From NCBI GenBank assembly GCA_963678265.1, contig OY782761.1, positions 2,490,714 to 2,554,713 of the forward strand: a stretch of 64,000 nucleotides of DNA. The letters run 5' to 3'. Numbering within the stretch: the stretch's first letter is position 1; each line of letters starts with the position of its first letter. Origin of the DNA: an uncultured Microbacter sp. Lineage in GTDB: Bacteria > Bacteroidota > Bacteroidia > Bacteroidales > Paludibacteraceae. The notes beneath the pieces were generated by a model, which was not told where the DNA came from, did no database searches, and was given only the letters and a program-made list of their open reading frames with translations. Made by a program: the position numbers and the translations under genes. Shown one piece after another: positions 1-64,000 of the stretch.

Positions 1-1083
1 TCGCTAATGATGGTTGTCTATTCACTCATCAATGTACCTTATGCATCGTTGCTTGGCGCCATGTCGCCCGATCCGACGGAAAGAAATTCGTTGTCATCTT
101 ACCGCATGTCGTTCGCTTTTATCGGGAGTTTTGTCACCTTTATGCTGTTGCAGCCCCTGATCGATTTCTTTTCAAAGACGTTTCATCCGCAGGGCCTTGA
201 GCAGGCTACACATGCGGTGAATGCTACCGTCAGCACTTCGCCCGTAGGATGGGTGATGGGAGTCGGAGCGATAGGGATTCTGTGTGTGGTGTTGTTTCTG
301 CTCTGTTTCAGCTGGACCAAAGAACGGGTAACTCAAATTGCCGGCGAAGAGAATGTCTCCATTAAGGAAGACTTAAAGAATCTGTTTCACAACTCCCCGT
401 GGTGGATTCTGGTGGCAACCGGTCTGGCTGCCCTGTTGTTTAACGCCGTACGCGACAGTGTCGCCATTTATTTTTTCAGAGACTACGTGAAGGTGAACTA
501 TCACGTAGCGGCTACCGGCTGGGATATGACTACAATTTATTTCTTGGTCGGACAGGCAGCCAACCTGATAGGTGTTATGGCAGCACCCTCTTTGTCGGCC
601 AAGTATGGCAAGCGGAAAACCTATATGATCTCAATTTTACTGGCAGGTATACTCAGCATAGGATTTTATTTTATACCGAATAACATTACCCTGATTTTGA
701 TTTTTCAGTTTGTGATTTCAATGTTTGCGGGGTATGTGTTGCCGTTACTCTGGTCGATGTTTGCCGATATTGTCGACCATCAGGAATTACTTACCGGCCG
801 TCGGGCTACCGGACTGATCTTTTCGTCATCGTCTATGTCGCAAAAGCTCGGATGGGCACTGGGTGCAGCGCTTAGCGGATGGATTCTGGCAATTTTCAAT
901 TATGCCCCCGATGCCGTACAACAAAGCCAGCAGACTCTTTTTGGTGAACATATCATGATCAGCTTGTTGCCTGCTGTGTGTTGCGTTCTGGCATTTGTCG
1001 GCATGTTGTTTTATCCTCTGTCGGATAAAAAAGTGAAAGAGAACTCCGAGAAACTGAATGAAAAACGCAAGGGATTGGTCTAA
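1..1083 (+). CDS. GPH-family (glycoside-pentoside-hexuronide:cation) sugar symporter, 5' end cut by the window edge
   Basis: The ORF is open to position 1 in frame 1. It is a multi-helix hydrophobic protein with GPH/MFS-like loops (DHQELLTGRRATG). It lies directly upstream of an AGE-family epimerase, as in Bacteroidetes mannan/mannobiose loci. Confidence 0.8.
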   Translation, partial: SLMMVVYSLINVPYASLLGAMSPDPTERNSLSSYRMSFAFIGSFVTFMLLQPLIDFFSKTFHPQGLEQATHAVNATVSTSPVGWVMGVGAIGILCVVLFLLCFSWTKERVTQIAGEENVSIKEDLKNLFHNSPWWILVATGLAALLFNAVRDSVAIYFFRDYVKVNYHVAATGWDMTTIYFLVGQAANLIGVMAAPSLSAKYGKRKTYMISILLAGILSIGFYFIPNNITLILIFQFVISMFAGYVLPLLWSMFADIVDHQELLTGRRATGLIFSSSSMSQKLGWALGAALSGWILAIFNYAPDAVQQSQQTLFGEHIMISLLPAVCCVLAFVGMLFYPLSDKKVKENSEKLNEKRKGLV

Positions 1084-1085
1084 AG

Positions 1086-2264
1086 ATGAAAAGCCTGCTG
1101 AAAGATGAGTTTGTTGCAGAGTTGCAACAGAATATACTACCGTTCTGGATCAATTGTGCAATAGATCGGGAGCATGGCGGCTTTGTCGGTCGCATATCGG
1201 GCGATGGAGTTATTCATCCCGAAGCCCCCAAAGGAGCTGTTTTGAATGCACGCATCTTGTGGACTTTTTCAGCAGCCTACCGTCTGTTTCATAAGCCGGA
1301 ATATCTTGAAACGGCTACGCGGGCCAAAGAGTATGTATTGACCCGGTTCTGGGATTATTCCTACGGGGGTGTTTACTGGCAACTTGCGGCAGACGGAACT
1401 CCGATGGACACAAAGAAACAGATTTATGCTCAGGGTTTTGCAATTTACGGTTTAAGTGAATATGCCCGTGCTACCGGCGATGCAGAGGCATTGGAGAAGG
1501 CCGTGGAGTTGTATCGTTTGATAGAGAAGTATAGTCTGGATCAGGTGCTTAACGGCTATCTCGAAGCTTTTACGCACGATTGGAAAGAGATTGCCGATAT
1601 GCGGTTAAGCGATAAGGATGCGAATGAAAAGAAGACCATGAATACGCATTTGCATATTCTTGAACCGTATACCAATCTATATCGGGTATGGCCGACCCGG
1701 GAATTGAAGCGGAGTATATGTAATCTGATAGAGTTATTTCTGGATAAAATCTTCGCATCGACAGGCCATTTACAGCTGTTTTTCGATCAGGAGTGGAATA
1801 GCAAGCAGCAAGTAGTATCGTATGGCCACGATATTGAAGCCTCCTGGTTGCTTTATGAGGCGGCAGTTATCACAGGAGACTCCGATCTGACCGATCGGGT
1901 GCTGAATGTGATTCCTTCAATCGTAAAAGCGGCATCGGAAGGTGTACAACCGGATGGGAGTCTTATTTATGAAAAAGATACGGCAACGGGCCATCTCGTG
2001 AGCGATCGTCACTGGTGGGTGCAAGCCGAGGCTGTGGTGGGATTCTGGTATGCATACAAATTGTTCGGCAAGGATGAATATCGGATCCTCGCAGAGAATT
2101 GCTGGAATTATATAGCTCATCATTTGGTAGATGCGGTACATGGCGAATGGTACTGGAGTATAAAAGCCGATGGCACGGTCAATACGTTGGATGATAAGGC
2201 CGGTTTTTGGAAATGTCCGTATCATAACGGACGAATGTGTATGGAATTAATAGCAAAATCATAG
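1086..2264 (+). CDS. N-acylglucosamine 2-epimerase (AGE) superfamily protein, probably cellobiose/mannobiose 2-epimerase
   Basis: 392 aa. AGE-like repeated aromatic motifs are present (GGFVGRISGDG, GGVYWQL, YAQGFAIYGLSEY, HDIEASWLL, HWWVQAEAVVGF, FWKCPYHNGR). It starts 2 nt after the symporter stop. Confidence 0.8.
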   Translation: MKSLLKDEFVAELQQNILPFWINCAIDREHGGFVGRISGDGVIHPEAPKGAVLNARILWTFSAAYRLFHKPEYLETATRAKEYVLTRFWDYSYGGVYWQLAADGTPMDTKKQIYAQGFAIYGLSEYARATGDAEALEKAVELYRLIEKYSLDQVLNGYLEAFTHDWKEIADMRLSDKDANEKKTMNTHLHILEPYTNLYRVWPTRELKRSICNLIELFLDKIFASTGHLQLFFDQEWNSKQQVVSYGHDIEASWLLYEAAVITGDSDLTDRVLNVIPSIVKAASEGVQPDGSLIYEKDTATGHLVSDRHWWVQAEAVVGFWYAYKLFGKDEYRILAENCWNYIAHHLVDAVHGEWYWSIKADGTVNTLDDKAGFWKCPYHNGRMCMELIAKS

Positions 2265-2296
2265 CGTTTCATAGATGTATTTTGTAGAGATTGGAG

Positions 2297-2331
2297 AACC
2301 GGATAGTATGTACATATAGTCCGGTTTTTTT
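2297..2331 (+). terminator. Rho-independent terminator after the epimerase gene
   Basis: The hairpin arms aaccgga...tccggtt are followed by a run of 7 T. Confidence 0.6.
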
Positions 2332-2392
2332 ATTTGCTGAAAAACTTTTTGATTTTTTCATCGGAAGTGAACCTGTTCGCAGAAAGTTTTTG

Positions 2393-2400
2393 TAAATTTG
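2393..2400 (+). promoter_or_regulatory. Bacteroidetes -7 promoter box (TAnnTTTG)
   Basis: taaatttg is an exact match to the consensus. It lies upstream of the dihydroorotase gene. Confidence 0.4.
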
Positions 2401-2511
2401 CCCTGTATCCTTTGTTTTGTAGGATGTGTTTGTCGTATTAGCCTTTTATTGAGTAAAATGCGGCAAGTAGATGTGCTATTTATTACTAATTCTCAACATA
2501 ACGAGACAGAA

Positions 2512-3864
2512 ATGAGCCAGAAAGGAATCTTAGTTCATAATGCTAAAATTTTTACCGAAAAAAACACCTTCAGAGGATCTCTTCGCATAGAAGGTGAACT
2601 GATTGCTGAAATCTTCAAGGGAGAAGTTCCCGAACCAGTTTTGCAAAACAATACCGTAATCGATGCTTCCGATTTGTGGCTATTACCCGGTGTGATCGAT
2701 ACCCACGTCCATTTTCGGGAACCGGGTTTAACCCAGAAAGCCGATATGCATTCGGAATCCAAAGCTGCCGTTGCCGGAGGTGTAACCTCATTTATCGATA
2801 TGCCCAATACGGTGCCGCAGACAACCACTCTGGAGCTTTGGGAAGCGAAAAACCGACTGGCTTCCGAAAAATCGCTTGCTAATTATGCGTTCTATTTGGG
2901 GGCAACCAATGAAAACAAAGAGGAAATAAAAAATGCAGATCCCAAGCGTGTGCCTGGTGTAAAGGTGTTTTTAGGCGCATCTACCGGTAATATGCAGGTG
3001 GACGATAAAGCATTTTTACAATGGCTATTTGCCGAATCACCGTTGATGTTGACGGCTCACTGCGAAGATATGAGCATTATTCAGCGTAACATTGAAACAT
3101 ACAAAGCCCGGTTTGGCGATGATATTCCAATTCCGAATCATTATTTGATACGTTCGGGTGAGGCGTGCTACAAATCGACAGCCGCTGCGGTCGAAATGGC
3201 TTTGAAATATAAAACGCGTCTTCATATTGCGCACGTCAGTACCGCGCATGAACTGGCACTGTTTGAACCGGGCAAACCGCTGGCCGAAAAACAGATTACA
3301 GCCGAAGGGTGTGTGCATTATCTATGGTTCGATAGTCGCGATTATGAAAAACTCGGAGCAAGGATAAAATGTAATCCGGCCATCAAGGCGGAATCTGATA
3401 AAAAAGCGCTGATTCAGGCAATTATTACCAATCGGCTGGATACCATTGCTACCGATCACGCGCCTCATTTGTTGTCGGAAAAGGAGGGCGGGTGTTTGCA
3501 GGCAGCATCTGGTATACCGATGGTTCAACATTCGTTGCCGGCAATGCTTGAGTTGGCCCGTAACGGACAATTCTCTGTTGAAAAAGTGTTGGAGAAGATG
3601 TGTTATGCTCCGGCCACTTTATTTAAAATACGGAAACGAGGGTTTGTACGTAAAGGGTATTATGCCGATCTGGTATTGGTCAATCCTACCTATCCGTGGA
3701 GCGTCGGTACCGATAATATTGTTTCGAAATGCGGCTGGTCTCCTTTTGAGGGTCAGGAGTTTCATGCCCGTGTTACGCATACGTTCGTAAATGGTAAGTT
3801 AGTCTACGATAATGGGGCTTTTGATGAATCCCATAACGGTAATCCACTTCATTTCAATGATTGA
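2512..3864 (+). CDS. pyrC: dihydroorotase-type cyclic amidohydrolase
   Basis: Metal-binding motif DTHVHFREPG, HCED, and DHAPH near the C-terminus. The first plausible ATG (MSQKGILVHNAKIF) is at 2512. The upstream part of the ORF 2398.. looks like non-coding read-through. Confidence 0.75.
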   Translation: MSQKGILVHNAKIFTEKNTFRGSLRIEGELIAEIFKGEVPEPVLQNNTVIDASDLWLLPGVIDTHVHFREPGLTQKADMHSESKAAVAGGVTSFIDMPNTVPQTTTLELWEAKNRLASEKSLANYAFYLGATNENKEEIKNADPKRVPGVKVFLGASTGNMQVDDKAFLQWLFAESPLMLTAHCEDMSIIQRNIETYKARFGDDIPIPNHYLIRSGEACYKSTAAAVEMALKYKTRLHIAHVSTAHELALFEPGKPLAEKQITAEGCVHYLWFDSRDYEKLGARIKCNPAIKAESDKKALIQAIITNRLDTIATDHAPHLLSEKEGGCLQAASGIPMVQHSLPAMLELARNGQFSVEKVLEKMCYAPATLFKIRKRGFVRKGYYADLVLVNPTYPWSVGTDNIVSKCGWSPFEGQEFHARVTHTFVNGKLVYDNGAFDESHNGNPLHFND

Positions 3865-4354
3865 AAATAGTTGTATCCGGTTAATGAACACACCTCTCGG
3901 TACGTTGCGCATAGGCGGCAATGCATCGGTAGTAACGGTCGTGGAATTTGATAATCAGGAGGATTATTACATAACCGGAGATATGACTATTCCGGTATCC
4001 ATGTGCATCGATCAGTTGCATGAATACTTTGAAGGAAAGAGAACTGAGTTTTCGGTTCCCATTCAGTTTGAGGGAACTCAGTTTCAGCAAAAGGTATGGG
4101 GAGCACTGCAGAAAATTCCTTTTGCTCAAAAGGTTAGTTATGGATATATTGCCGGGCAGATAGGTTCGCATCAGGCACAACGAGCTGTCGGAAATGCCAA
4201 CAATAACAATCCGATTGCGATCATCATCCCCTGTCATCGTGTTGTGGGAGCCGACAATAAACTGGTCGGTTATGCCGGTGGCTTGTGGCGTAAAGCCTGG
4301 CTACTGGAACATGAAGAGAGTGTTGCCGGAACCCGGCATCCCGTTTTATTGTAA
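3857..4354 (+). CDS. ogt: methylated-DNA--protein-cysteine methyltransferase
   Basis: Active-site PCHRV motif (IIIPCHRVVGADNKLVGYAGG) and an HTH region (SYGYIAGQIGSHQAQRAVGNA). The ATG at 3857 overlaps the pyrC stop. An alternative start is at 3884 (MNTPLGTL). Confidence 0.9.
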   Translation: MIENSCIRLMNTPLGTLRIGGNASVVTVVEFDNQEDYYITGDMTIPVSMCIDQLHEYFEGKRTEFSVPIQFEGTQFQQKVWGALQKIPFAQKVSYGYIAGQIGSHQAQRAVGNANNNNPIAIIIPCHRVVGADNKLVGYAGGLWRKAWLLEHEESVAGTRHPVLL

Positions 4355-4358
4355 CAAC

Positions 4359-4393
4359 AGAGGCTGTCTCAGTTTTAGTCTGAAACAGCCTCT
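4359..4393. terminator. hairpin between convergent ogt and the DUF2892 gene
   Basis: 9-bp stem agaggctgt/acagcctct. The flanking T-runs are weak. Confidence 0.35.
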
Positions 4394-4433
4394 TATCAAT
4401 AATTGTTGTATTTGCTTCTATTGCAACAATGAA

Positions 4434-4643
4434 TTATTCTTCAGTCCTTTTGTTTGAATTCCATCCAAATGGCAGGTACAAAGGACAGGAGCCAATAAAG
4501 GTGGTGATAACTAATAATATAGCCACTATTAGTAAAATATCACCCAATGTTCCGGTAATGACATCGTTAATATCAAGAATAACAATGATGAGAGCGATGG
4601 CCAACCGGATTCCTTTGTCTAAGGTACCGATGTTTTTTTTCAT
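4434..4643 (-). CDS. DUF2892 (YgaP-like) small membrane protein
   Basis: Two TM helices and the characteristic C-terminal CPLYxxFG motif. Start taken at MKKNIGTLDKG. Confidence 0.7.
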   Translation of the reverse strand: MKKNIGTLDKGIRLAIALIIVILDINDVITGTLGDILLIVAILLVITTFIGSCPLYLPFGWNSNKRTEE

Positions 4644-4763
4644 TACGTTCGGAGTTAAAAACAATATTCTATAGAGTAATACGGTACAAAATAAGTACAG
4701 AAAACAGCATTTGGTGCTTATTGGCTCAATAATCGTGCAAAAACAGAATGTATGATTCTATTG

Positions 4764-5555
4764 TCAGTGTAAGCGTGTTTTTGATATTCCGCTGTCATTC
4801 AGTTTTTTAATAACGCCCTTGCCGTATACATCCAGACTACCTACACTGGAGTTATCGATGTAAAACTCTTTGTCGGCAGTAATGTCGGTGCTTCCTACCG
4901 CACTGTTGACGATATGAATTGTTTGAGTGATGAAATTCTGGGCATCAAATTTGCCGACTCCCGAATTGTTGATATGAACATCGGTGCAGGAACCCGTTAA
5001 AATGGTTTTTCCTACCGCACTGTTTGTAAAATTCAATGCGATACCTTCGATATAAAGATTTGTTTTTCCCACCGCACTGTTGTCTATTGTTGTTGTCGGC
5101 GCTTTTATTTTGAGATTGCAGGTACCTACCGCGCTGTTATTCATAGTGAAAGCGGAGGCGGTCAAAGTGCCTTCGTTGGTTAAATTTCCTACCGAGCTGT
5201 TGGTGAGAGATTTTATGCCTTTGGTATAGATGTAAATTTTGCCTGCCGAATGCCTGCCGATATTCGAGTCGTGTTTCATATGTATGTCGAGTGTGCTGTC
5301 GTTCATACTGACTTGTACCTCTTGCTGCAGGTTATCGTCTGTTTCTACAATTACCTTTTCGAAAGAAGAGGGAATAATGACGGCATCGAAAACAATGCTG
5401 AGATCCAATTTGTTAAATCCTGAAGCAGAATGTTCTACTTTTGTTACATTACCCGAACCGTTGTGGCGGTTGATGTAATAGCATGAGTTTAACAGCAATC
5501 CGGTGACTACGAGTGCCAACATGCTGATTTTACGGATGGAAGATGGTGCATTCAT
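4764..5555 (-). CDS. DUF2807 / GIN-domain (adhesin-head-like beta-helix) lipoprotein
   Basis: Signal peptide plus lipobox-like LLNSC. Repeated NSAVG / NSGVG / NSSVG beta-helix rungs. Confidence 0.65.
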   Translation of the reverse strand: MNAPSSIRKISMLALVVTGLLLNSCYYINRHNGSGNVTKVEHSASGFNKLDLSIVFDAVIIPSSFEKVIVETDDNLQQEVQVSMNDSTLDIHMKHDSNIGRHSAGKIYIYTKGIKSLTNSSVGNLTNEGTLTASAFTMNNSAVGTCNLKIKAPTTTIDNSAVGKTNLYIEGIALNFTNSAVGKTILTGSCTDVHINNSGVGKFDAQNFITQTIHIVNSAVGSTDITADKEFYIDNSSVGSLDVYGKGVIKKLNDSGISKTRLH

Positions 5556-5695
5556 TGTGTTATATTTTGGAAGTTAAGGTGATGCAATGAGAGCAATCTG
5601 CCGTTTTGCACTACCATGTCGGTTGTTTAATTGTATGTTAGACGTATCGTACCCCTATTTCGGATGATAAAGGTACAATAAAATCTTATTTTTTT

Positions 5696-5739
5696 CAATA
5701 AAAAAGGCTTTACCCGCCATTTGTAGCCGGATAAAGCCT
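5696..5739 (-). terminator. Rho-independent terminator of the M16 peptidase gene
   Basis: On the minus strand the hairpin aggctttatccgg...cgggtaaagcct is followed by TTTTT. Confidence 0.6.
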
Positions 5740-5760
5740 GTAAAAAAGAAGTTTCGATTA

Positions 5761-8562
5761 TTATTTCGAGGTCATAACAACCTGTAACATGTTTGGTTTC
5801 TCTACCAGTCGTTTGGCCAATTGTTGGATAGTTGCTCCTGAAATAGTATCCATGGCCTTGTCAAAATTGTTGACCAGATCGATGTCGGAAAAATAGTAGT
5901 GATTCAGCGCACTTAGCCACCAGCTGTTCTCTTCCGTATTTTCTTTGTGTTGTTTTTTGAGGTTCTCTTTCACCTTCTGGAGATCTTCTTCTTTCGGTCC
6001 GTTCTGAGCAATCGATTTCAGTTCGTCGTGGATGAGACGAATCATCTTTGGTTGCATTTTGGGGTCGGTGTCGAACTGCATAAACAGGGTGACCATCGGT
6101 ACCGGAATTTTACCGATACTTCCTTTTACCCCAACGCCATACGACGCGCCTTCGCTTTCACGGATAGATGCCGTGTAACGAATATCCAGAATATTGCCTA
6201 ACGCTTGTGCTAATAATGAATTATTCAGCGAGTAGTCGATCCGATCGCTGTACAATACGAAATTAGATGCTTTCGGTGTTTTCATTTCGTGGGTAAACTG
6301 TTTCTCGACAACGCCTTGCGGATATCTTATCTGGCGATCTTTCCATGTTTCGGTTTGCTTAGATGTTTTTAGCCCGCCCAGATAGGCGAGTATGGCCGGT
6401 TTTACTTTTTCCGGCTCCACGTTTCCGACAAAGAAAAAGGTGAAATTGGCGGGGTTGGCAAACAGCTCTTTGTAGAGGCGCATCACGTCATCGTGATTTA
6501 CTTTGTCGAGCGCTTTCAGATTGAACAGAAATTTGCGCGGCGAATTGCTGTATAGCGCAGTCGTTACCGTGTCGGTGAATGCCTGGTCGGGATCATTTGC
6601 CGCGTTGATGAGGCTGGTACGAATATTATTGATGAAAGATTGGTAGCCATCGCTGTCTTTTCGGGGTGCGGTGAAATAGAGATAGAGCATTTGCATCATT
6701 GTTTCGAAATCTTTGACGGATGAATAGCCCGAAAAGGTCTCCTGATAGTCGGAAATACCGGGAGAAACCCCCGCAATTTTACTCGCCAGCAGCTTGTTTA
6801 ATGTGGTTTGCGGGAAATCGCCCAGACCACTATTGGTAATGATGTTATCGGCAATCGAAGCGGAAGGTAGCTCTTCGTTTTTATCAATCAACGAGAGGCC
6901 TCCGTAAGCCACTCCCAGCATCCGAATTTCATCTTGCTTCAATTTCGTGGGTTTGATTACCACCTTCACGCCATTGGACAGAACCCATTCGTCGGCATCC
7001 AACGCTTTATTGTGCACGGTCTTTTTTATTGTTCCCGCTTTCGGTGGATTGGTAACTAACGGCTTGTCGATTGTTTCCTGTTTGTTTTGTTCGATAGACG
7101 TACTTTTGACGCTATCCATCATTGCAAGAATCTCTTGTTCAGAAAGCAGACTGGCTTTTTCATTTTCCGGTCCCTGCTCGGTTATCAAACAATTTTTATC
7201 CGAAATATAACTCTGAACCTGTTTGTTAACAGCTTCAAGAGGTAACTTCGGAAGCAGGGCTTGCAGAGTTTTATACTCCCATTCGATGCCCGGAATTGCC
7301 TCGAGATTCAAAAAATTATTGGTATACTCGCGGACATAAGCGGAGGTGTTTTGTTTGTCGCGGTTGTTATATGCCTGTTCTATTTGTTTGAGCACTTCAG
7401 CCTTGGCTCTTTCCAGTTCGTCGGCATTAAAACCGTATCGTTTCGTCTTTTCAATTTCGGAAAACAACAGCGAGATGGCTTCCTTGTTTTTGCCTGCGCG
7501 CGGCACCATGTAGTAAAGAAAAGCGTCTTTGGTCTTTATCAGGTCGCCGTATTGCGAAATGGCATAGGCAATGGGTGCATCCGCTTTTTGTGTAATCTCC
7601 TGAAAACGGCTGTTCTGCATACAACTTATCAATGAATTTTCGATGTCAATTACATAGCCCATAAACGATTTTCTGACATCGTCGGATAACGGTGTTTGCT
7701 TATATTGAACCATGAAACCGATATCGGATGCTTCCGGATCGGTGATGCGGGCAACAATGGGCCGGTCGTTGTCGGGAACGGTGTATAAAATACGTTCTGC
7801 CGGGTTTACCGGCTTGGGAATGGAAGAGAAGAGTTGCTTTACCTGAGCTTCAGTCTTGTCCACATCGATATCGCCCACGATAATGATTGCCTGAAGATCG
7901 GGACGATACCATTTTTTGTAGTATTCGCGAAGGGTGTTGTAAGCAAAATGGTTGATAATGGCCGTGTCGCCAATCACATCGCGTTTTGCGTATTGCGATC
8001 CGGCAAAGAGAATCGAATTGGCGGCTTTCCAAATGCGTCGGTTGGCACCGGCTCTCGTTCTCCACTCTTCGCGTATCACCCCTCTTTCGTTATCAATCTC
8101 TTTCCCGTCGAGCGTGAGGTAGTTCGACCAATCGTGCAGCACCAGCAGCGAACTGTCGATCACCCCCTGACGTGTCGTCGGAACGTTCGATAGGTTGTAA
8201 ACTGTTTCGTCGAGAGCTGTGTAAGCATTGATGTTTTCGCCGAATTTTACGCCGTTTTTTTCAAAAAAATTGATTAGTTGTTTGCCCGGAAAATTTTTCG
8301 TCCCGTTGAAGGACATATGTTCCAGAAAATGGGCCAGGCCGTTTTGATTATCTTCTTCGAGAATTGCGCCTACTTTTTGAACGATATAGAAATCGGCCCG
8401 GTCTTTGGGCTTTTCATTGTGTCGGATGTAGTAGGTCAGACCATTTTCGAGATGCCCGATTCGCACATGCGAATCGATTGGAATAAGCGGATTGGATTGA
8501 GCATATAGGATTCCTCCGATGAAGGTCGTTAGAAGAAGAACGCTGAATAGTTTATTTTTCAT
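5761..8562 (-). CDS. M16-family (insulinase/pitrilysin-like) zinc peptidase, secreted
   Basis: HxxEH zinc motif (HFLEHMSF). The size indicates two M16 active/inactive domain pairs. Signal peptide follows the MKNKLFSVLLL start. The upstream 28 codons of the ORF are probably not translated. Confidence 0.85.
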   Translation of the reverse strand: MKNKLFSVLLLTTFIGGILYAQSNPLIPIDSHVRIGHLENGLTYYIRHNEKPKDRADFYIVQKVGAILEEDNQNGLAHFLEHMSFNGTKNFPGKQLINFFEKNGVKFGENINAYTALDETVYNLSNVPTTRQGVIDSSLLVLHDWSNYLTLDGKEIDNERGVIREEWRTRAGANRRIWKAANSILFAGSQYAKRDVIGDTAIINHFAYNTLREYYKKWYRPDLQAIIIVGDIDVDKTEAQVKQLFSSIPKPVNPAERILYTVPDNDRPIVARITDPEASDIGFMVQYKQTPLSDDVRKSFMGYVIDIENSLISCMQNSRFQEITQKADAPIAYAISQYGDLIKTKDAFLYYMVPRAGKNKEAISLLFSEIEKTKRYGFNADELERAKAEVLKQIEQAYNNRDKQNTSAYVREYTNNFLNLEAIPGIEWEYKTLQALLPKLPLEAVNKQVQSYISDKNCLITEQGPENEKASLLSEQEILAMMDSVKSTSIEQNKQETIDKPLVTNPPKAGTIKKTVHNKALDADEWVLSNGVKVVIKPTKLKQDEIRMLGVAYGGLSLIDKNEELPSASIADNIITNSGLGDFPQTTLNKLLASKIAGVSPGISDYQETFSGYSSVKDFETMMQMLYLYFTAPRKDSDGYQSFINNIRTSLINAANDPDQAFTDTVTTALYSNSPRKFLFNLKALDKVNHDDVMRLYKELFANPANFTFFFVGNVEPEKVKPAILAYLGGLKTSKQTETWKDRQIRYPQGVVEKQFTHEMKTPKASNFVLYSDRIDYSLNNSLLAQALGNILDIRYTASIRESEGASYGVGVKGSIGKIPVPMVTLFMQFDTDPKMQPKMIRLIHDELKSIAQNGPKEEDLQKVKENLKKQHKENTEENSWWLSALNHYYFSDIDLVNNFDKAMDTISGATIQQLAKRLVEKPNMLQVVMTSK

Positions 8563-8617
8563 GATATTGGATTGTTGAAAAGAGGCCGGCATTCTGTGGC
8601 CGGGTATGTAAGTCGGG

Positions 8618-8956
8618 TTAGTCCTGAGGCTTGTTGGACGCAACAAGCTGTTTGCGGATATTTAGCAATTCAAGACGTATTTTTTTGAGCCGTTCAACCA
8701 CATCTTGTGTTTTGGCTACGTTGTCTTTGTCGTTTTTCAGGCGGTGGCGGGCTCCTTCAAGAGTAAGATTCTGTTCGCGCACCAAATGAAATATTTGTTT
8801 GATGAGCAAAATGTCATCCTGAGTATAGAAGCGGGTACCTTTTCCGTTTTTACGTGGTTTAAGTTGTGGAAATTCTTTTTCCCAAAAACGAAGCAAAGAG
8901 GCGTTAACGTTCAGTTGTTCGGCCACTTCGCTGATGGAGTAGTAAAGTCGTTCCAT
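8618..8956 (-). CDS. MerR-family transcriptional regulator
   Basis: N-terminal wHTH (YSISEVAEQLNVNASLLRFWEKEF) and a C-terminal coiled coil. Confidence 0.8.
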   Translation of the reverse strand: MERLYYSISEVAEQLNVNASLLRFWEKEFPQLKPRKNGKGTRFYTQDDILLIKQIFHLVREQNLTLEGARHRLKNDKDNVAKTQDVVERLKKIRLELLNIRKQLVASNKPQD

Positions 8957-8995
8957 GGTGATTATGATGTTTGAGAATCAATACAGGTAAAAACC

Positions 8996-10216
8996 TTAAT
9001 GTTTTCTCTTTTTCGATTTTTTACCCGATCGGCTTTTGGACGAACCGTGATTCTTTTTTGTTTTAGTACTTTTGAGCGCACTTTTCTTCGCTTTTGAGCT
9101 CTTTGCAACATAAAGTTCTTCGGAAGGCTCTACCAGTATCCGGTTGGTAAATAGCTCGTCGGCTTTGTAAGCTACAATTTTGTCTTTGTTTTGAAGAAAA
9201 GAGCTGGCTGCATTTAACGGCAGCCGAATGGCGCACGGTTTGTAATTTCCGGGCACAATGTCTTGCCGGTATTGCGGATTGAGCGTACGGAGTTCGGCAA
9301 TCGGAAGGTTCATCAGGTCGGCAATTTGTATCAGGTGAACCTTTTCTTTCACCATAATGGTGTCGCTCATAGGCAGGCACACGGGAGCAACATTCAAATT
9401 GTGCTGCTTGTAATAGTTCATTACATAGTTGGCTGCAATGAAAATAGGAACATAATTGCGGGTTTCGTTCGGCAAATAGGGATAGATTTGCCAGTAATCG
9501 CGTTTACCGCCGGAACGCCGGATAGCTTTGTTGACATTTCCGGGACCGCAATTGTAGGCCGCAATTACTAAATTCCAGTCGCCGTAGATACGAAACAAAT
9601 CTTTCAGATACCGGGCTGCGGCCACAGATGCTTTGTACGGATCCATACGTTCATCTATCAGGCTGTTGATCTCCAATCCGTAAATTCGTCCGGTAGATAC
9701 CATCAATTGCCATAGACCTCCGGCACCGGCGCGTGAATAGGCTGTGGGGTTGAGCGCCGATTCGATAATGGGTAAATATTTCAGTTCGTCCGGAAGCTTA
9801 TTGGCAAGAAGCTGATCTTCAAAAATGGGCATGTAGTATTGCCCCATGGCCAGCATGTAGGAAACCTGCCTGCGCTTCTGTGAGGTGTAAAAATCGATGC
9901 ACTTTCTAACGTGTTCGTTGAAAGGAAGCTCCATGATTGTCGGTAGCTTGGATAGCCGGTCGATAATGATAGAGTCGGAAAAATAGGGGATGACGCTGTC
10001 GTTGACAAATGAGGTGTTGATGTTTTTTCTTTCGTACCACTGGTTCAGTAGCCCGTTGAAACTCATATCGTAGCCCTGTGGCATTACAAGCGGTTCCAAC
10101 TGTGGTGCTTTGTTTGTTGCAGAGTCGGTTACACTTGTTGCGGTTCCGGTCGCAAAAGAGTGTAGCGGCTGCATGGCAAACAGTATCACGACTAAACAGT
10201 TGAAATAAAAACGCAT
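8996..10216 (-). CDS. lytic murein transglycosylase (SLT domain, MltD-like) with a basic C-terminal tail
   Basis: SLT catalytic region (PIIESALNPTAYSRAGAGGLWQLM...AAYNCGPGNV), an N-terminal signal peptide and a Lys-rich tail. Confidence 0.8.
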   Translation of the reverse strand: MRFYFNCLVVILFAMQPLHSFATGTATSVTDSATNKAPQLEPLVMPQGYDMSFNGLLNQWYERKNINTSFVNDSVIPYFSDSIIIDRLSKLPTIMELPFNEHVRKCIDFYTSQKRRQVSYMLAMGQYYMPIFEDQLLANKLPDELKYLPIIESALNPTAYSRAGAGGLWQLMVSTGRIYGLEINSLIDERMDPYKASVAAARYLKDLFRIYGDWNLVIAAYNCGPGNVNKAIRRSGGKRDYWQIYPYLPNETRNYVPIFIAANYVMNYYKQHNLNVAPVCLPMSDTIMVKEKVHLIQIADLMNLPIAELRTLNPQYRQDIVPGNYKPCAIRLPLNAASSFLQNKDKIVAYKADELFTNRILVEPSEELYVAKSSKAKKSALKSTKTKKNHGSSKSRSGKKSKKRKH

Positions 10217-10226
10217 GTTGTCAGCT

Positions 10227-10916
10227 TTAAAAATTCAGTTTAAGTTTCATTCCTAATGAAGCATTTAAGCCCCCTTGTTGTAAATTACTATTGTTAAGCA
10301 ATGTGGGCGCTATTTTCATCGACAGATCGGGCGATACGTCAAAATCGGCCAACTGAGCGTCGACATATGCATCGACCATTGAGATGGCATATAGGCCAAT
10401 AGCGCAAATCACACTTAAATCGCGGTAACGACGATAGGTATCTACCTTGTTTTTTAATGCCGTGGTCAGATCTGCGGTAGAATATAAATGTTGTTGGCCG
10501 GGTGGTATGAAATGGAGATAGCTTGTTGTGTTCGGGTTGCTGTCGGTAATATCGAGATATGCATTTTTATAATCGTTGTACATCTTTCCATTCCACGAAA
10601 TAGCATATATCAATCCGGCAAATCCTCCGTATAACAAGGGTAATTTCCAGTATTTTCTGTTGTAAATCTGGCCCAAACCCGGCACAAGCGCGCCCAACCA
10701 AACGGCACGCGAAGGATTGGGCTTGAATATTGTTTGATGTAGTGTGTCGGCGACGGCCTTCTTTACGGTTTTATGATCCGATAACGAAAACGCAATGGTA
10801 TCTCTTACCACTTTTGTCGAATCATTCAGGGAAAGAGCATGGACGTTTATTGTTAAAAAGCACGCCAACAGTATGAGCAATAGCTGTCTCAAAATTGTTC
10901 TGTTTTGTTCGGTCAA
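10227..10916 (-). CDS. DUF5683 domain protein
   Basis: Motif VPGLGQIYNRKYWKLPLLYGG. It lies directly downstream of parB with a 4-nt overlap, the usual Bacteroidetes arrangement. Confidence 0.65.
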   Translation of the reverse strand: MTEQNRTILRQLLLILLACFLTINVHALSLNDSTKVVRDTIAFSLSDHKTVKKAVADTLHQTIFKPNPSRAVWLGALVPGLGQIYNRKYWKLPLLYGGFAGLIYAISWNGKMYNDYKNAYLDITDSNPNTTSYLHFIPPGQQHLYSTADLTTALKNKVDTYRRYRDLSVICAIGLYAISMVDAYVDAQLADFDVSPDLSMKIAPTLLNNSNLQQGGLNASLGMKLKLNF

Positions 10917-11791
10917 CTCAATTTATCGAAAAGATCCATTAATCGCTCCAGTTCGGCATCGGAACTGAAGTTAATGGTGATTTTACCTTTTCCTTTGTCG
11001 TTGCAAGAAAACTGTACTTTCGACTGTAGACGCTCTGACAGACGGTTCTGAATCAGGGCGTGTTCTGCCGGGGTGGTCGTGGCTTTCTTTGCGGGTATTG
11101 TTTCCGATACCGGCGATGATGTCTCTTCGTTTGCCCGTACCATCTCTTCCACTTTTCTTACCGAAAGGTGATTAGCTAATATCTCTTCGTAAATCGAAAT
11201 TTGTTTTGCAGGATCTTCGATGGTTATCAGCGCCTTGGCATGTCCCATGTCTATTTGCTTGTTCTTGATTCCCATCTGTATTTCGGCCGGTAACCGAAGC
11301 AAACGTAAATAGTTGGAAATGGTAGCACGCTTTTTGCCAACCCGTTCGCTCAGTCGTTCCTGAGTCATCTTATATTCTTCGAGCAAACGATGAAAAGTGA
11401 GGGCTACTTCTATGGCATTCAAGTCTTCACGTTGAAGATTTTCGATCAGCGCCATTTCCATCACCAGATCATCTTCTGCCTTCTTGACATATGCCGGAAT
11501 GGTGGTGAGACCCGCCATTTTCGATGCGCGGTAACGACGTTCGCCCGCAATAATCTGATAATTATTCTCGTTAACCTCTCTCAATGTGATCGGTTGAATA
11601 ATACCAATTTCCCTGATAGATGCCGATAATTCGGATAGCGCTTCTTCGTCGAAAAAAGTTCTTGGCTGGTTGGGATTCGGATGTATCTTGGCAATCTCTA
11701 TTTCGTTGATAGACGATGATCCAGCTGTGCTGATAGGTTCTATATCAATGAGAGCGCCAAGGCCGCGTCCGAGTGCATGTTTTTGTACCAT
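10913..11791 (-). CDS. parB: chromosome partitioning protein ParB
   Basis: ParB box (IIQPITLR, GERRYRAS) and an HTH (TQERLSERVGKKRATISNYLRLLRLP). Confidence 0.95.
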   Translation of the reverse strand: MVQKHALGRGLGALIDIEPISTAGSSSINEIEIAKIHPNPNQPRTFFDEEALSELSASIREIGIIQPITLREVNENNYQIIAGERRYRASKMAGLTTIPAYVKKAEDDLVMEMALIENLQREDLNAIEVALTFHRLLEEYKMTQERLSERVGKKRATISNYLRLLRLPAEIQMGIKNKQIDMGHAKALITIEDPAKQISIYEEILANHLSVRKVEEMVRANEETSSPVSETIPAKKATTTPAEHALIQNRLSERLQSKVQFSCNDKGKGKITINFSSDAELERLMDLFDKLS

Positions 11792-11845
11792 ATCGTTCTT
11801 TTATAAGGTCCTTCGGTTTGCTGGTAAAAAATGGTAGAAACAAAA

Positions 11846-12619
11846 TTACTCTTCGGTTTCTTCTCTGGCAATAAGTTCTTTGGCCAGGTCAAGGTAGTTT
11901 TGAGACCCTTTCGATTCTCTGTCGTACAGTAAAACAGGTTTGCCATGGCTGGGCGCTTCACTGAGTTTGACATTTCGTTGAATAACGGCCTTGAAAACCA
12001 AATCGCCGAAGTGTTTTTGCACTTCGTTGTAGACCTGATTGGCTAAACGCAACCGGTTGTCGTACATGGTCAGCAAAAATCCTTCAATGGCCAGTTCGGG
12101 ATTGAGCTTTGTCTTGATTATCTTAATAGTGTTGAGCAGCTTGCTGATTCCTTCGAGTGCAAAATATTCGCACTGTACCGGAATAATGACTACGTCGGAG
12201 GCCGTCAGCGCATTGACGGTTATCAAACCGAGCGAAGGCAGGCAGTCAATCAAAATATAGTCGTAATCACCTTTCATCGGTTGCAACATGCGTCGCATAA
12301 TCTTTTCCCGGTGTTCGATTTCGAGCATCTCAATTTCGGCACCAACTAAGTCTATGTGAGAGGGAATAATAGAAAGATTGTCTAATTCAGTCGGGAGAAT
12401 TGCCTCCTTAGGTTGAATCTCTTCTACCAGACATTCGTAAATACTTTTCTTTACTTCGCGCACATCTACTCCTAAACCGGATGAGGCATTGGCTTGCGGG
12501 TCGGCATCGACAAGAAGAACTTTCTTTCCCAGCGACGCTAACGATGCAGCCAGATTTATAGCTGTGGTGGTTTTGCCAACACCTCCTTTTTGGTTTGCTA
12601 AAGCAATAATCTTTCCCAT
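11846..12619 (-). CDS. parA: ParA/Soj partitioning ATPase
   Basis: Deviant Walker A motif (NQKGGVGKTTTAINLA). 257 aa, upstream of parB. Confidence 0.95.
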   Translation of the reverse strand: MGKIIALANQKGGVGKTTTAINLAASLASLGKKVLLVDADPQANASSGLGVDVREVKKSIYECLVEEIQPKEAILPTELDNLSIIPSHIDLVGAEIEMLEIEHREKIMRRMLQPMKGDYDYILIDCLPSLGLITVNALTASDVVIIPVQCEYFALEGISKLLNTIKIIKTKLNPELAIEGFLLTMYDNRLRLANQVYNEVQKHFGDLVFKAVIQRNVKLSEAPSHGKPVLLYDRESKGSQNYLDLAKELIAREETEE

Positions 12620-12688
12620 ATATCTAATTGATTTGCGAATTCAAATTTGTCTTGCCAACTATGCGTTTAAGTGATTGAAAATAACAGT

Positions 12689-13711
12689 TTACAAATAACC
12701 TGCCATTTTTTCAACAATATCTTTACTCTCTATTGCATTGAGGCACTCATAGGTGCCGAATTTGCACGGAACATTCCCAAAAATGGAACATGGCCGGCAA
12801 GCTAACGGTAGCTGAACGGCATTGTGTTCGGGTTGATTCATTCCATAAAACCCTGCGTAGGGATGTGTCGCACCCCAAACGGATATTACCGGCGTACCGA
12901 CCAGAGAGGCGAGGTGCATATTTCCCGAATCCATGGTGAGCATTACGTCCAGTTCTTTCATCAGCAACAGTTCGGTGTCGAATGGCAGTTTGTCTACAAC
13001 CGATTCCGTTTTCGGATATTTTTGTATCCAGTCGTCTATTAATTGTCGCTCTTTTTCTCCGGCTCCGAACAAAAAAATACGGATGTCGTCTTGCCTGGAA
13101 AAATAGTCGATGATGGTTTCTATTTTGCTGAACGGCAATTGTTTTCCGATGTGTTGCGAAAACGGAGCAATGCCGATCCACTTGCCGCTTTTTGTGCCGA
13201 AAGTTGCGTAAATCGGTTCTCTGGATGTTAGCGTTTCAAAAGGTAAACCACCATTGACAGATCCGATAGTGAGTCCTAACAACGAGAATACAACCCGGTA
13301 GCGTTCGATCGATGAGGTAAGTTGAACGGATTGAAGGTGACCCTTTTCTATCAACTCTTTTTTTTCTGCCCGGCCTTTATCAATAACAAGCAGTTTTGTG
13401 CCCGTTACACGAAAAAGCGAACCCAGTATTTTGGTTCGTAAGACATCGTGCAGGTCAACCACATAATCAAAGTGGCGCATTTTGCGCAATTGGCGGAATA
13501 GTTTGAAAATTCCCTTGAATCCTTTATGCGTACCACGCTTTTCGAAGGCAACAAAATCGATATTTGCATGTCCTTTCAGCAGTGGAGCTACCAAGGGCAT
13601 AGAAACCACCGTGAAATGATGCTCGGGGTATCGTAGCGCAATAGAGCTGACCACCGGGATCATCATCGCTACATCTCCTAATGCCGATAAGCGTGTAACA
13701 AGTATATTCAC
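12689..13711 (-). CDS. glycosyltransferase family 9 (heptosyltransferase-like)
   Basis: N-terminal ILVTRLSALGDV and C-terminal DSGNMHLASLVGTPVISVWG, both GT9 hallmarks. Confidence 0.8.
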   Translation of the reverse strand: MNILVTRLSALGDVAMMIPVVSSIALRYPEHHFTVVSMPLVAPLLKGHANIDFVAFEKRGTHKGFKGIFKLFRQLRKMRHFDYVVDLHDVLRTKILGSLFRVTGTKLLVIDKGRAEKKELIEKGHLQSVQLTSSIERYRVVFSLLGLTIGSVNGGLPFETLTSREPIYATFGTKSGKWIGIAPFSQHIGKQLPFSKIETIIDYFSRQDDIRIFLFGAGEKERQLIDDWIQKYPKTESVVDKLPFDTELLLMKELDVMLTMDSGNMHLASLVGTPVISVWGATHPYAGFYGMNQPEHNAVQLPLACRPCSIFGNVPCKFGTYECLNAIESKDIVEKMAGYL

Positions 13712-13781
13712 GGAACTCCTAACTTTTGATTTTGGTTAGACAGACACTAATTCCTGTTCGATAGTAAATTACAAACAAAAT

Positions 13782-14402
13782 TTATTTAGCGTACAGCACC
13801 GGATTCAACGCCGGATCGTTATACATTTTCATCTGTTTATACACTTTCATCCATTTGCGTCCGGCTTCGATGTCGCTAAGCAACAGGTCGATGGCCGACG
13901 AAAGATCCACCTGCTGTTCGAGTAATATATCGAGCTTCTTTTTACATTCGGCACGGTGTGCATCCGAAGCCTCTTTACGATCGGCTTCTTGTTGCATGTG
14001 ATAAATCTTGAGCGCCAGAATCGACAACCGGTCGATGGCCCATGCCGGACTTTCCGTGTTGATAGAGGCACCATCCATTTTAGCCACCCCTTTGTATTTA
14101 TCTAAAAAATAGCTGTCGATCAACTCCACCAAATCGGTCCTGTCCTGATTCGATTTGTCGATGCGACGTTTGATTTGGAGCGCTTCTACCGGATCAATTT
14201 CCGGATTGCGGATAATGTCTTCCAAATGCCATTGTACCGTATCGATCCAGTTCTTCAGAAAAAGGTAAAATTCAATGGTCTTTACTTCATACGGATTGCT
14301 TATGGGCGTGTCCACATGATCGGTAACATGATATTGGTCGATTGCAGCTTCGAAAATGGTGTTGCAAAGGTGACTGAACATATGTGTTGAATTAATAATC
14401 AA
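13782..14402 (-). CDS. DUF4254 domain protein
   Basis: A helical 200-aa protein immediately upstream of the GT9 gene. The family call is from memory of this conserved pairing. An alternative start is at 14381. Confidence 0.5.
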   Translation of the reverse strand: MIINSTHMFSHLCNTIFEAAIDQYHVTDHVDTPISNPYEVKTIEFYLFLKNWIDTVQWHLEDIIRNPEIDPVEALQIKRRIDKSNQDRTDLVELIDSYFLDKYKGVAKMDGASINTESPAWAIDRLSILALKIYHMQQEADRKEASDAHRAECKKKLDILLEQQVDLSSAIDLLLSDIEAGRKWMKVYKQMKMYNDPALNPVLYAK

Positions 14403-14478
14403 TAATTAATAATGAACTGCTGCGCTTGATGGCGACTCCAACTCCGTTATTAATTATTAATTGTTCATTATTAATTGA
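14403..14478. repeat. AT-rich inverted repeat (aattaataatgaac / gttcattattaatt) filling the ahcY-DUF4254 spacer
   Basis: 14-nt arms at 14404-14417 and 14463-14476. A related aattaataattaacaattaataatt string occurs at 18653-18680. Confidence 0.6.
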
Positions 14479-15900
14479 TTAATATCTGTAGTGTTCCGGT
14501 TTGAACGGACCATCTTGCGCTACCCCAATGTAGCTTGCCTGTTCGGGTGTGAGTCGGGTCAGTTTGACACCGATTTTTTCGAGATGCAGGCGGGCAACCT
14601 CTTCGTCGAGTTTCTTCGGTAAGCGGTAAACGTTTACGTCATATTTATTGGTGAAAAGTTCGATCTGAGCTAGAGTCTGGTTTGTAAACGAATTACTCAT
14701 CACAAACGAAGGGTGACCAGTTGCACAACCCAGATTTACTAAACGGCCATCGGCCAACAATAGTATGTCATGTCCGTCGGGGAAGATATATTTATCTACC
14801 TGCGGTTTGATATTTTCGTGACGGATGCCCGGGAATGTTTTCAGTTTGTCGACCTGAATTTCGTTGTCGAAGTGACCGATGTTGCAGATGATAGCCGCGC
14901 TCTTCATCTTTTCAATGTGTTCGATGCGGATAATATCGCGGTTACCGGTGGTCGTAACATAAATATCACCTTCGGCCAGCGCCTCTTCTACGGTGGTTAC
15001 TTCAAAACCTTCCATGGCAGCTTGCAGGGCACAAATCGGGTCGATTTCGGTAACGAGTACGCGTGCCCCATACGAGCGCATGGAGTGTGAACATCCTTTG
15101 CCTACGTCGCCATATCCGCAAACAACAACCACTTTACCTGCAATCATGATGTCGGTGGCACGTTTAATGCCATCGGCCAACGATTCGCGGCAGCCGTAGA
15201 GATTGTCGAACTTCGATTTGGTAACCGAGTCGTTGACATTGAAAGCCGGGAATAAAAGCTTACCCTCTTCGAGCATTTGATAGAGGCGATGTACACCGGT
15301 TGTGGTCTCTTCCGATACACCACGAATTTCGGGAACCATGCGTGTCCAGAGCGAAGCGTCTTTTTTCAACACCTCTTTTAATATGGAGTAGAGTTCGCGT
15401 TCGTCTTCGCCATCGGCAGCTTTATCGAGAATGGAAGCCTCTTTTTCGGCATTGTTGCCTACATGAATCATCATGGTGGCATCGCCGCCATCATCAACAA
15501 TCACGTTCGGACCCTTGTTGCCTTCAAACAAAAGTGCCTGAAGGGTGCACCACCAGTACTCGGCCAGCGTTTCGCCTTTCCATGCAAATACCGGAACTCC
15601 GGCAGCGGCTATGGCAGCGGCAGCATGATCTTGCGTAGAATAGATATTACAACTTGCCCAACGTACTTCGGCACCCAGTTCTACCAGCGTTTCTATTAAC
15701 ACGGCAGTTTGGATGGTCATATGCAGCGAACCCATGATACGGGCTCCCTTCAGCGGTTTTTGTTTTCCATATTTTGCGCGTAATGCCATCAAACCCGGCA
15801 TCTCTTTTTCGGCAAGTATAATTTCTTTACGGCCAAAGTCTGCCAGTGCAATATCTGCAACTTTATAGGGCAGACCCGAAAATAGTTGTTCTTTTATCAT
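14479..15900 (-). CDS. ahcY: adenosylhomocysteinase
   Basis: 473 aa. NAD-binding motif GYGDVGKG, plus DDGGD and the SAHH motifs [11 protein letters not shown]-like ([15 protein letters not shown]). Confidence 0.95.
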
Positions 15901-16096
15901 TTGATGATAGATGTTTTTACACTGAGAAATGCCTTACGGTGGAATTATACGTTAAAAACAGCAGATGGAAATTCCCAGGCAAGCCCCTCGTGAGATGTTT
16001 ACAGTAGCTTAGTCTGTTTACACAACAAAGCATCTTCATAGATATCTGATACTATGAAGAATGCAGCGAATGTGTATGTTTTCTCTTAATTGCAGA

Positions 16097-16104
16097 CAAA
16101 GATA
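16097..16104 (-). promoter_or_regulatory. -7 box (TAnnTTTG) for ahcY
   Basis: The minus strand reads tatctttg. It lies about 195 nt upstream of the ahcY ATG, which implies a long leader. Confidence 0.4.
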
Positions 16105-16214
16105 TGCTTTATTTTTGAAAGTAGGGAAGGCCTTTTTGGTATTTTTGCAAGTCGGAGTAAGATACCATACTCTTTTTTGCAAAATTTGAATTTGGCTTTT
16201 TAAAGCGAATGTTC

Positions 16215-16222
16215 TACTTTTG
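16215..16222 (+). promoter_or_regulatory. -7 box (TAnnTTTG) for the Yip1-smpB unit
   Basis: tacttttg lies 26 nt upstream of the ATG at 16248. Confidence 0.5.
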
Positions 16223-16247
16223 CAGGGATAAAATAGGATGAAGAATT

Positions 16248-16817
16248 ATGTATAAGGAAATTATCAGAAAAATTGTTTTATTGCTCACCAAACCTGAAGT
16301 GGCCTGGCCTCAATTTGTTAAGGAGGGATTTTCTAACAAACAGATATTGAAACAGTTTTGCTATCCTTTGATGGGGGCGGCGTCTGTTCTTAAGATACTT
16401 CAGGAAGCAATTTTTCACAGGCATCCGGCTTATCCTATTCATGTTCTTATTGTTCACGGTTTGGTCTCTTTCGGTTCTCTTTTTGCCGCATTCTATATTC
16501 TTCAGTATGTTTTGAAAATTTTAATGCAGAAAAGATATGCCATTACTCCCACCAAAGAGCAATCGGCTATCGTGATCGGCTACGGACTGGTTTTGGTCTT
16601 TTTGTTGTTTATCGCTACGGCCATTTTACCCAGTTTCTTCTTCCTCTGGATCTTTTATTTATATACTGCTTTTTTGCTTTGGGTTGCTGCCGAGGTGGTA
16701 TTTAACCTCAAAGTCGAAGATAGGGGCGTGTTTGTTATTGGCATGACATTTTTTATGATGATCGTGCCGGTTGTATTGTACGGACTTCTCCGAGGCATGA
16801 TGCCTAATCTTCAGTAA
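16248..16817 (+). CDS. Yip1-family integral membrane protein
   Basis: 189 aa with 5 predicted TM helices after a soluble N-terminus. Confidence 0.55.
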
Positions 16818-16830
16818 AAGTTCCTTATCT

Positions 16831-17304
16831 TTGAATATGCATAAATCCTCCAATATCAACGTAAAAAACAGGCGCGCTTTTTTTGATTACGAGTTGTCCG
16901 ACTTTTTGGTCGCCGGCATTCAGTTGTTCGGTACCGAAATCAAAGCTATTCGTGAAGGAAAAGCCGGTTTGTCCGATTCCTATTGTCTGTTTATCAACGG
17001 GGAACTGTGGGTGAAGAATATGCATATTGCCGAATATTCGTTCGGTACCTATGCCAATCATGAATCCCGCCGGGATAGAAAACTGCTGGTAACCAAGCGC
17101 GAGCTGGCAAAACTGGTACGCGCAACCAAAGAAACCGGTTTGACTATTATACCTACTAAGTTGTTCGTCAACGAGAAAGGATTGGCTAAGCTGGAGATAG
17201 CTGTGGCTCACGGCAAGAAGAGTTATGATAAACGTCAGACGTTGAAAGAGAAAGAAGATAAACGTCAGATGGACAGAGCCTATAAATCGAAAATTGACAG
17301 ATAG
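16831..17304 (+). CDS. smpB: SsrA-binding protein SmpB
   Basis: [10 protein letters not shown]...[11 protein letters not shown]...[20 protein letters not shown], with a basic C-terminal tail. Confidence 0.95.
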
Positions 17305-17454
17305 TAACCAGCCGATGCGGTAGCCGGGGAATGTGTGATGATGAGATGAGAACTGTTCGTTGTTGGTTGTACAAGATTTGTAATCATTCGGGTTCAATTC
17401 AAAATGTAATTCCGCCTAAATGCGGTTAAATCTAATTCAAACAAAAATTCGCAC

Positions 17455-18654
17455 ATGCCAAAAATCTCGGGACGGGGCTTCGCAATGCCTCAATCGCCTA
17501 TTCGTAAACTGGTGCCTTTGGCCGATAAAGCAAAGGCTCGCGGCATCAAGGTGTTTCATCTCAACATCGGTCAGCCCGATCTTCCTACACCACAAGTCGC
17601 GCTTGACGCGTTGAAGGATATCGATCTGAAAATTTTTGAATATTCACCCAGCGACGGCTTACTGAGCCTACGCGAAAAGTTGGTGAAATATTACGCAAAG
17701 TACAAAATTAACGTCTCTGTCGAAGATATCATCATCACCACCGGTGGTTCGGAAGCCGTGAATATAGCCTTCTTGTCGTGCCTCGATCCGGATGACGAAA
17801 TTATTGTGCCCGAACCGGCTTATGCCAACTATACCGCGTTTGCTATCGGTAGCGGCGCTATTGTGCGCCCGGTGGTGTCGTCTATCGACGAGGGCTTTTG
17901 TCTGCCTCCGGTCGAACAGTTTGAAGAGTTGATTACGCCGCGTACCAAGGGAATTATGATTTGTAATCCCAACAATCCTACCGGCTATCTCTATACCCAA
18001 AAAGAGCTCAATCATATTCGTGATATTGTAAAGAAGCACGATCTGTTCCTCTTTTCCGATGAAGTGTACCGTGAGTTTTGTTATACGGGAGCGCCTTACA
18101 TCTCGGCATTTCATTTGAAAGGGATTGAGAATAATGTGGTGCTGATCGATTCGGTATCGAAACGTTATAGCGAATGCGGTATCCGCGTCGGGGCGTTGGT
18201 TACCAAAAATTCGGAAGTGAAGAAGAGCGCAATGAAGTTTTGTCAGGCTCGTTTGAGTCCGCCGCTCATCGGTCAGATTTTGGCGGAGGCTTCGATGGAT
18301 GCTTCGGAGGAGTATATGCTCGATGTCTACAATGAATATGTAGAGCGTCGTAAATTTATGATCGACGAGCTGAACCGTATTCCGGGTGTTTATTCGCCTA
18401 TCCCGATGGGGGCATTCTACACCGTGGCTCGTTTGCCAATCGACGATTCGGATAAATTTTGCGAATGGCTTTTGTCGACGTTTGAATATGAAGGACAAAC
18501 GGTAATGATGGCTCCGGCATCAGGATTTTATACAAATAAGGGAGTTGGGCGGAACGAAGTGCGTCTGGCATATGTGCTGAAGAAAGAAGAGCTGGCCAAA
18601 GCGCTGCTGGTGCTGCGCAAAGCGCTGGAGGTTTATCCGGGACGAACGATATAA
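17455..18654 (+). CDS. class I/II PLP-dependent aminotransferase (aspartate/aromatic type)
   Basis: NPNNPTG motif and the Schiff-base region SVSKRYSECGIRVG. 399 aa. Confidence 0.85.
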   Translation: MPKISGRGFAMPQSPIRKLVPLADKAKARGIKVFHLNIGQPDLPTPQVALDALKDIDLKIFEYSPSDGLLSLREKLVKYYAKYKINVSVEDIIITTGGSEAVNIAFLSCLDPDDEIIVPEPAYANYTAFAIGSGAIVRPVVSSIDEGFCLPPVEQFEELITPRTKGIMICNPNNPTGYLYTQKELNHIRDIVKKHDLFLFSDEVYREFCYTGAPYISAFHLKGIENNVVLIDSVSKRYSECGIRVGALVTKNSEVKKSAMKFCQARLSPPLIGQILAEASMDASEEYMLDVYNEYVERRKFMIDELNRIPGVYSPIPMGAFYTVARLPIDDSDKFCEWLLSTFEYEGQTVMMAPASGFYTNKGVGRNEVRLAYVLKKEELAKALLVLRKALEVYPGRTI

Positions 18655-18734
18655 TTAATAATTAACAATTAATAATTCATAGTTGTTGATTGTATACCGG
18701 TGAACTTACCTTTTTTAGAAACCTGAAATAAAAT

Positions 18735-18767
18735 AATGAGGTCGTCACTTTGGGTGACGACCTCATT
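18735..18767. terminator. strong hairpin downstream of the aminotransferase gene
   Basis: 14-bp perfect stem aatgaggtcgtcac/gtgacgacctcatt with a 5-nt loop. The T-tract is poor on the + strand. Confidence 0.45.
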
Positions 18768-18784
18768 TAACTAAAATAGCGATT

Positions 18785-20029
18785 GTGAATTTCCCCTTTT
18801 TTATAGCGAAACGAATTCATTTCGGAGGTGACAGCAAGCTGCGGGTATCGAAACCTGCGGTGCGTATTGCCATGTGGGGAATCGCCATCGGACTGGCCGT
18901 CATGATTATCACGGTGGCTATTGTGATGGGTTTCAAGCAGGAGGTACGCAATAAGGTGGTCGGTTTCGGTTCGCATATCCAAATCACACGCTTCGACAAT
19001 AATTCGACGTATGAGATGCGTCCGCTGCTGATTTCCGATTCGATGACCCGGGCTTTGGCAGGAGTGCCGGGGGTAAAGCATCTGCAGAAATTTGCCACCA
19101 AAGCGGGAATTATCAAGACGGAAAACGACTTTCAGGGCGTTGTGTTTAAAGGGGTCAATCGCCAGTTCGACTGGCAATTCTTTACGCAGAACATGGTGGA
19201 GGGAAAACCGTTGAGCATGAACGATACGGCACCCTCCAATCAGGTGGTGATCTCGAAGAAGATTGCCGATATACTTCATTTGAAGCTGCACGACGGCTTT
19301 ATCGCCTATTTTATTCAGGATCGGATTAAAGCGAAGAAATTTGTGGTGTCGGGTATCTATTCGACCAATTTCGGACAGTACGATAAATTGTTTATTCTGG
19401 CCGATATGCGAACGGTACAGCGTCTTAACGACTGGCAACCGAAGGAGGTCAGCGGGATGGAAATCGTTATCAACGATTTTAATCAACTGGATAGCGTGGG
19501 TGAGAAGGTGTACGCGAAGGTCGCCAACCGTTTCGATGAAAACGGGGCTCCCTACTACTCGCAGACCATTAAAGATATCAATCCGCAACTGTTTGCCTGG
19601 CTCGGATTGTTCGATATGAATGTCTGGGTGATTTTGGGTCTGATGATGGCGGTATCGGGTTTTGTGATGATTTCCGGCTTGCTGATTTTAATCCTCGAGC
19701 GTACGAATATGATCGGGATTCTGAAAGCATTGGGCACCACGAACTGGACGGTACGTAAGATTTTTCTTTACCACTCCTGCTTCCTTATCGGCAAAGGGAT
19801 GTTCTGGGGAAATTTCATCGGCCTGACTTTCTGTCTGGTTCAGAAATATACGGGTCTGATACCTCTCGATGCTTCCAACTATTATGTTTCGTCGGTTCCC
19901 ATTCTGCTCACAGTTCCGGCCATCCTGTTGCTGAACCTGGGTGTATTTGTGTTGTCGACCTTTATTCTGGTCGCACCGTCTTATCTTATCACAAAAATTA
20001 ATCCTGCCTCGGCTATCCGTTACGAATAA
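18785..20029 (+). CDS. FtsX-like ABC transporter permease (LolC/E-type)
   Basis: 414 aa. One N-terminal TM, a large periplasmic MacB-like domain, and 3 C-terminal TMs with the FtsX motif (ILKALGTTNWTVRKIF). GTG start. Confidence 0.8.
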   Translation: MNFPFFIAKRIHFGGDSKLRVSKPAVRIAMWGIAIGLAVMIITVAIVMGFKQEVRNKVVGFGSHIQITRFDNNSTYEMRPLLISDSMTRALAGVPGVKHLQKFATKAGIIKTENDFQGVVFKGVNRQFDWQFFTQNMVEGKPLSMNDTAPSNQVVISKKIADILHLKLHDGFIAYFIQDRIKAKKFVVSGIYSTNFGQYDKLFILADMRTVQRLNDWQPKEVSGMEIVINDFNQLDSVGEKVYAKVANRFDENGAPYYSQTIKDINPQLFAWLGLFDMNVWVILGLMMAVSGFVMISGLLILILERTNMIGILKALGTTNWTVRKIFLYHSCFLIGKGMFWGNFIGLTFCLVQKYTGLIPLDASNYYVSSVPILLTVPAILLLNLGVFVLSTFILVAPSYLITKINPASAIRYE

Positions 20030-20066
20030 TACATGATGCGGCATCGCATTCGTTTGAAGGAGTCAA

Positions 20067-20150
20067 GGGTCTGTTCAATAAACTGTGTCAGGGAAAGGAG
20101 TAAAATTATAACTTTACTCCTTTCCCTGACACAGTTTATTGAACAGACCC
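20067..20150. mobile_element. 84-bp palindromic MITE made of two IS256-family left-end repeats
   Basis: 41 of 42 positions pair across the centre. The first 51 nt equal the left end of the IS at 20582, apart from one substitution. It is flanked by the direct 8-bp repeat ggagtcaa (20059-20066 and 20151-20158). Confidence 0.85.
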
Positions 20151-20195
20151 GGAGTCAATATTTTTTGCAGATGCCAAAGTAGGTCGTTGGCTGCC

Positions 20196-20515
20196 TGTTG
20201 CAAGTTGTCGCGCGTCAGAAGTACATTGCAGAGACGCGATGGTATGTTTTTAAGACGTGAAAGCATTCTTCGTAGACGTAAAGGTATATCGTCGAATATG
20301 TCATTGCAAATTGTTGCGCGACTAAAGTATATTGTGGAGACGCGATTTCATCGTTCCGAGATGCGAAAGTATTTTTCGTAGCCGTCAAAATATATTGTCG
20401 AGTGGTCGTTACATGTTATCGAGCGGCAGAGGTATATTGTAGAGATGCGATTTCATTGTTCCGAGACGCAAGAGTATTTTTCGTAGCAATCAAAATATAT
20501 TGTCGGGCATCTATC
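20196..20515. repeat. degenerate tandem repeat, 3 x ~105 bp
   Basis: The anchor gtaYattgYRgagaYgcgat recurs at 20221, 20326 and 20431 (period 105). Each unit ends in attYttcgtagNNNt...atatNgtcg. Confidence 0.75.
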
Positions 20516-20523
20516 CATAGTTT

Positions 20524-20572
20524 AAAAAGCAGAAAGCGCTTTGTCGGTCTGACAAAGCGCTTTCTGTTTTTT
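20524..20572. terminator. bidirectional Rho-independent terminator
   Basis: 16-bp stem cagaaagcgctttgtc/gacaaagcgctttctg, preceded by AAAAA and followed by TTTTTT. It abuts the IS target site. Confidence 0.8.
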
Positions 20573-20581
20573 AGCAACGTA

Positions 20582-21894
20582 GGGTCTATTCAATAAACTG
20601 TGTCAGGGAAAGGAGTAAAATTATAACTTTACTAACACTTAACACAGCAGGATGGATAATCAAGAAAAATTTGACTACAAGTCATTTGAGGCAGAAGCAA
20701 TAGAGCGTTTGAAACAGGGAGAAAGCCTTTCCGGAGAAAATGGAGTATTAGCTCCTTTGTTGAAACGACTGTTGGAAGCAGGTTTGCAAGGAGAAATTGC
20801 CAGTCATTTATCAGAGGCCAATGGTGCCAACAGAAGAAATGGAATAAGCAGCAAACAGGTCAAGACAGACTATGGAACTATCCAGGTAAATACTCCGCGT
20901 GATCGTAATGGAAGTTTTGATCCTACGTTATTAGCCAAGCGTCAGACAACGCTTGGAGATGGGATTGATCATAAAATCATCAGTCTATATGCTCTGGGAA
21001 TGAGCTATACAGATATCTGTGACCATTTGAGTGAGATGTATCAGATGAATATTTCTCCGGCAACCATAACGTCTATTACGGACAAAATAGTGCCAGAAAT
21101 AGAACAATGGCAGACTCGTCCTCTGGAGAGTGTATACCCCATTGTTTGGATGGATGCCATTCATTACAAGGTTCGTGAAGATAATGCCATCAAAAGCAAG
21201 GCAGTTTATTGCTTAATAGGTATCAATCGCGAAGGAATCAAAGATTTATTGGGCATGTATATCGGTCAGTCCGAGAGTGCTGCTTTTTGGCTATCTGTTC
21301 TCAATGATATACATCGTCGAGGGGTTCAGGATATATTGATCGCTTGTATTGACAACCTAAAAGGGTTCTCTCAGGCAATTGAAGCTGTTTTTCCACAAGC
21401 AAGGGTTCAGCTTTGTATTGTCCATCAAATAAGAAACTCGCTCAAATATGTTCCTTACAAAGATCGCAAAGCTGTAGTTGCTTCGTTGAAAGAGATTTAT
21501 CAAGCAAACGATAAAAAACAAGCAGAAAAGGCTTTGGCTAAGTTTGATGAACAATGGTCTGCTAAATATCCATATATCATTAAGTCTTGGCTTGAAAACT
21601 GGGATAAACTGTCTCAAATGTTTGAGTTTCCTGATATGATAAGAAAGATAATTTACACAACCAATATCATTGAAAGCTTTAATAGTCAGCTACGAAAGGT
21701 CACTAAATCAAAACGTGTTTTTACCAATGATCAAGCGCTTATGAAGTTGCTTTATCTGGTACAAACAAAATTATTTGAAAACGTAGGTCCTATAGCTGGA
21801 TGGAAGCAAATTATGGCCCAATTTATTATTATTTTTGAACATAGATGGAATATAGACTAATCTCTTTCCCTGACACAGTTTACTGAATAGACCT
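20582..21894 (+). mobile_element. IS256-family insertion sequence (1313 bp), apparently intact
   Basis: Terminal inverted repeats gggtctattcaataaactgtgtcagggaaag / (rc) aggtctattcagtaaactgtgtcagggaaag. The 8-bp direct repeat gcaacgta lies at 20574-20581 and 21895-21902. A single transposase ORF fills the element. Confidence 0.9.
20652..21860 (+). CDS. IS256-family (mutator-type) transposase
   Basis: 402 aa with typical family regions (VWMDAIHYKVRE, LIACIDNLKGF, QLCIVHQIRNSLKYV, IYTTNIIESFNSQLRKVTK). Confidence 0.9.
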   Translation: MDNQEKFDYKSFEAEAIERLKQGESLSGENGVLAPLLKRLLEAGLQGEIASHLSEANGANRRNGISSKQVKTDYGTIQVNTPRDRNGSFDPTLLAKRQTTLGDGIDHKIISLYALGMSYTDICDHLSEMYQMNISPATITSITDKIVPEIEQWQTRPLESVYPIVWMDAIHYKVREDNAIKSKAVYCLIGINREGIKDLLGMYIGQSESAAFWLSVLNDIHRRGVQDILIACIDNLKGFSQAIEAVFPQARVQLCIVHQIRNSLKYVPYKDRKAVVASLKEIYQANDKKQAEKALAKFDEQWSAKYPYIIKSWLENWDKLSQMFEFPDMIRKIIYTTNIIESFNSQLRKVTKSKRVFTNDQALMKLLYLVQTKLFENVGPIAGWKQIMAQFIIIFEHRWNID

Positions 21895-21904
21895 GCAACG
21901 TATG

Positions 21905-22336
21905 TTATGCCTCGGTAGCTTTTTCTTCTTCCTTTTCTTCGGCAGCTGTTTCTGAAAATTCAGTCAGTCCGTTATCTACCAAAAGATTGTACCAGATGAT
22001 AATTTTTTTAATGTCAGAGGTGTGTACCCGTTCTTTATCGAAATCGGGAACCACTTCGCCAAAATAGGCACGTAAGGCATTGCCGTCGGCTTTCGGATCG
22101 ATAGATGCCTTATTCCCGGCCTCTTTCTCTTTTATGTTGGCAAAAACAGCGCCGAGCGGCATCTCTTCCGTTTCTGTATAAATGGAAATATCGCCCAATG
22201 AAACCACCCGATCGTGAGCCAGCGCCGGACATCTTTTTTTGTCGACCAACGATTCTATAATCATCATGTTTTTTCCTTGAGAAATCAGTTTGAACAGACC
22301 CGGTTTTCCAGATACAGATAAAATCTTCTTAAGCAT
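21905..22336 (-). CDS. DUF5606 domain protein
   Basis: N-terminus MLKKILSVSGKPGLFKLISQGKNMMIIESL and an acidic C-terminal tail. The family call is from memory. Confidence 0.55.
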   Translation of the reverse strand: MLKKILSVSGKPGLFKLISQGKNMMIIESLVDKKRCPALAHDRVVSLGDISIYTETEEMPLGAVFANIKEKEAGNKASIDPKADGNALRAYFGEVVPDFDKERVHTSDIKKIIIWYNLLVDNGLTEFSETAAEEKEEEKATEA

Positions 22337-22521
22337 AATCAATAGTTTAATAGTAAAATGACAGGGCTAACGCTTGTTCCCAATTGTCATTCGGTTATAA
22401 TTCAAGAGAGTTAACATTTAAAGCGCGACAAAAATAGTGCTTTCCTTTTGTATCAACAAGCAATCGGGCGGTTTCGTTGGCCCGGACAAGCTTTTTTAGC
22501 GTTTCAAAAAAACACTGACAG

Positions 22522-25500
22522 TTAACGGGGTAACCATTTTGTCGACTCTTCGGTGGTAATATCCCGCTGTGCAGCGTAATGTTTTCGTTGTTCATCGTCA
22601 ATCTTTCCGATCATAAAATAGCTCGATTGCGGATGTGCAAAGAGCAGACCGCAAACCGATGCGTTGGGTTTCATGGCTCCGTTTTCGGTAAGCGAAATGC
22701 CGATTTCGGAGAGATTCAACAGTTTGTTGAGGTCGAAGATCAATGAAAGATCGGGCAGGGAAGGGTAGCCTACCGCCGGACGAATGCCCTGGTAATGCTC
22801 TTTCAAAATCTCTTCTTTGCTCAACGCCTCATTTTCGGCATATCCCCAGAAATGACAACGAACCTGCAAGTGCAACCACTCGGCAGCTGCTTCGGCGATA
22901 CGGTCGGAGATGGACTGAATCAACAGTGCGGAGTAATCGTCATTTTGTGCGGCATACTCTTTGGCAATCTCTTCGGCTCCGGCAACCGATGTGGCAAAAG
23001 CGCCGAGATAGTCGGTGCGGTTTTCCTTTTCGGGCAGCAGAAAATCGGCCAGCGAGAGATTATTTCCGTCCGGTTTTACCGCTTGCTGACGCAACACCGG
23101 TAGAACGGTTGTCTCTCCATTATTGTGTACGACCAACGCGTCGCGGTTGTCGGTTGCGTTGGCTTCGTAGAACGATAGTACGGACTTTGCAACCACCCCT
23201 TTCGTGTTGAGCATGTTGAGCAGACGGGTAGCGTCGCGGAACAGTTTCAGCGCTTCGCGGGCCTTCTCCTGCTCTTCGGCAGGAAAACTATTGATCCACG
23301 ATTGTTCGCACGAAGGGCATTCGTGAATGTTTTCGATGCCGGGATAGCTGCCGGTGATGCGCCATGCCTTGAAGAAGAAACGCCAGTCGATGTAAGGAAA
23401 CAGCGTGTCGATGGAGATATCGAGCGTTTGGCGGTCGAATTGCGCCGGACGCAGCGGTGTGAAATTGCTCCAGTCGATATTGAGCGCGTTTTTCTTTGCT
23501 TCGGTTAACGGCAGTACCGGTGTTTTGACCTCTTTGGTAACCATCCGCTCCTGTTCGTCGCGGATAAAGGCGGCAAATTCGGCATAGGTTTGTTTGTTTA
23601 CTAATTTACCGAGGTACGAGACTCCCTGCGAAGCATCGCGCGAGTAGACCACCACGTTGTTGGTGTAGTTGGGAGCTATCTTTACGGCCGTATGTATTTT
23701 CGATGTGGTGGCGCCACCGATCATCAACGGAATGCTGAGACCCGCTTTTTGCATGGCAGCGGCTACGTGACACATCTCTTCCAGCGAAGGTGTTATCAAT
23801 CCGCTGAGACCGATCACATCCGCTTTTTCGTCGATTGCCGCCTGAATGATGCGTTCGGTGGGTACCATCACGCCCAGATCAACCACCTCGAAATTGTTGC
23901 AGGCCATGATTACACCTACAATGTTTTTACCGATGTCGTGCACATCGCCTTTTACCGTTGCCAGTACTATCTTGCCTGCTTTCTGAACTACTTGGCCGCT
24001 TTGATGCGCCTCGATGTGCGGCTGCAAAATGGCGACTGCCTGTTTCATGGTGCGGGCTGTCTTTACCACCTGCGGCAAAAACATTTTGCCCTGTCCGAAT
24101 AGATCGCCCACAGTGTTCATGCCATCCATCAGCGGTTCTTCTATGATGGTCAACGGATTTTCGTAAACGGTTAACGCTTCAGCCAAATCCTCTTCGAGGT
24201 GTTGACCGATGCCTTTGATCAGGCAGTAGGAGAGCCGTTCCTGCAATGAGCGGGTGCGCCATTCGTCCTCTTTCTTTTCGATGGTTTCGTTGTTGCTGTC
24301 GGCTTTGATCTTCTCGGCCAGCTCGATCAGTCGTTCGGTAGAGTCGGGTCTGCGGTCGAAGATCACATCGTCCACCCGTTCGAGCAACTCTTTATCGATC
24401 GATTCGTACACCTGCAACATGCCGGCGTTGACGATCCCCATGTCCATTCCGGCCTGGATAGCATAATAGAGGAACACCGAGTGCATCGCTTCACGCACCA
24501 TATTGTTACCGCGGAACGAGAAGGAGAGATTGCTCACTCCGCCACTCACTTTGGCATAGGGTAGATTTTGTTTGATCCATTCGGTAGTGCGGATAAAATC
24601 GATGGCATAGCGGTTGTGCTCTTCGATGCCGGTGGCAATAGCCAGTATGTTCGGGTCGAAGATGATGTCCTGAGGTGGAAAACCAGCCTTTTGGGTTAAC
24701 AAATCGTAGGCGCGTTTACAGATTTCGATGCGGCGTTCGAAAGTGTCGGCCTGACCCTTTTCGTCGAAGGCCATCACAACGGTAGCGGCTCCGTATTGAC
24801 GAATGGTGCGGGCATGATCCAGAAAGATATCTTCTCCCTCTTTCAGACTGATGGAGTTGACCACCGCTTTGCCTTGCAGACAGTGCAACCCGGCTTCAAT
24901 CACCTCCCATTTCGAGGAGTCGATCATGATGGGCAGCTTGGCCGCGTCCGGTTCCGACATCAGGTAGTTGAGAAACGTCACCATCTCCTCTTTGGCTTCG
25001 AGCATGGCATCGTCTATATTTACGTCGATGATTTGCGCGCCATCTTCCACCTGTTGGCGGGCAATGCTAACCGCCTCTTCGTATTTCTTCTCGGCAATCA
25101 ACCGCAAAAACTTGCGCGATCCGGCCACGTTGCATCGTTCCCCGATGTTGACGAAGAGGGAGCGAGTCGCTGATTCTGTAGCGTCTGACCTCTCCCCCTG
25201 CCCCCTCTCCCGAGGAGAGGGGATAATCTGGGTTGGAGACGCGTCGACCTCTCCTGTTCCCTCTCCCGAGGAGAGGGAATAGTCTGCCTGCTTCGGAGGA
25301 GTTGATTTATTTGAAAGAAACTCTTTTATTTCGTTTATAACCTGATCTGTGTCCTCTGTTACCTGCTTGTTGGAAAATCGGATCACATCAAATCCCTGAG
25401 TTTTGAGTATTCGGGTACGTTCTTGATCCCGGGCCTGATTTTCGGGAGAAAGATGAATGTTGCCATCTACCTCAATGACGACGCGTTTTTCGATACAAAC

Positions 25501-26802
25501 AAAATCGGCAATGTAGCCGTCGACAACCTGTTGCCGTTTTATTTTGAATTCGATATTTTTTCTTCTTAAGGCCTCCCACAGCAAAGCTTCCGCTTCCGTT
25601 GGATTTTTACGCATCTCTTTGGCAATCGGTTGAAGCAGTTTCCAGCTGTCGGCTGATGTGGTGTAATAACCTGGTTGAGAGTGACGGCTTGTTTCTGTAG
25701 TGTCGGAGGTTGTTCCCCTCTCCTCGGGAGAGGGGTTAGGGGAGAGGTCGGACGGTGCAAGCGACACAATCTCTAACAGTTCCAGACCACTCAGCATAAG
25801 ATTGGTTGATTCAACAGCCGGTCTCCGTACCTTTTTGCCTTCCACCAGTGCATAATATTTTGCAATGTGATCGGGGGTCGTGCCGCAGCAGCCACCGATA
25901 ATATTTACCAATCCTTCGTTGAGGTATTCTTCGATCTGCGTGGCCATCATCTCCGGCGTCTCGTCGTAAGCGCCGAAACGGTTGGGGAGTCCGGCATTGG
26001 GGTGCGCACTTACGTACCAGGGCGCAAAAGCAGACAACTCTTCGAGGTACGGTTTCAGGTCGCGGGCACCGAACGAGCAGTTGAGCCCTACCGAAAGCAG
26101 GTTGGCATGAGAGATGGAGGCCAGAAAAGCGCGGATGGTCTGTCCCGAAAGGGTACGCCCGCTCTTGTCGGCTATGGTTGCCGAAAGCATCAGCGCCGCT
26201 TTGATACCGGTCTTTTCCATTGCGAGGTTCGCGGCACGAATAGCGGCTTTGGCATTGAGCGTATCGAAAATGGTTTCGATAAAAATGGCATCCACGCCAC
26301 CTTCGAGCAGTGTTTCTATCTGTTCCTGATAGGCAACCGTCAGGTCGTCGAAGGTTACGCTACGAAAAGCGGGATTGTTCACATCGGGCGAAAGGGAGGC
26401 GGTTTTATTCGTCGGTCCAACCGAACCGGCCACAAAACGGGGCTTGTCGGGATTCTGTGCCGTAAACTCATCGGCCAGACGGCGCGCCAGTTTGGCACCT
26501 TCCCGGTTGATGGTGCGTACCTGCGTTTCCATACCGTAGTCGGCCATCGAGATAGCCTGCGCGTTGAAGGTATTGGTCTCGATGATGTCGGCACCGGCTT
26601 CCAGGTATTGACGATGTATTGCCGAAATGATATCCGGTTGCGAGAGGCAGAGCAGGTCGTTGTTTCCCTTTTGCGGAATGGCAACGCCGGCAAAAAGCGC
26701 TCCCCGGTACTGTTCTTCGGTAAGTTTATAGCGTTGAATCATCGTTCCCATTGCTCCATCGAGAATGAGGATGCGATTCTGTAGTACATCTTTCAATTGC
26801 AT
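22522..26802 (-). CDS. metH: cobalamin-dependent methionine synthase MetH carrying a 201-aa in-frame insertion
   Basis: All four modules are present: Hcy S-methyltransferase ([11 protein letters not shown]), pterin-binding ([16 protein letters not shown]), B12-binding ([11 protein letters not shown]) and AdoMet activation ([13 protein letters not shown]). The ORF is 1426 aa, against about 1227 aa for E. coli MetH. Confidence 0.9.
25187..25222. repeat. GC-rich hairpin repeat, copy A (gacctctcccc-N-ccctctcc cgag gagagggg)
   Basis: It is the reverse complement of copy C apart from the short spacer. It contains an internal 9-bp palindrome. Confidence 0.85.
25246..25277. repeat. GC-rich hairpin repeat, copy B (direct duplicate of A)
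   Basis: Sequence gacctctcctgttccctctcccgaggagaggg, 24 nt after copy A. Confidence 0.8.
25715..25749. repeat. GC-rich hairpin repeat, copy C (inverted relative to A and B)
   Basis: Sequence cccctctcctcgggagaggggttaggggagaggtc. Confidence 0.85.
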
Positions 26803-26831
26803 GAATTTATTGTTTAATGTTTAGTGTGTAA

Positions 26832-26936
26832 GACCTCTCTTTCCGTCCTCTCCAAAAGGGAGGAAGCTGATTCTTGACTCTTTACTCTTTGTTTGCAGAT
26901 TGCCCCTCTCTCCGGGAGAGGGGTTGGGGAGAGGTC
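26832..26936. repeat. miniature inverted pair of the same hairpin repeat, without a nuclease gene
   Basis: A degenerate A-type copy (gacctctctttccgtcctctccaaaagggagga, 26832-26863) and a C-type copy (cccctctctccgggagaggggttggggagaggtc, 26903-26936) are separated by about 40 nt. The pair spans the pnuC stop codon. Confidence 0.6.
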
Positions 26937-27583
26937 ACATTCTCAAATCCGGTTCGGTACAATTTTATCCAGTTTATCAATCCGTAAACGGCCATCAGGG
27001 TGAAAATCAGATATTCGAGCGAAAAGAACTGAATGCCTTTCAGCCAGTACATAACAGTACAAATAATATCTACAACGATCCATAATATCCACGTCTCCAC
27101 TTTGCGTTGCGCCATCATCCAGTTAGCCAGAATGCTGAGTACTGCTACGAAGGTGTCGGGGTAGGGAAACGCGGCCTCCGTAGGAAACAAATTTGGAAAA
27201 ATCTGATGAATATGGCTCATAAAATAGCCTATTCCGGCGGTACCTATTACAACAAGTATAGCATGTATAATTCGTCCTCTTCGTGTAAGAAGTGTTATCG
27301 GAGTCTGTGTCTCTGTTTTGATTCCGTGCCAGTAGATCCATCCGTATATTGCCGTTGCGGCGTAATATAGTTGAAGAAACATGTCACTATAAAGACTTGT
27401 CTGGTAGAAAACAAAAAAAGAGAAAACGATTCCTATTATTCCGACCGGCCATGTCCATATATTAGATCGCGTTTCTAAAATGACGGCGACAATGCCGGTT
27501 ACGGTTCCGAGCAGCTCCACCAAGCTCATTTTATATCCTAAAATTTCGGCTATTGTGTAATTAATGCTTAAAAAATCAGTCAT
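26882..27583 (-). CDS. pnuC: PnuC-family nicotinamide riboside (vitamin) transporter
   Basis: 233 aa with about 7 TM helices and PnuC W-rich motifs (NIWTWPVGIIG, YGWIYW, WILWIVVD, GLINW). The last ~18 aa (VTSPQPLSRREGQSANKE) are encoded by the hairpin repeat. Confidence 0.8.
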   Translation of the reverse strand: MTDFLSINYTIAEILGYKMSLVELLGTVTGIVAVILETRSNIWTWPVGIIGIVFSFFVFYQTSLYSDMFLQLYYAATAIYGWIYWHGIKTETQTPITLLTRRGRIIHAILVVIGTAGIGYFMSHIHQIFPNLFPTEAAFPYPDTFVAVLSILANWMMAQRKVETWILWIVVDIICTVMYWLKGIQFFSLEYLIFTLMAVYGLINWIKLYRTGFENVTSPQPLSRREGQSANKE

Positions 27584-27776
27584 TTAAATGGTGTTGCAAT
27601 CGGAGTTTACGGGCCTTCTTTCTGTATGCAAAAGTACAACACTACCGCCGTAATTACAAACAGGGTAGCCGGGCCAAGCGGCACCCTTGTGCCTACCTGT
27701 TGAAACTGTACCTAAAACAACTTTACACGGCACCAAAATAACTTTAAAACGCATCTGTTATATCCAAACATTTTTG

Positions 27777-27784
27777 TACATTTG
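27777..27784 (+). promoter_or_regulatory. -7 box (TAnnTTTG) for purH
   Basis: tacatttg lies 22 nt upstream of the ATG at 27806. Confidence 0.5.
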
Positions 27785-27805
27785 CAAGCATTAAAAATTC
27801 AACCG

Positions 27806-29329
27806 ATGAGCGAAAGAAAATCCATTAAAACAGCCTTTGTATCAGTTTATCACAAAGACAAGCTCGATGTCATCATCCGTGAATTACATGCACAGGGTGT
27901 AGCATTTATCTCCACCGGAGGTACACAAACCTTTATCGAATCTCTGGGGATTCCCTGCGAAGCAGTCGAAAATCTGACTGGTTACCCCTCTATTTTCGGT
28001 GGTCGTGTAAAAACATTACACCCGAAAGTGTTCGGCGGTATTCTTTATCGTCGCGACGAAACCGGCGATTTGGATCAGGTGGCTCAGTACGACATTCCGA
28101 CCATCGATTTGGTAATTGTCGATTTGTATCCTTTCGCTCAAACGGTGGCTTCGGGAGCTCCCGAACAGGATATTATCGAAAAGATAGATATAGGTGGTAT
28201 TTCGCTTATCCGTGCCGCTGCTAAAAACTTCAACGACGTGATTATTGTTGCTTCGCAGGCACAATATCAGCCGCTGTTGGACGTTATTACAGAGAACGGT
28301 GCTTCTACCACGCTGAAAGAACGTAAATTCTTCGCCAAAGAGGCTTTTGCCGTCTCTTCGGGTTACGATAGCGCTATTTTTAACTATTTCGATGCAAACG
28401 ACGGGAGCTATTTTCGCGCTGCCGACGATAATGCCAAGGTGTTGCGCTACGGTGAAAACCCGCACCAGAAGGGGGTCTTTTACGGCGATTTCAATGCCAT
28501 GTTCGAACAGTTGCAGGGGAAAGAAATTTCGTACAACAACCTGCTCGATATCGATGCTGCAGTCAACCTGATAAACGATTTCGAAGATGTTACGTTTGCC
28601 ATTCTCAAGCACAACAACGCCTGCGGTATCGCTTCGCGTCCTGCTGTGACCGATGCATGGAAAGCTGCTCTCGAAAGTGATCCTGTTTCTGCTTTCGGTG
28701 GCGTTTTGGTAACCAATGCCGTAATTGATAAGGCTACTGCCGAAGAGATTAACAAGATTTTCTTTGAAGTAATTATTGCTCCCGATTACGATGTGGATGC
28801 GCTCGAAATTCTTACACAGAAGAAAAACCGTATCATTCTCGTTCAGAAAGAGGCCAAACTGCCGGTTAAGCAGTCGCGCACGGTGCTGAACGGTGTGTTG
28901 GTACAGGATAAAGATACGAAGATCGAAACGGAAGCCGACCTGAAGGTGGTGACGAAAAAAACACCTACATCAGCCGAAGTGGAAGACCTTCTGTTTGCCA
29001 ATAAAGTGGTGAAACACTCCAAATCGAACTCTATTGTGCTTGCCAAAAACAAACAGTTGTGTGCAAGCGGCGTGGGGCAGACTTCGCGTGTGGATGCACT
29101 GAATCAGGCAGTGGAAAAGGCACAGAATTTCAAAATGGAGTTGCAGGGTGCAGTGATGGCATCGGATGCTTTCTTCCCCTTCTCCGATTGTGTGCAGATT
29201 GCCCACGAAGCAGGTATTACTGCCGTGATTCATCCGGGTGGTTCCATCCGCGATAATGAATCGGTAGAGGCGTGTGATGCAAACGGTCAGTCGATGGTAA
29301 TGACCGGGTTCCGTCACTTCAAACATTGA
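27806..29329 (+). CDS. purH: bifunctional AICAR transformylase / IMP cyclohydrolase
   Basis: N-terminal MGS-like domain (ALVSVYHKD-like: AFVSVYHKDKL, STGGT). C-terminal AICARFT region (ILKHNNACGIA, GGSIRD, TGFRHFKH). Confidence 0.95.
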   Translation: MSERKSIKTAFVSVYHKDKLDVIIRELHAQGVAFISTGGTQTFIESLGIPCEAVENLTGYPSIFGGRVKTLHPKVFGGILYRRDETGDLDQVAQYDIPTIDLVIVDLYPFAQTVASGAPEQDIIEKIDIGGISLIRAAAKNFNDVIIVASQAQYQPLLDVITENGASTTLKERKFFAKEAFAVSSGYDSAIFNYFDANDGSYFRAADDNAKVLRYGENPHQKGVFYGDFNAMFEQLQGKEISYNNLLDIDAAVNLINDFEDVTFAILKHNNACGIASRPAVTDAWKAALESDPVSAFGGVLVTNAVIDKATAEEINKIFFEVIIAPDYDVDALEILTQKKNRIILVQKEAKLPVKQSRTVLNGVLVQDKDTKIETEADLKVVTKKTPTSAEVEDLLFANKVVKHSKSNSIVLAKNKQLCASGVGQTSRVDALNQAVEKAQNFKMELQGAVMASDAFFPFSDCVQIAHEAGITAVIHPGGSIRDNESVEACDANGQSMVMTGFRHFKH

Positions 29330-29435
29330 TAAAAAGGACAAAGAGTAAAGAGTAAAGAGTAAAGAACAAAGACATGTGGTTGCTTTAGCTCTTTTCTCCG
29401 ACTAAAATAAAAATTCATTCATAACCAACTGAATA

Positions 29436-30455
29436 ATGGGATTATTTTCATTGACACAAGAGATCGCTATTGACCTGGGAACGGCCAATACGATTATCAT
29501 TCATAACGACAAGATCGTTGTGGACCAGCCTTCGGTGGTTGCCCTCGATCGTCGTACCGACAAACTGATTGCTGTGGGTGAACGTGCCCGTCAGATGCAG
29601 GGAAAGGTACACGAAGACATTCGGACTGTGCGTCCTTTACGCGACGGTGTGATTGCCGACTTCTATGCAGCCGAACTGATGATTCGCGGCATGATTAAGA
29701 TGCTGCAGACACAAAAGACTTTCTTCACCCCTTCGCTGAAGATGGTGGTTTGTATTCCTTCGGGTAGTACCGAAGTAGAGATTCGTGCTGTGCGCGACTC
29801 TTCGGAACATGCCGGCGGACGTGAAGTATATATGATTTATGAACCGATGGCTGCCGCTATTGGTATTGGCCTCGATGTTGAAGCTCCGGAAGGAAACATG
29901 GTAGTGGATATCGGAGGTGGTACAACCGAAATTGCGGTGATTTCGCTGGGTGGTATCGTAACCAACAAATCGATCCGTATTGCCGGTGACGATTTGACCG
30001 ATGACATTGTAGAATACATGGGTCGTCAGCACAATATGAAGGTGGGCGAACGCACTGCCGAAATGATTAAGATGAATGTGGGCGCTGCATTGACTTCGCT
30101 GGACGATGCCCCCGAAGATTTCATCGTGCGCGGTCCGAACCGTATGACGGCTCTTCCGATGGAGGTTCCTATTTCCTATCAGGAAATTGCCCATGCTCTC
30201 GATAAAACCATTTCAAAAATTGAAACGGCTGTGTTGAGCGCTTTGGAACAAACACCTCCCGAACTTTACGCCGATATTGTGAACAATGGTATCTACCTCG
30301 CAGGTGGCGGTGCCTTGTTGAAAGGCCTTGACAAACGTTTGGCCAATAAAATGAATATTCCATTCCACATTGCCGACGATCCTCTCCATGCCGTAGCGCG
30401 TGGTACGGGTGTTGCTTTGAAGAATGTAAACCGTTTCTCGTTCTTGTTGCGATAG
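29436..30455 (+). CDS. mreB: rod shape-determining protein MreB
   Basis: Actin-fold motifs IAIDLGTANT, DIGGGTTEIAV and LAGGGALLKGLD. Confidence 0.95.
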   Translation: MGLFSLTQEIAIDLGTANTIIIHNDKIVVDQPSVVALDRRTDKLIAVGERARQMQGKVHEDIRTVRPLRDGVIADFYAAELMIRGMIKMLQTQKTFFTPSLKMVVCIPSGSTEVEIRAVRDSSEHAGGREVYMIYEPMAAAIGIGLDVEAPEGNMVVDIGGGTTEIAVISLGGIVTNKSIRIAGDDLTDDIVEYMGRQHNMKVGERTAEMIKMNVGAALTSLDDAPEDFIVRGPNRMTALPMEVPISYQEIAHALDKTISKIETAVLSALEQTPPELYADIVNNGIYLAGGGALLKGLDKRLANKMNIPFHIADDPLHAVARGTGVALKNVNRFSFLLR

Positions 30456-30477
30456 AGAGCAACAATAAAAGTCAGGC

Positions 30478-31314
30478 ATGGAACAACTGTTGCGATTTTT
30501 GATGCGCTATGGGGTTTATTTCCTCTTCGTATTGCTGGAGTCAGTCTCTTTTGTCTTCGTTGTAAATCAAAATAGCTTTCAACGTGCCTCTTTTTTATCG
30601 TCGAGCAACTATATTTCCGCCTCGGTCTATTCTGCCGCCAATGCGGTGGTGGAATATTTCGGGTTGTCGGAAGCCAACCGTCAGTTGTCCGACGAGAATA
30701 ATCAACTTAAAAACAGGATGGTGAGGCTCGAAGCCGAACTTTCCCAGCTTACCGACACTACCGGCAGGCATCCTTTGGTGGTAGCCGACAAGGAGTATCA
30801 GTTTATCGCGGCTAAAGTAATCAGCAATAGTATCAATAAACTGAACAATTCCATTACGCTCAACAAGGGTCGTCTGGATGGTATCGAACCGGAGATGGGG
30901 GTTATCAACAATCAGGGTGTGGTTGGCATTGTAAGTGCCGTTACCGCTCATTATGCTACGGTTATTCCCATTCTCAATTCCAAATCACGCGTCAGTTGTA
31001 AGTCGAAACGCTCCGGCGATTTCGGCGTTTTGGTTTGGGACGGCATCGATCCCGATTATGTGCAGATGGAAGAGGTGCCGCGCCATGCGGTGATTCACCT
31101 GCGCGACACGTTGGTGACCAGCGGGTTTTCGTCTATCTTCCCCGAAGGTATTCCGGTGGGATATGTCTCCCGATGCTCTACCCCCGAAAACAAGAGTTAC
31201 TACGCTATCGAAGCGCGTACAGCCGCTGTGTTCCGTACGCTTTCGTATGTAAAAGTGGTGAAGTTTAAGTACAGAGAAGAGTTGCGCGAAGTGCAGAAGG
31301 AGGAAGATCAATGA
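30478..31314 (+). CDS. mreC: rod shape-determining protein MreC
   Basis: N-terminal TM, a coiled coil (NQLKNRMVRLEAEL), and a beta-barrel region with TSGFSSIFPEGIPVG. Confidence 0.9.
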   Translation: MEQLLRFLMRYGVYFLFVLLESVSFVFVVNQNSFQRASFLSSSNYISASVYSAANAVVEYFGLSEANRQLSDENNQLKNRMVRLEAELSQLTDTTGRHPLVVADKEYQFIAAKVISNSINKLNNSITLNKGRLDGIEPEMGVINNQGVVGIVSAVTAHYATVIPILNSKSRVSCKSKRSGDFGVLVWDGIDPDYVQMEEVPRHAVIHLRDTLVTSGFSSIFPEGIPVGYVSRCSTPENKSYYAIEARTAAVFRTLSYVKVVKFKYREELREVQKEEDQ

Positions 31315-31808
31315 GTACGAGTCTGGTGTTGAAACATACGATCCGTTTTGTCGTACTTGTACTTTTGCAGGTGCTGATTTTTAATAATATCCGGTTCCTC
31401 GGGTATGTCAACCCGATGATCTTTATCTTGTTTGTCATATCGCTGCCTACCGGGGTAAACCGTTCGGTTTCGCTGTTGCTGGCTTTTCTGATGGGCGGAT
31501 TGATCGACATCTTTTCCAATACGCCCGGGATGTATGCTTGCGCGACGGTTTTTGTGGCATTTATCCGGAAAGATTTGCTGCTTCTGTTCGTCCCCAAAGA
31601 TATGTATGCCGACTACGAACCTTCGGTAAAGGTGATGGGATTGCCCATTTTTCTGAAGTACGTTATCTGTATGATCGTGACGCTGCATCTCGTTTTGTTT
31701 ACGCTCGAAGCATTCTCTTTTCAACATTACTGGTTGGTACTTCTTAAAACAGGTGTGAATTCGGTAGTTACCCTGTTACTGGTGTTGAGTACTCAAAAAT
31801 TCAAATAG
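31311..31808 (+). CDS. mreD: rod shape-determining protein MreD
   Basis: 165-aa polytopic membrane protein. It overlaps the mreC stop by 4 nt and precedes mrdA. Confidence 0.8.
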   Translation: MSTSLVLKHTIRFVVLVLLQVLIFNNIRFLGYVNPMIFILFVISLPTGVNRSVSLLLAFLMGGLIDIFSNTPGMYACATVFVAFIRKDLLLLFVPKDMYADYEPSVKVMGLPIFLKYVICMIVTLHLVLFTLEAFSFQHYWLVLLKTGVNSVVTLLLVLSTQKFK

Positions 31809-31810
31809 GC

Positions 31811-33682
31811 ATGATCAACGATGAGCTGCAAAACCGAAAATACGTTATCGGTGGCCTGATAGCATTGATCATTCTGATCTTTATTGCACGCCTTCTTTTC
31901 CTTCAGGTTTTCACCGAGTCGTACAAAGAGTCGGCCGAAGGAAATGCCTTCCTCAAACGTACTATTTTTCCTCCACGCGGATTGATTTACGACCGTAACG
32001 GTAAATTGCTGGTCTATAACCGGCCATCGTACGACGTGATGGTTGTGATGAAAGAGGTGGCTGCGCTCGATACGGCCGATTTTTGCAACACCATAGGCAT
32101 GACCAAAGAGGAGTTCGTCGACCGGATGGAGGATATAAAGGACAAAAAGATCAATCACAACTACTCGCCCTTTACCCCACAGGTATTTATCAATCAGTTG
32201 TTGCCCGACGATTATGCCCGCCTGATGGAAAAACTGTATCGTTTTCCCGGTTTCAGTATTCAGCAACGCACCATTCGCGATTATGCCTACAATGCGGCGG
32301 CTCATGCCCTGGGCTCTATCGGCGAGGTGTCGCGTAACACTATCGAGAACGACGATTACTACAGAATGGGCGATTATATCGGTATTACCGGTCTGGAGAA
32401 GAGTTATGAGAAGGAGTTGCGCGGCGAGAAAGGGGTGCAGATTATGTTGCGCGATTCGCGTGGCCGCATCAAAGGACGCTATGCCAAAGGCGCTTACGAC
32501 GAAGAACCTGTTTCGGGTAAAACCCTGAAGCTGGGTCTCGATATCGATTTGCAAATGCTCGGCGAGCGGTTGATGAACGGCAAGCGGGGTAGTATTGTTG
32601 CTATCGATCCCTCTACCGGTGAAATTCTGGCTGTGGTGTCGTCGCCTACTTACGACCCTAAATTGATGGTGGGTCGTCAACGTTCGGCTATGTTCAAGGA
32701 GTTGAATTCCAATCCCAATAAACCGTTGCTCGACCGTACGGTGATGGCGCGTTACCCGCCGGGATCGACCTTCAAGGTGGCCAATGCGCTGGTGTTGCAA
32801 CAAAACGGAATTATTACCAGTGATACGCGTTATGCCTGCCACCGGGGGTATACGGTGGGTCGTTTCCATCTCGGGTGTCACGCGCACCCCTCGCCGTTGG
32901 ATCTGTATCATGCAATTGCTATTTCGTGTAATGCCTATTTCTGTGCCGGGTTGCGGGCCATGCTCGACAATAGCAAGTACAAAAATATTACCGAGGCCTT
33001 CAATACCTGGCGCGCCGATATTATGACTTTTGGCTTTGGTAAGAAGTTGGGAGTGGATTTGCCGCACGAAAACAGCGGAAGTATCCCTACCACCAAAGCT
33101 TACGACCGTATTCACGGTAAAGGGCGCTGGCGTTCGCTCAATGTGGTCTCTATCTCTATCGGACAGGGTGAAGTGGTGGCTACGGCCATGCAAATTGCCA
33201 ACCTTTGTGCCACGGTGGCCAACCGCGGACACTGGATTACCCCGCATATGGTGAAGAGCATTGAAGACGAACCGATTCCCGAGAAATATAAAATGGTGCA
33301 TACCACCCCTATTGATAAAAGGTATTACGATGTCTGTATCCGTGGTATGGAGCTGTCGGTGCTGGAGGGAACCTCCAAGGGCGGTCAGATACCGGGTATC
33401 GAACTTTGTGGAAAAACCGGTACCGCGCAGGATGGTGTTCGCAAAGACCACTCGGTGTTTATGGGTTTCGCCCCGAAATATCATCCCAAAATCGCCATCA
33501 TGTGTATCGTTGAAAACAGTGGATGGGGCGCTACCTATGCCGTGCCTATCAGTAGCCTGATGGTGGAGTATTATCTTCGCAGAAAAATTTCACCTTCGCG
33601 TCAGGGATTAATGGATAAAATGGAAAAGACAGTCTTGATACGTAACTATGGAACGCAGAATAAGGTTAGCACAGACGATTGA
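31811..33682 (+). CDS. mrdA: penicillin-binding protein 2 (elongasome transpeptidase)
   Basis: Transpeptidase motifs STFK (PPGSTFKV), SCN (AISCNAYF) and KTGT (GKTGTAQ). Confidence 0.95.
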   Translation: MINDELQNRKYVIGGLIALIILIFIARLLFLQVFTESYKESAEGNAFLKRTIFPPRGLIYDRNGKLLVYNRPSYDVMVVMKEVAALDTADFCNTIGMTKEEFVDRMEDIKDKKINHNYSPFTPQVFINQLLPDDYARLMEKLYRFPGFSIQQRTIRDYAYNAAAHALGSIGEVSRNTIENDDYYRMGDYIGITGLEKSYEKELRGEKGVQIMLRDSRGRIKGRYAKGAYDEEPVSGKTLKLGLDIDLQMLGERLMNGKRGSIVAIDPSTGEILAVVSSPTYDPKLMVGRQRSAMFKELNSNPNKPLLDRTVMARYPPGSTFKVANALVLQQNGIITSDTRYACHRGYTVGRFHLGCHAHPSPLDLYHAIAISCNAYFCAGLRAMLDNSKYKNITEAFNTWRADIMTFGFGKKLGVDLPHENSGSIPTTKAYDRIHGKGRWRSLNVVSISIGQGEVVATAMQIANLCATVANRGHWITPHMVKSIEDEPIPEKYKMVHTTPIDKRYYDVCIRGMELSVLEGTSKGGQIPGIELCGKTGTAQDGVRKDHSVFMGFAPKYHPKIAIMCIVENSGWGATYAVPISSLMVEYYLRRKISPSRQGLMDKMEKTVLIRNYGTQNKVSTDD

Positions 33683-35102
33683 TTGGTGGATCGTAGCACT
33701 CTACCTGATTATGATCATATTCGGGTGGTTCAATGTGTACGGAGCCAGTTACGACTACACCCAGGCCAACTTTTGGGGGTTCGAATACCGTTCGGGCAAA
33801 CAGTTGATCTGGATTGCCTGTGCGTTGGTTATCGCGGGATCTATTCTTCTGATAGACGGAAAGATATACGAGCAGATGGCCAATCTCGCCTATTGGGCTA
33901 TTCTGTTGTTGCTATTGGTTACCATCTTTATCGCCCCCAATATCAAAGGATCGCACTCGTGGTTAGTCTTCGGCCCCGTGAGTTTTCAGCCCTGCGAGTT
34001 GGCGAAGCTCTCCACGGCTCTTGCGCTGGGGAAATTTATCAGTAAAACCGGTTTCTCCATGAGTAACCGGAAAGACGCGCTTATAGCCTCGGGGTTGATA
34101 CTGTTGCCCTGTGCCCTCATTGTATGTCAGTCGGAGACGGGATCGGCATTGGTCTTTTTTGCCTTCTTTCTGATGCTTTACCGCGAGGGATTGCCCGGTG
34201 TCTTTCTGTTGGTGGCAGCCGGTATGGCCATTTTGTTTCTGATTATCGTTCCGTTGAGCGATATACCGGTCTATAATCATGTGGGATCGCTCGGTTTTAT
34301 GCTAGCCTTCCTCTTTATTCTGGCAGTGATGCTCGGCTGTGTACTTGCATACGAGGCCGACGGCACCACCATGTTGCATATTCTCGGAGGCACCGGCGTG
34401 TTGTTTGCCTTTGCCGGATTGCTGAATATCTGGTTCGACGTACAGTATCAGATTTTTGCCCTGATTGCCGTAGTGGGAGCAGCCTTTTACCTTATTTTTC
34501 TCTATCTCTACCGCAGCAAGCGTACCTATATCTGGGTGGCACTTTTTGCACTGGGTTCTATCGGGGTAAGTTTCTCGGTCGACTACTTTTTCGACCACGT
34601 GCTCGAACCTCACCAGCAGACCCGTATCAAGGTAGTGCTGGGCATGGAGAAAGATCCGAAAGGGGTAGGGTATAATGTAAACCAGTCGAAGATTGCCATC
34701 GGTTCGGGCGGATGGTTGGGCAAAGGTTTTTTGAATGGTACACAAACCAAACTGAAATATGTGCCCGAACAGGACACCGACTTTATCTATTGCACCATCG
34801 GCGAAGAGCATGGCTTTGTGGGGTCGGCCGGTGTGCTGCTGTTGTACGGACTTCTCTTCTACCGCATGATACGCATAGCCGAAAATCAGCGCGACACCTT
34901 TACGCGGGTCTATGCTTACTCCATAGTGAGTATTATGCTCTTTCACGTGCTGATTAACGTCGGCATGGTGCTGGGTATCACGCCTGTAATCGGCATTCCG
35001 CTACCTTTTTTCAGTTACGGAGGCTCTTCTCTCTGGTCGTTCACCGTTATGTTGTTTATTCTGCTGCGGTTGGATATGAGCCAGAAGGAACGTTTCAGGT
35101 AA
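33648..35102 (+). CDS. rodA: SEDS-family peptidoglycan polymerase RodA
   Basis: FtsW/RodA/SpoVE signature (PEQDTDFIYCTIGEEHGFVG, PLPFFSYGGSS). It overlaps the mrdA end by 35 nt. Confidence 0.9.
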   Translation: MERRIRLAQTIDWWIVALYLIMIIFGWFNVYGASYDYTQANFWGFEYRSGKQLIWIACALVIAGSILLIDGKIYEQMANLAYWAILLLLLVTIFIAPNIKGSHSWLVFGPVSFQPCELAKLSTALALGKFISKTGFSMSNRKDALIASGLILLPCALIVCQSETGSALVFFAFFLMLYREGLPGVFLLVAAGMAILFLIIVPLSDIPVYNHVGSLGFMLAFLFILAVMLGCVLAYEADGTTMLHILGGTGVLFAFAGLLNIWFDVQYQIFALIAVVGAAFYLIFLYLYRSKRTYIWVALFALGSIGVSFSVDYFFDHVLEPHQQTRIKVVLGMEKDPKGVGYNVNQSKIAIGSGGWLGKGFLNGTQTKLKYVPEQDTDFIYCTIGEEHGFVGSAGVLLLYGLLFYRMIRIAENQRDTFTRVYAYSIVSIMLFHVLINVGMVLGITPVIGIPLPFFSYGGSSLWSFTVMLFILLRLDMSQKERFR

Positions 35103-35223
35103 TCTCTTTCCCAAAACTACCGTTTTATTCTATTGACGGAAAAATAGCCTATATTTGTGGGGTTATAATTCGTTGTGCGCCATGGGATATCCCTGCGGTT
35201 TTGTGCGTTGTGCGTATCAAATT

Positions 35224-36010
35224 CATCGTCCTGCGCACACTTCCCTTTGCCTAAATGGAAGACTCTTTGAGTTTTATATTGTCTGAATTGAAAATCGACG
35301 TAGTCAAAGACGTCATTTCCATAACCGTATGCCAATGGCTTACGGATTATCAATGCCTCATTCTTCTATGCCTGAATTAAAAATCAGCGCAGCTAAAGGC
35401 ATTACTTTTAGTATAGTCCGACCTTTCAGGTCGTGTGAGTACAGGCTTTACTCACCCACAGGTCATAGACCTGCGGTTATGAAAATGAGGCTTTTCAAGC
35501 CGTTAGGCAAACTATAGGATACTCATATGTCTTCATCTTCTTCATTCCTTAATGGTGAAAGGTAAGCTCTTTTTGATATAACAATCAAGCCAACATTTGG
35601 TTGGTATTAGCTCCGCCCCGAAGAGCGGAGTTAGAATCCCATCTTATGGATGTGGGGGTCGAAATAAACCATTAAGGCATTAAGAAGCATTGAGACTTTC
35701 TGTTCCTCATTTTTTAATGGTGAAAGAAGATATCAAACCCATCGTCCTGCGGACACTTCCCTTTGTCAAAAGGGAAGACTAATCGGCTATTCTTTTAAGT
35801 AGCTTGTAAAAATGGGCCGAAATTTTGCATACAGTGGTGTCCCCTTTTGGTAAAGGGGACGAGCGTAGCGGAGGGGTTAGTAAGTAATATTATTTTTTAT
35901 AATTGCTTATCAGGTAGACATCTTTTGTGACTGAGATGTATTCGTATTGTTGTGATAATTGTATCTAACCCATCGTCCTGCGGACACTTCCCTTTATCAA
36001 AAGGGAAGAC
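35224..36010. repeat. dispersed ~40-nt hairpin repeat family (catcgtcctgcgSacacttcccttt-N4-aaagggaagac)
   Basis: Direct copies lie at 35224-35263, 35738-35779 and 35969-36010. A diverged inverted copy is at 35836-35878 (gtgtccccttttggtaaaggggacgagcg). Confidence 0.75.
35498..35726. repeat. composite ~200-bp intergenic repeat unit (H-S-H family), copy 1
   Basis: Module H (aaccattaagRcattRagNNgcatt...cttcatttcttaatggtgaaag) is degenerate at 35498-35561 and clear at 35668-35726. Module S (ggttggtattagctccgccccgaagagcggagttagaatccc...ggatgtggggg tcgaaat) lies between them. Confidence 0.8.
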
Positions 36011-36056
36011 TTAATCTGCGTTAGCGGTTGTGTATTGTGGTCGCAGGAACAACATT

Positions 36057-36116
36057 AACCATTAAACCATTGAGAAACATTTAGTCTTCATTTTCTTCAT
36101 GTCTTAATGGTGAAAG
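36057..36116. repeat. solo H module of the same repeat family
   Basis: Sequence aaccattaaaccattgagaaacatttagtcttcattttcttcatgtcttaatggtgaaag. Confidence 0.75.
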
Positions 36117-36184
36117 GTTCTATCGATCCATATGCAACATACAGACCTTTGTGTGCTATTTATAGTTTATAATTGATTCAAAGT

Positions 36185-36517
36185 ATGCCCTATACGTTTC
36201 GCCAATATCTCGAACCGGTTATCTGGATTACGGCCCTGGTGCTGTTGTTTTTGATGGATACCCCGCGAACCGGCACTTCGTTTTGTCTTTTCAAAGCGAT
36301 CGGTTTTGCCCATTGTCCCGGGTGCGGCATCGGCCATGCTATTCACGACGCGTTGCATCTTCGTTTTGCGGAGTCGTTTCACGAGCATATATTGGGTATT
36401 CCCGCGGTTGCAATTCTTCTCTACACGAGTATAAAATCGGTATTAACCATTAAAAACAATCACAGCCATGAATCAACAAGAGCTTCTGATGATGTTGCCC
36501 GGAATGCAGCCGGATGA
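36185..36517 (+). CDS. DUF2752 domain membrane protein
   Basis: CxxK...CPGCG motif (CLFKAIGFAHCPGCGIGHAIH) and 2-3 TM helices. Confidence 0.65.
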   Translation: MPYTFRQYLEPVIWITALVLLFLMDTPRTGTSFCLFKAIGFAHCPGCGIGHAIHDALHLRFAESFHEHILGIPAVAILLYTSIKSVLTIKNNHSHESTRASDDVARNAAG

Positions 36518-36824
36518 ATTGATCTTTGTCCAAACCCTTACCGAGGATATGTCGGAAAGGCAGATGAGCCAGTTTGTCTCGCTATATGCCGCCCGTCGGA
36601 AAGAGTATACCACCATGCTGATTTGTACGCTGCTCGGTTTCTTTTGTGTTGCCGGTATTCAGCGCTTTGTGCTGGGTGAAATCGGAATGGGAATTCTCTA
36701 CTTCTTTACCGGCGGTTTGTGCTGTATCGGCACCATTGTCGACCTTATTAATATCCGCGACATGACCTTTCGGTATAACAAACAGCAGGCGGCCGAGGCT
36801 GCTACCATGGCCATGATGGTGTAG
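36468..36824 (+). CDS. TM2 domain protein
   Basis: Two-TM TM2 signature (LLGFFCVAGIQRFVLGEIGMGILYFFTGGLCCIGTIVDLI). It overlaps the DUF2752 gene by 50 nt. Confidence 0.7.
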   Translation: MNQQELLMMLPGMQPDELIFVQTLTEDMSERQMSQFVSLYAARRKEYTTMLICTLLGFFCVAGIQRFVLGEIGMGILYFFTGGLCCIGTIVDLINIRDMTFRYNKQQAAEAATMAMMV

Positions 36825-37082
36825 CAAAAACGCCGTAACCGGTTTTTCGGAGCGATAAGCCGGGGACACTACCTATAGACGAAAAGCTGCTTGCGGAGAG
36901 TAGTGTGCCGTGCTCTCCCCATTCCTGCCGTGCTCCTCTGCTTTGTATGCCGAACGAAACAAAGCATGATATGGTTTCTCCGACTTCAGGCTTTACCCGG
37001 CGCAAAGCAAACCGAACCGGTTACTCTATATCCGGAGGCGATGGTTGATACGGATCTGTTTCCGGTTGTTTCGATCTTTCAG

Positions 37083-37139
37083 TAAAAAGCGATGCCGCAG
37101 ATTGCCCTTGTGCAACTGCGGCATCGCTTTTCTCTTTTT
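37083..37139. terminator. bidirectional Rho-independent terminator
   Basis: 13-bp stem agcgatgccgcag/ctgcggcatcgct, flanked by AAAAA and TTTTCTCTTTTT. It lies 9 nt past the luxR-type gene stop. Confidence 0.75.
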
Positions 37140-37147
37140 GGGTATCT

Positions 37148-37831
37148 TCAATAACCGATTCCATACTCCATGGTCAGTGCGGCCAATTGAGCGGCGTTGC
37201 GTGCGCCTAACTTTTGCATCATGTTATCGCGGTGTTTTTGAACGGTCGACAGCTTAATGCCGAGCAGTTCCGCAATTTTGAGACAGGTATTTCCTTTCAG
37301 AATAAGCTTCATTATCTCTGTTTCGCGCCTGGTAAGCAAATCGAAGTGGTGCTGGTAGCGGGAGCAGTGAATCTGGCGGAGCAACATACTCAATTGCGGA
37401 CGGTTGAGTTGGTTCGGCGTAAAGATATGCCCTATTACCACACGGCTGCTTGTCGTCTCTCCCGGGCGGGTAAGCAGCGCTTCCGATTGTTCCCAACAAT
37501 AGAACGGTTCGTTGCTCTGTGGAGTGTAAAAACGCCACAGGGTAGCGGCTGCCTCCTCCCGAATAGTGCTCTTCTTTTCTGTTTTCAGACTGACAATGCA
37601 CTCTGCCTTGTGGTTGATGTTGCTACCCGAATAGATGTCGGAGTCGATCCGTTTCAGATCCTCTTCGGAATATCCCAACAGGGAGAGTCCGTAGGGGTTC
37701 ATCCACTCTATCGTCCATTTGTCGGAACGAGCTGTTGTTGCTTTCGACTTTATATAGATAATTGCCGGAACCGTATCGACAATCTTGCGCAACCATTTCA
37801 GTTCGTGGGTCGTCTCTTTGCGTTGATTCAT
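37148..37831 (-). CDS. PAS-like sensor / LuxR-type HTH transcriptional regulator
   Basis: C-terminal LuxR HTH (LTRRETEIMKLILKGNTCLKIAELLGIKLSTVQKHRDNMMQKLGARN). The N-terminal 150 aa are PAS-like. Confidence 0.8.
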   Translation of the reverse strand: MNQRKETTHELKWLRKIVDTVPAIIYIKSKATTARSDKWTIEWMNPYGLSLLGYSEEDLKRIDSDIYSGSNINHKAECIVSLKTEKKSTIREEAAATLWRFYTPQSNEPFYCWEQSEALLTRPGETTSSRVVIGHIFTPNQLNRPQLSMLLRQIHCSRYQHHFDLLTRRETEIMKLILKGNTCLKIAELLGIKLSTVQKHRDNMMQKLGARNAAQLAALTMEYGIGY

Positions 37832-38106
37832 GGTGGTTGTCTTAATCAGGTGTGAAATAAATATTGTTTAAAAATACCACAAAAATAGTATTTTATTGTC
37901 TATCATAATGTGTTATTATTGCTAATAAATAGAATCTGTTTTTCAAAATGGCTTGTTTTATCTGTTAGAAGTACCGAAAACCCCATTAAACGGCACTTTT
38001 TGTTATAGTAAAACTATGTGGTAAATAAATATAAAATGACAAAAAACAGATGGCTTATGCTCGTTTTTGCTCCTTGTTTTGACAAAAAAGGAATTTTGTA
38101 AGAAGT

Positions 38107-38398
38107 AATCCGTACGATGCAAGCGTGCATCGTAACAAAACAAGCAAACATTGTACGGATGCAAGGATGAATTGCAACAATGCAAGCTTACATCGTGAGG
38201 ATGCAAGCGTGAATCGCAACAATGCACGTTAACATCGTTCGGATGCAGGCATGAATCGCAACAATGCAAGCAAACATCGTACGGAAGCAAGGATGAACTG
38301 TAATAATGCACGCTTACATTGTACAAATGCAGGGATGAATCGCAACAAAACAGGCTTGCATCGTACGAATGCAGACGAACATCGCAACAAAGCAGACC
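38107..38398. repeat. tandem array of 7 x 42 bp (14 alternating 21-bp half-units)
   Basis: The anchor caTYGT recurs at 38149, 38191, 38233, 38275, 38317 and 38359, an exact 42-nt spacing. The second half-site gaatcgcaacaatgca sits 21 nt out of phase. Confidence 0.9.
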
Positions 38399-38616
38399 GG
38401 TTTCCGGCGCTATTCGATAAACGGGGTAGGGATGCGAAGGTGTGGCGCGACGACGCGGCAATGAAACGATACGAATCGAGATATAACTTTATATTCAGTA
38501 ACTACGAAACAGAAAAAAACTACCGGTGTAGCTACCGAGAACCGAAGGGCGGACAGCGCAACTGTTGTCGGCCCATCACCAACAATATTGTATGTTTAAC
38601 TTTAATTTTTTCTATT

Positions 38617-39231
38617 ATGGCTAGAGAACATGTTTTGCTCGATTTTATCCGCTATCCGGTTATCGAAAAGATAAGCTTTTGCGATACAGTGCATGATCGG
38701 ATGACCGACAATCCGTTTTTTCTGACTCCGGATGTGCTGATGACAACCCTCAAGACAAAGAACGATGCTTTGAGAGCCGCGTATGGTGCTGCTCAGAAAG
38801 GGGGCCGGGAAGAGACCGTGCTGATGCATCAGGCCGAAGACGAATGGGATGATATGATGCGTAAAGAGGCGGCTTATGTCGATCGCATTGCCGATGGCGA
38901 CGGAGCCATTATACTGAATGCCGGGTTTAATACGACAAGAGAGCGTATGCCGGTACAACGGGCCGAGTTTACCGTAAAGCAGGGTGATAAATCGGGTTCG
39001 GCGCAGCTACGCCGCTTAGCGGTAAAGGGAGCCACCGCCTATATTTGGCAATACTGCAAAGATCCGGTTCCGATGGACGAGAGCGCGTGGATTACGGCCA
39101 GCACTACGGCGCAATCGACCGCTATTATTGGCGGCCTTACACCGCTTACACGTTACTGGTTTCGGGTGGCTGCCGTAACCCGGCAGGGAACCACCGACTA
39201 TACCGGCCCCGTGCTGCTGGCTGTTGTGTAA
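38617..39231 (+). CDS. hypothetical protein with a C-terminal fibronectin type III-like domain
   Basis: First ATG after the repeat array (MAREHVLLDF). The C-terminal ~90 aa carry an FN3-like pattern (AYIWQY...W...IGGLTPLTRYWFRVAAVTRQGTTDYTGPV). Confidence 0.55.
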   Translation: MAREHVLLDFIRYPVIEKISFCDTVHDRMTDNPFFLTPDVLMTTLKTKNDALRAAYGAAQKGGREETVLMHQAEDEWDDMMRKEAAYVDRIADGDGAIILNAGFNTTRERMPVQRAEFTVKQGDKSGSAQLRRLAVKGATAYIWQYCKDPVPMDESAWITASTTAQSTAIIGGLTPLTRYWFRVAAVTRQGTTDYTGPVLLAVV

Positions 39232-39260
39232 CGACGGCTGCAACCGGCTTATCTATCCGC

Positions 39261-39300
39261 AAGGGGGCTTTCTGCAAAGGAGGCCCCCTTTGTTGTTGTC
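39261..39300 (+). terminator. Rho-independent terminator after the FN3-like gene
   Basis: The stem aagggggc/gccccctt is followed by a T-rich tgttgttg tract. Confidence 0.5.
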
Positions 39301-39876
39301 GGGCCTCAATTGGGTGTAGATAGTTTTTGTTAGGTGTTCGGTCGAAATTAGTAAAGAAACCGTATAAAAAAGTGCATTTTTGTGTGAGAATGTTATTTTA
39401 CTATTAAATATTATAAGTATGTTTGCAATGTTAAAAGTTAAACTGTGAGACGTGCTTAACGACGAACCGGCTGAAATGCAGTGAATACCGTGTATTTACT
39501 GGGGTTTCGGACGATCGGAGAATTAAAAAGATTTTTTTATTGCAGGAGTATAAAGATTATAAAAGTTCGTCAAACGGGGGCTGTGTTGAACGGAGGAAAG
39601 AAAAAATAGTGTATGGTATGAGCACAGAACAGAGCTGTGGGTTGGCGAGGGAAAATGTAATCGATCCTGTTGATGTGGAATAAAATATTTATAACTAATT
39701 TGCAGTATTAATTTTTCATTCGTTTGATTGTAATTGTAAATTACTTGGGTTATGGATACAAGATATTACTTGACCAGATTTACAATAAATGGAACAAGTT
39801 TAAGAAAGAAGGTATATCTATTTGAAATGAGTCTTATAAATTATCAATACAGTTAAATGCTATAAAATAAATATGT

Positions 39877-40275
39877 ATGGAAGAAAATAACAAGAAGATG
39901 TTTTTGGGTCTTTATCAAATGCTATTAGCTGATGCTGAAGTTCATCCTAAAGAGTTAGAATTACTTTATCAGATAGGAAAAGAAAAAGGCAACATTACGG
40001 AAGAAGAAATTCAGATTGCAATCTTTTCACCTAACACATTTATTTCTTTAGATAGTTTGAGTAATGATGAACGAATAGAATATCTATATAATCTATCTCG
40101 TATTGCTTGGGCAGATGGCAAAATTGATGAAAAAGAAAAGAATATTTTACAAGATGCAAGTCTACGACTTGGATTTGCAGAAGAAAATTCAAAAGAAATA
40201 GCCGATTTTCTTTTACAGCAAGCCAAAGAATATAAGTCATTTGACGAAGTACTACAAATAATAAAACATTCATAA
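39877..40275 (+). CDS. TerB-like (tellurite resistance TerB / DjlA N-terminal type) domain protein
   Basis: 132 aa. Two helical half-repeats carry the TerB signature (LLADAEVHPKELELLYQIG and IAWADGKIDEKEKNILQDASLRLGF). Confidence 0.7.
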   Translation: MEENNKKMFLGLYQMLLADAEVHPKELELLYQIGKEKGNITEEEIQIAIFSPNTFISLDSLSNDERIEYLYNLSRIAWADGKIDEKEKNILQDASLRLGFAEENSKEIADFLLQQAKEYKSFDEVLQIIKHS

Positions 40276-40277
40276 AT

Positions 40278-41540
40278 ATGGCACTTAAAGATATATTTAC
40301 AATTCAAAAGCCTATTCCAACTGAATTTAAAATACAAAAAGTAAATTCTGATGATTCAATTGCTGTTATTTCAGGAGCTTCATACACAGCACGTGGGACA
40401 AAAGATGCTGGATATTGTGGTGGTTCTTCTCAAGCGCTACTGCCAAAGTTACATGCTGTATATATGCAGCTTACAAGGTATATTCAGCAAGATGACATGA
40501 AACAATATGAACGAAAAAATGAAATAAGACAAGAAATAGCTATTATAGAAGCCCGAAAAGTTAATACCGAAAACGGAATCAAAATTGAACAAGAAAAATT
40601 AAATCACGAAGAAAAAAAGATTGAAAAAATTATCAATGAAATTGATGAAATTAAAGAGAATCCAAAAATTGTCTCTGGAGACTCATTTGCCAAAACAAGT
40701 TTTTTTATTGGCCTAGCGATAATTACATTTCTTACGATTTATTTGTTTGTCTTTTATAGCTCAGCTGCATATTCTGCATTTTTTAAAAATTTCACGCCTG
40801 ATGATACAAAAATTACTCAAGCTATTTTTGATGCGAATGCAATAGCCAAAGCTTGGGCTGATGGATTGACAGAGTTAGTTTTTATTATTGTTATTCCTGC
40901 AGTGTTTTTGGGATTAGGATTTTTGATATATAAGTTTTTAGAAGAAAAAAGCAAAGCTAAATATTTTAAAGTTGTTAGTTTGATTCTTGTTACGTTTGTT
41001 TTTGATTTTATTATAGCCTATGCGATTGTTAAAGAAATTTATAATATAAGAATAGGAGAATTATTTCAAGAAATGCCCCCAATGACTATTGGGAGAGCCT
41101 TTCAAGAAGTAAATTTTTGGATAATTATTTTTGCAGGTTTCGTTGTTTATATTATTTGGGGGTTAGTGTTTAGTTTTACAATGAATGAATATGAGAAGAT
41201 GGATAATATTAGGTATGCGATTAAAAATAAAGAGCAAAAATTAATAGAATACAAAACTGAATGTAAAATTATAAAGGAAAAAATTTCAATACTTCAGACT
41301 GAAAAGAATAATATCCAAGGTCAAATAGACAAATTAAAAATACAAATCGAATCTTATGTCCTCTATTTTAATGACGTGAGAGAAGGTATTAATAACTACT
41401 TTACAGGTTGGGTTGGATATTTAAAATCTACAGTAGCACCACAAATACAAGTAGATGAGTGTGAACACATCAAAGAAAAATTTCTAATTGAAATTAAAAA
41501 TTCTGATTTTATTAAGTCATCCTCAATATCTAATAATTAA
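40278..41540 (+). CDS. hypothetical 4-TM protein flanked by coiled coils
   Basis: 420 aa. N-terminal soluble and coiled-coil region (EIAIIEARKVNTENGIKIEQEKLNHEEKKIEKIINEIDEIKE), four hydrophobic helices, and a C-terminal coiled coil (KIIKEKISILQTEKNNIQGQIDKLKIQIES). It starts 2 nt after the TerB-like stop. Confidence 0.6.
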   Translation: MALKDIFTIQKPIPTEFKIQKVNSDDSIAVISGASYTARGTKDAGYCGGSSQALLPKLHAVYMQLTRYIQQDDMKQYERKNEIRQEIAIIEARKVNTENGIKIEQEKLNHEEKKIEKIINEIDEIKENPKIVSGDSFAKTSFFIGLAIITFLTIYLFVFYSSAAYSAFFKNFTPDDTKITQAIFDANAIAKAWADGLTELVFIIVIPAVFLGLGFLIYKFLEEKSKAKYFKVVSLILVTFVFDFIIAYAIVKEIYNIRIGELFQEMPPMTIGRAFQEVNFWIIIFAGFVVYIIWGLVFSFTMNEYEKMDNIRYAIKNKEQKLIEYKTECKIIKEKISILQTEKNNIQGQIDKLKIQIESYVLYFNDVREGINNYFTGWVGYLKSTVAPQIQVDECEHIKEKFLIEIKNSDFIKSSSISNN

Positions 41541-41545
41541 TAATC

Positions 41546-42427
41546 ATGAAAATAAAATATTTGTTTTTTATTGTAACTATTGCGGTGGTTTTTATTTCTT
41601 GTGGGAAGAAGAAAGAGAATAAGATTAATTCTTCCACAACACAGAAACAATTAAATATATCAATCCTTTTAGATTTATCCGACAGAATAAATCCACAAAA
41701 AAATCACGATGTACAAGTATTTGATATTGAAAATATCAAAACAATAACTGAATATTTCAAATCAAATATGTCAGATTTAGGTGCTTACAACGCAAAAGGG
41801 AAAATCAGAGTTTTTTTTAGTCCTCCACCGTCAAATCCCAATATAAATGCTATAGTAACCAAATTAAATATTGATTGTTCTATGCTGGATAACAAAAAAA
41901 GAAAACATGTGTATGATACTATTACAGAGCTTTATCAGAAATATTTAAACGAGATTTACAAAGAAGCTATTGCTACAAGTGCTTGGAAAGGTAGTGATAT
42001 TTGGCGTTTTTTTAAAGATGATGCTAAAGATTTTTGTGTTTCGAATGATACTACTTATCGTAATATTCTTATTATTCTTACTGATGGTTACCTTTATCAT
42101 AAACAGTCTCTGTTTAATCATAAAAACAGATACACTTATCTTTTAGGAAATACTAATTTGATGCAATACAGAAATAAAAATTGGGAAAAAATGGTTGAAC
42201 AAAATGATTTTGGAATTTTGACAGCATGCAATAATTTGAATAATTTGGAAGTTTTGGTTTTAGGTATTAAAGCAGAAAATCCAAGTCACAAAATAGACGA
42301 AGATATTTTGCAATTTCTATGGAAAAAGTGGTTTAAAGAAATGAATATTGCTCATAATGAAGCATATCACTTAGATTTGCCAGCAAATACAAAAACAAGA
42401 ATTGAAAACTTTTTAAAATCTAAATAA
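41546..42427 (+). CDS. hypothetical lipoprotein, possibly with a vWA-like fold
   Basis: Lipobox VFISC. A beta-strand plus acidic motif ISILLDLSDR and a later ILIILTDGY resemble the vWA MIDAS DxSxS and TDG strands, though the MIDAS is imperfect. It starts 5 nt after the upstream stop. Confidence 0.45.
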   Translation: MKIKYLFFIVTIAVVFISCGKKKENKINSSTTQKQLNISILLDLSDRINPQKNHDVQVFDIENIKTITEYFKSNMSDLGAYNAKGKIRVFFSPPPSNPNINAIVTKLNIDCSMLDNKKRKHVYDTITELYQKYLNEIYKEAIATSAWKGSDIWRFFKDDAKDFCVSNDTTYRNILIILTDGYLYHKQSLFNHKNRYTYLLGNTNLMQYRNKNWEKMVEQNDFGILTACNNLNNLEVLVLGIKAENPSHKIDEDILQFLWKKWFKEMNIAHNEAYHLDLPANTKTRIENFLKSK

Positions 42428-42591
42428 TATCAAATCCTCCTCCTGATGGTCTAAGTGTGGTAGATCCTCGTTCAAACTAAACGCAGTGTAGCTTGGACAC
42501 AGAATAGAATCAGTTTGTAACTGATTAGTTTCGCTAAACGTTGTTTGTGGCTGAAAACAACTTCGATGGATAGCCATATCCATATGTGTTG

Positions 42592-42599
42592 TACATTTG
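42592..42599 (+). promoter_or_regulatory. -7 box (TAnnTTTG)
   Basis: tacatttg lies 13 nt upstream of the ATG at 42612. Confidence 0.35.
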
Positions 42600-42611
42600 A
42601 TTTATAGAACT

Positions 42612-43052
42612 ATGAAAAAGATAATACTGGTATTAGCTTGTTTACTGATCGTTGTATCTGCCGTAGCTCAGGATACTATCCGATATACAACGATTAGTCT
42701 GAATATGCGGAAAGATGCCAATGCCTCTTCATCTATTGTGGCAACATTACCGCAAGGTACCTCTGTCGCCGTTGCCAAAGATTGTGATTGTCAATGGATA
42801 TTAATCTCATATAAAGGCAAGAGTGGTTATGTTGCGTCAAAATATCTTTCACATAATCAACCTGCACAATATCACCATAGTTCATCACATCACTCTTATA
42901 CAAATTCAGAAGGAGTAAAAGTTCAGTCTCCTACACACTACAAATCAGCACCAGCAGGTGCAACTGCTTTATGCAGGGATGGTACCTATAGTTTCAGTCA
43001 GCATCGTAGGGGCACTTGTTCTCATCATGGTGGCGTGTCAAGATGGCTTTAA
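42612..43052 (+). CDS. secreted SH3b-domain plus DUF3761-domain protein
   Basis: Signal peptide, an SH3_3-like region (LNMRKDANASSSIVATLPQGTSVAV...GKSGYVASKYL) and a C-terminal DUF3761 motif (CRDGTYSFSQHRRGTCSHHGGV). Confidence 0.65.
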   Translation: MKKIILVLACLLIVVSAVAQDTIRYTTISLNMRKDANASSSIVATLPQGTSVAVAKDCDCQWILISYKGKSGYVASKYLSHNQPAQYHHSSSHHSYTNSEGVKVQSPTHYKSAPAGATALCRDGTYSFSQHRRGTCSHHGGVSRWL

Positions 43053-43415
43053 ATTCTCCGTCCCGTTGGATTTATTTCTTGCGATCATGATTATTAATTA
43101 GCAACCGCTGTTTATTAATTGCAAAAAAACGATGGTATGGAATGTAAAAAAATATGATCCGGAAAGTATTGCAATCTCTCATCCCCTAGCGCGGGTCTCC
43201 TGACCCGTGTTACTTATAAAAGAAAAGTGAGTATGGCAATGGACACAGAGCAGAGCTCTGCGCCAGCAAAGGCCAGCAAGGAATATGAGTTAAAGTGGAG
43301 TAAATTTATGATTGTGAGGTTGATTAATACATTAGATCTGAATATCCGGCACCATTAATATAAAACTGAATATAATCCTTGATATATTATGCGCTAATCT
43401 ATTAAATCTATCATC

Positions 43416-44324
43416 ATGACAAATTATGACAATTTAGACTTCCGTAAATTTACAAGTCGTAGTGAAGCAGATAAGGCTATTCATTCTTTGAAAGGTATTT
43501 TATTGGGCATCAACTTTGATGAAATTATTAATGACAAGGAAATTCTTGAACTAAATAATTGGTGTAGTAAACATCAGGATTTGATTAACAGAAATCCATT
43601 CCGAGAGTTTATGACCCTGATTAAACAATCAATTCAGGATTCATCCTTGCGTAAGGATACATTGGAAGATCTATATTGGCTATGTCAAAAATATGAATCA
43701 GATAGTTATTATTATCAGGTAACCACAAATGATATTCAAACTTTACAAGGTATTTGCCATGGTATAATTGCTGATGGTGTGATTAAAGATATAGAAATTT
43801 ATAGATTGAATAAATGGTTAGAGGACAATCAACACATGACATCTTATTATCCTTATGATGAAATTAGATGTCTTGTTATGTCAGTCTTAAGTGATGGGAA
43901 AATTGATGATGAAGAACGAACAAGATTGCTTGCATATTTTAATGAATATTCAAATATAGCTACCGAGACTATTTTGCATGAAATTGAAGAAAAAATTGCA
44001 TCTACTAATATCGCAGGTATTTGTACTGTTGATCCGCAAGTTGAATTTTGTAATAAAACCTTTTGTTTTACTGGTGTTGCCAAAAGTGGAACAAGAGATG
44101 ACTTAATTAAGATTGTTACCAATTATGGGGGTATCTATAATGATAATGTTATTAAAAGTACGGATTATCTAATTGTAGGTGATAACGGAAATCCTTGTTG
44201 GGCATTTGCTTGTTATGGAAGAAAAGTAGAAAAGGCAATTTCTATGCGCAAGAAAGGTTCCCGTATTTCGATTATACATGAATTTGATTTTTGGGATTTT
44301 GTTGAAGACTATCATGCCTCATAA
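43416..44324 (+). CDS. TerB-like repeats fused to a C-terminal BRCT domain
   Basis: TerB-type motifs IIADGVIKDIEIYRLNKWL and VLSDGKIDDEERTRLLAYF. The C-terminus is LigA-type BRCT (FCFTGVAKSGTRDDLIKIVTNYGGIYNDNVIKSTDYLIVGDNG). Confidence 0.65.
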   Translation: MTNYDNLDFRKFTSRSEADKAIHSLKGILLGINFDEIINDKEILELNNWCSKHQDLINRNPFREFMTLIKQSIQDSSLRKDTLEDLYWLCQKYESDSYYYQVTTNDIQTLQGICHGIIADGVIKDIEIYRLNKWLEDNQHMTSYYPYDEIRCLVMSVLSDGKIDDEERTRLLAYFNEYSNIATETILHEIEEKIASTNIAGICTVDPQVEFCNKTFCFTGVAKSGTRDDLIKIVTNYGGIYNDNVIKSTDYLIVGDNGNPCWAFACYGRKVEKAISMRKKGSRISIIHEFDFWDFVEDYHAS

Positions 44325-44461
44325 TCTATCCTTTGTTCATCGTAGCGTATAAAGCCCACGCTGGCGCAGATCTCCTGATCTGTGCCTGAGCAAATGATAA
44401 AGAAACAGGCCATAAATGAACATAACACGCATACTAATAGCAACACACAAAGTAACCGACC

Positions 44462-45682
44462 ATGAAGAAGACAATTGCAATTTTAGCAGTATCCACCCTT
44501 TGTGGAATGACAAACGGACAGTCATTGCCTACAAATACCCAAAAGTATCCGCAACTAAAAATGATTGCGGACAAATTGAATTCTATCACCACCTATCAGG
44601 CCCATTGCGATCTATTTACGACGGACTCCGAACAGGGTCCGGGACATTATGCAGCAACCCTTTTTATCCAAAAAGTGCCGACTGACACGCTGTGTGGTTT
44701 TTACTACTATTTCAAAACAGATGAAAAATACAAGAAAAACGACATTAATTTTATTGCCTTTTTCAATAATGCTGTTTACTACTCAGAAAAAAATGCAATA
44801 AACAAATACACACTGCTTGATGACCCCATGCAATTCAGGGAAACAAAAGTTGGGACTGCTCATGATTTTCCGATTCATCGTTGTTCTCCCTATTTCTATA
44901 CTAGTCCGAAAGAGTTGAGTAAGTTTATAGATAAGTCACTCATTGACACTAAAAGTATCATTGAACAAAAACCGGACACATTAATTGGCGGAAAGTACTG
45001 CATAAAATATGTCATCAAAACGAATAATTCAATTGATTTCAAAAGTACGGAACTCTGTTTTGAGAAAAAGTCACTTTTGCCACTCTATTATCACTATAAA
45101 ATTAGTAACGGGAGGCGTTCTCAATCTGAGAGCGCAAAATTTACAAATACAAATGCTGATTTTCAATTACCTGCAAATTTTTTCAGTGAAGAAAGTTTAT
45201 TTGGCAGAAGACTGGATAAAAACACGAAGGAGATAAAACACCAACAGTTGACGATTGGAGCAGTTGCCCCTGGCTGGACATTACCCATATTGGGGAAAAA
45301 GATCAAACTTTCGAGTAAAGAGCTGCTTGGCAAATATATTATGCTCGAATTTACCGGAACATGGTGTCCTCATTGTAGAGATGCCGTAAAAATGATGAAC
45401 AGACTGGAAAACGAATTTAATGGGAATAAGAAGCTTTCCATTCTTTCTGTTTTCAGTACCGACATTGACAATGAAGCAAAGATAAAGAGATTTGCTACTG
45501 AGCAAAAAATCAAATCAACCATTTTACATTCGGCGAAAAGTGTTGGCGACAAATACTATGTAGCTGGTTATCCGACTTTTTTCATTATCGATCCAACAGG
45601 GAAACTTGTATTAACAATAGCCGGGTATAATCCAGAAATAGAAAAGGAAATCGCTACTTATTTGCGGAAGAATGTAAAATGA
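44462..45682 (+). CDS. TlpA/ResA-family thiol-disulfide oxidoreductase with an N-terminal accessory domain
   Basis: Signal peptide and a C-terminal thioredoxin fold with the WCPHC active site (FTGTWCPHCRD). Confidence 0.75.
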   Translation: MKKTIAILAVSTLCGMTNGQSLPTNTQKYPQLKMIADKLNSITTYQAHCDLFTTDSEQGPGHYAATLFIQKVPTDTLCGFYYYFKTDEKYKKNDINFIAFFNNAVYYSEKNAINKYTLLDDPMQFRETKVGTAHDFPIHRCSPYFYTSPKELSKFIDKSLIDTKSIIEQKPDTLIGGKYCIKYVIKTNNSIDFKSTELCFEKKSLLPLYYHYKISNGRRSQSESAKFTNTNADFQLPANFFSEESLFGRRLDKNTKEIKHQQLTIGAVAPGWTLPILGKKIKLSSKELLGKYIMLEFTGTWCPHCRDAVKMMNRLENEFNGNKKLSILSVFSTDIDNEAKIKRFATEQKIKSTILHSAKSVGDKYYVAGYPTFFIIDPTGKLVLTIAGYNPEIEKEIATYLRKNVK

Positions 45683-45797
45683 TACGAATTACGGGTGTTA
45701 ACGTCAGCTATCCTGTTCAGCGTAGCGTGTAAGCAGATTGGGGTTCGGTGTAGGGATGGCCACACGATACGAGAAAGAGAATAATAGAAATGTATAA

Positions 45798-46044
45798 ACC
45801 ATTAAGGCATTGAGGAGCATTAAGGCTTTATATTCTTCATTTCTTAATGGTGAAAGATAAGGGCGCTTTTGTAATAACAATACAAACATCTCAGGGCTAA
45901 AGCCCCTGCTGCGGTTGGTCTGTAGTAGCTCCGCCCTGAAGAGCGGAGTTATAATCTTATCTTGGGGATGTGGAGATCGAAGTAAACCATTAAGACATCA
46001 AGGGGCATTAAGTCTCTATGTTCTTCATTTCTTAATGGTGAAAG
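45798..46044. repeat. composite H-S-H repeat unit, copy 2
   Basis: H modules lie at 45798-45856 and 45985-46044, with an S module (tagctccgccctgaagagcggagttataatc...ggatgtggagatcgaag) between them. Confidence 0.85.
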
Positions 46045-46314
46045 AAAGGTTTTAGCCCCGCTTCAGCGTGAGCCATGCAACCGACAGCGACGAGCGGGCT
46101 GATTTATGATAGGACCTTCAAGGTTAGGTATATAGTATATAAGGCAGTAGTTTTGAACTGAAAAATCAGAGAGGACAAACCCGGCCACACGGGAGAACCC
46201 GTGCGGCAGCGATGAAAGACGATTGTCGATTAAGACACACATCGTCTTTTGTCTTGTCTGTTCGGGAAAATTCATGATTATTAATTCATCTATATAAACG
46301 CCATTAAATAAGCT

Positions 46315-48741
46315 ATGTACAAACACATTACTCTCCTTTGTCTGTTTCTCGGAGCAACCCTCTTACATGCGCAAAACACCCCCCAGATTTACCAGATTGC
46401 AGGACAGGCAGTGGATGCCTCAAAAGGTAATGGCATCCCTTACGTCACCATAACATTACGAAACGACAGTTCCAAAGTCGTAAAGAGAGTGATTAGCGAC
46501 CCCAATGGTAAATTCATATACAATGCAAAGGAGAAAGGAAAATATACGTTGACGCTTTCTTCAATCGGATTTCAGGAGAAACAGGTGAACATTTCGGTTG
46601 TCGACGCAAAGAGAGACCTCGGTAAAATTAGCCTGACAGAAGGTCTTGTAATAAAGGAAGTTTCGGTTGTCGCGCAAAAGCCTCTTATAAAGTCCGATAT
46701 AGATAAACTGACTTACAGTGTTGATGCCGATCCCGATGCCAATACGTTTAATGCGTTGGAGATACTCCGGAAGGTACCCATGGTTACCGTTGATGCGGAG
46801 GACAATGTAAAGTTGAACGGACAAACCAATTATAAAGTATTGATGAACGGTAAAAGTTCGAGTCTGATGTCGAATAGCTTTAAAGATGTAATGCGAGGTT
46901 TGCCGGCAAATTCAATCAAAGACATCGAGATAATTACCAATCCATCATCGAAATATGATGCGGAAGGCATCGGTGGCATTATCAATATCGTCACCATCAA
47001 AAAGAAAACGACCGGATATAACGGAAGTGTAAACGGCGGTTTTGATACCCGGGGCGGTTGGAACGGAGGTCTCTATCTGTCCAAAAAAGTTAATAAGCTT
47101 GGTGCTTCGATCCGGTATTCGGCCAATCGCACTGTACAACCTCAGATGACCTATAGCTCGGACAGAATCAATTACCTCAGTGATATTAATCGTACATCCA
47201 ATACCGTAGGAACGACGAATGGAAATGGCCCTACCAATAACCTCTCGGCAGATGTAAGTTACGATATCGACTCGAAAAATTTAGTAAGTGCATCGGTTTG
47301 GATGAACAACGGCGATAGACACTTTAGTTCTATATCGTCTACCCACATCAGTGACATAAATAACCTACCTACACAGTATTTCGACAATAATAACTTCCGG
47401 AAAGGTCACTTCAGTACCGTTTCGGGGAATATCGATTATCAGCGTTCGTTCAAGAAACCGGATAAATCATTTACCATATCCTATAAAATTGACAATACCC
47501 CGAATAATTTAACCTATGAATCGACTATTGACAATACGTTCAACTATATGCCTTATCAGCAGCGTTCTACTGTAGATGCTACCATGCGGGAACAGACATT
47601 GCAAATCGATTATTACGATCCTTTGTCGCCAAAACAACAGATAGAGTGCGGATTGAAAGGTATCTATCGTCAAAACAGTACCAATTCAGATACCTATTTG
47701 TTAAACCCTACCGCCAATTTCTGGGACTACAGCTCCTCTAAAAGCAATGATCTTGATTACGATCAGGATATTTTAGCGGCTTATGCAGGGTACACCTATA
47801 AAATCAAAGCGTTTACATTGAAAGGCGGACTACGTGCCGAGTTTACCTGGAATAATGCGACCACTACATCGGAGCGCGTTGTCAAATTCTCCAATCAATT
47901 TCAAAACATCGTACCGTATATTACGCTCAACTATCAATCCAAGTCGGGTAAAAACATTAAGATATCTTATACACAACGACTCTCCCGTCCCGGTATAAGT
48001 TACCTGAATCCGTATGTAAATAACTCCGATCCGCAAAACATCATTTGGGGAAATCCTAAGTTGAAATCGGAGGTTGCTCACACTGTTGAATTGGTCTACA
48101 GTGCTTTTACAAGGAAAATTAATATCAACTTATCGGGTAGGGGGGCTTTTACCAATAATGCCATTGAAAGTGTCTCCACAATCAATGCGGATGGAGTAAA
48201 ATCGACAACCTACAACAACATCGGAACCGATATGAGTTTTCTTGCCAATTTGTATTGCTCCTACCGCGTCAGTAATAAGGTTACTCTCTCCGGCAATGCG
48301 ATTGGCTACTATGCCAAAATGAAAGCCAATAATGGACATGACATCGCCAATAGCGGTTTTGCTTACGGTGGAAATGCCGGAGCTCGTTTTATTTTATGGA
48401 AAAACGGTTCGGTTAGTCTCAATGGAAATGCCAGCTCGCCCGAAGTTATGCTGCAAGGAAAGACCTCGTTTTATTATTCTACCAGTTTGGGAATTACGCA
48501 GTCGTTGATAAATAATAAGTTGAATATAAGCATGTCGATTTCAGATCCTCTTATCCAAAGTTTTTCAACAAAAATGACGTATAACGATTTGAATTACTAT
48601 CAAAAGAACAAGAGTACATACCATGCACAGGCTTTACGACTCAATGTAGCATACAATTTTGGTAAAACGGGACAAAGCGTGAAAAAGGCTAAGCGAGGTA
48701 TTCAGAACGATGATTTGAAAACCGGTGCAGATACCAATTGA
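46315..48741 (+). CDS. outer-membrane beta-barrel protein (TonB-dependent-receptor-like) with an N-terminal carboxypeptidase-regulatory-like domain
   Basis: Signal peptide, a CarbopepD_reg-like start (IAGQAVDASKGNGIPYVTITL), a plug-like segment, then long alternating beta-strand sequence ending in an aromatic-rich C-terminus. Confidence 0.7.
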   Translation: MYKHITLLCLFLGATLLHAQNTPQIYQIAGQAVDASKGNGIPYVTITLRNDSSKVVKRVISDPNGKFIYNAKEKGKYTLTLSSIGFQEKQVNISVVDAKRDLGKISLTEGLVIKEVSVVAQKPLIKSDIDKLTYSVDADPDANTFNALEILRKVPMVTVDAEDNVKLNGQTNYKVLMNGKSSSLMSNSFKDVMRGLPANSIKDIEIITNPSSKYDAEGIGGIINIVTIKKKTTGYNGSVNGGFDTRGGWNGGLYLSKKVNKLGASIRYSANRTVQPQMTYSSDRINYLSDINRTSNTVGTTNGNGPTNNLSADVSYDIDSKNLVSASVWMNNGDRHFSSISSTHISDINNLPTQYFDNNNFRKGHFSTVSGNIDYQRSFKKPDKSFTISYKIDNTPNNLTYESTIDNTFNYMPYQQRSTVDATMREQTLQIDYYDPLSPKQQIECGLKGIYRQNSTNSDTYLLNPTANFWDYSSSKSNDLDYDQDILAAYAGYTYKIKAFTLKGGLRAEFTWNNATTTSERVVKFSNQFQNIVPYITLNYQSKSGKNIKISYTQRLSRPGISYLNPYVNNSDPQNIIWGNPKLKSEVAHTVELVYSAFTRKININLSGRGAFTNNAIESVSTINADGVKSTTYNNIGTDMSFLANLYCSYRVSNKVTLSGNAIGYYAKMKANNGHDIANSGFAYGGNAGARFILWKNGSVSLNGNASSPEVMLQGKTSFYYSTSLGITQSLINNKLNISMSISDPLIQSFSTKMTYNDLNYYQKNKSTYHAQALRLNVAYNFGKTGQSVKKAKRGIQNDDLKTGADTN

Positions 48742-48784
48742 TAGGTTGTGTGGAACACAGACAACAATAAAAAGTTAACCGAAT

Positions 48785-51175
48785 ATGATATTACCATTGA
48801 AAATTCATTCAAAAAAAAAGCGGTACGGTAACTGTTTCGTACTGATCGTACTTCTCCTGACAGGCGTTTCAAGCCTCTTTTCTCAGACTTCCAATCCGAT
48901 TTCTGAAAAACTGGCGGAACAGGTGAATCTACTTACCAAAAACAATGCGCCGGAGTTGATTTACATCCAGCCCAGTAAAGGCGTTTATGAAACATGCGAA
49001 GATTTATGGTTCAAAGCATACCTGCTCGACGCACAATATTTTACCCCTTCGCTTTTGAGTAAGACCTTGTATCTGCAACTGCAGAATGAAGCTACGCGGA
49101 AGCCTGTATGGCAGGGAAAGTATGAGATACAGAACGGTTTTGCCGATGGTCATGTTTACCTTCAGGACTCTCTATCCGATGGTAATTATTTGCTGATGGC
49201 ATCTACGCAACACTCTTTTTTTGCTAATAATGAAGAGTTGAAAGCCGTGCGCAGAATAAAAATCTATAAGAATATAAAGACTTTATCTGCAGCGGTTCCA
49301 GCGGCAACACAACTGTCGAACGGGAAAAGATCCATCCAATTCAACACCTTTCCCGAAGGTGGAAATCTGGTTGCGGGAATCCGTAGTAAACTTGCTTTCA
49401 AAGCTGTGGGCACAAATGGCTTGCCGGTAGAAGTAGAAGGCGTTTTATTAGAAGATTCTATTCCCATAGTAGCATTCAAAAGTAGCCACGCCGGTATGGG
49501 AAGCCTTTTCTTTACCCCGCTTGAAGGAAAACAATACCATATCCGCCTTTCCAAATCAGGTGCAGATACCGTTTTTTCGCTGCCTCAGGTTATGCCTCAG
49601 GGAATAACCCTACAACTGGTCAAGCGAGACAACGAGTCTCTTCAATTCAGGGTTTCGCAAAGTCCGGCTTTACCTCAACAAACAATATATCTTCGGGCGC
49701 AGGTAAGGGGAATTGTTTGTTGCATGGCAACAGGGGTTCTGAATAGGGAGTTGACTATTAAGATTCCCTTGAAAGAGTTTCCTTATCAGGGTATTGCCGA
49801 ATTCACGCTTTTTGATGACAAGCTTCGTCCGGCTGCCGAACGATTGGTATATGTGAATCCGGAAAAGAAACTCACCGTTGAAGCGCATTTGGATAAAGAC
49901 CGATACCAGACGAGAGAGAAGGTGGTCCTGAAAATAAAGGTGACTGATGAAAACGGTCAACCGGTGGTAGCTAACCTTGGTGTAAATGTGTATGACAAAC
50001 TCTACCGAAATGCTGATGACCCGGAAAATATTCTCACTCATTGTTACCTCGGTTCCCAGTTAAGAGGAAAAATATATGATCCGGCCTTTTATTTCGATAC
50101 TAAAAACAAAAACAGGGAAGATGCTCTCGATTTGCTACTACTCACTCAAGGATGGAGACGGTATGTATGGGACGAAGAGATTTTGCAGGCAAACAATAAC
50201 AAAAACCAGTATGTTGTCTTTGACACTATCTACGGAGAGGTTCATGCTATAAAACACACAAAGCAGACAAAGGGAATACCGCAAATTGTGATGGTTTCAA
50301 ATCAGGGAAAAAACAAACAGAGTGATTTGATTGTATCCGATTCCATAGGTCGATTTACAGTTACTCCGGCACAATTAAAAATGTTTTCCGGAGAATATGT
50401 TTACCTCAAGCCTTTGGCTCCGGAAAAGTTCAAACCCCGCCTGAAGATTGCCGAGCCTTTTGATTTAATCAATGAAATTTCAAAGACGAAAGAGATAGAC
50501 TATCCATTACCAGCTCTTCTTATTAAGAAATCAGACAACACAGTCGAGCCCCTTGTTGAAGGCCATAATTCTATAAAACTTGCAGAAGTCACTGTCAAAG
50601 GACGCGGCATTGCTACTTTCAGAGATAAATATATCGGACAGTTAGATAGTTTGGCTAAAATTGAAGCTGCAGGAGGGGATTATGTTGGCATTCCTTGTGG
50701 TACATTGAATTGTCCTTTCCACAAAAGTGATCGCTCCAAGAAACCAATTGATGGTAAGGTTTACAATGTCTGCTTAGGCCAGCACGGAGAAGCGCTAGGT
50801 CCTGATTGGCCTTATGATTATTATTTTGGAGATGAAAAAAGAATATATCATAATTACAATCAGTACTTTACAGAACAAGAACTTTTGAAGAGATATAATC
50901 TTTCACGTATAAAATCCTATGAAAGACATCGTGAATTTTATGAACCTAAATATGATAATACGGATTCACTCAACGATCCATTACCCGATTATCGTAATAC
51001 GCTCCTTTGGAAACCAATGGTGATAACAGACGAAAAAGGAGAAGCCGTTCTGGAATTTTATTGCTCCGATATTAATACCCACTTTGTAGGTAACATAGAA
51101 GGATTAACCGGAGAGGGTATGTTGGGCACAACCGGTTTTGAGTTTAGTGTGTATAATCCCAAATTGTCGAAATAG
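48785..51175 (+). CDS. large secreted protein with alpha-2-macroglobulin-type MG domains (no thioester motif)
   Basis: MG-like strands (YIQPSKGVYETCEDLWFKAYLL; DYRNTLLWKPMVITDEKGEAVLEFYCSD). No CxEQ motif. It is a paralogue of the next gene. Confidence 0.5.
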   Translation: MILPLKIHSKKKRYGNCFVLIVLLLTGVSSLFSQTSNPISEKLAEQVNLLTKNNAPELIYIQPSKGVYETCEDLWFKAYLLDAQYFTPSLLSKTLYLQLQNEATRKPVWQGKYEIQNGFADGHVYLQDSLSDGNYLLMASTQHSFFANNEELKAVRRIKIYKNIKTLSAAVPAATQLSNGKRSIQFNTFPEGGNLVAGIRSKLAFKAVGTNGLPVEVEGVLLEDSIPIVAFKSSHAGMGSLFFTPLEGKQYHIRLSKSGADTVFSLPQVMPQGITLQLVKRDNESLQFRVSQSPALPQQTIYLRAQVRGIVCCMATGVLNRELTIKIPLKEFPYQGIAEFTLFDDKLRPAAERLVYVNPEKKLTVEAHLDKDRYQTREKVVLKIKVTDENGQPVVANLGVNVYDKLYRNADDPENILTHCYLGSQLRGKIYDPAFYFDTKNKNREDALDLLLLTQGWRRYVWDEEILQANNNKNQYVVFDTIYGEVHAIKHTKQTKGIPQIVMVSNQGKNKQSDLIVSDSIGRFTVTPAQLKMFSGEYVYLKPLAPEKFKPRLKIAEPFDLINEISKTKEIDYPLPALLIKKSDNTVEPLVEGHNSIKLAEVTVKGRGIATFRDKYIGQLDSLAKIEAAGGDYVGIPCGTLNCPFHKSDRSKKPIDGKVYNVCLGQHGEALGPDWPYDYYFGDEKRIYHNYNQYFTEQELLKRYNLSRIKSYERHREFYEPKYDNTDSLNDPLPDYRNTLLWKPMVITDEKGEAVLEFYCSDINTHFVGNIEGLTGEGMLGTTGFEFSVYNPKLSK

Positions 51176-51228
51176 AATGATATTTACTAACGGAAGATTA
51201 TTCGCAAGATAGAAATCAGTATTCAAGT

Positions 51229-53835
51229 ATGAACACAACTAAAAAAGTAACCTTTCTCCTGTTCCTTGGCCTAAGCCTGATGGCACAAGCCTCCGCCCAA
51301 AGCAACGATACCGTTATCAGCAAACTGACAGGGTATGTCAGCATTGTGAATCATTTCTCCAAAAACCTGCCGCAGGAGAAAGTCTATCTTCATTTTGATA
51401 ATTCTACCTACTATCAGGGAGACGATATGTGGTTTAGCTGCTATTTGGTTGCAGCGGGTTTTCATCGCACCGCAGCCCTGAGCCAAACGCTCTACGTGGA
51501 GTTGCTCAATCCCGGTGGTGAAGTCATTGACAAGCAAACGCTGAAGGTAGAGAACGGCCGGTGTTATGGTAACTTTAAGCTGAGTAAGATTCCGTTTTAT
51601 TCCGGCTTTTATGAAGTGCGTGCCTATACCAAGTATATGCTCAATTTTGGCGACGACGTGATCTTTTCGCGAACTTTCCCCGTTTACGATAAACCCACCA
51701 AACCGGGCGCTTACGAAGAGAAAAGTCTGCTGAAGTATGGATGGGGTAAATACCCAATATTCCGCAAAACACCACTGAAAGAGAAAGCCGTAACCCTGAA
51801 GTTCTATCCCGAAGGGGGTAATCTGGTTGCCGGAGTACCTTCGCAAGTTGCTTTCGAGGCTACGGATGCCTATGGCAATCCCATTGAAGTATCGGGGGAA
51901 GTGGTCGGTGAAAACAGAGAACCCATCGTTCAATTTAAATCTGTGCATGATGGGAAAGGCGTTTTTACGTATACTCCAAGCGATAAAATTCAACCCAACA
52001 ATAAAGCTCCAAAAGTGGTGGTAAATTACAAAGAAAAACAATACGGCTTCAATTTGCCTGTCGTGCATTCACAAGGAGTTGTACTCAAAGTAGATAACCT
52101 TTCTTCCCCCGACAGTATTGGGGTTAGCGTGCTTTCAAACAGGGATACGCCACGCGGGATATTCGGATTGGCGCTACTAAGCGGAAGTTACCTGCATAAA
52201 TACATCATGATCGATACCTCGGAAGGAAAGCCCATTACCTTCCGAATTGATAAAACCGATTTACCGGCAGGAGTATCAAGGCTTATCCTGTTCGATTCGC
52301 AAGGAGACATTCTGGGAGACCGACTCTTGTTTATTCACCAAACGGATAAGCTAAACATTAAGGAAAGCACGGATAAAAAATTGTACAATCCCCTCGAAGC
52401 GGTGAATCTGCAGTTTGCCGTCACCGATCAGGATACGATTCCGGTGGAGACCACATTCTCGGTATCGGTCAGAGACAAACAAAACGATGTAAAACCCGGT
52501 CAGGACATACAATCCAATCTATTGCTTATGTCGGAGATAAAAGGGTATGTGCATAATCCCGACTATTACTTTGAATCGGACGACTCGATTCACCGACGTG
52601 CACTCGACCAGTTATTGATGGTGCAGGGCTGGCATCGCTTCAACTGGGACTGGGTGAGCGGCAAGAAAAATTTTGTACTGAAACACCAACCGGAAAAAGG
52701 CATTGAGATAAATGGGCAAGTGGTCTCGTTTGTGCGATCGATACCCAAAGCTAATGTGAATGTGTCGACCCTTATTTCCCAGAAGGATGATAGTACCCAG
52801 TTGCATAATAGTTTTGTAGAGTGCTTTGTTACCGATAGTGTGGGCCGGTTTAGTTTTACTGCCGATGTACAGGGAAAATGGGACATGGTTTTTGCTGTTA
52901 GGCAAAAGCGGAAAAAGAAAGATTACCGTACAGTGCTGGACAAACTCTTCAGTCCCGAGCCCAGGCAATACCGTTATACTGATTTATTCTCTCATATCAC
53001 TGCCCCCGAAGAAGAGAAACCGGCTGTAACAGAACCATTAACTCTTGCGACCAAAGACTCCACGCCCATCGCCATCCCGAAGATCAAAACCAAGTCGACT
53101 ACCCGTGAAAGAATAGAAGACAAAATGCATTACCTGAAAGAGGTGGAGGTGAAAGCAAAAAAACGCAGCAAGGAAAAAGATATTTATGAGAACCGTGCGA
53201 AGTCACTGGCTTACTATGATGTATATGCAGAACAAGATAAAGTGTTGGATGAGGGAGGTGTAACTAAAGATTTTCTGGGTGATTTTTTAGTAAAGAAAAA
53301 CAGAGATTTTAGTTGGCTGTATGATGGTCCAGACAAAATACTAATGTATAAAACTACACTGCCTTTTCTGGTAGTTGATTACAAAATGACTACGGCAATG
53401 GAAAGTTTTAATACTCCGACTTACCTTAGAACGGAATGTATCAAATCCATGTATATCAGCGAGGATGCACGTTCAAGATTAGAATATTTAATTATACCTC
53501 CAAATAAAGATCCAGAGGAAGCTTTAAAAACCTTTGGTTGTGTCGTTTTTATTGAAACTTTTCCCGACTGGAATAACCCTACCCAACCCGGCAGAGGTGT
53601 CCGCAAAACCTGGTTGGATGGTTACAGTCAGGTAAAAGAGTTTTACAGTCCGAATTACAGCATCCTGCCACCCGAGTCAGATTACCGCCGTACGCTGTAC
53701 TGGAATCCGTCGGTAAAAACAGATAAAAACGGTAAAGCCAGTATACAGTTTTATAACAATAGCAGTTGCAAGAGTTTTAGTATCAGCGCCGAAACCATTA
53801 CGCCACAGGGAGTAATCGGAGTGTTGAAGAAATAA
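51229..53835 (+). CDS. large secreted protein with alpha-2-macroglobulin-type MG domains (paralogue, no thioester motif)
   Basis: EKVYLHFDNSTYYQGDDMWFSCYL, FYPEGGNLVAG, LLMVQGWHRFNWDW and DYRRTLYWNPSVKTDKNGKASIQFYNN. It is collinear with 48785..51175. Confidence 0.5.
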   Translation: MNTTKKVTFLLFLGLSLMAQASAQSNDTVISKLTGYVSIVNHFSKNLPQEKVYLHFDNSTYYQGDDMWFSCYLVAAGFHRTAALSQTLYVELLNPGGEVIDKQTLKVENGRCYGNFKLSKIPFYSGFYEVRAYTKYMLNFGDDVIFSRTFPVYDKPTKPGAYEEKSLLKYGWGKYPIFRKTPLKEKAVTLKFYPEGGNLVAGVPSQVAFEATDAYGNPIEVSGEVVGENREPIVQFKSVHDGKGVFTYTPSDKIQPNNKAPKVVVNYKEKQYGFNLPVVHSQGVVLKVDNLSSPDSIGVSVLSNRDTPRGIFGLALLSGSYLHKYIMIDTSEGKPITFRIDKTDLPAGVSRLILFDSQGDILGDRLLFIHQTDKLNIKESTDKKLYNPLEAVNLQFAVTDQDTIPVETTFSVSVRDKQNDVKPGQDIQSNLLLMSEIKGYVHNPDYYFESDDSIHRRALDQLLMVQGWHRFNWDWVSGKKNFVLKHQPEKGIEINGQVVSFVRSIPKANVNVSTLISQKDDSTQLHNSFVECFVTDSVGRFSFTADVQGKWDMVFAVRQKRKKKDYRTVLDKLFSPEPRQYRYTDLFSHITAPEEEKPAVTEPLTLATKDSTPIAIPKIKTKSTTRERIEDKMHYLKEVEVKAKKRSKEKDIYENRAKSLAYYDVYAEQDKVLDEGGVTKDFLGDFLVKKNRDFSWLYDGPDKILMYKTTLPFLVVDYKMTTAMESFNTPTYLRTECIKSMYISEDARSRLEYLIIPPNKDPEEALKTFGCVVFIETFPDWNNPTQPGRGVRKTWLDGYSQVKEFYSPNYSILPPESDYRRTLYWNPSVKTDKNGKASIQFYNNSSCKSFSISAETITPQGVIGVLKK

Positions 53836-53849
53836 CGGGGATTGCGAGA

Positions 53850-54262
53850 TCTTCATTTTTTAATGATGAAAAAGGCTTTTTTGAGATAGCTTTCGTTGTG
53901 ATAATTAAGTCATTCATGGCTAAAAATCAACATCTTGTCGGTTGGTATAGCTCCGCCCTGAGGACGAAGTTATAATCCCATCAGGTGGATGTGGAGATCG
54001 AAATCAACCATTAAGACATTAAGAGACATTCAGTCTTTATGTTCTTCATTTCTTAATGGTAAAAGAAAGGCTCTTTTTGAGGTAGCTTTCGTTGTGACAA
54101 TAAAGCCATTCAGGGCTAAGGCCCAATATTTTGTCGGTTGGTATTAGCTCCGCCCTGAGGACGAAGTTGTAATCTCATCATGGGGATATGAAGATGAAGA
54201 TAAACCATTAAGGCATTAAGGGGCATTGAGCCTTCATTTTCTTCATTTCTTAATGGTAAAAG
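53850..54262. repeat. two tandem composite H-S-H repeat units, copies 3 and 4
   Basis: H modules lie at 53850-53873 (partial), 54006-54065 and 54203-54262. S modules lie at about 53942-54005 and 54135-54202. Confidence 0.85.
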
Positions 54263-54282
54263 GCTTTTTACGATACCAATTC

Positions 54283-54864
54283 TCACACCTCCACATTCTG
54301 CACAAACGCTTCCAACTCGGGAAAGAAGGCGGCAAAACGCTCTTCCAGTTCGGTGTGGTTTTGTCGGAGAAAAGCGATGGTCTCTTCGGGGCGTAAAGCA
54401 GGTACTTTATAGTTGGACATAATGGTAAAAGCCTCCTGTAGCCCGTCGTACGAAGCGTACCGCATCAGACGGTTGGTGGAGATAAAATGCCAGAGAAAAC
54501 CTTTCACCCGCGAGGGCAGGAGAGGGTAGTAGCGGAGCGTGGCGTAATAAAAATTGGCCGAAACGCAGCGCAACGATTGTCCTTTTGCATAATGACGAAA
54601 GCCGGATGCCAGCAGATGGTCGAAAAAAACATCGGTGATGATACCCGAGTAACGTCCGAATTCGGGACGAAGCATCGCTATGGCATCGAGCACCAACGGA
54701 TGGCTGTCCGTAAAGCTATCGATTTGTCGATGAAGCAGAATTCCTTCGCGTATCTTTGCCGGATACTCCTCGTAACGGCTCCCTTTTACGAAATCACCGA
54801 TAAAATTGCCCACCTGACGCTGGCGGTCGTTGCCCGAAAGATAGATATGCGCGAGATAGTTCAT
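54283..54864 (-). CDS. acpH: acyl carrier protein phosphodiesterase
   Basis: N-terminus MNYLAHIYLSG...GNFIGDFVKG, typical of AcpH. 193 aa. Confidence 0.8.
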   Translation of the reverse strand: MNYLAHIYLSGNDRQRQVGNFIGDFVKGSRYEEYPAKIREGILLHRQIDSFTDSHPLVLDAIAMLRPEFGRYSGIITDVFFDHLLASGFRHYAKGQSLRCVSANFYYATLRYYPLLPSRVKGFLWHFISTNRLMRYASYDGLQEAFTIMSNYKVPALRPEETIAFLRQNHTELEERFAAFFPELEAFVQNVEV

Positions 54865-55044
54865 TCCGAATGAGTGGTAAGGAGTAAGGGATCAGTGGTA
54901 AGTAATCCGAAATCTCCGATAGACCGGCGCAAAGGTACGGAAAATAGAGGAAGGTATGTGCAGTTCGGCAAAGCCTTGATTACAAGCGATTAACAGTGCA
55001 ATGTAGTTGCGGTAAAATCGTCTGCTTACGTGTAATTGCAGAAG

Positions 55045-55452
55045 CTACCGGCTTGAAAGCAGGACAACATTGATCCAGGGAATAAGAAACAATGTCAGTC
55101 CTACCATAAAAAAGAGAATCTGCCATTTGGCCAGAGTCGTTTTGAAACCGACATAGAGCGGCTGTAGCAGAAATATGCGAATAATCCAAAAGAGGACGAT
55201 CAGCGTTAAAATGCATTTGCCTAACTGTGTGCTGAGTAGTTCCCGAGAAAAGAAGAGAGCGATAGCAGCAAAAATCAGCCACAGGATAAACTGGCAGTAG
55301 TTCATCAGTTTCAAGGTATTCGAAATAGCGGTAGCATCCTCTTTTTCCAATCGGGCAAGTTTATCCTGCCAATGATATATGTGCGGAAAAACCAGGCGGA
55401 AAATTGCGCAGATAAAAAGAAAGATACCTCCTGCTTTGATAAATGTATCCAT
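55045..55452 (-). CDS. hypothetical 4-TM membrane protein
   Basis: 135 aa with four hydrophobic helices. No recognisable motif. Confidence 0.4.
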   Translation of the reverse strand: MDTFIKAGGIFLFICAIFRLVFPHIYHWQDKLARLEKEDATAISNTLKLMNYCQFILWLIFAAIALFFSRELLSTQLGKCILTLIVLFWIIRIFLLQPLYVGFKTTLAKWQILFFMVGLTLFLIPWINVVLLSSR

Positions 55453-55602
55453 TTTAATAATGATTTTGTCTTTGTTGCATAGCGCGTCGTAACTCTACAC
55501 CGCTCCTTTTCTCCGAAACAGGCTCTTTTATAAGCCAATTGTTCCAAAGAAACGAGAAATGGAATAGGTATAACAGCTTCTTTACAAAAGGCCTGTCGGC
55601 AT

Positions 55603-56238
55603 CTATTTTCGGTCGGTCAAAGCTATTTTTATTCCGAGTGCAACGAGAGTTATTCCACACAACTTGTTTATAAACGACGATACTTTTCGGTTGCTTTTCA
55701 GTTTGGCAAAAATACCGGAAGCAAATAGCGCCAGTATCATGCACCAGATTGTTCCTGTTGTAATGAATGTTGCTCCCAGTAGCAAAAACGGGACAACGGT
55801 ATGGCGATACGTTGGGTCGATAAACTGAGGCAGAAACGCGATAAAGAATAGCGCCACCTTGGGATTGAGGATGTTCGTCAGAAAGCCGTCCCGATATATT
55901 TTCAGGTAGTCAGCCGATCGGGTTTCGATGTTTCCATCGACATTAAGCGGCGTTTTGTTCGTTAGCATCTGATAGCCCAGATACAAAAGATAGGCTGCTC
56001 CCAGATATTTGATGATATTGAAAAGTAAAATCGATTTCGCAATAATAACGGAGAGGCCGAATGCTGCCAGCATGGTGTGACCGAAGCCTCCGGTGGTGAT
56101 GCCGAGAGCCGATACGATACCGGCCTTTTTCCCTTGTCCGATACTTTTAACCAAGATAAAGATGGTGTCGTTTCCGGGCGTTAAATTCAGTAATATGCCC
56201 GCCAGTAAGAATGTTTCGAAGTGGACGATTCCTGTCAT
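55603..56238 (-). CDS. LysE/RhtB-family amino-acid exporter
   Basis: 211 aa with 6 TM helices. N-terminal LLNLTPGNDTIFIL and central NPKVALFF motifs. Confidence 0.8.
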   Translation of the reverse strand: MTGIVHFETFLLAGILLNLTPGNDTIFILVKSIGQGKKAGIVSALGITTGGFGHTMLAAFGLSVIIAKSILLFNIIKYLGAAYLLYLGYQMLTNKTPLNVDGNIETRSADYLKIYRDGFLTNILNPKVALFFIAFLPQFIDPTYRHTVVPFLLLGATFITTGTIWCMILALFASGIFAKLKSNRKVSSFINKLCGITLVALGIKIALTDRK

Positions 56239-56332
56239 GAGACTGAGTTTATGTATAGATAAATAGGTGATTGTCGATTATGTCCGGAAAATTGTATTGT
56301 GCGGTATTATTTATCTCATGCAATCGGGATAT

Positions 56333-56821
56333 TTATGTAGGCACATTCGCACTGCAAATTATTTTTTGCCAATACTCTTTCATTAATTCGTGGCTCCATT
56401 CCGGCTGTCTGACATCCCCTTGGGGAAGGTACTCGGTAAAAACCGGTTTGATGTCGATAATGGGAGTGCCATCGATTGCGTCGAGATTTGTAACCACCAA
56501 TTGGTGTCCTTGCCTACTCACGATATTCACAATCGTTGCTCCGATATGGTTCGGACGATCCTTCTTTCGTTGCGCAAAAATACCGACTTTCGGATAGGCA
56601 CTGTTTTCCCGTGGATGTTCGCTGCCGGTAAGAGTCTTTGTTGACTTGTTGAAATAATAAAGAATTTCTACATGCGAAAATTGCTCGATTCCATCCAGAC
56701 ATTCGTCAGGCAAATCGTCTATCAATTCGATGGTCGATTCAACCGACGACCAATTGTCGTCAATGGGATTTACGCGATTATTCTTTACATAACCGATCGG
56801 CTTAACGATAATGTCAGTCAT
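56333..56821 (-). CDS. TsaA/YaeB (TrmO)-family SAM-dependent methyltransferase
   Basis: PIGYV...FSHVEILYYF...RPNHIGATIVNIV...LDAIDGTPIIDIKP. Confidence 0.8.
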   Translation of the reverse strand: MTDIIVKPIGYVKNNRVNPIDDNWSSVESTIELIDDLPDECLDGIEQFSHVEILYYFNKSTKTLTGSEHPRENSAYPKVGIFAQRKKDRPNHIGATIVNIVSRQGHQLVVTNLDAIDGTPIIDIKPVFTEYLPQGDVRQPEWSHELMKEYWQKIICSANVPT

Positions 56822-56926
56822 GGTTGAGATTGGTTTGTTACATGCGGCATGTATGATTTTTATGCTTGTAAAGTTATCTTGACCTCACAGTTAGAATGAA
56901 TTATTGCGAAAGGTCTTTGTGACTTA

Positions 56927-57406
56927 TCATTCTATTGTCAGGTAGTTTCTGTTTGGTTTTCTCAAAAAGATCATGGTCAGATGGTCACTTACCTGTTGCC
57001 GTCTGAATTCATGGTAGCCGAGTTTGGAATATAAGTGCAGATTTTTGGTGCTCAATGAGCCAGTAAACAGTTCAAATTGCTGGCAACCGGACAAGGTAGC
57101 TTCGATGGCTTCGATTAGCAGTCGTCCAATCCCTCTGTTTTGAAAATCGGGAGCTACAATCAACTTGCCGATATGAGCTGTTTCGTTATCAATATATCCG
57201 CGTACCGAACCGACAAGTTCACCCAGAATCTCCGCTTTCAAAATGGTAGCTTGCGTAAATTCTTCTTCTAACGATTTCAAATCCTGACGCAGGGGAGGTA
57301 TATCGTTGTCCTGATATATTTCTGCCTCCGTTTGGTAACACTCTTTTTGTAACCGAAGTATTGGTTCCAGATCGGCGAGCTTTGTTTCTGAGATATCGAT
57401 GTGCAT
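56927..57406 (-). CDS. GNAT-family N-acetyltransferase
   Basis: Acetyl-CoA motif A (LIVAPDFQNRGIGRLLI). Confidence 0.8.
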   Translation of the reverse strand: MHIDISETKLADLEPILRLQKECYQTEAEIYQDNDIPPLRQDLKSLEEEFTQATILKAEILGELVGSVRGYIDNETAHIGKLIVAPDFQNRGIGRLLIEAIEATLSGCQQFELFTGSLSTKNLHLYSKLGYHEFRRQQVSDHLTMIFLRKPNRNYLTIE

Positions 57407-57439
57407 GATGTAGCTATTGGAAAAATGTGTAATTATCGG

Positions 57440-58060
57440 CTATTTGCTTGCGTTTATTTTCAACCGTTGGTGGATGGTAAACCGGATACAGCATATCTGA
57501 GCTGTTATCAATGCCAATCCTCCCACGACAATGATTCCTATTACCATCGGACGAGTTACTTCAAAGTGCAAACCCAACATCCCTCTGATTTGTTGGCCGA
57601 TACTTTCTTCTCTCAGTGCAAGGTAGGCCGATAGGGCGCAAATCACAATCATTGTCGCGCCAACAAAGAGGGCGGTTCGATTAATGATCCGTTTTCGGTC
57701 TTGCAAATTGGTCGAATTGGTGGAGAGGCGATTGCCCATATACCAACCGGCCATTATAGCCAGAAAAACATTAAAAACCGGAAAACCCATAAAGAAGCCA
57801 TACACCATCACGTTATAAACGATAAACACGAATCCGACAAAGGTCATTGAGAGGTTATATCTGCTTGTAACCCACCTTTTCAGGTAGCGAAGGTCTATCA
57901 ATAAACCAACGAGTATACCGCCTACTAAATCTAAATAGGGACTTGCTCTGTTTTCTGAACGGTCGAAATAGTACCAGATAACCACTGCTGTAAGCGCGAT
58001 TAATAGGGGAAATACAGCCCCGAAGATTATTAAGCTAGGTACGTCCTTTCTTTTCAACAT
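57440..58060 (-). CDS. hypothetical polytopic membrane protein
   Basis: 206 aa with about 6 TM helices. No recognisable motif. Confidence 0.4.
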   Translation of the reverse strand: MLKRKDVPSLIIFGAVFPLLIALTAVVIWYYFDRSENRASPYLDLVGGILVGLLIDLRYLKRWVTSRYNLSMTFVGFVFIVYNVMVYGFFMGFPVFNVFLAIMAGWYMGNRLSTNSTNLQDRKRIINRTALFVGATMIVICALSAYLALREESIGQQIRGMLGLHFEVTRPMVIGIIVVGGLALITAQICCIRFTIHQRLKINASK

Positions 58061-58133
58061 AGGAATAGCGATTATGTGATTTGTCGATTTTTAGCTTTTC
58101 AAAGTGTAACAGTCTCCCGAAGGCAGGCCTTTA

Positions 58134-58751
58134 TCAGTCGTCCATTATTTCATCCTTTGCATGAGAATTCAACCTCTTTGACATTGTTCTGCAAATGTCA
58201 GGCATGTTGTTCTGTTCTTCCGATTCCGGTCTGTCAATGCCATATACCGTTAACGGAAAGTTCAGTGGTTTTTGAACTTCCCAAATCGCATCATGTTTAT
58301 CCGGAGGCAAAATCCGGGCAGGATTTCCAACGGCAATCCAATTAATCGGAACAGAGGCGTTCGCCGGTAGAATCGTTTTCAAATGAACTACACCATTGAT
58401 TCGTACTTCGGATCCCGTTTGCAATATTGCTCCGTGAAAAACAGAAGCTCCGGTAGCGATAAATACATTATCCTCTACGGTGCAACCTGCAAGGTGGGTG
58501 TTGGAGCCTATCAAACAGTTGTTTCCAATCGATACGGGAAAATTGTCGGTTCCTCGGATAACTGCGTTTTCAAGAATAATGCAGTTGTCTCCAATGGTGA
58601 CAGGACTATTCTCTGCAATTATCTGCGCACCAAACATCACTCTGACATTTTTTTTGATAGTAACATCTCCACAAATCACAGCGTTGGGTGCTATAAAGGC
58701 GGAACTGTCGATTTTAGGTGCTTTGCCCAAATGTTTTAGTATCATATGCAT
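58134..58751 (-). CDS. left-handed beta-helix (hexapeptide repeat) protein, gamma-carbonic-anhydrase/PaaY-like
   Basis: Hexapeptide periodicity throughout (IAPNAVICGDVTIKKNVRVMFGAQI...IGNNCLIGSNTHLAGCTVEDNVFI). Confidence 0.7.
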   Translation of the reverse strand: MHMILKHLGKAPKIDSSAFIAPNAVICGDVTIKKNVRVMFGAQIIAENSPVTIGDNCIILENAVIRGTDNFPVSIGNNCLIGSNTHLAGCTVEDNVFIATGASVFHGAILQTGSEVRINGVVHLKTILPANASVPINWIAVGNPARILPPDKHDAIWEVQKPLNFPLTVYGIDRPESEEQNNMPDICRTMSKRLNSHAKDEIMDD

Positions 58752-58950
58752 TTATTTTGCGGTCAATTTTCAATCGTATACTTTGTCCATAAGAATCATT
58801 TATGATAAATAAATTATGGCAGATCTGCAAGCAAAAACGAGCACAAAATTTCCATATCTGAAAATGATAAAGCTACTTTATCGTATGTTTTATCTTCTTC
58901 AGACCGGCGAATGCTATCCGCTTCAGTTTTGTTGCTCGGTTCTGGCAGGT

Positions 58951-59358
58951 TTATTTGTTTTGTTCCATTCGATTTCGGATGGTCATCGAAATTCCGTCGA
59001 ATCCCCAACTGTCAGGGTTGAGTTCATTGATGATAAAATAGTTCGTCATATCATTCGACCCGAGTGTCTGTTTGACCAACTCTTTGCCGGCTTTAATTAC
59101 CTCCGCCATCTGTTCGGCAGAGCTGGTGCCTTTTGAAATGTGTATTTTGATAGAGCAAACTTTCTCCTGTTTTGAAGCATCTATTGGACTGCGGCCAATG
59201 TGCCAATTTGCTTGATCTATTTCGTCAACGGTTATCACGGTTAAATTCGGATCACGTCCCATGATGTTTTCGATTATATCCATTAATCCGGATATCAACG
59301 CATTCTTTTGCTCCTGATCGACTTGTTGTTTGATAACTTTTACATTGACGTAAGGCAT
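58951..59358 (-). CDS. tautomerase (4-oxalocrotonate tautomerase-like) family protein
   Basis: N-terminal Pro-1 (MPYVNVKV) and two beta-alpha-beta halves. Confidence 0.6.
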   Translation of the reverse strand: MPYVNVKVIKQQVDQEQKNALISGLMDIIENIMGRDPNLTVITVDEIDQANWHIGRSPIDASKQEKVCSIKIHISKGTSSAEQMAEVIKAGKELVKQTLGSNDMTNYFIINELNPDSWGFDGISMTIRNRMEQNK

Positions 59359-59496
59359 AGTTTTTTGTTTATTATATATTTATTGATAGGATTTGAATCT
59401 CTTATATGTAAACTGCGTAACTTTCAAATATAATGATTTTTATATTGAGTGGATTAGCTTTACGCATTATATAATCGTATTTTTTATAGCGAATAG

Positions 59497-59747
59497 ATTA
59501 TGTGAAGTCTGCAAGTAAAAACGAACACACAATGTCTATATCCAAAAGAGTCGAGACAACTTTATCGAGTGCATCATCTTCTCCGGGTGGGAAACAGCTA
59601 TCCGGTTCTGGTTTATTGCCTGAGTCTATTGAATTCATCTGCTTTGCTCCGGTTTATTACGTACAATCATTGAAATTCGGTCGAATCTCTAATTATACAC
59701 GTTTAATTTGTTGATGATAAAATAGTTCGTCATGTTATTCGATCCGT
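59497..59747 (-). pseudogene. diverged duplicate of the 3' end and downstream region of the tautomerase gene
   Basis: It aligns by eye along its length with 58814-59062, for example ttgatgataaaatagttcgtcatRtYattcgaYccg and cattgaaattcNgtcgaatc. No intact ORF. Confidence 0.6.
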
Positions 59748-60207
59748 TTTATGACATTAACGAAGAAAATGAATTGTCGGTTCGAAATTAGTAATTTCAA
59801 TACACTGGCAAAATTTTTTCTTGATCGAATGGCCGTTTTTGGCTGTGAATCCCTGATATTTGTCCTTTATTTAGATCTCAAATGTACGGCTATTTTTCGT
59901 GAAAACAGGTGTGATGAAAAGGGCCTTTATCTCTGTTCAGATTGCCATTTTCCTTCGTTTTATCGGAGACTGAAAAAATATTTGTAGATTTTACACTTAT
60001 TATTTGCAAATGTCAGGAACAAGTACGAATTTTACGCTGCATTTTTTTGCATCGTAAGCGATGAAAATTCAATAGTTATAAATCAATATCGTATGAAACG
60101 GACATTATGCAGCTGTTCGCCAAAGAAGATGTATCAACGGTCATCTATCAATGGAAAACAAAATCTTATGCGAGTTCCATGTGACCTTTCAAATTAATTA
60201 TTTACAC

Positions 60208-61371
60208 ATGAAAAAAACATTTCAAACCGCCCTGTGTCTGATGGCACTGACTCTTGGTTTAGCTTCCTGCCATTCGTCGGCAAAAAAGGCTGAACAATCC
60301 GATTCCGTTAAAGTGGTAACTCCCGAAAAGAAGAACTTTACCGACACCATCAACGGTAAGGCAGTTTCACTCTACACGCTGAAGAACAAAAACGGACTGA
60401 CGGCTTATATCACCAATTACGGTGGTCGTATTGTGGGTCTGGTTGTTCCAGACAAAAGCGGCAAACCGACCGATGTGGTTGTCGGTCATGCAACATTGAA
60501 AGAGTATACCAATCCGCTGGCGCAGTATTACGGCGCTTTGATCGGTCGTGTGGGTAACCGTATTGCCAAAGGACAGTTTTCTATCGATGGCAAAGCCTAT
60601 CAACTGGATACCAACGACGGTCCCAATTCGTTGCACGGTGGTAAAGCCGGTTATCAGGACGTAGTGTGGGATGCCGCTCAACCAAACGACTCTACGTTGG
60701 TGCTTAGTTATTTGTCGAAAGATGGCGAAGGGCACTATCCCGGTAATCTTACCATCAAAGTAACCTACACGGCAACAGCCGATAACGGTTTGAAAATAGA
60801 GTATAATGCAACAACCGACAAAAAGACTATTGTCAACCTGACCAACCATGCTTACTATAACCTGAACGGTGAAGGTAGTGGTACCATTCTCGATCATCAG
60901 TTGCAGATCAACGCTGCTAAAATGACTCCGGTAGACAGCACACTGATTCCTACAGGTGTATTGGCCCCTGTGGCAGGTACTCCGTTCGACTTCACCAAAG
61001 CTACAGCTATCGGTCAACGTATCAACGATAAGGATCAACAGTTGAAATTTGGTAAAGGTTACGACCATAACTTCGTACTGAACGGTAAACCGGGCGAAAT
61101 GTTCAAGGCCTGTACCCTCACCGGTGATAAATCGGGCATTGTAATGGACGTTTACACTGTAGAACCGGGCTTACAGTTCTATACAGGTAACTTTATGAAC
61201 AGTTCGAGCTCCTTCAAAAACGGTATTAAAGATGCTTACCGCACCGCTCTTTGCCTCGAAACACAACACTTCCCCGATGCTCCCAACCACAAGAATTTTG
61301 CTTCTATCGAACTGGCTCTGGGTAAAGTGTACAAAACCACAACCGTCTATAAATTTTCTGTAAAGAAATAA
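60208..61371 (+). CDS. galM: aldose 1-epimerase (galactose mutarotase), lipoprotein-type signal
   Basis: Signal peptide with LASC lipobox. Mutarotase motifs (NSLHGG, TNHAYYNL, CLETQHFPDAPN). Confidence 0.9.
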   Translation: MKKTFQTALCLMALTLGLASCHSSAKKAEQSDSVKVVTPEKKNFTDTINGKAVSLYTLKNKNGLTAYITNYGGRIVGLVVPDKSGKPTDVVVGHATLKEYTNPLAQYYGALIGRVGNRIAKGQFSIDGKAYQLDTNDGPNSLHGGKAGYQDVVWDAAQPNDSTLVLSYLSKDGEGHYPGNLTIKVTYTATADNGLKIEYNATTDKKTIVNLTNHAYYNLNGEGSGTILDHQLQINAAKMTPVDSTLIPTGVLAPVAGTPFDFTKATAIGQRINDKDQQLKFGKGYDHNFVLNGKPGEMFKACTLTGDKSGIVMDVYTVEPGLQFYTGNFMNSSSSFKNGIKDAYRTALCLETQHFPDAPNHKNFASIELALGKVYKTTTVYKFSVKK

Positions 61372-61465
61372 CGTTTCCAATCCGGTAACGGATCATACGA
61401 GGCTGTCTGAATAATTATTCGGGCAGCCTTTTTTGTCTCTTCTTATTTATCTTTACCTTTGCCGT

Positions 61466-63655
61466 ATGAACATCGAGAGTAAAATACGATTCAAGGCTGC
61501 CGTGCTTTATATTATCGCCGGCATCGCGGCTCTGTTTATGGTGGTGTTTCTCTACAACATGCGTGGCAATATCAACGGCCAACGAACGGAAATCAAGAAG
61601 CAGCACCGGGTACTGGCACTGACTAACGAATTGATTTATGCCGTAAGCGATGCCCAGGCATCGGTAAGTCTCTTTGTTTCTACGCACGATACCGCCTACA
61701 TCAACAGATTCGGTAAAAGGTTGCTCTCCATCAATACCCTCATCGACACGCTTACCGTTAACGAACCGGTCGGACGGGCAAAGCTGGCGCAGATGAAGCT
61801 GCTGCTGGCGCGGCAAACGTCTGAAGTTGCCAAATTGAACCGCCAGTTGGGCAACAAAAATCCGCTGACCATTATTAACGAACGTATTCGTAGATACAAA
61901 CCACAACCAGCAGCGCCATCGCGCGTGGTTACCGTGAAGCAGGATACGGTGTACAAACCGGCACCTAAGAAGAAGGGCTTTTTTAAACGGTTGGGAGAGC
62001 TCTTCAGTCCCTCTAAAAACACCACGATGATCATCTCCAACGTGAGGGTGGATACCGTAAAGGTTGGAGCCGATACACCCGCACCCATTCTTTCGGAGGT
62101 GAATGATCTGGCATTGGTGGCCGGAAAACGATACGAAAAAAACATGAAAGCGATAGAGCAACAGGTAGCCCGTCAGATCACTTCCGACCGGGAAATCTCC
62201 GCCCAGATTGCAGGTCTGTTGCTCGATCTGCACCGGCAAACACTTAATTCGGTTCTCGAAACGATCGATCGCAGCGAGAAGTCGATCAATCGCAACTACA
62301 CGTTTTCTGTTATCGGCGGCATTGTAGCGCTGGGCTTGATATTGCTCTTTATTCTGCTTATTATTTACGACGTAAACAAAGGCAAGGAGGCGCGCGAACG
62401 GCTTCGGGAGGTGATGGAGAGTCGTCACAAACTGTTGTTGTCGGTTTCGCACGACATTAAAAGTCCGTTGGGTTCCATTCTGGGTTACCTGGAATTACGC
62501 CGTCAGCAGGGCGTGGATATCAAATCGATGCAGAATTCGGCGCGACATATTCTGGCACTGCTTGAGAATCTGCTCGAATTCTCCAGTTTGGAACAGGGCT
62601 CTTTGCAACTGACAAACGCAACGTTTTCGCTTGGCGATCTGAACGAAGAGGTGGGGCAGATGTTTCTGCCTCTGGCTCAGAAGAAGGGGCTTGCCTTTAC
62701 TTTCTCTTCGGATGGAGTTCGTCTCGTCTCCGATCAGATGAAGATAAAACAGATTATCGTTAATTTAGTGTCGAATGCCGTGAAATATACCCGCGAAGGT
62801 GAAATCAAACTCCATACCGGCTACGATGGACACCGGCTCGCTATTGAAGTGAGCGATACCGGAGCGGGTATTCCCGACGACAAACTGGAAGAGATCTACG
62901 AACCCTTTTCGCGGGTAGAGAGCAACAATGCGCTGGCACATGGCACCGGATTGGGGATGTATGTGGTAAAGGGACTCATCGATCTGCTCGGAGGCTCTAT
63001 CCGGGTGCGTTCTGCAGTGGGGAAGGGTACCGAAGTGAAGGTGTTTATTCTCTGTCGCGAAGCTGAGGTGCGTATTAAAAAGGGAACGAAAAAGATAGCC
63101 GTGTGTGACGACGATCCGGTGGTGGCTCAAATGGCCTGCGATATGCTCGCGCGGCTGGGACATCAGGTGGTGGAAACCGGCTTTGATGTTATTCTTACCG
63201 ATATGGAGATGGGCGAACGAACCGGACTGGATGTTCTGGCCGAAGCCGGCAGTGTACCGGTGGTGGTTATGACCGGTCACAGCGATTTTACCTCCGAAAA
63301 GGCTATTCAGCTCGGTTTTGAAGCCTTTTTGCCCAAACCGTTTACACTCGATGCGCTTCGGGAAATATTTAGCGAGGGTGAAGCCTCATCTGCATCCGAT
63401 AGTTTTCTGGAAGAGGATGACGAAGAGATCAGAGAGCTGTTTAAAATATCTACGATTGAAAATTATTCGCTTTTGGCACAAGCGCTTGCAAATGATGATT
63501 TTGGCAAAGCACAGGCCGTTTGCCATAAAATGCTTCCGATGTTTGTGCTGTTGGGCTATCCGGCAGAGGCGTTGCGTCGGATGGATGCCCGGCGCGGAGA
63601 GTTGTACAATGGTTGGCAGGATGATGTGAGGGCCGTTCTTTCGATTAAAGTTTGA
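61466..63655 (+). CDS. hybrid sensor histidine kinase / response regulator
   Basis: Two TM helices, HisKA H-box (SHDIKSPL), HATPase (DTGAGIP, GTGLGMYV), a receiver domain (ILTDMEM) and a C-terminal HPt-like helix bundle. Confidence 0.85.
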   Translation: MNIESKIRFKAAVLYIIAGIAALFMVVFLYNMRGNINGQRTEIKKQHRVLALTNELIYAVSDAQASVSLFVSTHDTAYINRFGKRLLSINTLIDTLTVNEPVGRAKLAQMKLLLARQTSEVAKLNRQLGNKNPLTIINERIRRYKPQPAAPSRVVTVKQDTVYKPAPKKKGFFKRLGELFSPSKNTTMIISNVRVDTVKVGADTPAPILSEVNDLALVAGKRYEKNMKAIEQQVARQITSDREISAQIAGLLLDLHRQTLNSVLETIDRSEKSINRNYTFSVIGGIVALGLILLFILLIIYDVNKGKEARERLREVMESRHKLLLSVSHDIKSPLGSILGYLELRRQQGVDIKSMQNSARHILALLENLLEFSSLEQGSLQLTNATFSLGDLNEEVGQMFLPLAQKKGLAFTFSSDGVRLVSDQMKIKQIIVNLVSNAVKYTREGEIKLHTGYDGHRLAIEVSDTGAGIPDDKLEEIYEPFSRVESNNALAHGTGLGMYVVKGLIDLLGGSIRVRSAVGKGTEVKVFILCREAEVRIKKGTKKIAVCDDDPVVAQMACDMLARLGHQVVETGFDVILTDMEMGERTGLDVLAEAGSVPVVVMTGHSDFTSEKAIQLGFEAFLPKPFTLDALREIFSEGEASSASDSFLEEDDEEIRELFKISTIENYSLLAQALANDDFGKAQAVCHKMLPMFVLLGYPAEALRRMDARRGELYNGWQDDVRAVLSIKV

Positions 63656-64000
63656 TACCGTAGAGATGCATCTTGTTGTAGAGCGTTTTACGGTCTATTT
63701 TCAGCAGTTGCGCCGCCAGTGTCTTATTCCCGCGTGTTTTCCGCAATACACTCTCTATCTGTTCGCGTTCATTATCAGGCTGTAATGCCAGATCTTCGTG
63801 CACCGGTTGTAAAGCAAAAGCAGGAATCTCGTCGGGTGTAATCTGATTTTTCGAGGCAAACAGTACCAATCGTCTCACCGTATTGCGCAGTTCGCGCAGA
63901 TTGCCACTCCAGTGGTGTTTTTCGAGCAATGCCATCGCTTCGGGAGAGAAGCATTCTATCTTTTTATCCAACTCTTCGTTGGCCTGACGCAAAAATTCAT
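63645..64000 (-). CDS. sigma-54-dependent (NtrC/Fis-type) transcriptional regulator, C-terminal part only (runs off the window)
   Basis: End of the AAA+ domain (WSGNLRELRN) and a Fis-type HTH (GNKTLAAQLLKIDRKTLYNKM). Confidence 0.8.
   Translation of the reverse strand, partial: EFLRQANEELDKKIECFSPEAMALLEKHHWSGNLRELRNTVRRLVLFASKNQITPDEIPAFALQPVHEDLALQPDNEREQIESVLRKTRGNKTLAAQLLKIDRKTLYNKMHLYGIKL

Follow-up and report, generated by a model that had tools for sequence, protein, structure and literature searches.

An in-frame DUF559 nuclease cassette with hairpin inverted repeats in metH of an uncultured Microbacter sp., a candidate selfish mobile element

Self-splicing introns and inteins are known to let selfish nucleases survive in essential genes. 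Inteins with a homing endonuclease sit in frame beside invariant motifs of essential proteins, with the nuclease nested inside and a sporadic distribution among close relatives, and in these respects the cassette in metH described here resembles them; they differ in having a Hint splicing domain and a Cys/Ser...His-Asn junction, and the cassette has neither. I-Bth0305I and the other known EDxHD homing endonucleases have a large N-terminal DNA-binding region, the expected source of their long-site specificity. RAYT genes lie between other genes and pass on mostly by vertical descent. Homing endonucleases built on the Vsr-like/EDxHD fold are well established (PMC2677866, PMC3239194, PMC3384342). 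These enzymes, I-Bth0305I and the "fractured gene" endonucleases of Dassa et al. (2009) among them, resemble the cassette in residing in conserved genes at fixed positions beside motifs (PMC2677866, PMC3239194). The members known so far are separate ORFs, found within group I introns or, with a start codon of their own, between the two halves of a split intein, whereas the cassette lacks a conserved start codon, is joined in frame to host sequence on either side and carries hairpin inverted repeats.

ShiLan-type insertion elements of phage methylase genes (PMC11855218) are non-splicing and homing-type, contain no stop codon in the frame of the host gene and are predicted to form a loop outside the host protein's fold, all features that recall the MetH cassette. 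Their nuclease is an HNH enzyme of phage encoded out of frame from its own GTG start, whereas the cassette has a DUF559 fold, is read in the host frame and lies in bacterial housekeeping genes, and the abstract and outline of their description note no terminal hairpin repeats or MITE-like derivatives. Rickettsia palindromic elements (RPEs; Ogata et al. 2000, cited in PMC3733652) and intragenic REPs (PMC3733652) are palindromic repeats inserted in frame and translated inside functional proteins, as are the solo hairpins and MITE-like copies described below; RPEs and REPs have no coding capacity, whereas in a subset of the present repeats two inverted copies enclose a nuclease ORF. REP/RAYT REPtrons and REPINs likewise combine an enzyme gene between inverted palindromes with many dispersed ORF-less copies, but the REPtron enzyme is an HUH/Y1 transposase and that of the cassette is a PD-(D/E)xK-type nuclease inside coding sequences.

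The window, meaning the whole stretch of 64,000 nt that was analyzed (uncultured Microbacter sp., Paludibacteraceae; OY782761.1 of GCA_963678265.1, positions 2,490,714-2,554,713, forward strand), contains metH at 22522..26802 on the minus strand. As the original prediction had it, this is a 1426-aa ORF without interruption, the frame being unbroken through the cassette. The translation keeps the Zn-site motifs, RPAVGYP and the B12 motif GDVHDIGKN, and Pfam (E≤0.01) places the five usual MetH domains on either side of DUF559 and also lists MTES_1575. The metH regions flanking the insert have pN of 0.05-0.15 with pS saturated. The whole cassette lies at 25162..25764 (minus strand) and is missing from orthologues; the approximately 201 extra residues and 603 nt predicted for it prove to be its exact size. 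The insert-free linker is short (3-4 residues) and alike in 10 aligned orthologues, and of the insert-free MetH matches 109 showed both anchor motifs, all 109 with identical junction spacing. Bacteroidota MetH proteins do not share the segment as a conserved part, the DUF559 domain being absent from the 120 best-scoring MetH matches listed and the orthologue alignments giving a clean empty site.

The DUF559/Vsr-fold nuclease core occupies 25309..25653 (minus strand), corresponding to insert residues 38-152 and to MetH residues about 384-498. The match to DUF559 (PF04480) covers MetH residues 392-496 and profile positions 5-108 of 109 with E=4.5e-32 and 110.6 bits against a cut-off of 20.6. The DUF559/Vsr-like core originally proposed is thereby upheld. 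The Vsr family PF03852 itself has no match listed for the MetH ORF (Pfam, E≤0.01). A Vsr repair endonuclease was rejected on this ground, on the Foldseek value for the Vsr structure 1cw0 (only E=0.17) and on the finding of no methyltransferase adjoining the cassette. DUF2726 gives a weak match, seen only when the 201-aa insert is scanned alone. PDB entry 3HRL has 45% identity to the core, and Foldseek returns 3hrl at TM 0.84 and I-Bth0305I (3r3p) at TM 0.78 with probability 1.0, the catalytic fold being shared with the EDxHD enzymes. AF2 pLDDT exceeds 90 over most of the core and falls to ~50 at insert residues 1-37 and 153-201, which are predicted to be disordered tethers. The large N-terminal DNA-binding region of the EDxHD type was not found; the ~37 residues before the core are hairpin-encoded and of low complexity.

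The family-invariant residues Glu-59, Trp-63, Gln-78, Asp-87, Phe-88, Cys-90, Glu-98, Asp-100, Gly-101, Asp-113, Arg-116 and Arg-129 are all kept; Glu-98, Asp-100 and Asp-113 are invariant and His-104 nearly so, and acidic/His catalytic-type residues are conserved here as in the EDxHD enzymes. The core is under purifying selection with dN/dS of 0.07-0.25, values to be read with dS saturated in most pairs, and at synonymous sites it has diverged less than metH when the same pairs are compared. From this selection, the invariant residues and the fold, the nuclease appears to be kept functional, and the DUF559 domain would be catalytically active on DNA. By Pfam, DUF559 is the only domain found in the cassette, with no DDE, HUH, serine or tyrosine transposase and no Y1 transposase.

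Terminal inverted repeats bracket the cassette. The 5' (N-terminal) repeat is at 25714..25759, with a hairpin at 25715-25735 and the outer arm GGGGAGAGGTC at 25739-25749, and the 3' (C-terminal) repeat is at 25177..25223, with a hairpin at 25202-25222 and the outer arm GACCTCTCCCC at 25187-25197. An inner duplicate of the 3'-end repeat lies at 25245..25282 (hairpin 25258-25278). Each of the three hairpins is a perfect 9-bp stem with a 3-nt loop, and the arms 25195-25223 and 25714-25742 are 29 nt long and 93% complementary, extended by 25177-25204 and 25732-25759, in agreement with the inverted, GC-rich hairpin repeats, one of them duplicated, of the original prediction. The window contains four copies of the hairpin pattern compared with 0.08 expected from shuffles, the fourth being outside the cassette at 26903-26923. 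In the window copy the repeat is continued by an outer extension (25162..25176), which codes for ...TESATR ahead of the host SLF; GTCGCT at 25166-25171 pairs with AGCGAC at 25760-25765, and the alignment of the two ends scores 74. This extension is missing from the Paludibacter copies. The metH reading frame runs through the repeats, which are translated within the host polypeptide. Across seven species the left repeat is frozen at synonymous sites, with third-position identity of 0.91 compared with 0.39-0.49 elsewhere, and the 5'-end DNA hairpin has a folding energy of -11.4 kcal/mol (z = -2.9); such conservation points to the repeats acting at the nucleic-acid level. A GTAGCGTC string stands ahead of one arm in the window copy. 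A REP/RAYT system was rejected, there being no Y1 transposase and the string not being conserved in the Paludibacter copies.

The same repeat flanks every cassette in metH (three sites), leuS and MCM in Bacteroidales, Flavobacteriales, Cytophagales and Lewinellaceae and is absent from empty loci; the inverted ends measure 29-65 nt, are conserved across loci and enclose a cassette of roughly 0.55-0.75 kb overall. The hairpin repeats are in this sense the conserved termini of the whole element family and not special to the window copy. The hairpin-DUF559-hairpin unit is in frame at two further MetH sites, at one fixed site of leucyl-tRNA synthetase (LeuRS) and also in SpoIIE phosphatases, RecQ, trehalase and methylmalonyl-CoA mutase. 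DUF559 homologues number 22,327 matches at E≤0.001; 64 of the best 150 of these are at least 280 aa long, and in the long homologues checked individually the domain is internal or a terminal fusion. Partner domains among the homologues belong to 87 Pfam families, including LeuRS (seven times), SpoIIE (six times), chorismate synthase and RecQ. Within each host family the insertion site is fixed and usually abuts an invariant motif. The original description of a cassette landed in a flexible linker is right but incomplete, as a fixed codon beside an invariant motif is used in each host family.

We consider it likely that this is a selfish mobile nuclease cassette with hairpin inverted repeats which is translated through and probably spreads by homing-like break-and-repair copying. 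The selfish cassette within the host polypeptide that had been proposed is supported by near-identical metH genes with and without it and by the same cassette in unrelated enzymes, and the intein-like logic without splicing motifs agrees with the failure to detect a Hint/intein domain. The cassette would survive in essential genes because it is translated through and not spliced out. Its repeats, open in most reading frames, would encode disordered tethers rich in Pro, Ser, Gly and Glu, so that the nuclease would fold separately, like a bead on a host linker or loop, leaving MetH functional. Produced as an internal domain of the host protein, the nuclease may break or nick cassette-less DNA, either an empty allele or a hairpin-only copy, and recombinational repair would then copy the cassette in, which is homing; the hairpin repeats could act as a cis-acting recognition site and/or as homology arms, and internal deletion would give rise to MITE-like and solo-hairpin derivatives. 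Site-specific homing by a minimal domain is a proposal, as the core is only ~115 aa and has no large N-terminal region. Classical homing requires no terminal repeats, yet the repeats are strongly conserved, which hints at a different or additional mechanism.

The repeats also occur without the nuclease. In the window, a MITE-like ORF-less derivative at 26822..26936 has a left repeat that has degenerated (26822-26869) and, across a spacer of 27 nt, an almost perfect right repeat (26897-26936) containing the hairpin at 26903-26923. The metagenome yields 20 MITE-like pairs, which share the architecture of the window element, and 66 solo repeats. Short, ORF-less and with inverted termini related to those of the coding element, the window element and the metagenome pairs appear to be MITEs. 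DUF559 is nearby at only 14 of 120 repeat-bearing metagenome loci, and because 88% are without it the repeats may move by other means. Solo repeats are themselves in frame inside many proteins, 23 of them with an ORF of at least 100 aa on both sides. These counts favor an account in which the hairpin repeats make up a REP/RPE-like or MITE family of their own, moved by an unlinked enzyme (e.g. RAYT-type or an IS transposase) or by recombination, with DUF559 a passenger or preferred neighbor whose real job is Vsr-like repair or defense. PD-(D/E)xK nucleases, moreover, do not catalyze strand transfer, and a Caulobacter DUF559 protein behaves like a chromosomal nuclease tied to cytosine methylation (PMC12907096). 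We regard this account as unlikely, as the repeat-DUF559-repeat unit is constant in orientation and phase over four orders and several host genes, the same 9-mer palindrome arms flank a DUF559 gene of Devosia, in another phylum, and one leuS copy at the usual site (L074) retains a left repeat, an N-terminal DUF559 remnant and a right repeat, a MITE-like form made from a cassette by internal deletion. No transposase was seen beside the cassettes in the ~8-kb genome loci covered by a non-exhaustive search, and a repair or defense gene would have no reason to be in frame in LeuRS, MetH and RecQ beside motifs. An IS element or DNA transposon fits the terminal inverted repeats but not the lack of a transposase domain or of a target-site duplication, none being present at the DNA level on comparing filled with empty sites or at MITE-like copies.

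In metH the same codon is occupied in a further Microbacter MAG (L006; flank 97% identical, insert 89%), six Paludibacter MAGs (L007-L012) and the metagenome contigs L001, L078 and L116. Insert length varies by species (172-238 aa) yet the frame is kept, and there is no in-frame ATG, GTG or TTG between the left repeat and the core in L011 and L012. The carriers at this codon are nearly all in frame, recovery by the genome scan being biased to copies in that frame by its peptide patterns, which include the hairpin-encoded SPNPSPEE; a frameshift or stop that would make metH a pseudogene is not the rule, most independently assembled relatives having an intact frame. Frameshifts occur in L001 and apparently in L003, and either assembly error or real decay may account for them. 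Carriers and non-carriers interleave on the MetH neighbor-joining tree, which, like the insert tree, carries no support values. The carrier L012 and the insert-free L020 are 96.6% and 94.4% identical in flanking DNA, with identity dropping to about 68% in the last ~80 nt upstream of the junction, and the hosts L010, L011 and L012 are equidistant (90-91%) whereas the inserts of L011 and L012 are 87% alike compared with 64-65% to L010. From the tree, these identities and the lower synonymous divergence of the core, the cassette appears to be gained or lost by recombination.

Insert and host trees agree broadly, the window and Microbacter sequences forming the outgroup in both, and the metH site-1 cassettes are one clade. 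These relationships would suit an old and now immobile insertion, with a single ancestral entry into metH of Paludibacteraceae (and independent early ones into leuS and other genes) inherited vertically, insert-free alleles arising by allele replacement and the nuclease kept by host benefit or in slow decay. Such a history is improbable given purifying selection of the strength reported above on a domain without a plausible role in methionine synthesis, filled and empty alleles whose flanking DNA is ~95-97% identical and whose junction tract is sharply diverged, inserts in L011 and L012 far closer than equidistant hosts predict, and a LeuRS site occupied across different orders by cassette cores that are not a clade. 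The metH pattern in Paludibacteraceae largely fits long vertical inheritance with occasional allele replacement.

Removal after transcription or translation, as an intein, a bacterial intein-like domain or an intron, is very improbable, and so is an assembly artifact or pseudogene. The position beside an invariant motif is intein-like, and the first insert residue and the residue after the insert are both Ser, but no Hint/intein family matches the MetH ORF (Pfam, E≤0.01), the ~37-50 disordered flanking residues are too few for splicing blocks and the C-terminal junction reads ...SATR followed by host SLF, without His-Asn. With no Hint domain or junction chemistry, the insert must stay in the mature protein. 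No Rfam family, group I and II introns included, matches in the window, and the frame strictly kept across length variants with many indels argues for translation; the same structure in more than 10 independent assemblies speaks against an artifact. A domesticated new MetH domain, a neofunctionalized fusion and not a parasite, agrees with the selection on the domain and its translation with the host but hardly deserves credence against its absence from the 120 MetH matches, an identical cassette in functionally unrelated enzymes, terminal inverted repeats with MITE-like derivatives and tethers predicted to be disordered.

The selfish nuclease cassette would be a third route into essential genes, in which the element is simply translated and insulated by disordered tethers from its own repeats. 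Tentatively, DUF559 cassettes with CCTCTCCCC/GGGGAGAGG-type hairpin ends might form an unrecognized class of mobile element, autonomous and translatable, whose nuclease recognizes its own palindromic ends, seeds in-frame MITE and solo hairpins and invades essential-gene motifs without splicing. If so, the large orphan family DUF559 would gain a function and translated palindromic repeats a mobilizing enzyme, giving Bacteroidota and Alphaproteobacteria a counterpart of Rickettsia RPEs. To our knowledge no mobilizing enzyme has been described for those RPEs, and the cassette is a possible autonomous parent for in-frame palindromic repeats of their kind. At least part of the DUF559 family may be mobile-element nucleases, and the family becomes tied to a conserved palindromic DNA motif across phyla. 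For annotation, oversized MetH, LeuRS, RecQ or SpoIIE and "split" genes in MAGs may reflect cassettes; for protein engineering, they point to sites in multi-domain enzymes that nature has shown to tolerate an insertion; and enzymology may gain a compact nuclease whose target, a hairpin or palindrome, is defined.

The MITE-like element of the window is situated between the start of metH and the 3' end of a PnuC/NMN-transporter ORF (26882..27583, minus strand), and the last ~17 codons and the stop codon of this ORF come from the element, the PnuC Pfam profile being already complete at residue 207 of 233.

The metH gene (22522-26802, minus strand) is a single uninterrupted ORF encoding a methionine synthase of 1426 aa, as the original prediction had it, and the extra segment, estimated there at about 201 residues, is exactly 201 aa long (nt 25162-25764). 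Pfam places a DUF559 domain (MetH residues 392-496, E=4.5e-32) between the homocysteine S-methyltransferase domain (residues 12-316) and the pterin-binding domain (residues 554-792), with the B12 cap (residues 853-926), the B12-binding domain (residues 943-1034) and the activation domain (residues 1131-1413) following in order, confirming the nuclease core first recognized from the sequence alone. The segment is a repeat-bounded nuclease cassette carried in frame. The inverted repeats bracketing it lie at 25177-25223, with the expected tandem inner duplicate at 25245-25282, and at 25714-25759, each copy having a stem of 9 perfect base pairs and a loop of 3 nt, and the window holds this hairpin pattern four times compared with 0.08 expected. 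Rfam and tRNA scans of the window returned no match and hence neither a known ribozyme or intron nor a tRNA target. A direct repeat of 18 nt (TGATTCTGTAGCGTCTGA at 25166-25188 and TGTTTCTGTAGTGTCGGA at 25690-25707) is placed outside one hairpin and inside the other, giving a peptide echo (SDATESATR / TSDTTETSR); it has a GTAG-CGTC string resembling the tags of RAYT-mobilised REPs, a string not kept in the Paludibacter copies. The SL dipeptide present at both junctions was considered as a target-site duplication and rejected, as the underlying DNA differs (AGTTTG versus TCATTA; TCGCTT versus TCCCTC).

The AlphaFold2 model of the insert, built on a 55-sequence alignment, has a confident core formed by insert residues 38-152 (pLDDT >90 for most) and two hairpin-encoded flanks of low confidence (pLDDT ~50). 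All family-invariant DUF559 residues are present. The best structural match is 3HRL, a DUF559 protein of unknown function that is also a sequence match (TM 0.84), followed by 3r3p, the catalytic domain of the EDxHD homing endonuclease I-Bth0305I (TM 0.78); Vsr itself is a weak structural match to the core. Selection acts on the nuclease core as well as on the repeat DNA. The dN/dS of the DUF559 core is 0.07-0.25 in those pairs where dS is estimable, dS being saturated in distant pairs; the C-terminal flank of the cassette is relaxed (mostly 0.4-0.8), and the metH flanks are strongly constrained (pN 0.05-0.15). In the 39-nt left repeat, at the N-terminal end of the cassette, nearly every synonymous position is identical across seven species, with a third-position identity of 0.91 compared with 0.39-0.49 elsewhere, indicating that the constraint acts on DNA or RNA and not on the peptide. 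No in-frame ATG, GTG or TTG occurs between repeat and core in two Paludibacter MAGs (L011 and L012), where the methionine taken as the start by gene callers is a leucine (TTA), and production of the complete DUF559 domain is therefore possible there only within MetH.

That the segment is an insertion and not an old MetH domain is borne out by alignment to orthologues, which reveals a clean empty site. Searching with the junction from which the insert had been removed gave at least 7,963 MetH relatives, and the DUF559 domain is absent from the best 120 of these (64-75% identity; Paludibacter and other Bacteroidales). The linker at the junction is short, with 3-4 residues in an alignment of 10 of the best insert-free relatives, and the junction spacing is identical in all 109 insert-free matches where both anchor motifs were found. 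Empty-site metH DNA was obtained from three loci (L004, L005 and L020), the sequence at the site, for example in L020 or L004, spanning GAAATAGAAGATAGTACTCTTTTCGTCAAC.

The search of relatives for further copies found them at the same metH codon in Microbacter and Paludibacter, and also in other genes; most of the loci compared are MAG or metagenome contigs. When species-representative genomes were scanned with peptide patterns that included the hairpin-encoded SPNPSPEE, the cassette turned up at the identical metH position in a Microbacter MAG (L006; flank 97% and insert 89% identical to the window) and in six Paludibacter MAGs (L007-L012). The closeness of L006 suggests a Microbacter-like source for the window. 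The reading frame runs from one metH half through the cassette to the other in L007, L008, L009, L011 and L012, whereas in L010 the cassette shares the frame of the downstream half; two further in-frame copies come from metagenomes (L078 and L116). Insert lengths at metH are 172-238 aa with the frame kept in all. The closest homologue of the insert (P0001, 60% identity) lies between two metH halves on metagenome contig L001, in which a stop codon, together with frame shifts at the two junctions, breaks metH into three called ORFs; the cause is either faulty assembly or a gene that is decaying or split. At L001:3840-4500 the cassette matches the metH frame at neither junction, and its right end has a duplicated GGGGGTGAGGTCAT.

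The cassette is polymorphic among near-identical hosts. Carriers and non-carriers are intermixed on a tree of the MetH flanks (neighbor joining without support values), and the MetH of L001 is 84% (upstream half) and 95% (downstream half) identical to an insert-free MetH (P0062) compared with 76 and 74% for the window. The carrier L012 and the empty L020 share 96.6% identity upstream (1951 nt) and 94.4% downstream (695 nt), falling to only ~68% in the final ~80 nt ahead of the junction; this diverged stretch is a sharply bounded recombination tract linked to the cassette's gain or loss. No donor for the diverged L012 flank emerged from L011 or L007, which are no closer to it than the empty allele is. 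The host genes of L010, L011 and L012 are equidistant (90-91%), and the inserts of L011 and L012 are 87% identical and share a junction peptide, with either being 64-65% identical to that of L010. Synonymous divergence is lower in the DUF559 core than in metH for the same pairs (e.g. 0.50 versus 0.75). Taken together, the metH-site data point to homologous recombination moving the cassette at one fixed position in addition to vertical inheritance; nuclease-driven homing is not proven by them.

Searching 1.84 billion representatives with the insert (phmmer) gave 22,327 matches. Among the best 150, 64 are at least 280 aa long, and in those individually checked the domain is either internal or fused at one terminus. 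The partner domains of the checked long homologues cover 87 Pfam families, including LeuRS (7), SpoIIE phosphatases (6), Type ISP restriction enzymes (6), chorismate synthase (3), glycosyltransferases (3), DEAD/RecQ helicases (3), B12-binding (3), trehalase and others; some of these pairings, those with the restriction enzymes for instance, may represent true fusions. The cassette recurs at a site that is fixed within each host family, directly beside an invariant motif, as is characteristic of inteins and of homing endonuclease genes. This choice of site goes beyond just any flexible linker. In LeuRS (Flavobacteriales, Cytophagales and several metagenomes) the cassette separates NWIGKS.GA...F.V from I.VFTTRPDTI, in SpoIIE it is placed between GDFYW and DCTGHG, and in RecQ it precedes LTATAT. 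Three MetH sites are used: site 1, that of the window, directly before an invariant motif; site 2, in the linker just before the B12-binding motif, with in-frame copies in Lewinellaceae SD302 (L015:3998-4581) and a metagenome contig (L058) within ORFs of 1504 and 1447 aa; and site 3, inside the activation domain (L124). A tree of cassette cores, also neighbor joining without support values and so no more than a hint, groups the copies from metH site 1, those from metH site 2 and most of those from SpoIIE according to site, and the LeuRS cores are dispersed on long unresolved branches. Four metagenome contigs (L029, L060, L071 and L120) have the cassette at the extreme C terminus of a large protein ending …VVVDFKFGKP…GYLWYG; these copies stop at their own stop codon and are terminal fusions rather than internal in-frame insertions.

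In Bacteroidales, Flavobacteriales, Cytophagales and Lewinellaceae alike, each cassette examined lies between the unit G(A/T/G)CCTCTCCCC-N3-CCCCTCTCC-N3-GGAGAGGGG and its inverse, and the unit is absent from the empty loci examined. Covariation in the stems is uninformative because they are nearly invariant in sequence and the metagenome set was chosen by exact pattern. The metagenome scan for this unit gave at least 120 loci. DUF559 is present at 14 of the 120 listed, and the 88% of listed loci without the gene keep alive the main rival explanation, in which some unlinked enzyme moves the repeats, with DUF559 as a passenger. The remaining listed loci comprise 66 single units, 17 direct arrays and 20 inverted pairs, the latter being MITE-like with spacers of 12-136 nt and mostly ~110-125 bp long. 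Of the solo units among the loci listed, 23 sit within ORFs that extend for 100 aa or more to both sides, the hosts including another MetH linker and, from the motif alone, an apparent class I aminoacyl-tRNA synthetase. The cassette decays to these MITE-like and solo forms. In a leuS gene (L074) the cassette's own site holds a left repeat, a remnant of the DUF559 N terminus and a right repeat, making it an internal-deletion derivative. The 109 insert-free MetH matches of uniform junction spacing contain no MITE-only intermediate, and no target-site duplication is visible at filled versus empty metH sites or at MITE-like copies. The window itself has an ORF-less MITE-like element of ~115 bp from the same hairpin family at 26822-26936, in the 80-nt gap upstream of metH and overlapping the 3' end of a PnuC/NMN-transporter ORF (26882-27583, minus strand), whose last ~17 codons (…TSPQPLSRREGQSANKE) and stop codon come from the element.

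Related palindromes also accompany DUF559 genes in Alphaproteobacteria. In a Devosia sp. MAG (L141:1501-2043 and 3332-3543) the gene is bracketed by CCTCTCCCC-TGA-GGGGAGAGG hairpins with arms (CCTCTCCCC/GGGGAGAGG) of the same 9-mer as those of Bacteroidota and fills the whole intergenic gap from an aldehyde dehydrogenase to an M20 peptidase, with a second copy 1.4 kb away. A Salinarimonas copy (L018:3685-4607) is bracketed by related GC-rich palindromes, and the N-terminal peptides of several proteobacterial homologues look repeat-encoded. This co-occurrence across phyla suggests that the palindrome may be the cognate DNA of the DUF559 nuclease. In the proposed mechanism, an active cassette nuclease would break cassette-less DNA, and repair would copy the cassette into the broken site. 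To our knowledge, a PD-(D/E)xK-type enzyme alone cannot perform strand transfer, leaving break-and-repair as the only precedented route. The repeats could be the recognition site, could provide the homology arms by which the cassette is copied into hairpin-only "landing pads", or could do both.

We rate the cassette as a selfish nuclease element of a kind already known. Its fold and lifestyle are those documented for the EDxHD homing endonucleases (PMC2677866, PMC3239194, PMC3384342), from which it differs in having no large DNA-binding region and no conserved start codon of its own and in residing in neither an intron nor a split intein. The cassette has no Y1 transposase, unlike a REP/RAYT unit, and neither transposase nor target duplication, unlike an IS. 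An intein is rejected, as the original prediction anticipated, there being no Hint domain and no junction chemistry. Translated palindromic repeats are already known as RPEs and intragenic REPs (PMC3733652), and phage methylases were described in 2025 as hosts of an insertion that does not splice, has no stop codon in the host frame and conceals an out-of-frame HNH (PMC11855218). The combination of in-frame DUF559, conserved hairpin termini, MITE-like derivatives and bacterial housekeeping hosts has no description in the open-access literature searched, and earlier work may exist; recognition of the cassette as a distinct element class is a tentative proposal, somewhat more likely to fail than to hold. 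In a Parvicellaceae leuS (L013:223-560), ~3.5 tandem copies of a 99-nt unit with two hairpins each are found in frame before the DUF559 core, and the hairpin units can therefore amplify locally within coding sequence.

Follow-up and report, generated by a model that had tools for sequence, protein, structure and literature searches.

A candidate defence cassette linking TerB to a four-helix membrane protein and a vWA-like lipoprotein in Bacteroidota

The ter loci, as Anantharaman, Iyer and Aravind are said to have set out in 2012, join TerB to the membrane protein TerC and to the vWA proteins TerY and TerF. The latter two have been described as forming sub-membrane structures on the cytoplasmic side (PMC7824862). 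TerB is also part of two validated defence systems, Shango, where it is found with an ATPase and a helicase, and Bunzi, which pairs a TerB protein carrying transmembrane (TM) helices with a partner (Millman et al. 2022; Johnson et al. 2023; bioRxiv 10.1101/2022.05.11.491447; PMC10250203). Dionysus, an anti-jumbo-phage system of Pseudomonas, is made up of DinA (MAEBL plus TM), the TerB-like DinB and DinC, an alpha-helical, pore-like protein with four TM segments, and it protects without killing the cell (bioRxiv 10.1101/2025.09.30.679545).

The locus described here lies in a window of 64,000 nt, which is the whole stretch of DNA that was analysed, and consists of three genes on the plus strand. 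These encode a stand-alone TerB-domain protein (g1, 39877..40275, 132 aa), a predicted inner-membrane protein with hydrophobic segments and coiled-coil arms (g2, 40278..41540, 420 aa) and a predicted periplasmic lipoprotein whose AlphaFold2 (AF2) model and Foldseek matches point to a divergent vWA-like alpha/beta fold (g3, 41546..42427, 293 aa). The original prediction had reported three coupled-looking ORFs that are unusually AT-rich, and both statements were confirmed: the lengths, the strand and the gaps of 2 nt and 5 nt are as given, and the triad has a GC content of 28.3% (g1 30.1%, g2 28.7%, g3 27.1%) against 43.7% for the whole window and 48.9% for the mre/rodA region (29436-35102).

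Dionysus is the closest architectural analogue of the triad, with homology not detected. Both are three-gene operons and accessory, patchily distributed cassettes, in which a small TerB protein directly precedes a helical protein of about four TM segments with flanking coiled-coil helices, and both have a third membrane-associated component. Since Dionysus has been published, the concept of TerB combined with a four-TM protein is not without precedent. The two nevertheless differ in that the TM segments of DinC are Gly/Ala-rich, whereas those of g2 are aromatic-rich with an invariant Asp; in that the third component of the triad is a vWA-like periplasmic lipoprotein encoded last, whereas the MAEBL/TM protein of Dionysus is encoded first; and in that Dionysus belongs to Gamma- and Betaproteobacteria and the triad to Bacteroidota. 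The triad was rejected as a form of Dionysus, the comparisons of g2 with DinC (hhalign probability 0.3%) and of g1 with DinB (BLASTP E 3.3) being negative and g3 being vWA-like, not MAEBL (DinA was set apart by its description).

With the ter loci the triad has in common the combination of TerB, an integral membrane protein and a vWA-fold protein, and both are implicated in phage and stress resistance and are horizontally mobile. Unlike the ter loci, it comes without TerC, TerD/Z/A/E, TelA or nucleotide-metabolite biosynthesis genes: TerC, TerD/Z/A/E and TelA were found neither in the window nor among the top 25 families of 148 scanned neighbours at other loci, and the classical terZABCDE operon was rejected as an identity for the triad on the lack of TerC and TerD-family genes nearby. 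Furthermore, g2 is unrelated to TerC, and g3, predicted to be exported as a lipoprotein, has a degenerate MIDAS, unlike the sub-membrane TerY and TerF. The resemblance to Shango and Bunzi lies in a compact defence operon in which TerB presumably does the membrane surveillance; none of the partner proteins is shared, the triad having no helicase or ATPase, and a scan of g1, g2 and g3 with PADLOC-DB v2.0.0 (2023) matched no Shango or Bunzi model. A vWA-MoxR-VMAP ternary conflict system was also considered and rejected, no MoxR or other ATPase family being conserved beside the triad (AAA_5 occurs in only 3 of the 148 scanned neighbours). The earlier statement that the locus follows no ter layout and matches no named system thus stands as regards ter genes and PADLOC-2023 systems, but has to be qualified by Dionysus as a published analogue. 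The triad represents a new variant among TerB-linked membrane systems, with a plausible role in defence.

The triad is a real conserved operon that recurs widely, though patchily, across Bacteroidota. Searches with g2 and with g3 each gave more than 1,400 homologues, and the g2 family forms 796 clusters at 50% identity; among 185,579 species genomes, 423 carry it, nearly all from Bacteroidota. The genes stand close together in the order g1-g2-g3 (mostly 1-4 nt between g1 and g2, -4 to +23 nt between g2 and g3) in about 72 of 80 examined loci from Bacteroidales, Chitinophagales, Flavobacteriales, Cytophagales and Sphingobacteriales, while everything around the triad varies and no other gene family accompanies it at more than 20 of the 80 loci. 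This conservation across orders, with the number of homologues, means that the triad is not a chance arrangement, and the co-occurrence on which the original prediction depended was thereby found. Its proposal of horizontal acquisition agrees with the composition, the triad exceeding its flanks in AT content at 71 of 72 loci (mean difference 6.1 points), which indicates horizontal transfer. The low GC content could also partly reflect proteins rich in Lys, Asn, Ile and Phe rather than recent transfer. Members labelled Lentimicrobium, Prolixibacteraceae, Saccharicrinis and Flavobacterium are 74-78% identical to one another, and searches of phage and viral-contig collections found no member of the g2 family.

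The first protein, g1, scores 34.2 bits against the Pfam TerB model PF05099, above the gathering threshold of 24.4 bits (E 3.4e-8), in an alignment that spans only its C-terminal half (aa 60-107). Having no signal peptide or TM segment, it is predicted from its sequence to be a cytoplasmic, bona fide TerB-domain protein. It shows the TerB hallmark of two helical repeats, in each of which an acidic pair is conserved in the pattern A-D-(G)-x5/6-E, and the two motifs first noticed by eye are both upheld: ADAEVHPKE (39928..39954, plus strand; D19/E26) and ADGKIDEKE (40111..40137, plus strand; D80/E87) retain their acidic residues in 95% or more of 78 orthologues. The acidic pairs are putative binding sites for a metal or ligand. 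In 72 of the 80 loci g1 lies directly upstream of g2, and at three loci it is missing or degraded beside intact g2 and g3.

The second protein had been read as a coiled coil, four TM helices and a further coiled coil, and this architecture is what was found, four hydrophobic segments being flanked by long helices on both sides. An N-terminal helical or coiled-coil arm (aa ~33-137) is followed by the four-TM core (40698..41177, plus strand), with TM1 at approximately aa 141-169, TM2 at 197-218, TM3 at 233-251 and TM4 at 282-300, and then by a C-terminal coiled-coil or helical domain (aa ~300-407). The core is the best-conserved part of g2 and contains an invariant intramembrane aspartate, D243, along with the further invariant residues Y160, S161, S162, E199, P207, G212, K219, W281, G287 and W294. 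Because the loop between TM2 and TM3 is basic (5 K/R in 14 aa), the positive-inside rule places both termini in the cytoplasm; both coiled-coil regions are accordingly predicted to be cytoplasmic, a topology corroborated by a natural fusion of g2 through a TM helix to g3. No Pfam, NCBIfam or PADLOC model matches g2, which, judged by sequence, founds a family so far without a model in these databases. Comparisons of sequence and structure with known pores, channels and defence effectors gave no significant similarity. The pore or channel likeness that had been raised for this protein was not found, Foldseek returning coiled-coil noise only (ClyA, AhlB and XaxB at E ~0.6-1.3) and the PADLOC scan likewise (LmuB, E 0.007).

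The third protein begins with a lipoprotein signal peptide (41546..41602, plus strand) ending in the lipobox FIS-C19 and followed by a Lys-rich stretch; the Cys19 of this lipobox, which had been predicted, is at least 90% conserved (alignment A1). A vWA domain had also been proposed, and here the evidence divides. The AF2 model is of good quality (pLDDT 87.2, pTM 0.84), and nearly all of its best 50 Foldseek matches in the PDB are vWA domains (best E 1.7e-4), among them factor B, SpaC, integrin beta-I, vWF-A1, CMG2 and TFIIH p44; TM scores are only 0.3-0.5 and the fold is therefore divergent. The two motifs singled out originally are invariant in their key residues: DLSDR (41672..41686, plus strand; D43, S45 and R47 invariant) follows strand beta1 at the MIDAS position, and T179-D180-G181 (42080..42088, plus strand; D180 and G181 invariant) closes a central beta strand, where D180 corresponds in the model to the last MIDAS Asp of vWA domains. 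Against this, the canonical MIDAS (DxSxS ... T ... D) is not reproduced, the protein having D43-L-S45-D46-R47, in which an invariant Arg replaces the third Ser (DxSxR vs DxSxS), and D180, with the Thr position not identified. Nor is there a sequence-profile match: Pfam vWA models did not match g3 and were significant in none of 32 family members, one of which touches VWA_2 at E 0.2, the g3 profile found nothing in the PDB at E<=10, and the PADLOC-2023 scan gave no match. One UniRef record (P0149) among the homologues is labelled 'VWFA domain-containing'. The vWA assignment therefore applies at fold level only, to a modelled Rossmann-like alpha/beta/alpha structure. The lipoprotein form has two invariant cysteines, C111 and C164, both of which are missing from the fusion found in Runella, a pattern that fits a periplasmic disulfide.

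Membrane-bound ancillary effectors, such as the CARF-TM protein Cam1, Csx23 and CorA, are known from type III CRISPR-Cas systems. Genes encoding vWA or TM proteins have been linked to CRISPR loci (PMC10910872). A 704-aa protein encoded on a Runella plasmid consists of g2 and g3 in one chain and has no TerB partner. Its N-terminal part aligns with g2 (hhalign 99.2%, E 2e-19) and, after an extra hydrophobic helix, the remainder aligns with g3 (97.6%, E 2.6e-12), DLSDR and DG being kept. The fusion means that g2 and g3 are functionally linked, and it fixes the topology, with the g2 C-terminus cytoplasmic and g3 periplasmic. The gene forms part of a type III-B CRISPR-Cas locus (L084) annotated as cmr3-6, csx2, WYL, fusion, primase-polymerase, cas2 and cas1, an arrangement repeated identically in the related loci L087 and L089; the CRISPR-linked fusions form one closely related lineage (70-93% identity to the Runella protein). 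Like type III ancillary effectors, the fusion lies within the cas locus between the WYL regulator and the adaptation genes, their usual place. Unlike them, it has no recognisable cyclic-oligoadenylate sensor (a Pfam scan of the 704 aa recognised no CARF or SAVED domain), and it belongs to a single lineage. The gene for a separate CARF protein (Cas_APE2256, with a weak LRRFIP coiled-coil-type match at E 0.009) lies some 5.7 kb upstream (L084:718-1836). A fusion relative of 46% identity is encoded directly after a TraG/VirD4 coupling-protein gene in an apparent conjugative element, the only conjugative context seen, and also adjoins SIR2 and a caspase-TPR protein. From the occurrence of fusions in a CRISPR locus and beside a conjugative coupling protein it follows that g2 and g3 are one trans-envelope unit recruited to conflict loci. 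In contrast to the Runella fusion, the triad of the window is not CRISPR-linked and uses TerB instead. It is conceivable, if rather doubtful, that g2 and g3 make up an unrecognised trans-envelope effector into which TerB plugs on hundreds of Bacteroidota chromosomes and, where g2 and g3 are fused, type III-B CRISPR-Cas/WYL on Runella-type plasmids. If true, this would be a new CRISPR-associated membrane effector without CARF or SAVED and the first defence effector to depend on a periplasmic partner, with immunity acting on or sensing periplasmic events such as DNA injection.

The variable surroundings of the triad contain genes of the conflict type. At about ten Chitinophaga-type loci caspase, TIR-FGE and DUF1508 genes lie directly upstream on the same strand, and HSDR_N, an SNase lipoprotein, an EEP nuclease, restriction-modification (RM) genes and several PADLOC PDC matches recur at some loci. 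The defence or stress role originally suggested gains from these caspase, TIR, nuclease, RM and PDC neighbours and from the fusion in a CRISPR locus, and loses from the many neighbours that are housekeeping genes (PEPCK, GAPDH, SurE, RNase PH).

Our preferred reading, to which we would give a probability of about 0.5, is that the triad encodes one mobile complex and a membrane-acting defence module against phages or other mobile elements. The three proteins would assemble into a single complex that crosses the inner membrane and extends on into the periplasm. In it, g2 would sit in the inner membrane with its arms in the cytoplasm, through which it probably oligomerises; exported g3 would work physically with the periplasmic loops of g2; and g1 would dock on the g2 arms as a cytoplasmic sensor or regulator with intact acidic pairs, a contact for which the evidence is gene adjacency. 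Perturbation of the envelope might be sensed by cytoplasmic TerB, by the periplasmic vWA-like domain or by both, and the signal could switch the four-TM bundle, with its invariant Asp243, to an ion-conducting or membrane-disrupting state, so as to abort infection or block DNA entry. The analysis itself establishes the domain identities, the logic of the topology, the strict conservation of the three genes, the fusion of g2 to g3, the horizontal mobility and the conflict-type surroundings; that TerB joins the complex, what triggers it and what it does as an effector are inferred. Against the defence reading one may set the housekeeping neighbours, a CRISPR link that comes from one lineage, the absence of the family from viral contigs, a g2 unlike known pores and effectors, and the loss or decay of g1 at three loci.

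The strongest alternative, though appreciably less probable, is a module for envelope or metal-ion stress that is not specifically antiviral, analogous to TerB-TerC and TerY/TerF of tellurite-resistance loci. TerB would then bind a divalent metal or small ligand in the cytoplasm, g2 would conduct ions or metals or serve as a scaffold for membrane remodelling, and g3, in the periplasm, would use its MIDAS-like site to capture a metal or part of the envelope. An invariant intramembrane Asp is typical of ion-binding TM proteins, and D243, the TerB acidic pairs and the invariant D43, S45 and D180 of g3 all favour this explanation; a TPR histidine kinase and a LuxR-type response regulator upstream in 20 of 80 loci, together with the PAS-LuxR gene of the window, would suit a stress regulon, and the many housekeeping neighbours and a nearby AhpC/thioredoxin-like lipoprotein in the window point the same way. 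The Arg in place of the third Ser of the MIDAS and the missing TerC, TerD, TerZ and TelA tell against it, and the CRISPR-locus fusion and the caspase/TIR genes of Chitinophaga are hard to square with metal homeostasis. Moreover, the patchiness, foreign composition and variable insertion sites of the triad speak for a dispensable mobile accessory rather than a part of core homeostasis.

Entry or superinfection exclusion, in which g3 would bind a phage or conjugation component crossing the periplasm, g2 would block DNA translocation at the inner membrane and TerB would tune the process, with no killing, is unlikely, more so than a stress module. vWA folds are protein-protein adhesion modules, which would serve such a role, as would an obligatory periplasmic partner that is fused to g2 in some genomes and would be unusual for a purely cytoplasmic abortive-infection sensor. 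The fusion homologue following TraG/VirD4 and the non-lethal protection by the TerB-containing analogue Dionysus also speak for exclusion, and the SNase lipoproteins encoded just downstream of the triad at 11 loci, like the EEP nucleases there (3 neighbours), could attack periplasmic DNA. Exclusion genes are common in the phage and viral-contig collections from which this family is absent, however, only the one conjugative context was seen, and comparisons turned up nothing similar to known exclusion proteins. That the triad is an already named system (terZABCDE, Shango, Bunzi, Dionysus or vWA-MoxR-VMAP) is highly improbable, since the common TerB component, a weak match of the g1 TerB region to the TerB-containing candidate PDC-S48 (E 5.6e-4) and the DinB-DinC-like layout are outweighed by the failure of PADLOC-2023 models to match g2 or g3, the negative DinB and DinC comparisons, the different third gene, gene order and phylum, and the lack of a conserved helicase or ATPase, MoxR or TerC/TerD nearby.

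Catalogues of defence systems have been drawn mostly from Proteobacteria and Firmicutes, and Bacteroidota, including gut Bacteroidales, are poorly covered. The gap represented by this family is sizeable, with about 800 clusters at 50% identity in 423 species genomes and two of the three proteins without a family model. Should the triad act in defence or exclusion, it would be the third independent instance in which TerB goes together with a helical protein of several TM segments, strengthening the view of TerB as a general membrane-surveillance sensor, and it would add a periplasmic component to TerB-membrane modules; the natural g2-g3 fusion would tie type III CRISPR and adaptation modules to a new membrane effector. 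Should it instead be a stress or metal module, g2 would still represent a new family of TerB-partner membrane proteins, with Asp243 as a target for mutation.

In the window itself, a second TerB protein with BRCT had been taken as one sign of a horizontally acquired system, but this neighbour is not linked to the triad at any other locus. The triad had also been placed between repeat elements; a dispersed 63-nt repeat family does exist (copies at 35666, 36055, 45796, 45984 and 54202), but no copy directly flanks the triad. The repeats and this BRCT/TerB neighbour belong to the local setting in the source genome and not to the system. A PAS-LuxR regulator gene lies upstream of the triad, and an AhpC/thioredoxin-like lipoprotein is encoded near it. 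A terminator-like hairpin read from the sequence, with a 13-bp stem and a T-rich tail (39261..39290, plus strand), ends the upstream gene and sets the 5' limit of the unit in which the triad would be transcribed. Between it and g1 lies an AT-rich intergenic region of 586 nt (39291..39876, plus strand; 32.3% GC), which presumably holds the putative operon promoter and leader. Within this region a motif of about 30 nt (39606-39640) recurs at 43231-43257, upstream of the second TerB-like gene.

The triad occupies the forward strand of the window and encodes a TerB protein (g1, 39877-40275, 132 aa), a coiled-coil membrane protein with four transmembrane helices (g2, 40278-41540, 420 aa) and a vWA-like lipoprotein (g3, 41546-42427, 293 aa). 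The gaps of 2 nt between g1 and g2 and 5 nt between g2 and g3 agree with those of the original prediction, as do the three ORF lengths. The AT-richness that it had reported from sampled lines is also seen over the whole cassette, which has a GC content of 28.3% against 43.7% for the window and 48.9% for the mre/rodA region upstream. ORFs of such length in 28%-GC DNA are no chance products, and g2 and g3 each have more than 1,400 homologues. A strong terminator-like hairpin (39261-39290) closes the upstream gene, an AT-rich spacer of 586 nt lies 5' of g1, and tRNA and Rfam scans of the triad region gave no match.

When 185,579 species, each represented by a single genome, were scanned by profile, relatives of g2 turned up in 423 genomes, and the best 80 loci (loci carry the prefix L below) are almost all from Bacteroidota, namely Bacteroidales, Chitinophagales, Flavobacteriales, Cytophagales and Sphingobacteriales. 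Co-occurrence of the three families across this phylum, proposed as a check on the prediction, is clear among these best 80 loci, where g1 is present in 72, g2 in 79 and g3 in 76, while any other gene family reaches at most 20. The order in this set is always g1-g2-g3 on one strand, with g1-g2 spacing mostly of 1-4 nt and g2-g3 spacing anywhere between a 4-nt overlap and a gap of about 23 nt. Missing members are mostly explained by contig ends, and g1 is deleted or degraded in three loci with intact g2 and g3, through an internal deletion in L060 and by outright absence in L069 and L073, the last being a 31%-GC cassette within a 60%-GC flank. In 71 of 72 loci the cassette exceeds its flanks in AT content (mean difference 6.1 points), its insertion sites vary from genome to genome, and copies that carry the labels Lentimicrobium, Prolixibacteraceae, Saccharicrinis and Flavobacterium share 74-78% identity, all of which points to horizontal spread, as had been suggested for the copy in the window. 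The three-gene unit is strongly conserved and mobile. No relative was found among IMG/VR viral contigs or GenBank phages. The MAG UBA7688 carries two separate copies (L041 and L048), and a few loci come from MAGs with labels outside the Bacteroidota, these being Citrobacter freundii (L049), Treponema (L050), Acidobacteria (L068) and Ignavibacteriaceae (L056); the flanks of L049 hold gene families common to Chitinophaga loci, which suggests that it is mis-binned rather than truly cross-phylum.

The assignment of g1 to TerB holds, since it matches Pfam PF05099 with 34.2 bits (threshold 24.4 bits) and the acidic pairs characterising the two TerB repeats, D19/E26 and D80/E87, are kept in 95% or more of 78 orthologues. 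Neither a signal peptide nor a TM segment was found in g1, and the protein is thus cytoplasmic.

The second protein, g2, represents a new family of membrane proteins, for which searches of Pfam, NCBIfam, PADLOC and PHROGs, and a PDB profile search, returned only coiled-coil noise. Its AF2 model (pLDDT 80) is all-helical and bears out the predicted four-TM layout, with a long helical arm on the N-terminal side, hydrophobic helices at approximately aa 141-169, 197-218, 233-251 and 282-300, and an 80-residue helix that continues TM4 into a helical domain at the C-terminal end. The short TM2-TM3 loop contains 5 K/R in 14 residues, which places both termini in the cytoplasm. Conservation peaks in the TM core, and the invariant residues include the intramembrane D243 together with S161, S162, E199, K219, W281, G287 and W294. 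Foldseek searches of PDB and BFVD with this model matched only the coiled coils of dynein, SMC and Rad50, the alpha-pore-forming toxins ClyA, AhlB, XaxB and MakA being non-significant (E ~0.6-1.3). A full-sensitivity search grouped the relatives of g2 into 796 clusters at 50% identity, and members of the best 150 of these are nearly all about 400-430 aa long, with a few shorter, apparently truncated entries.

For g3, the lipoprotein signal was upheld, and the vWA call at the level of the fold. The lipobox (FIS-C19) is clear, with the Cys at least 90% conserved, and the top 50 Foldseek PDB matches of the confident AF2 model (pLDDT 87, pTM 0.84) are almost all to vWA domains (best E 1.7e-4), including factor B, SpaC, integrin beta-I, vWF-A1, CMG2 and TFIIH p44, with low TM scores of 0.3-0.5. 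No vWA sequence model detects g3, however; scans of Pfam, NCBIfam, PADLOC and PHROGs yielded nothing beyond coiled-coil or signal-peptide noise, and a PDB profile search gave nothing. The loop after beta1, at the position of the MIDAS, reads D43-L-S45-D46-R47, in which D, S and R are invariant and Arg stands in place of the third Ser, and a T179-D180-G181 element is conserved. We therefore regard the fold of g3 as vWA-like but divergent, and its MIDAS as non-canonical. Its invariant cysteines C111 and C164 fit an extracytoplasmic disulfide.

The most interesting lead is the fusion of the g2 and g3 families within CRISPR-Cas loci. A tblastn search of plasmids with g2 identified, on plasmid pSP2_2 of Runella sp. 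SP2, a 'hypothetical protein' of 704 aa (L084:7554-9668, equivalent to NZ_CP031032.1 57373-59487), in which residues 45-416 correspond to almost all of g2 (hhalign 99.2%, E 2e-19) and residues 471-702 to g3 (hhalign 97.6%, E 2.6e-12), with the DLSDR and DG elements retained. A hydrophobic helix at about 441-465 lies between the halves in place of the g3 lipoprotein signal, and both g3 cysteines are absent together. This Rosetta-stone fusion shows that g2 and g3 act together, and its order independently sets the topology as a cytoplasmic g2 C-terminus followed by one more TM helix and a periplasmic vWA-like domain. Further fusions are found at L087:1801-3915, L089:1793-3925 and L085:10001-12250; the fusion proteins are 704-749 aa long with a fifth TM helix between the two parts, and in L089 the fusion is split again into 519 and 186 aa. 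The Runella fusion is encoded inside a type III-B CRISPR-Cas locus whose order is cmr3-6, csx2, a WYL regulator, the fusion, a primase-polymerase, cas2 and cas1, an arrangement shared by two related metagenomic loci, and a 46%-identical fusion adjoins genes for a TraG/VirD4 coupling protein, for SIR2 and for a giant caspase-TPR protein. No TerB gene is present in any fusion locus examined. In Runella-type CRISPR loci the gene that directly follows cas1 codes for a TOTE conflict-system protein (DUF7017 + S1CSD-TOTE-1/2 + TPR; L084:13844-15313 and L087:8072-9550), and the product of L084:718-1836 has a CARF domain (Cas_APE2256) as well as a weak match, of coiled-coil type, to LRRFIP (E 0.009).

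Around unfused triads the neighbours are heterogeneous and many are housekeeping genes; those that recur within a lineage are of conflict type. In about ten Chitinophaga-type loci, genes for a caspase (Peptidase_C14), a TIR-FGE-sulfatase and DUF1508 lie directly upstream on the same strand, 19-53 nt apart (L057:5071-7519; related L033, L034, L037, L038, L041, L049, L060, L065 and L069), and may form with the triad an extended operon carrying classic conflict-system domains. HSDR_N proteins are found upstream in some loci, the downstream side has SNase lipoproteins in 11 loci and also EEP nucleases, and RM genes and several PADLOC 'PDC' candidates occur as well. A TPR histidine kinase and LuxR-type response regulator are encoded 2-5 kb upstream in 20 loci of Flavobacteriales and Chitinophagales (for example L008:3744-6143, L028, L032, L046, L054 and L057), the intervening genes being variable, and in the window a PAS-LuxR one-component regulator (37148-37831, reverse strand) is upstream of the triad. 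Association with defence islands is suggestive only.

TerB is a component of the validated defence systems Shango and Bunzi (PMC10250203). The closest architectural analogue of the triad is Dionysus, made up of DinA (MAEBL+TM), DinB (TerB-like) and DinC (a 4-TM alpha-helical pore-like protein), which blocks jumbo phages in Pseudomonas without lysis of the host (bioRxiv 10.1101/2025.09.30.679545). By this analogy, the triad may work like a TerB-plus-membrane-effector system. Homology to DinB and DinC was rejected with their sequences from Table S1 of that preprint, as neither g2 against DinC (profile comparison, hhalign probability 0.3%) nor g1 against DinB (BLASTP E 3.3) gave a relationship, and the TM segments of DinC are Gly/Ala-rich whereas those of g2 are aromatic-rich with a buried Asp. 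A classical ter operon was excluded by the lack of a TerC or TerD-family gene nearby, and PADLOC-DB v2.0.0 systems by a sole, weak match of the TerB region of g1 to the candidate PDC-S48. On the PADLOC-DB v2.0.0 and Dionysus comparisons the triad is not a member of any named system, in line with the original prediction, and it adds to the TerB-linked membrane systems two families that have no Pfam, NCBIfam, PADLOC or PHROGs model.

In the layout shown, the TerB protein is cytoplasmic, the 4-TM protein lies in the inner membrane with its arms in the cytoplasm, and the vWA-like lipoprotein is periplasmic. In the mechanism that we propose, TerB would dock on the cytoplasmic coiled coils of g2 as sensor or regulator, g3 would bind the periplasmic loops of g2 (aa ~170-196 and 252-281) and there sense an event in the periplasm or else anchor the complex, and the conserved TM bundle with D243 would be the effector, acting by ion conduction or membrane perturbation. 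We give a probability of about one half to the triad being a membrane-acting anti-phage or anti-MGE defence. A module for envelope or metal stress with no antiviral role is an unlikely reading, and an entry-exclusion variant a somewhat less likely one still. The prediction of a membrane stress or defence module had picked out a real cassette, with domain calls that were largely right.

Its wider boundaries and neighbours fared less well. Copies of a ~63-nt intergenic repeat, AAACCATTAAGRCAT...TTCTTAATGGTGAAAG (35666-35694, 36055-36117, 45795-45857, 45983-46045 and 54202-54230), do bracket the 36-46 kb segment, yet they occur elsewhere too, as at 54202, and are a dispersed family rather than the specific island ends implied by a position 'between repeat elements'. 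The supposed second TerB protein fused to BRCT (302 aa, 43416-44324, forward strand) does have a BRCT domain, but its TerB-related match is sub-threshold (DUF533, E 0.0097); the whole protein matches phage family phrog_3989 (E 3e-80), and it is unlinked to the triad in any other locus, which argues against its being part of the system. The same linkage test was negative for the SH3-DUF3761, AhpC-like, fn3-like, PAS-LuxR and TM2 neighbours, weak generic LuxR-family matches being the sole exception. A ~30-nt motif, GTATGG..ATG..CACAGA.CAGAGCT, occurs on the forward strand at 39606-39640 and 43231-43257, some 215 nt 5' of g1 and about 170 nt 5' of the BRCT gene. None of the other 80+ loci has this motif, which may be a regulatory site particular to this host or may mark the edge of a cassette. 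The gene 170 nt 3' of g3 (42597-43052, forward strand) encodes a secreted protein of 151 aa with bacterial SH3_3 and DUF3761 domains; no terminator is predicted between the two genes, and it may be co-transcribed with the triad in this genome, although it is not conserved with the triad. Finally, a 21/42/84-nt tandem repeat array (38111-38397), made up of about six 42-nt copies with 76% matches, overlaps an antisense Cys/His-rich ORF and the 5' part of ORF 38251-39231, the true start of which may lie downstream of the array; the 326-aa product is fn3-like at its C-terminus and weakly matches a PHROG for a phage major tail protein (E 1.9e-4).
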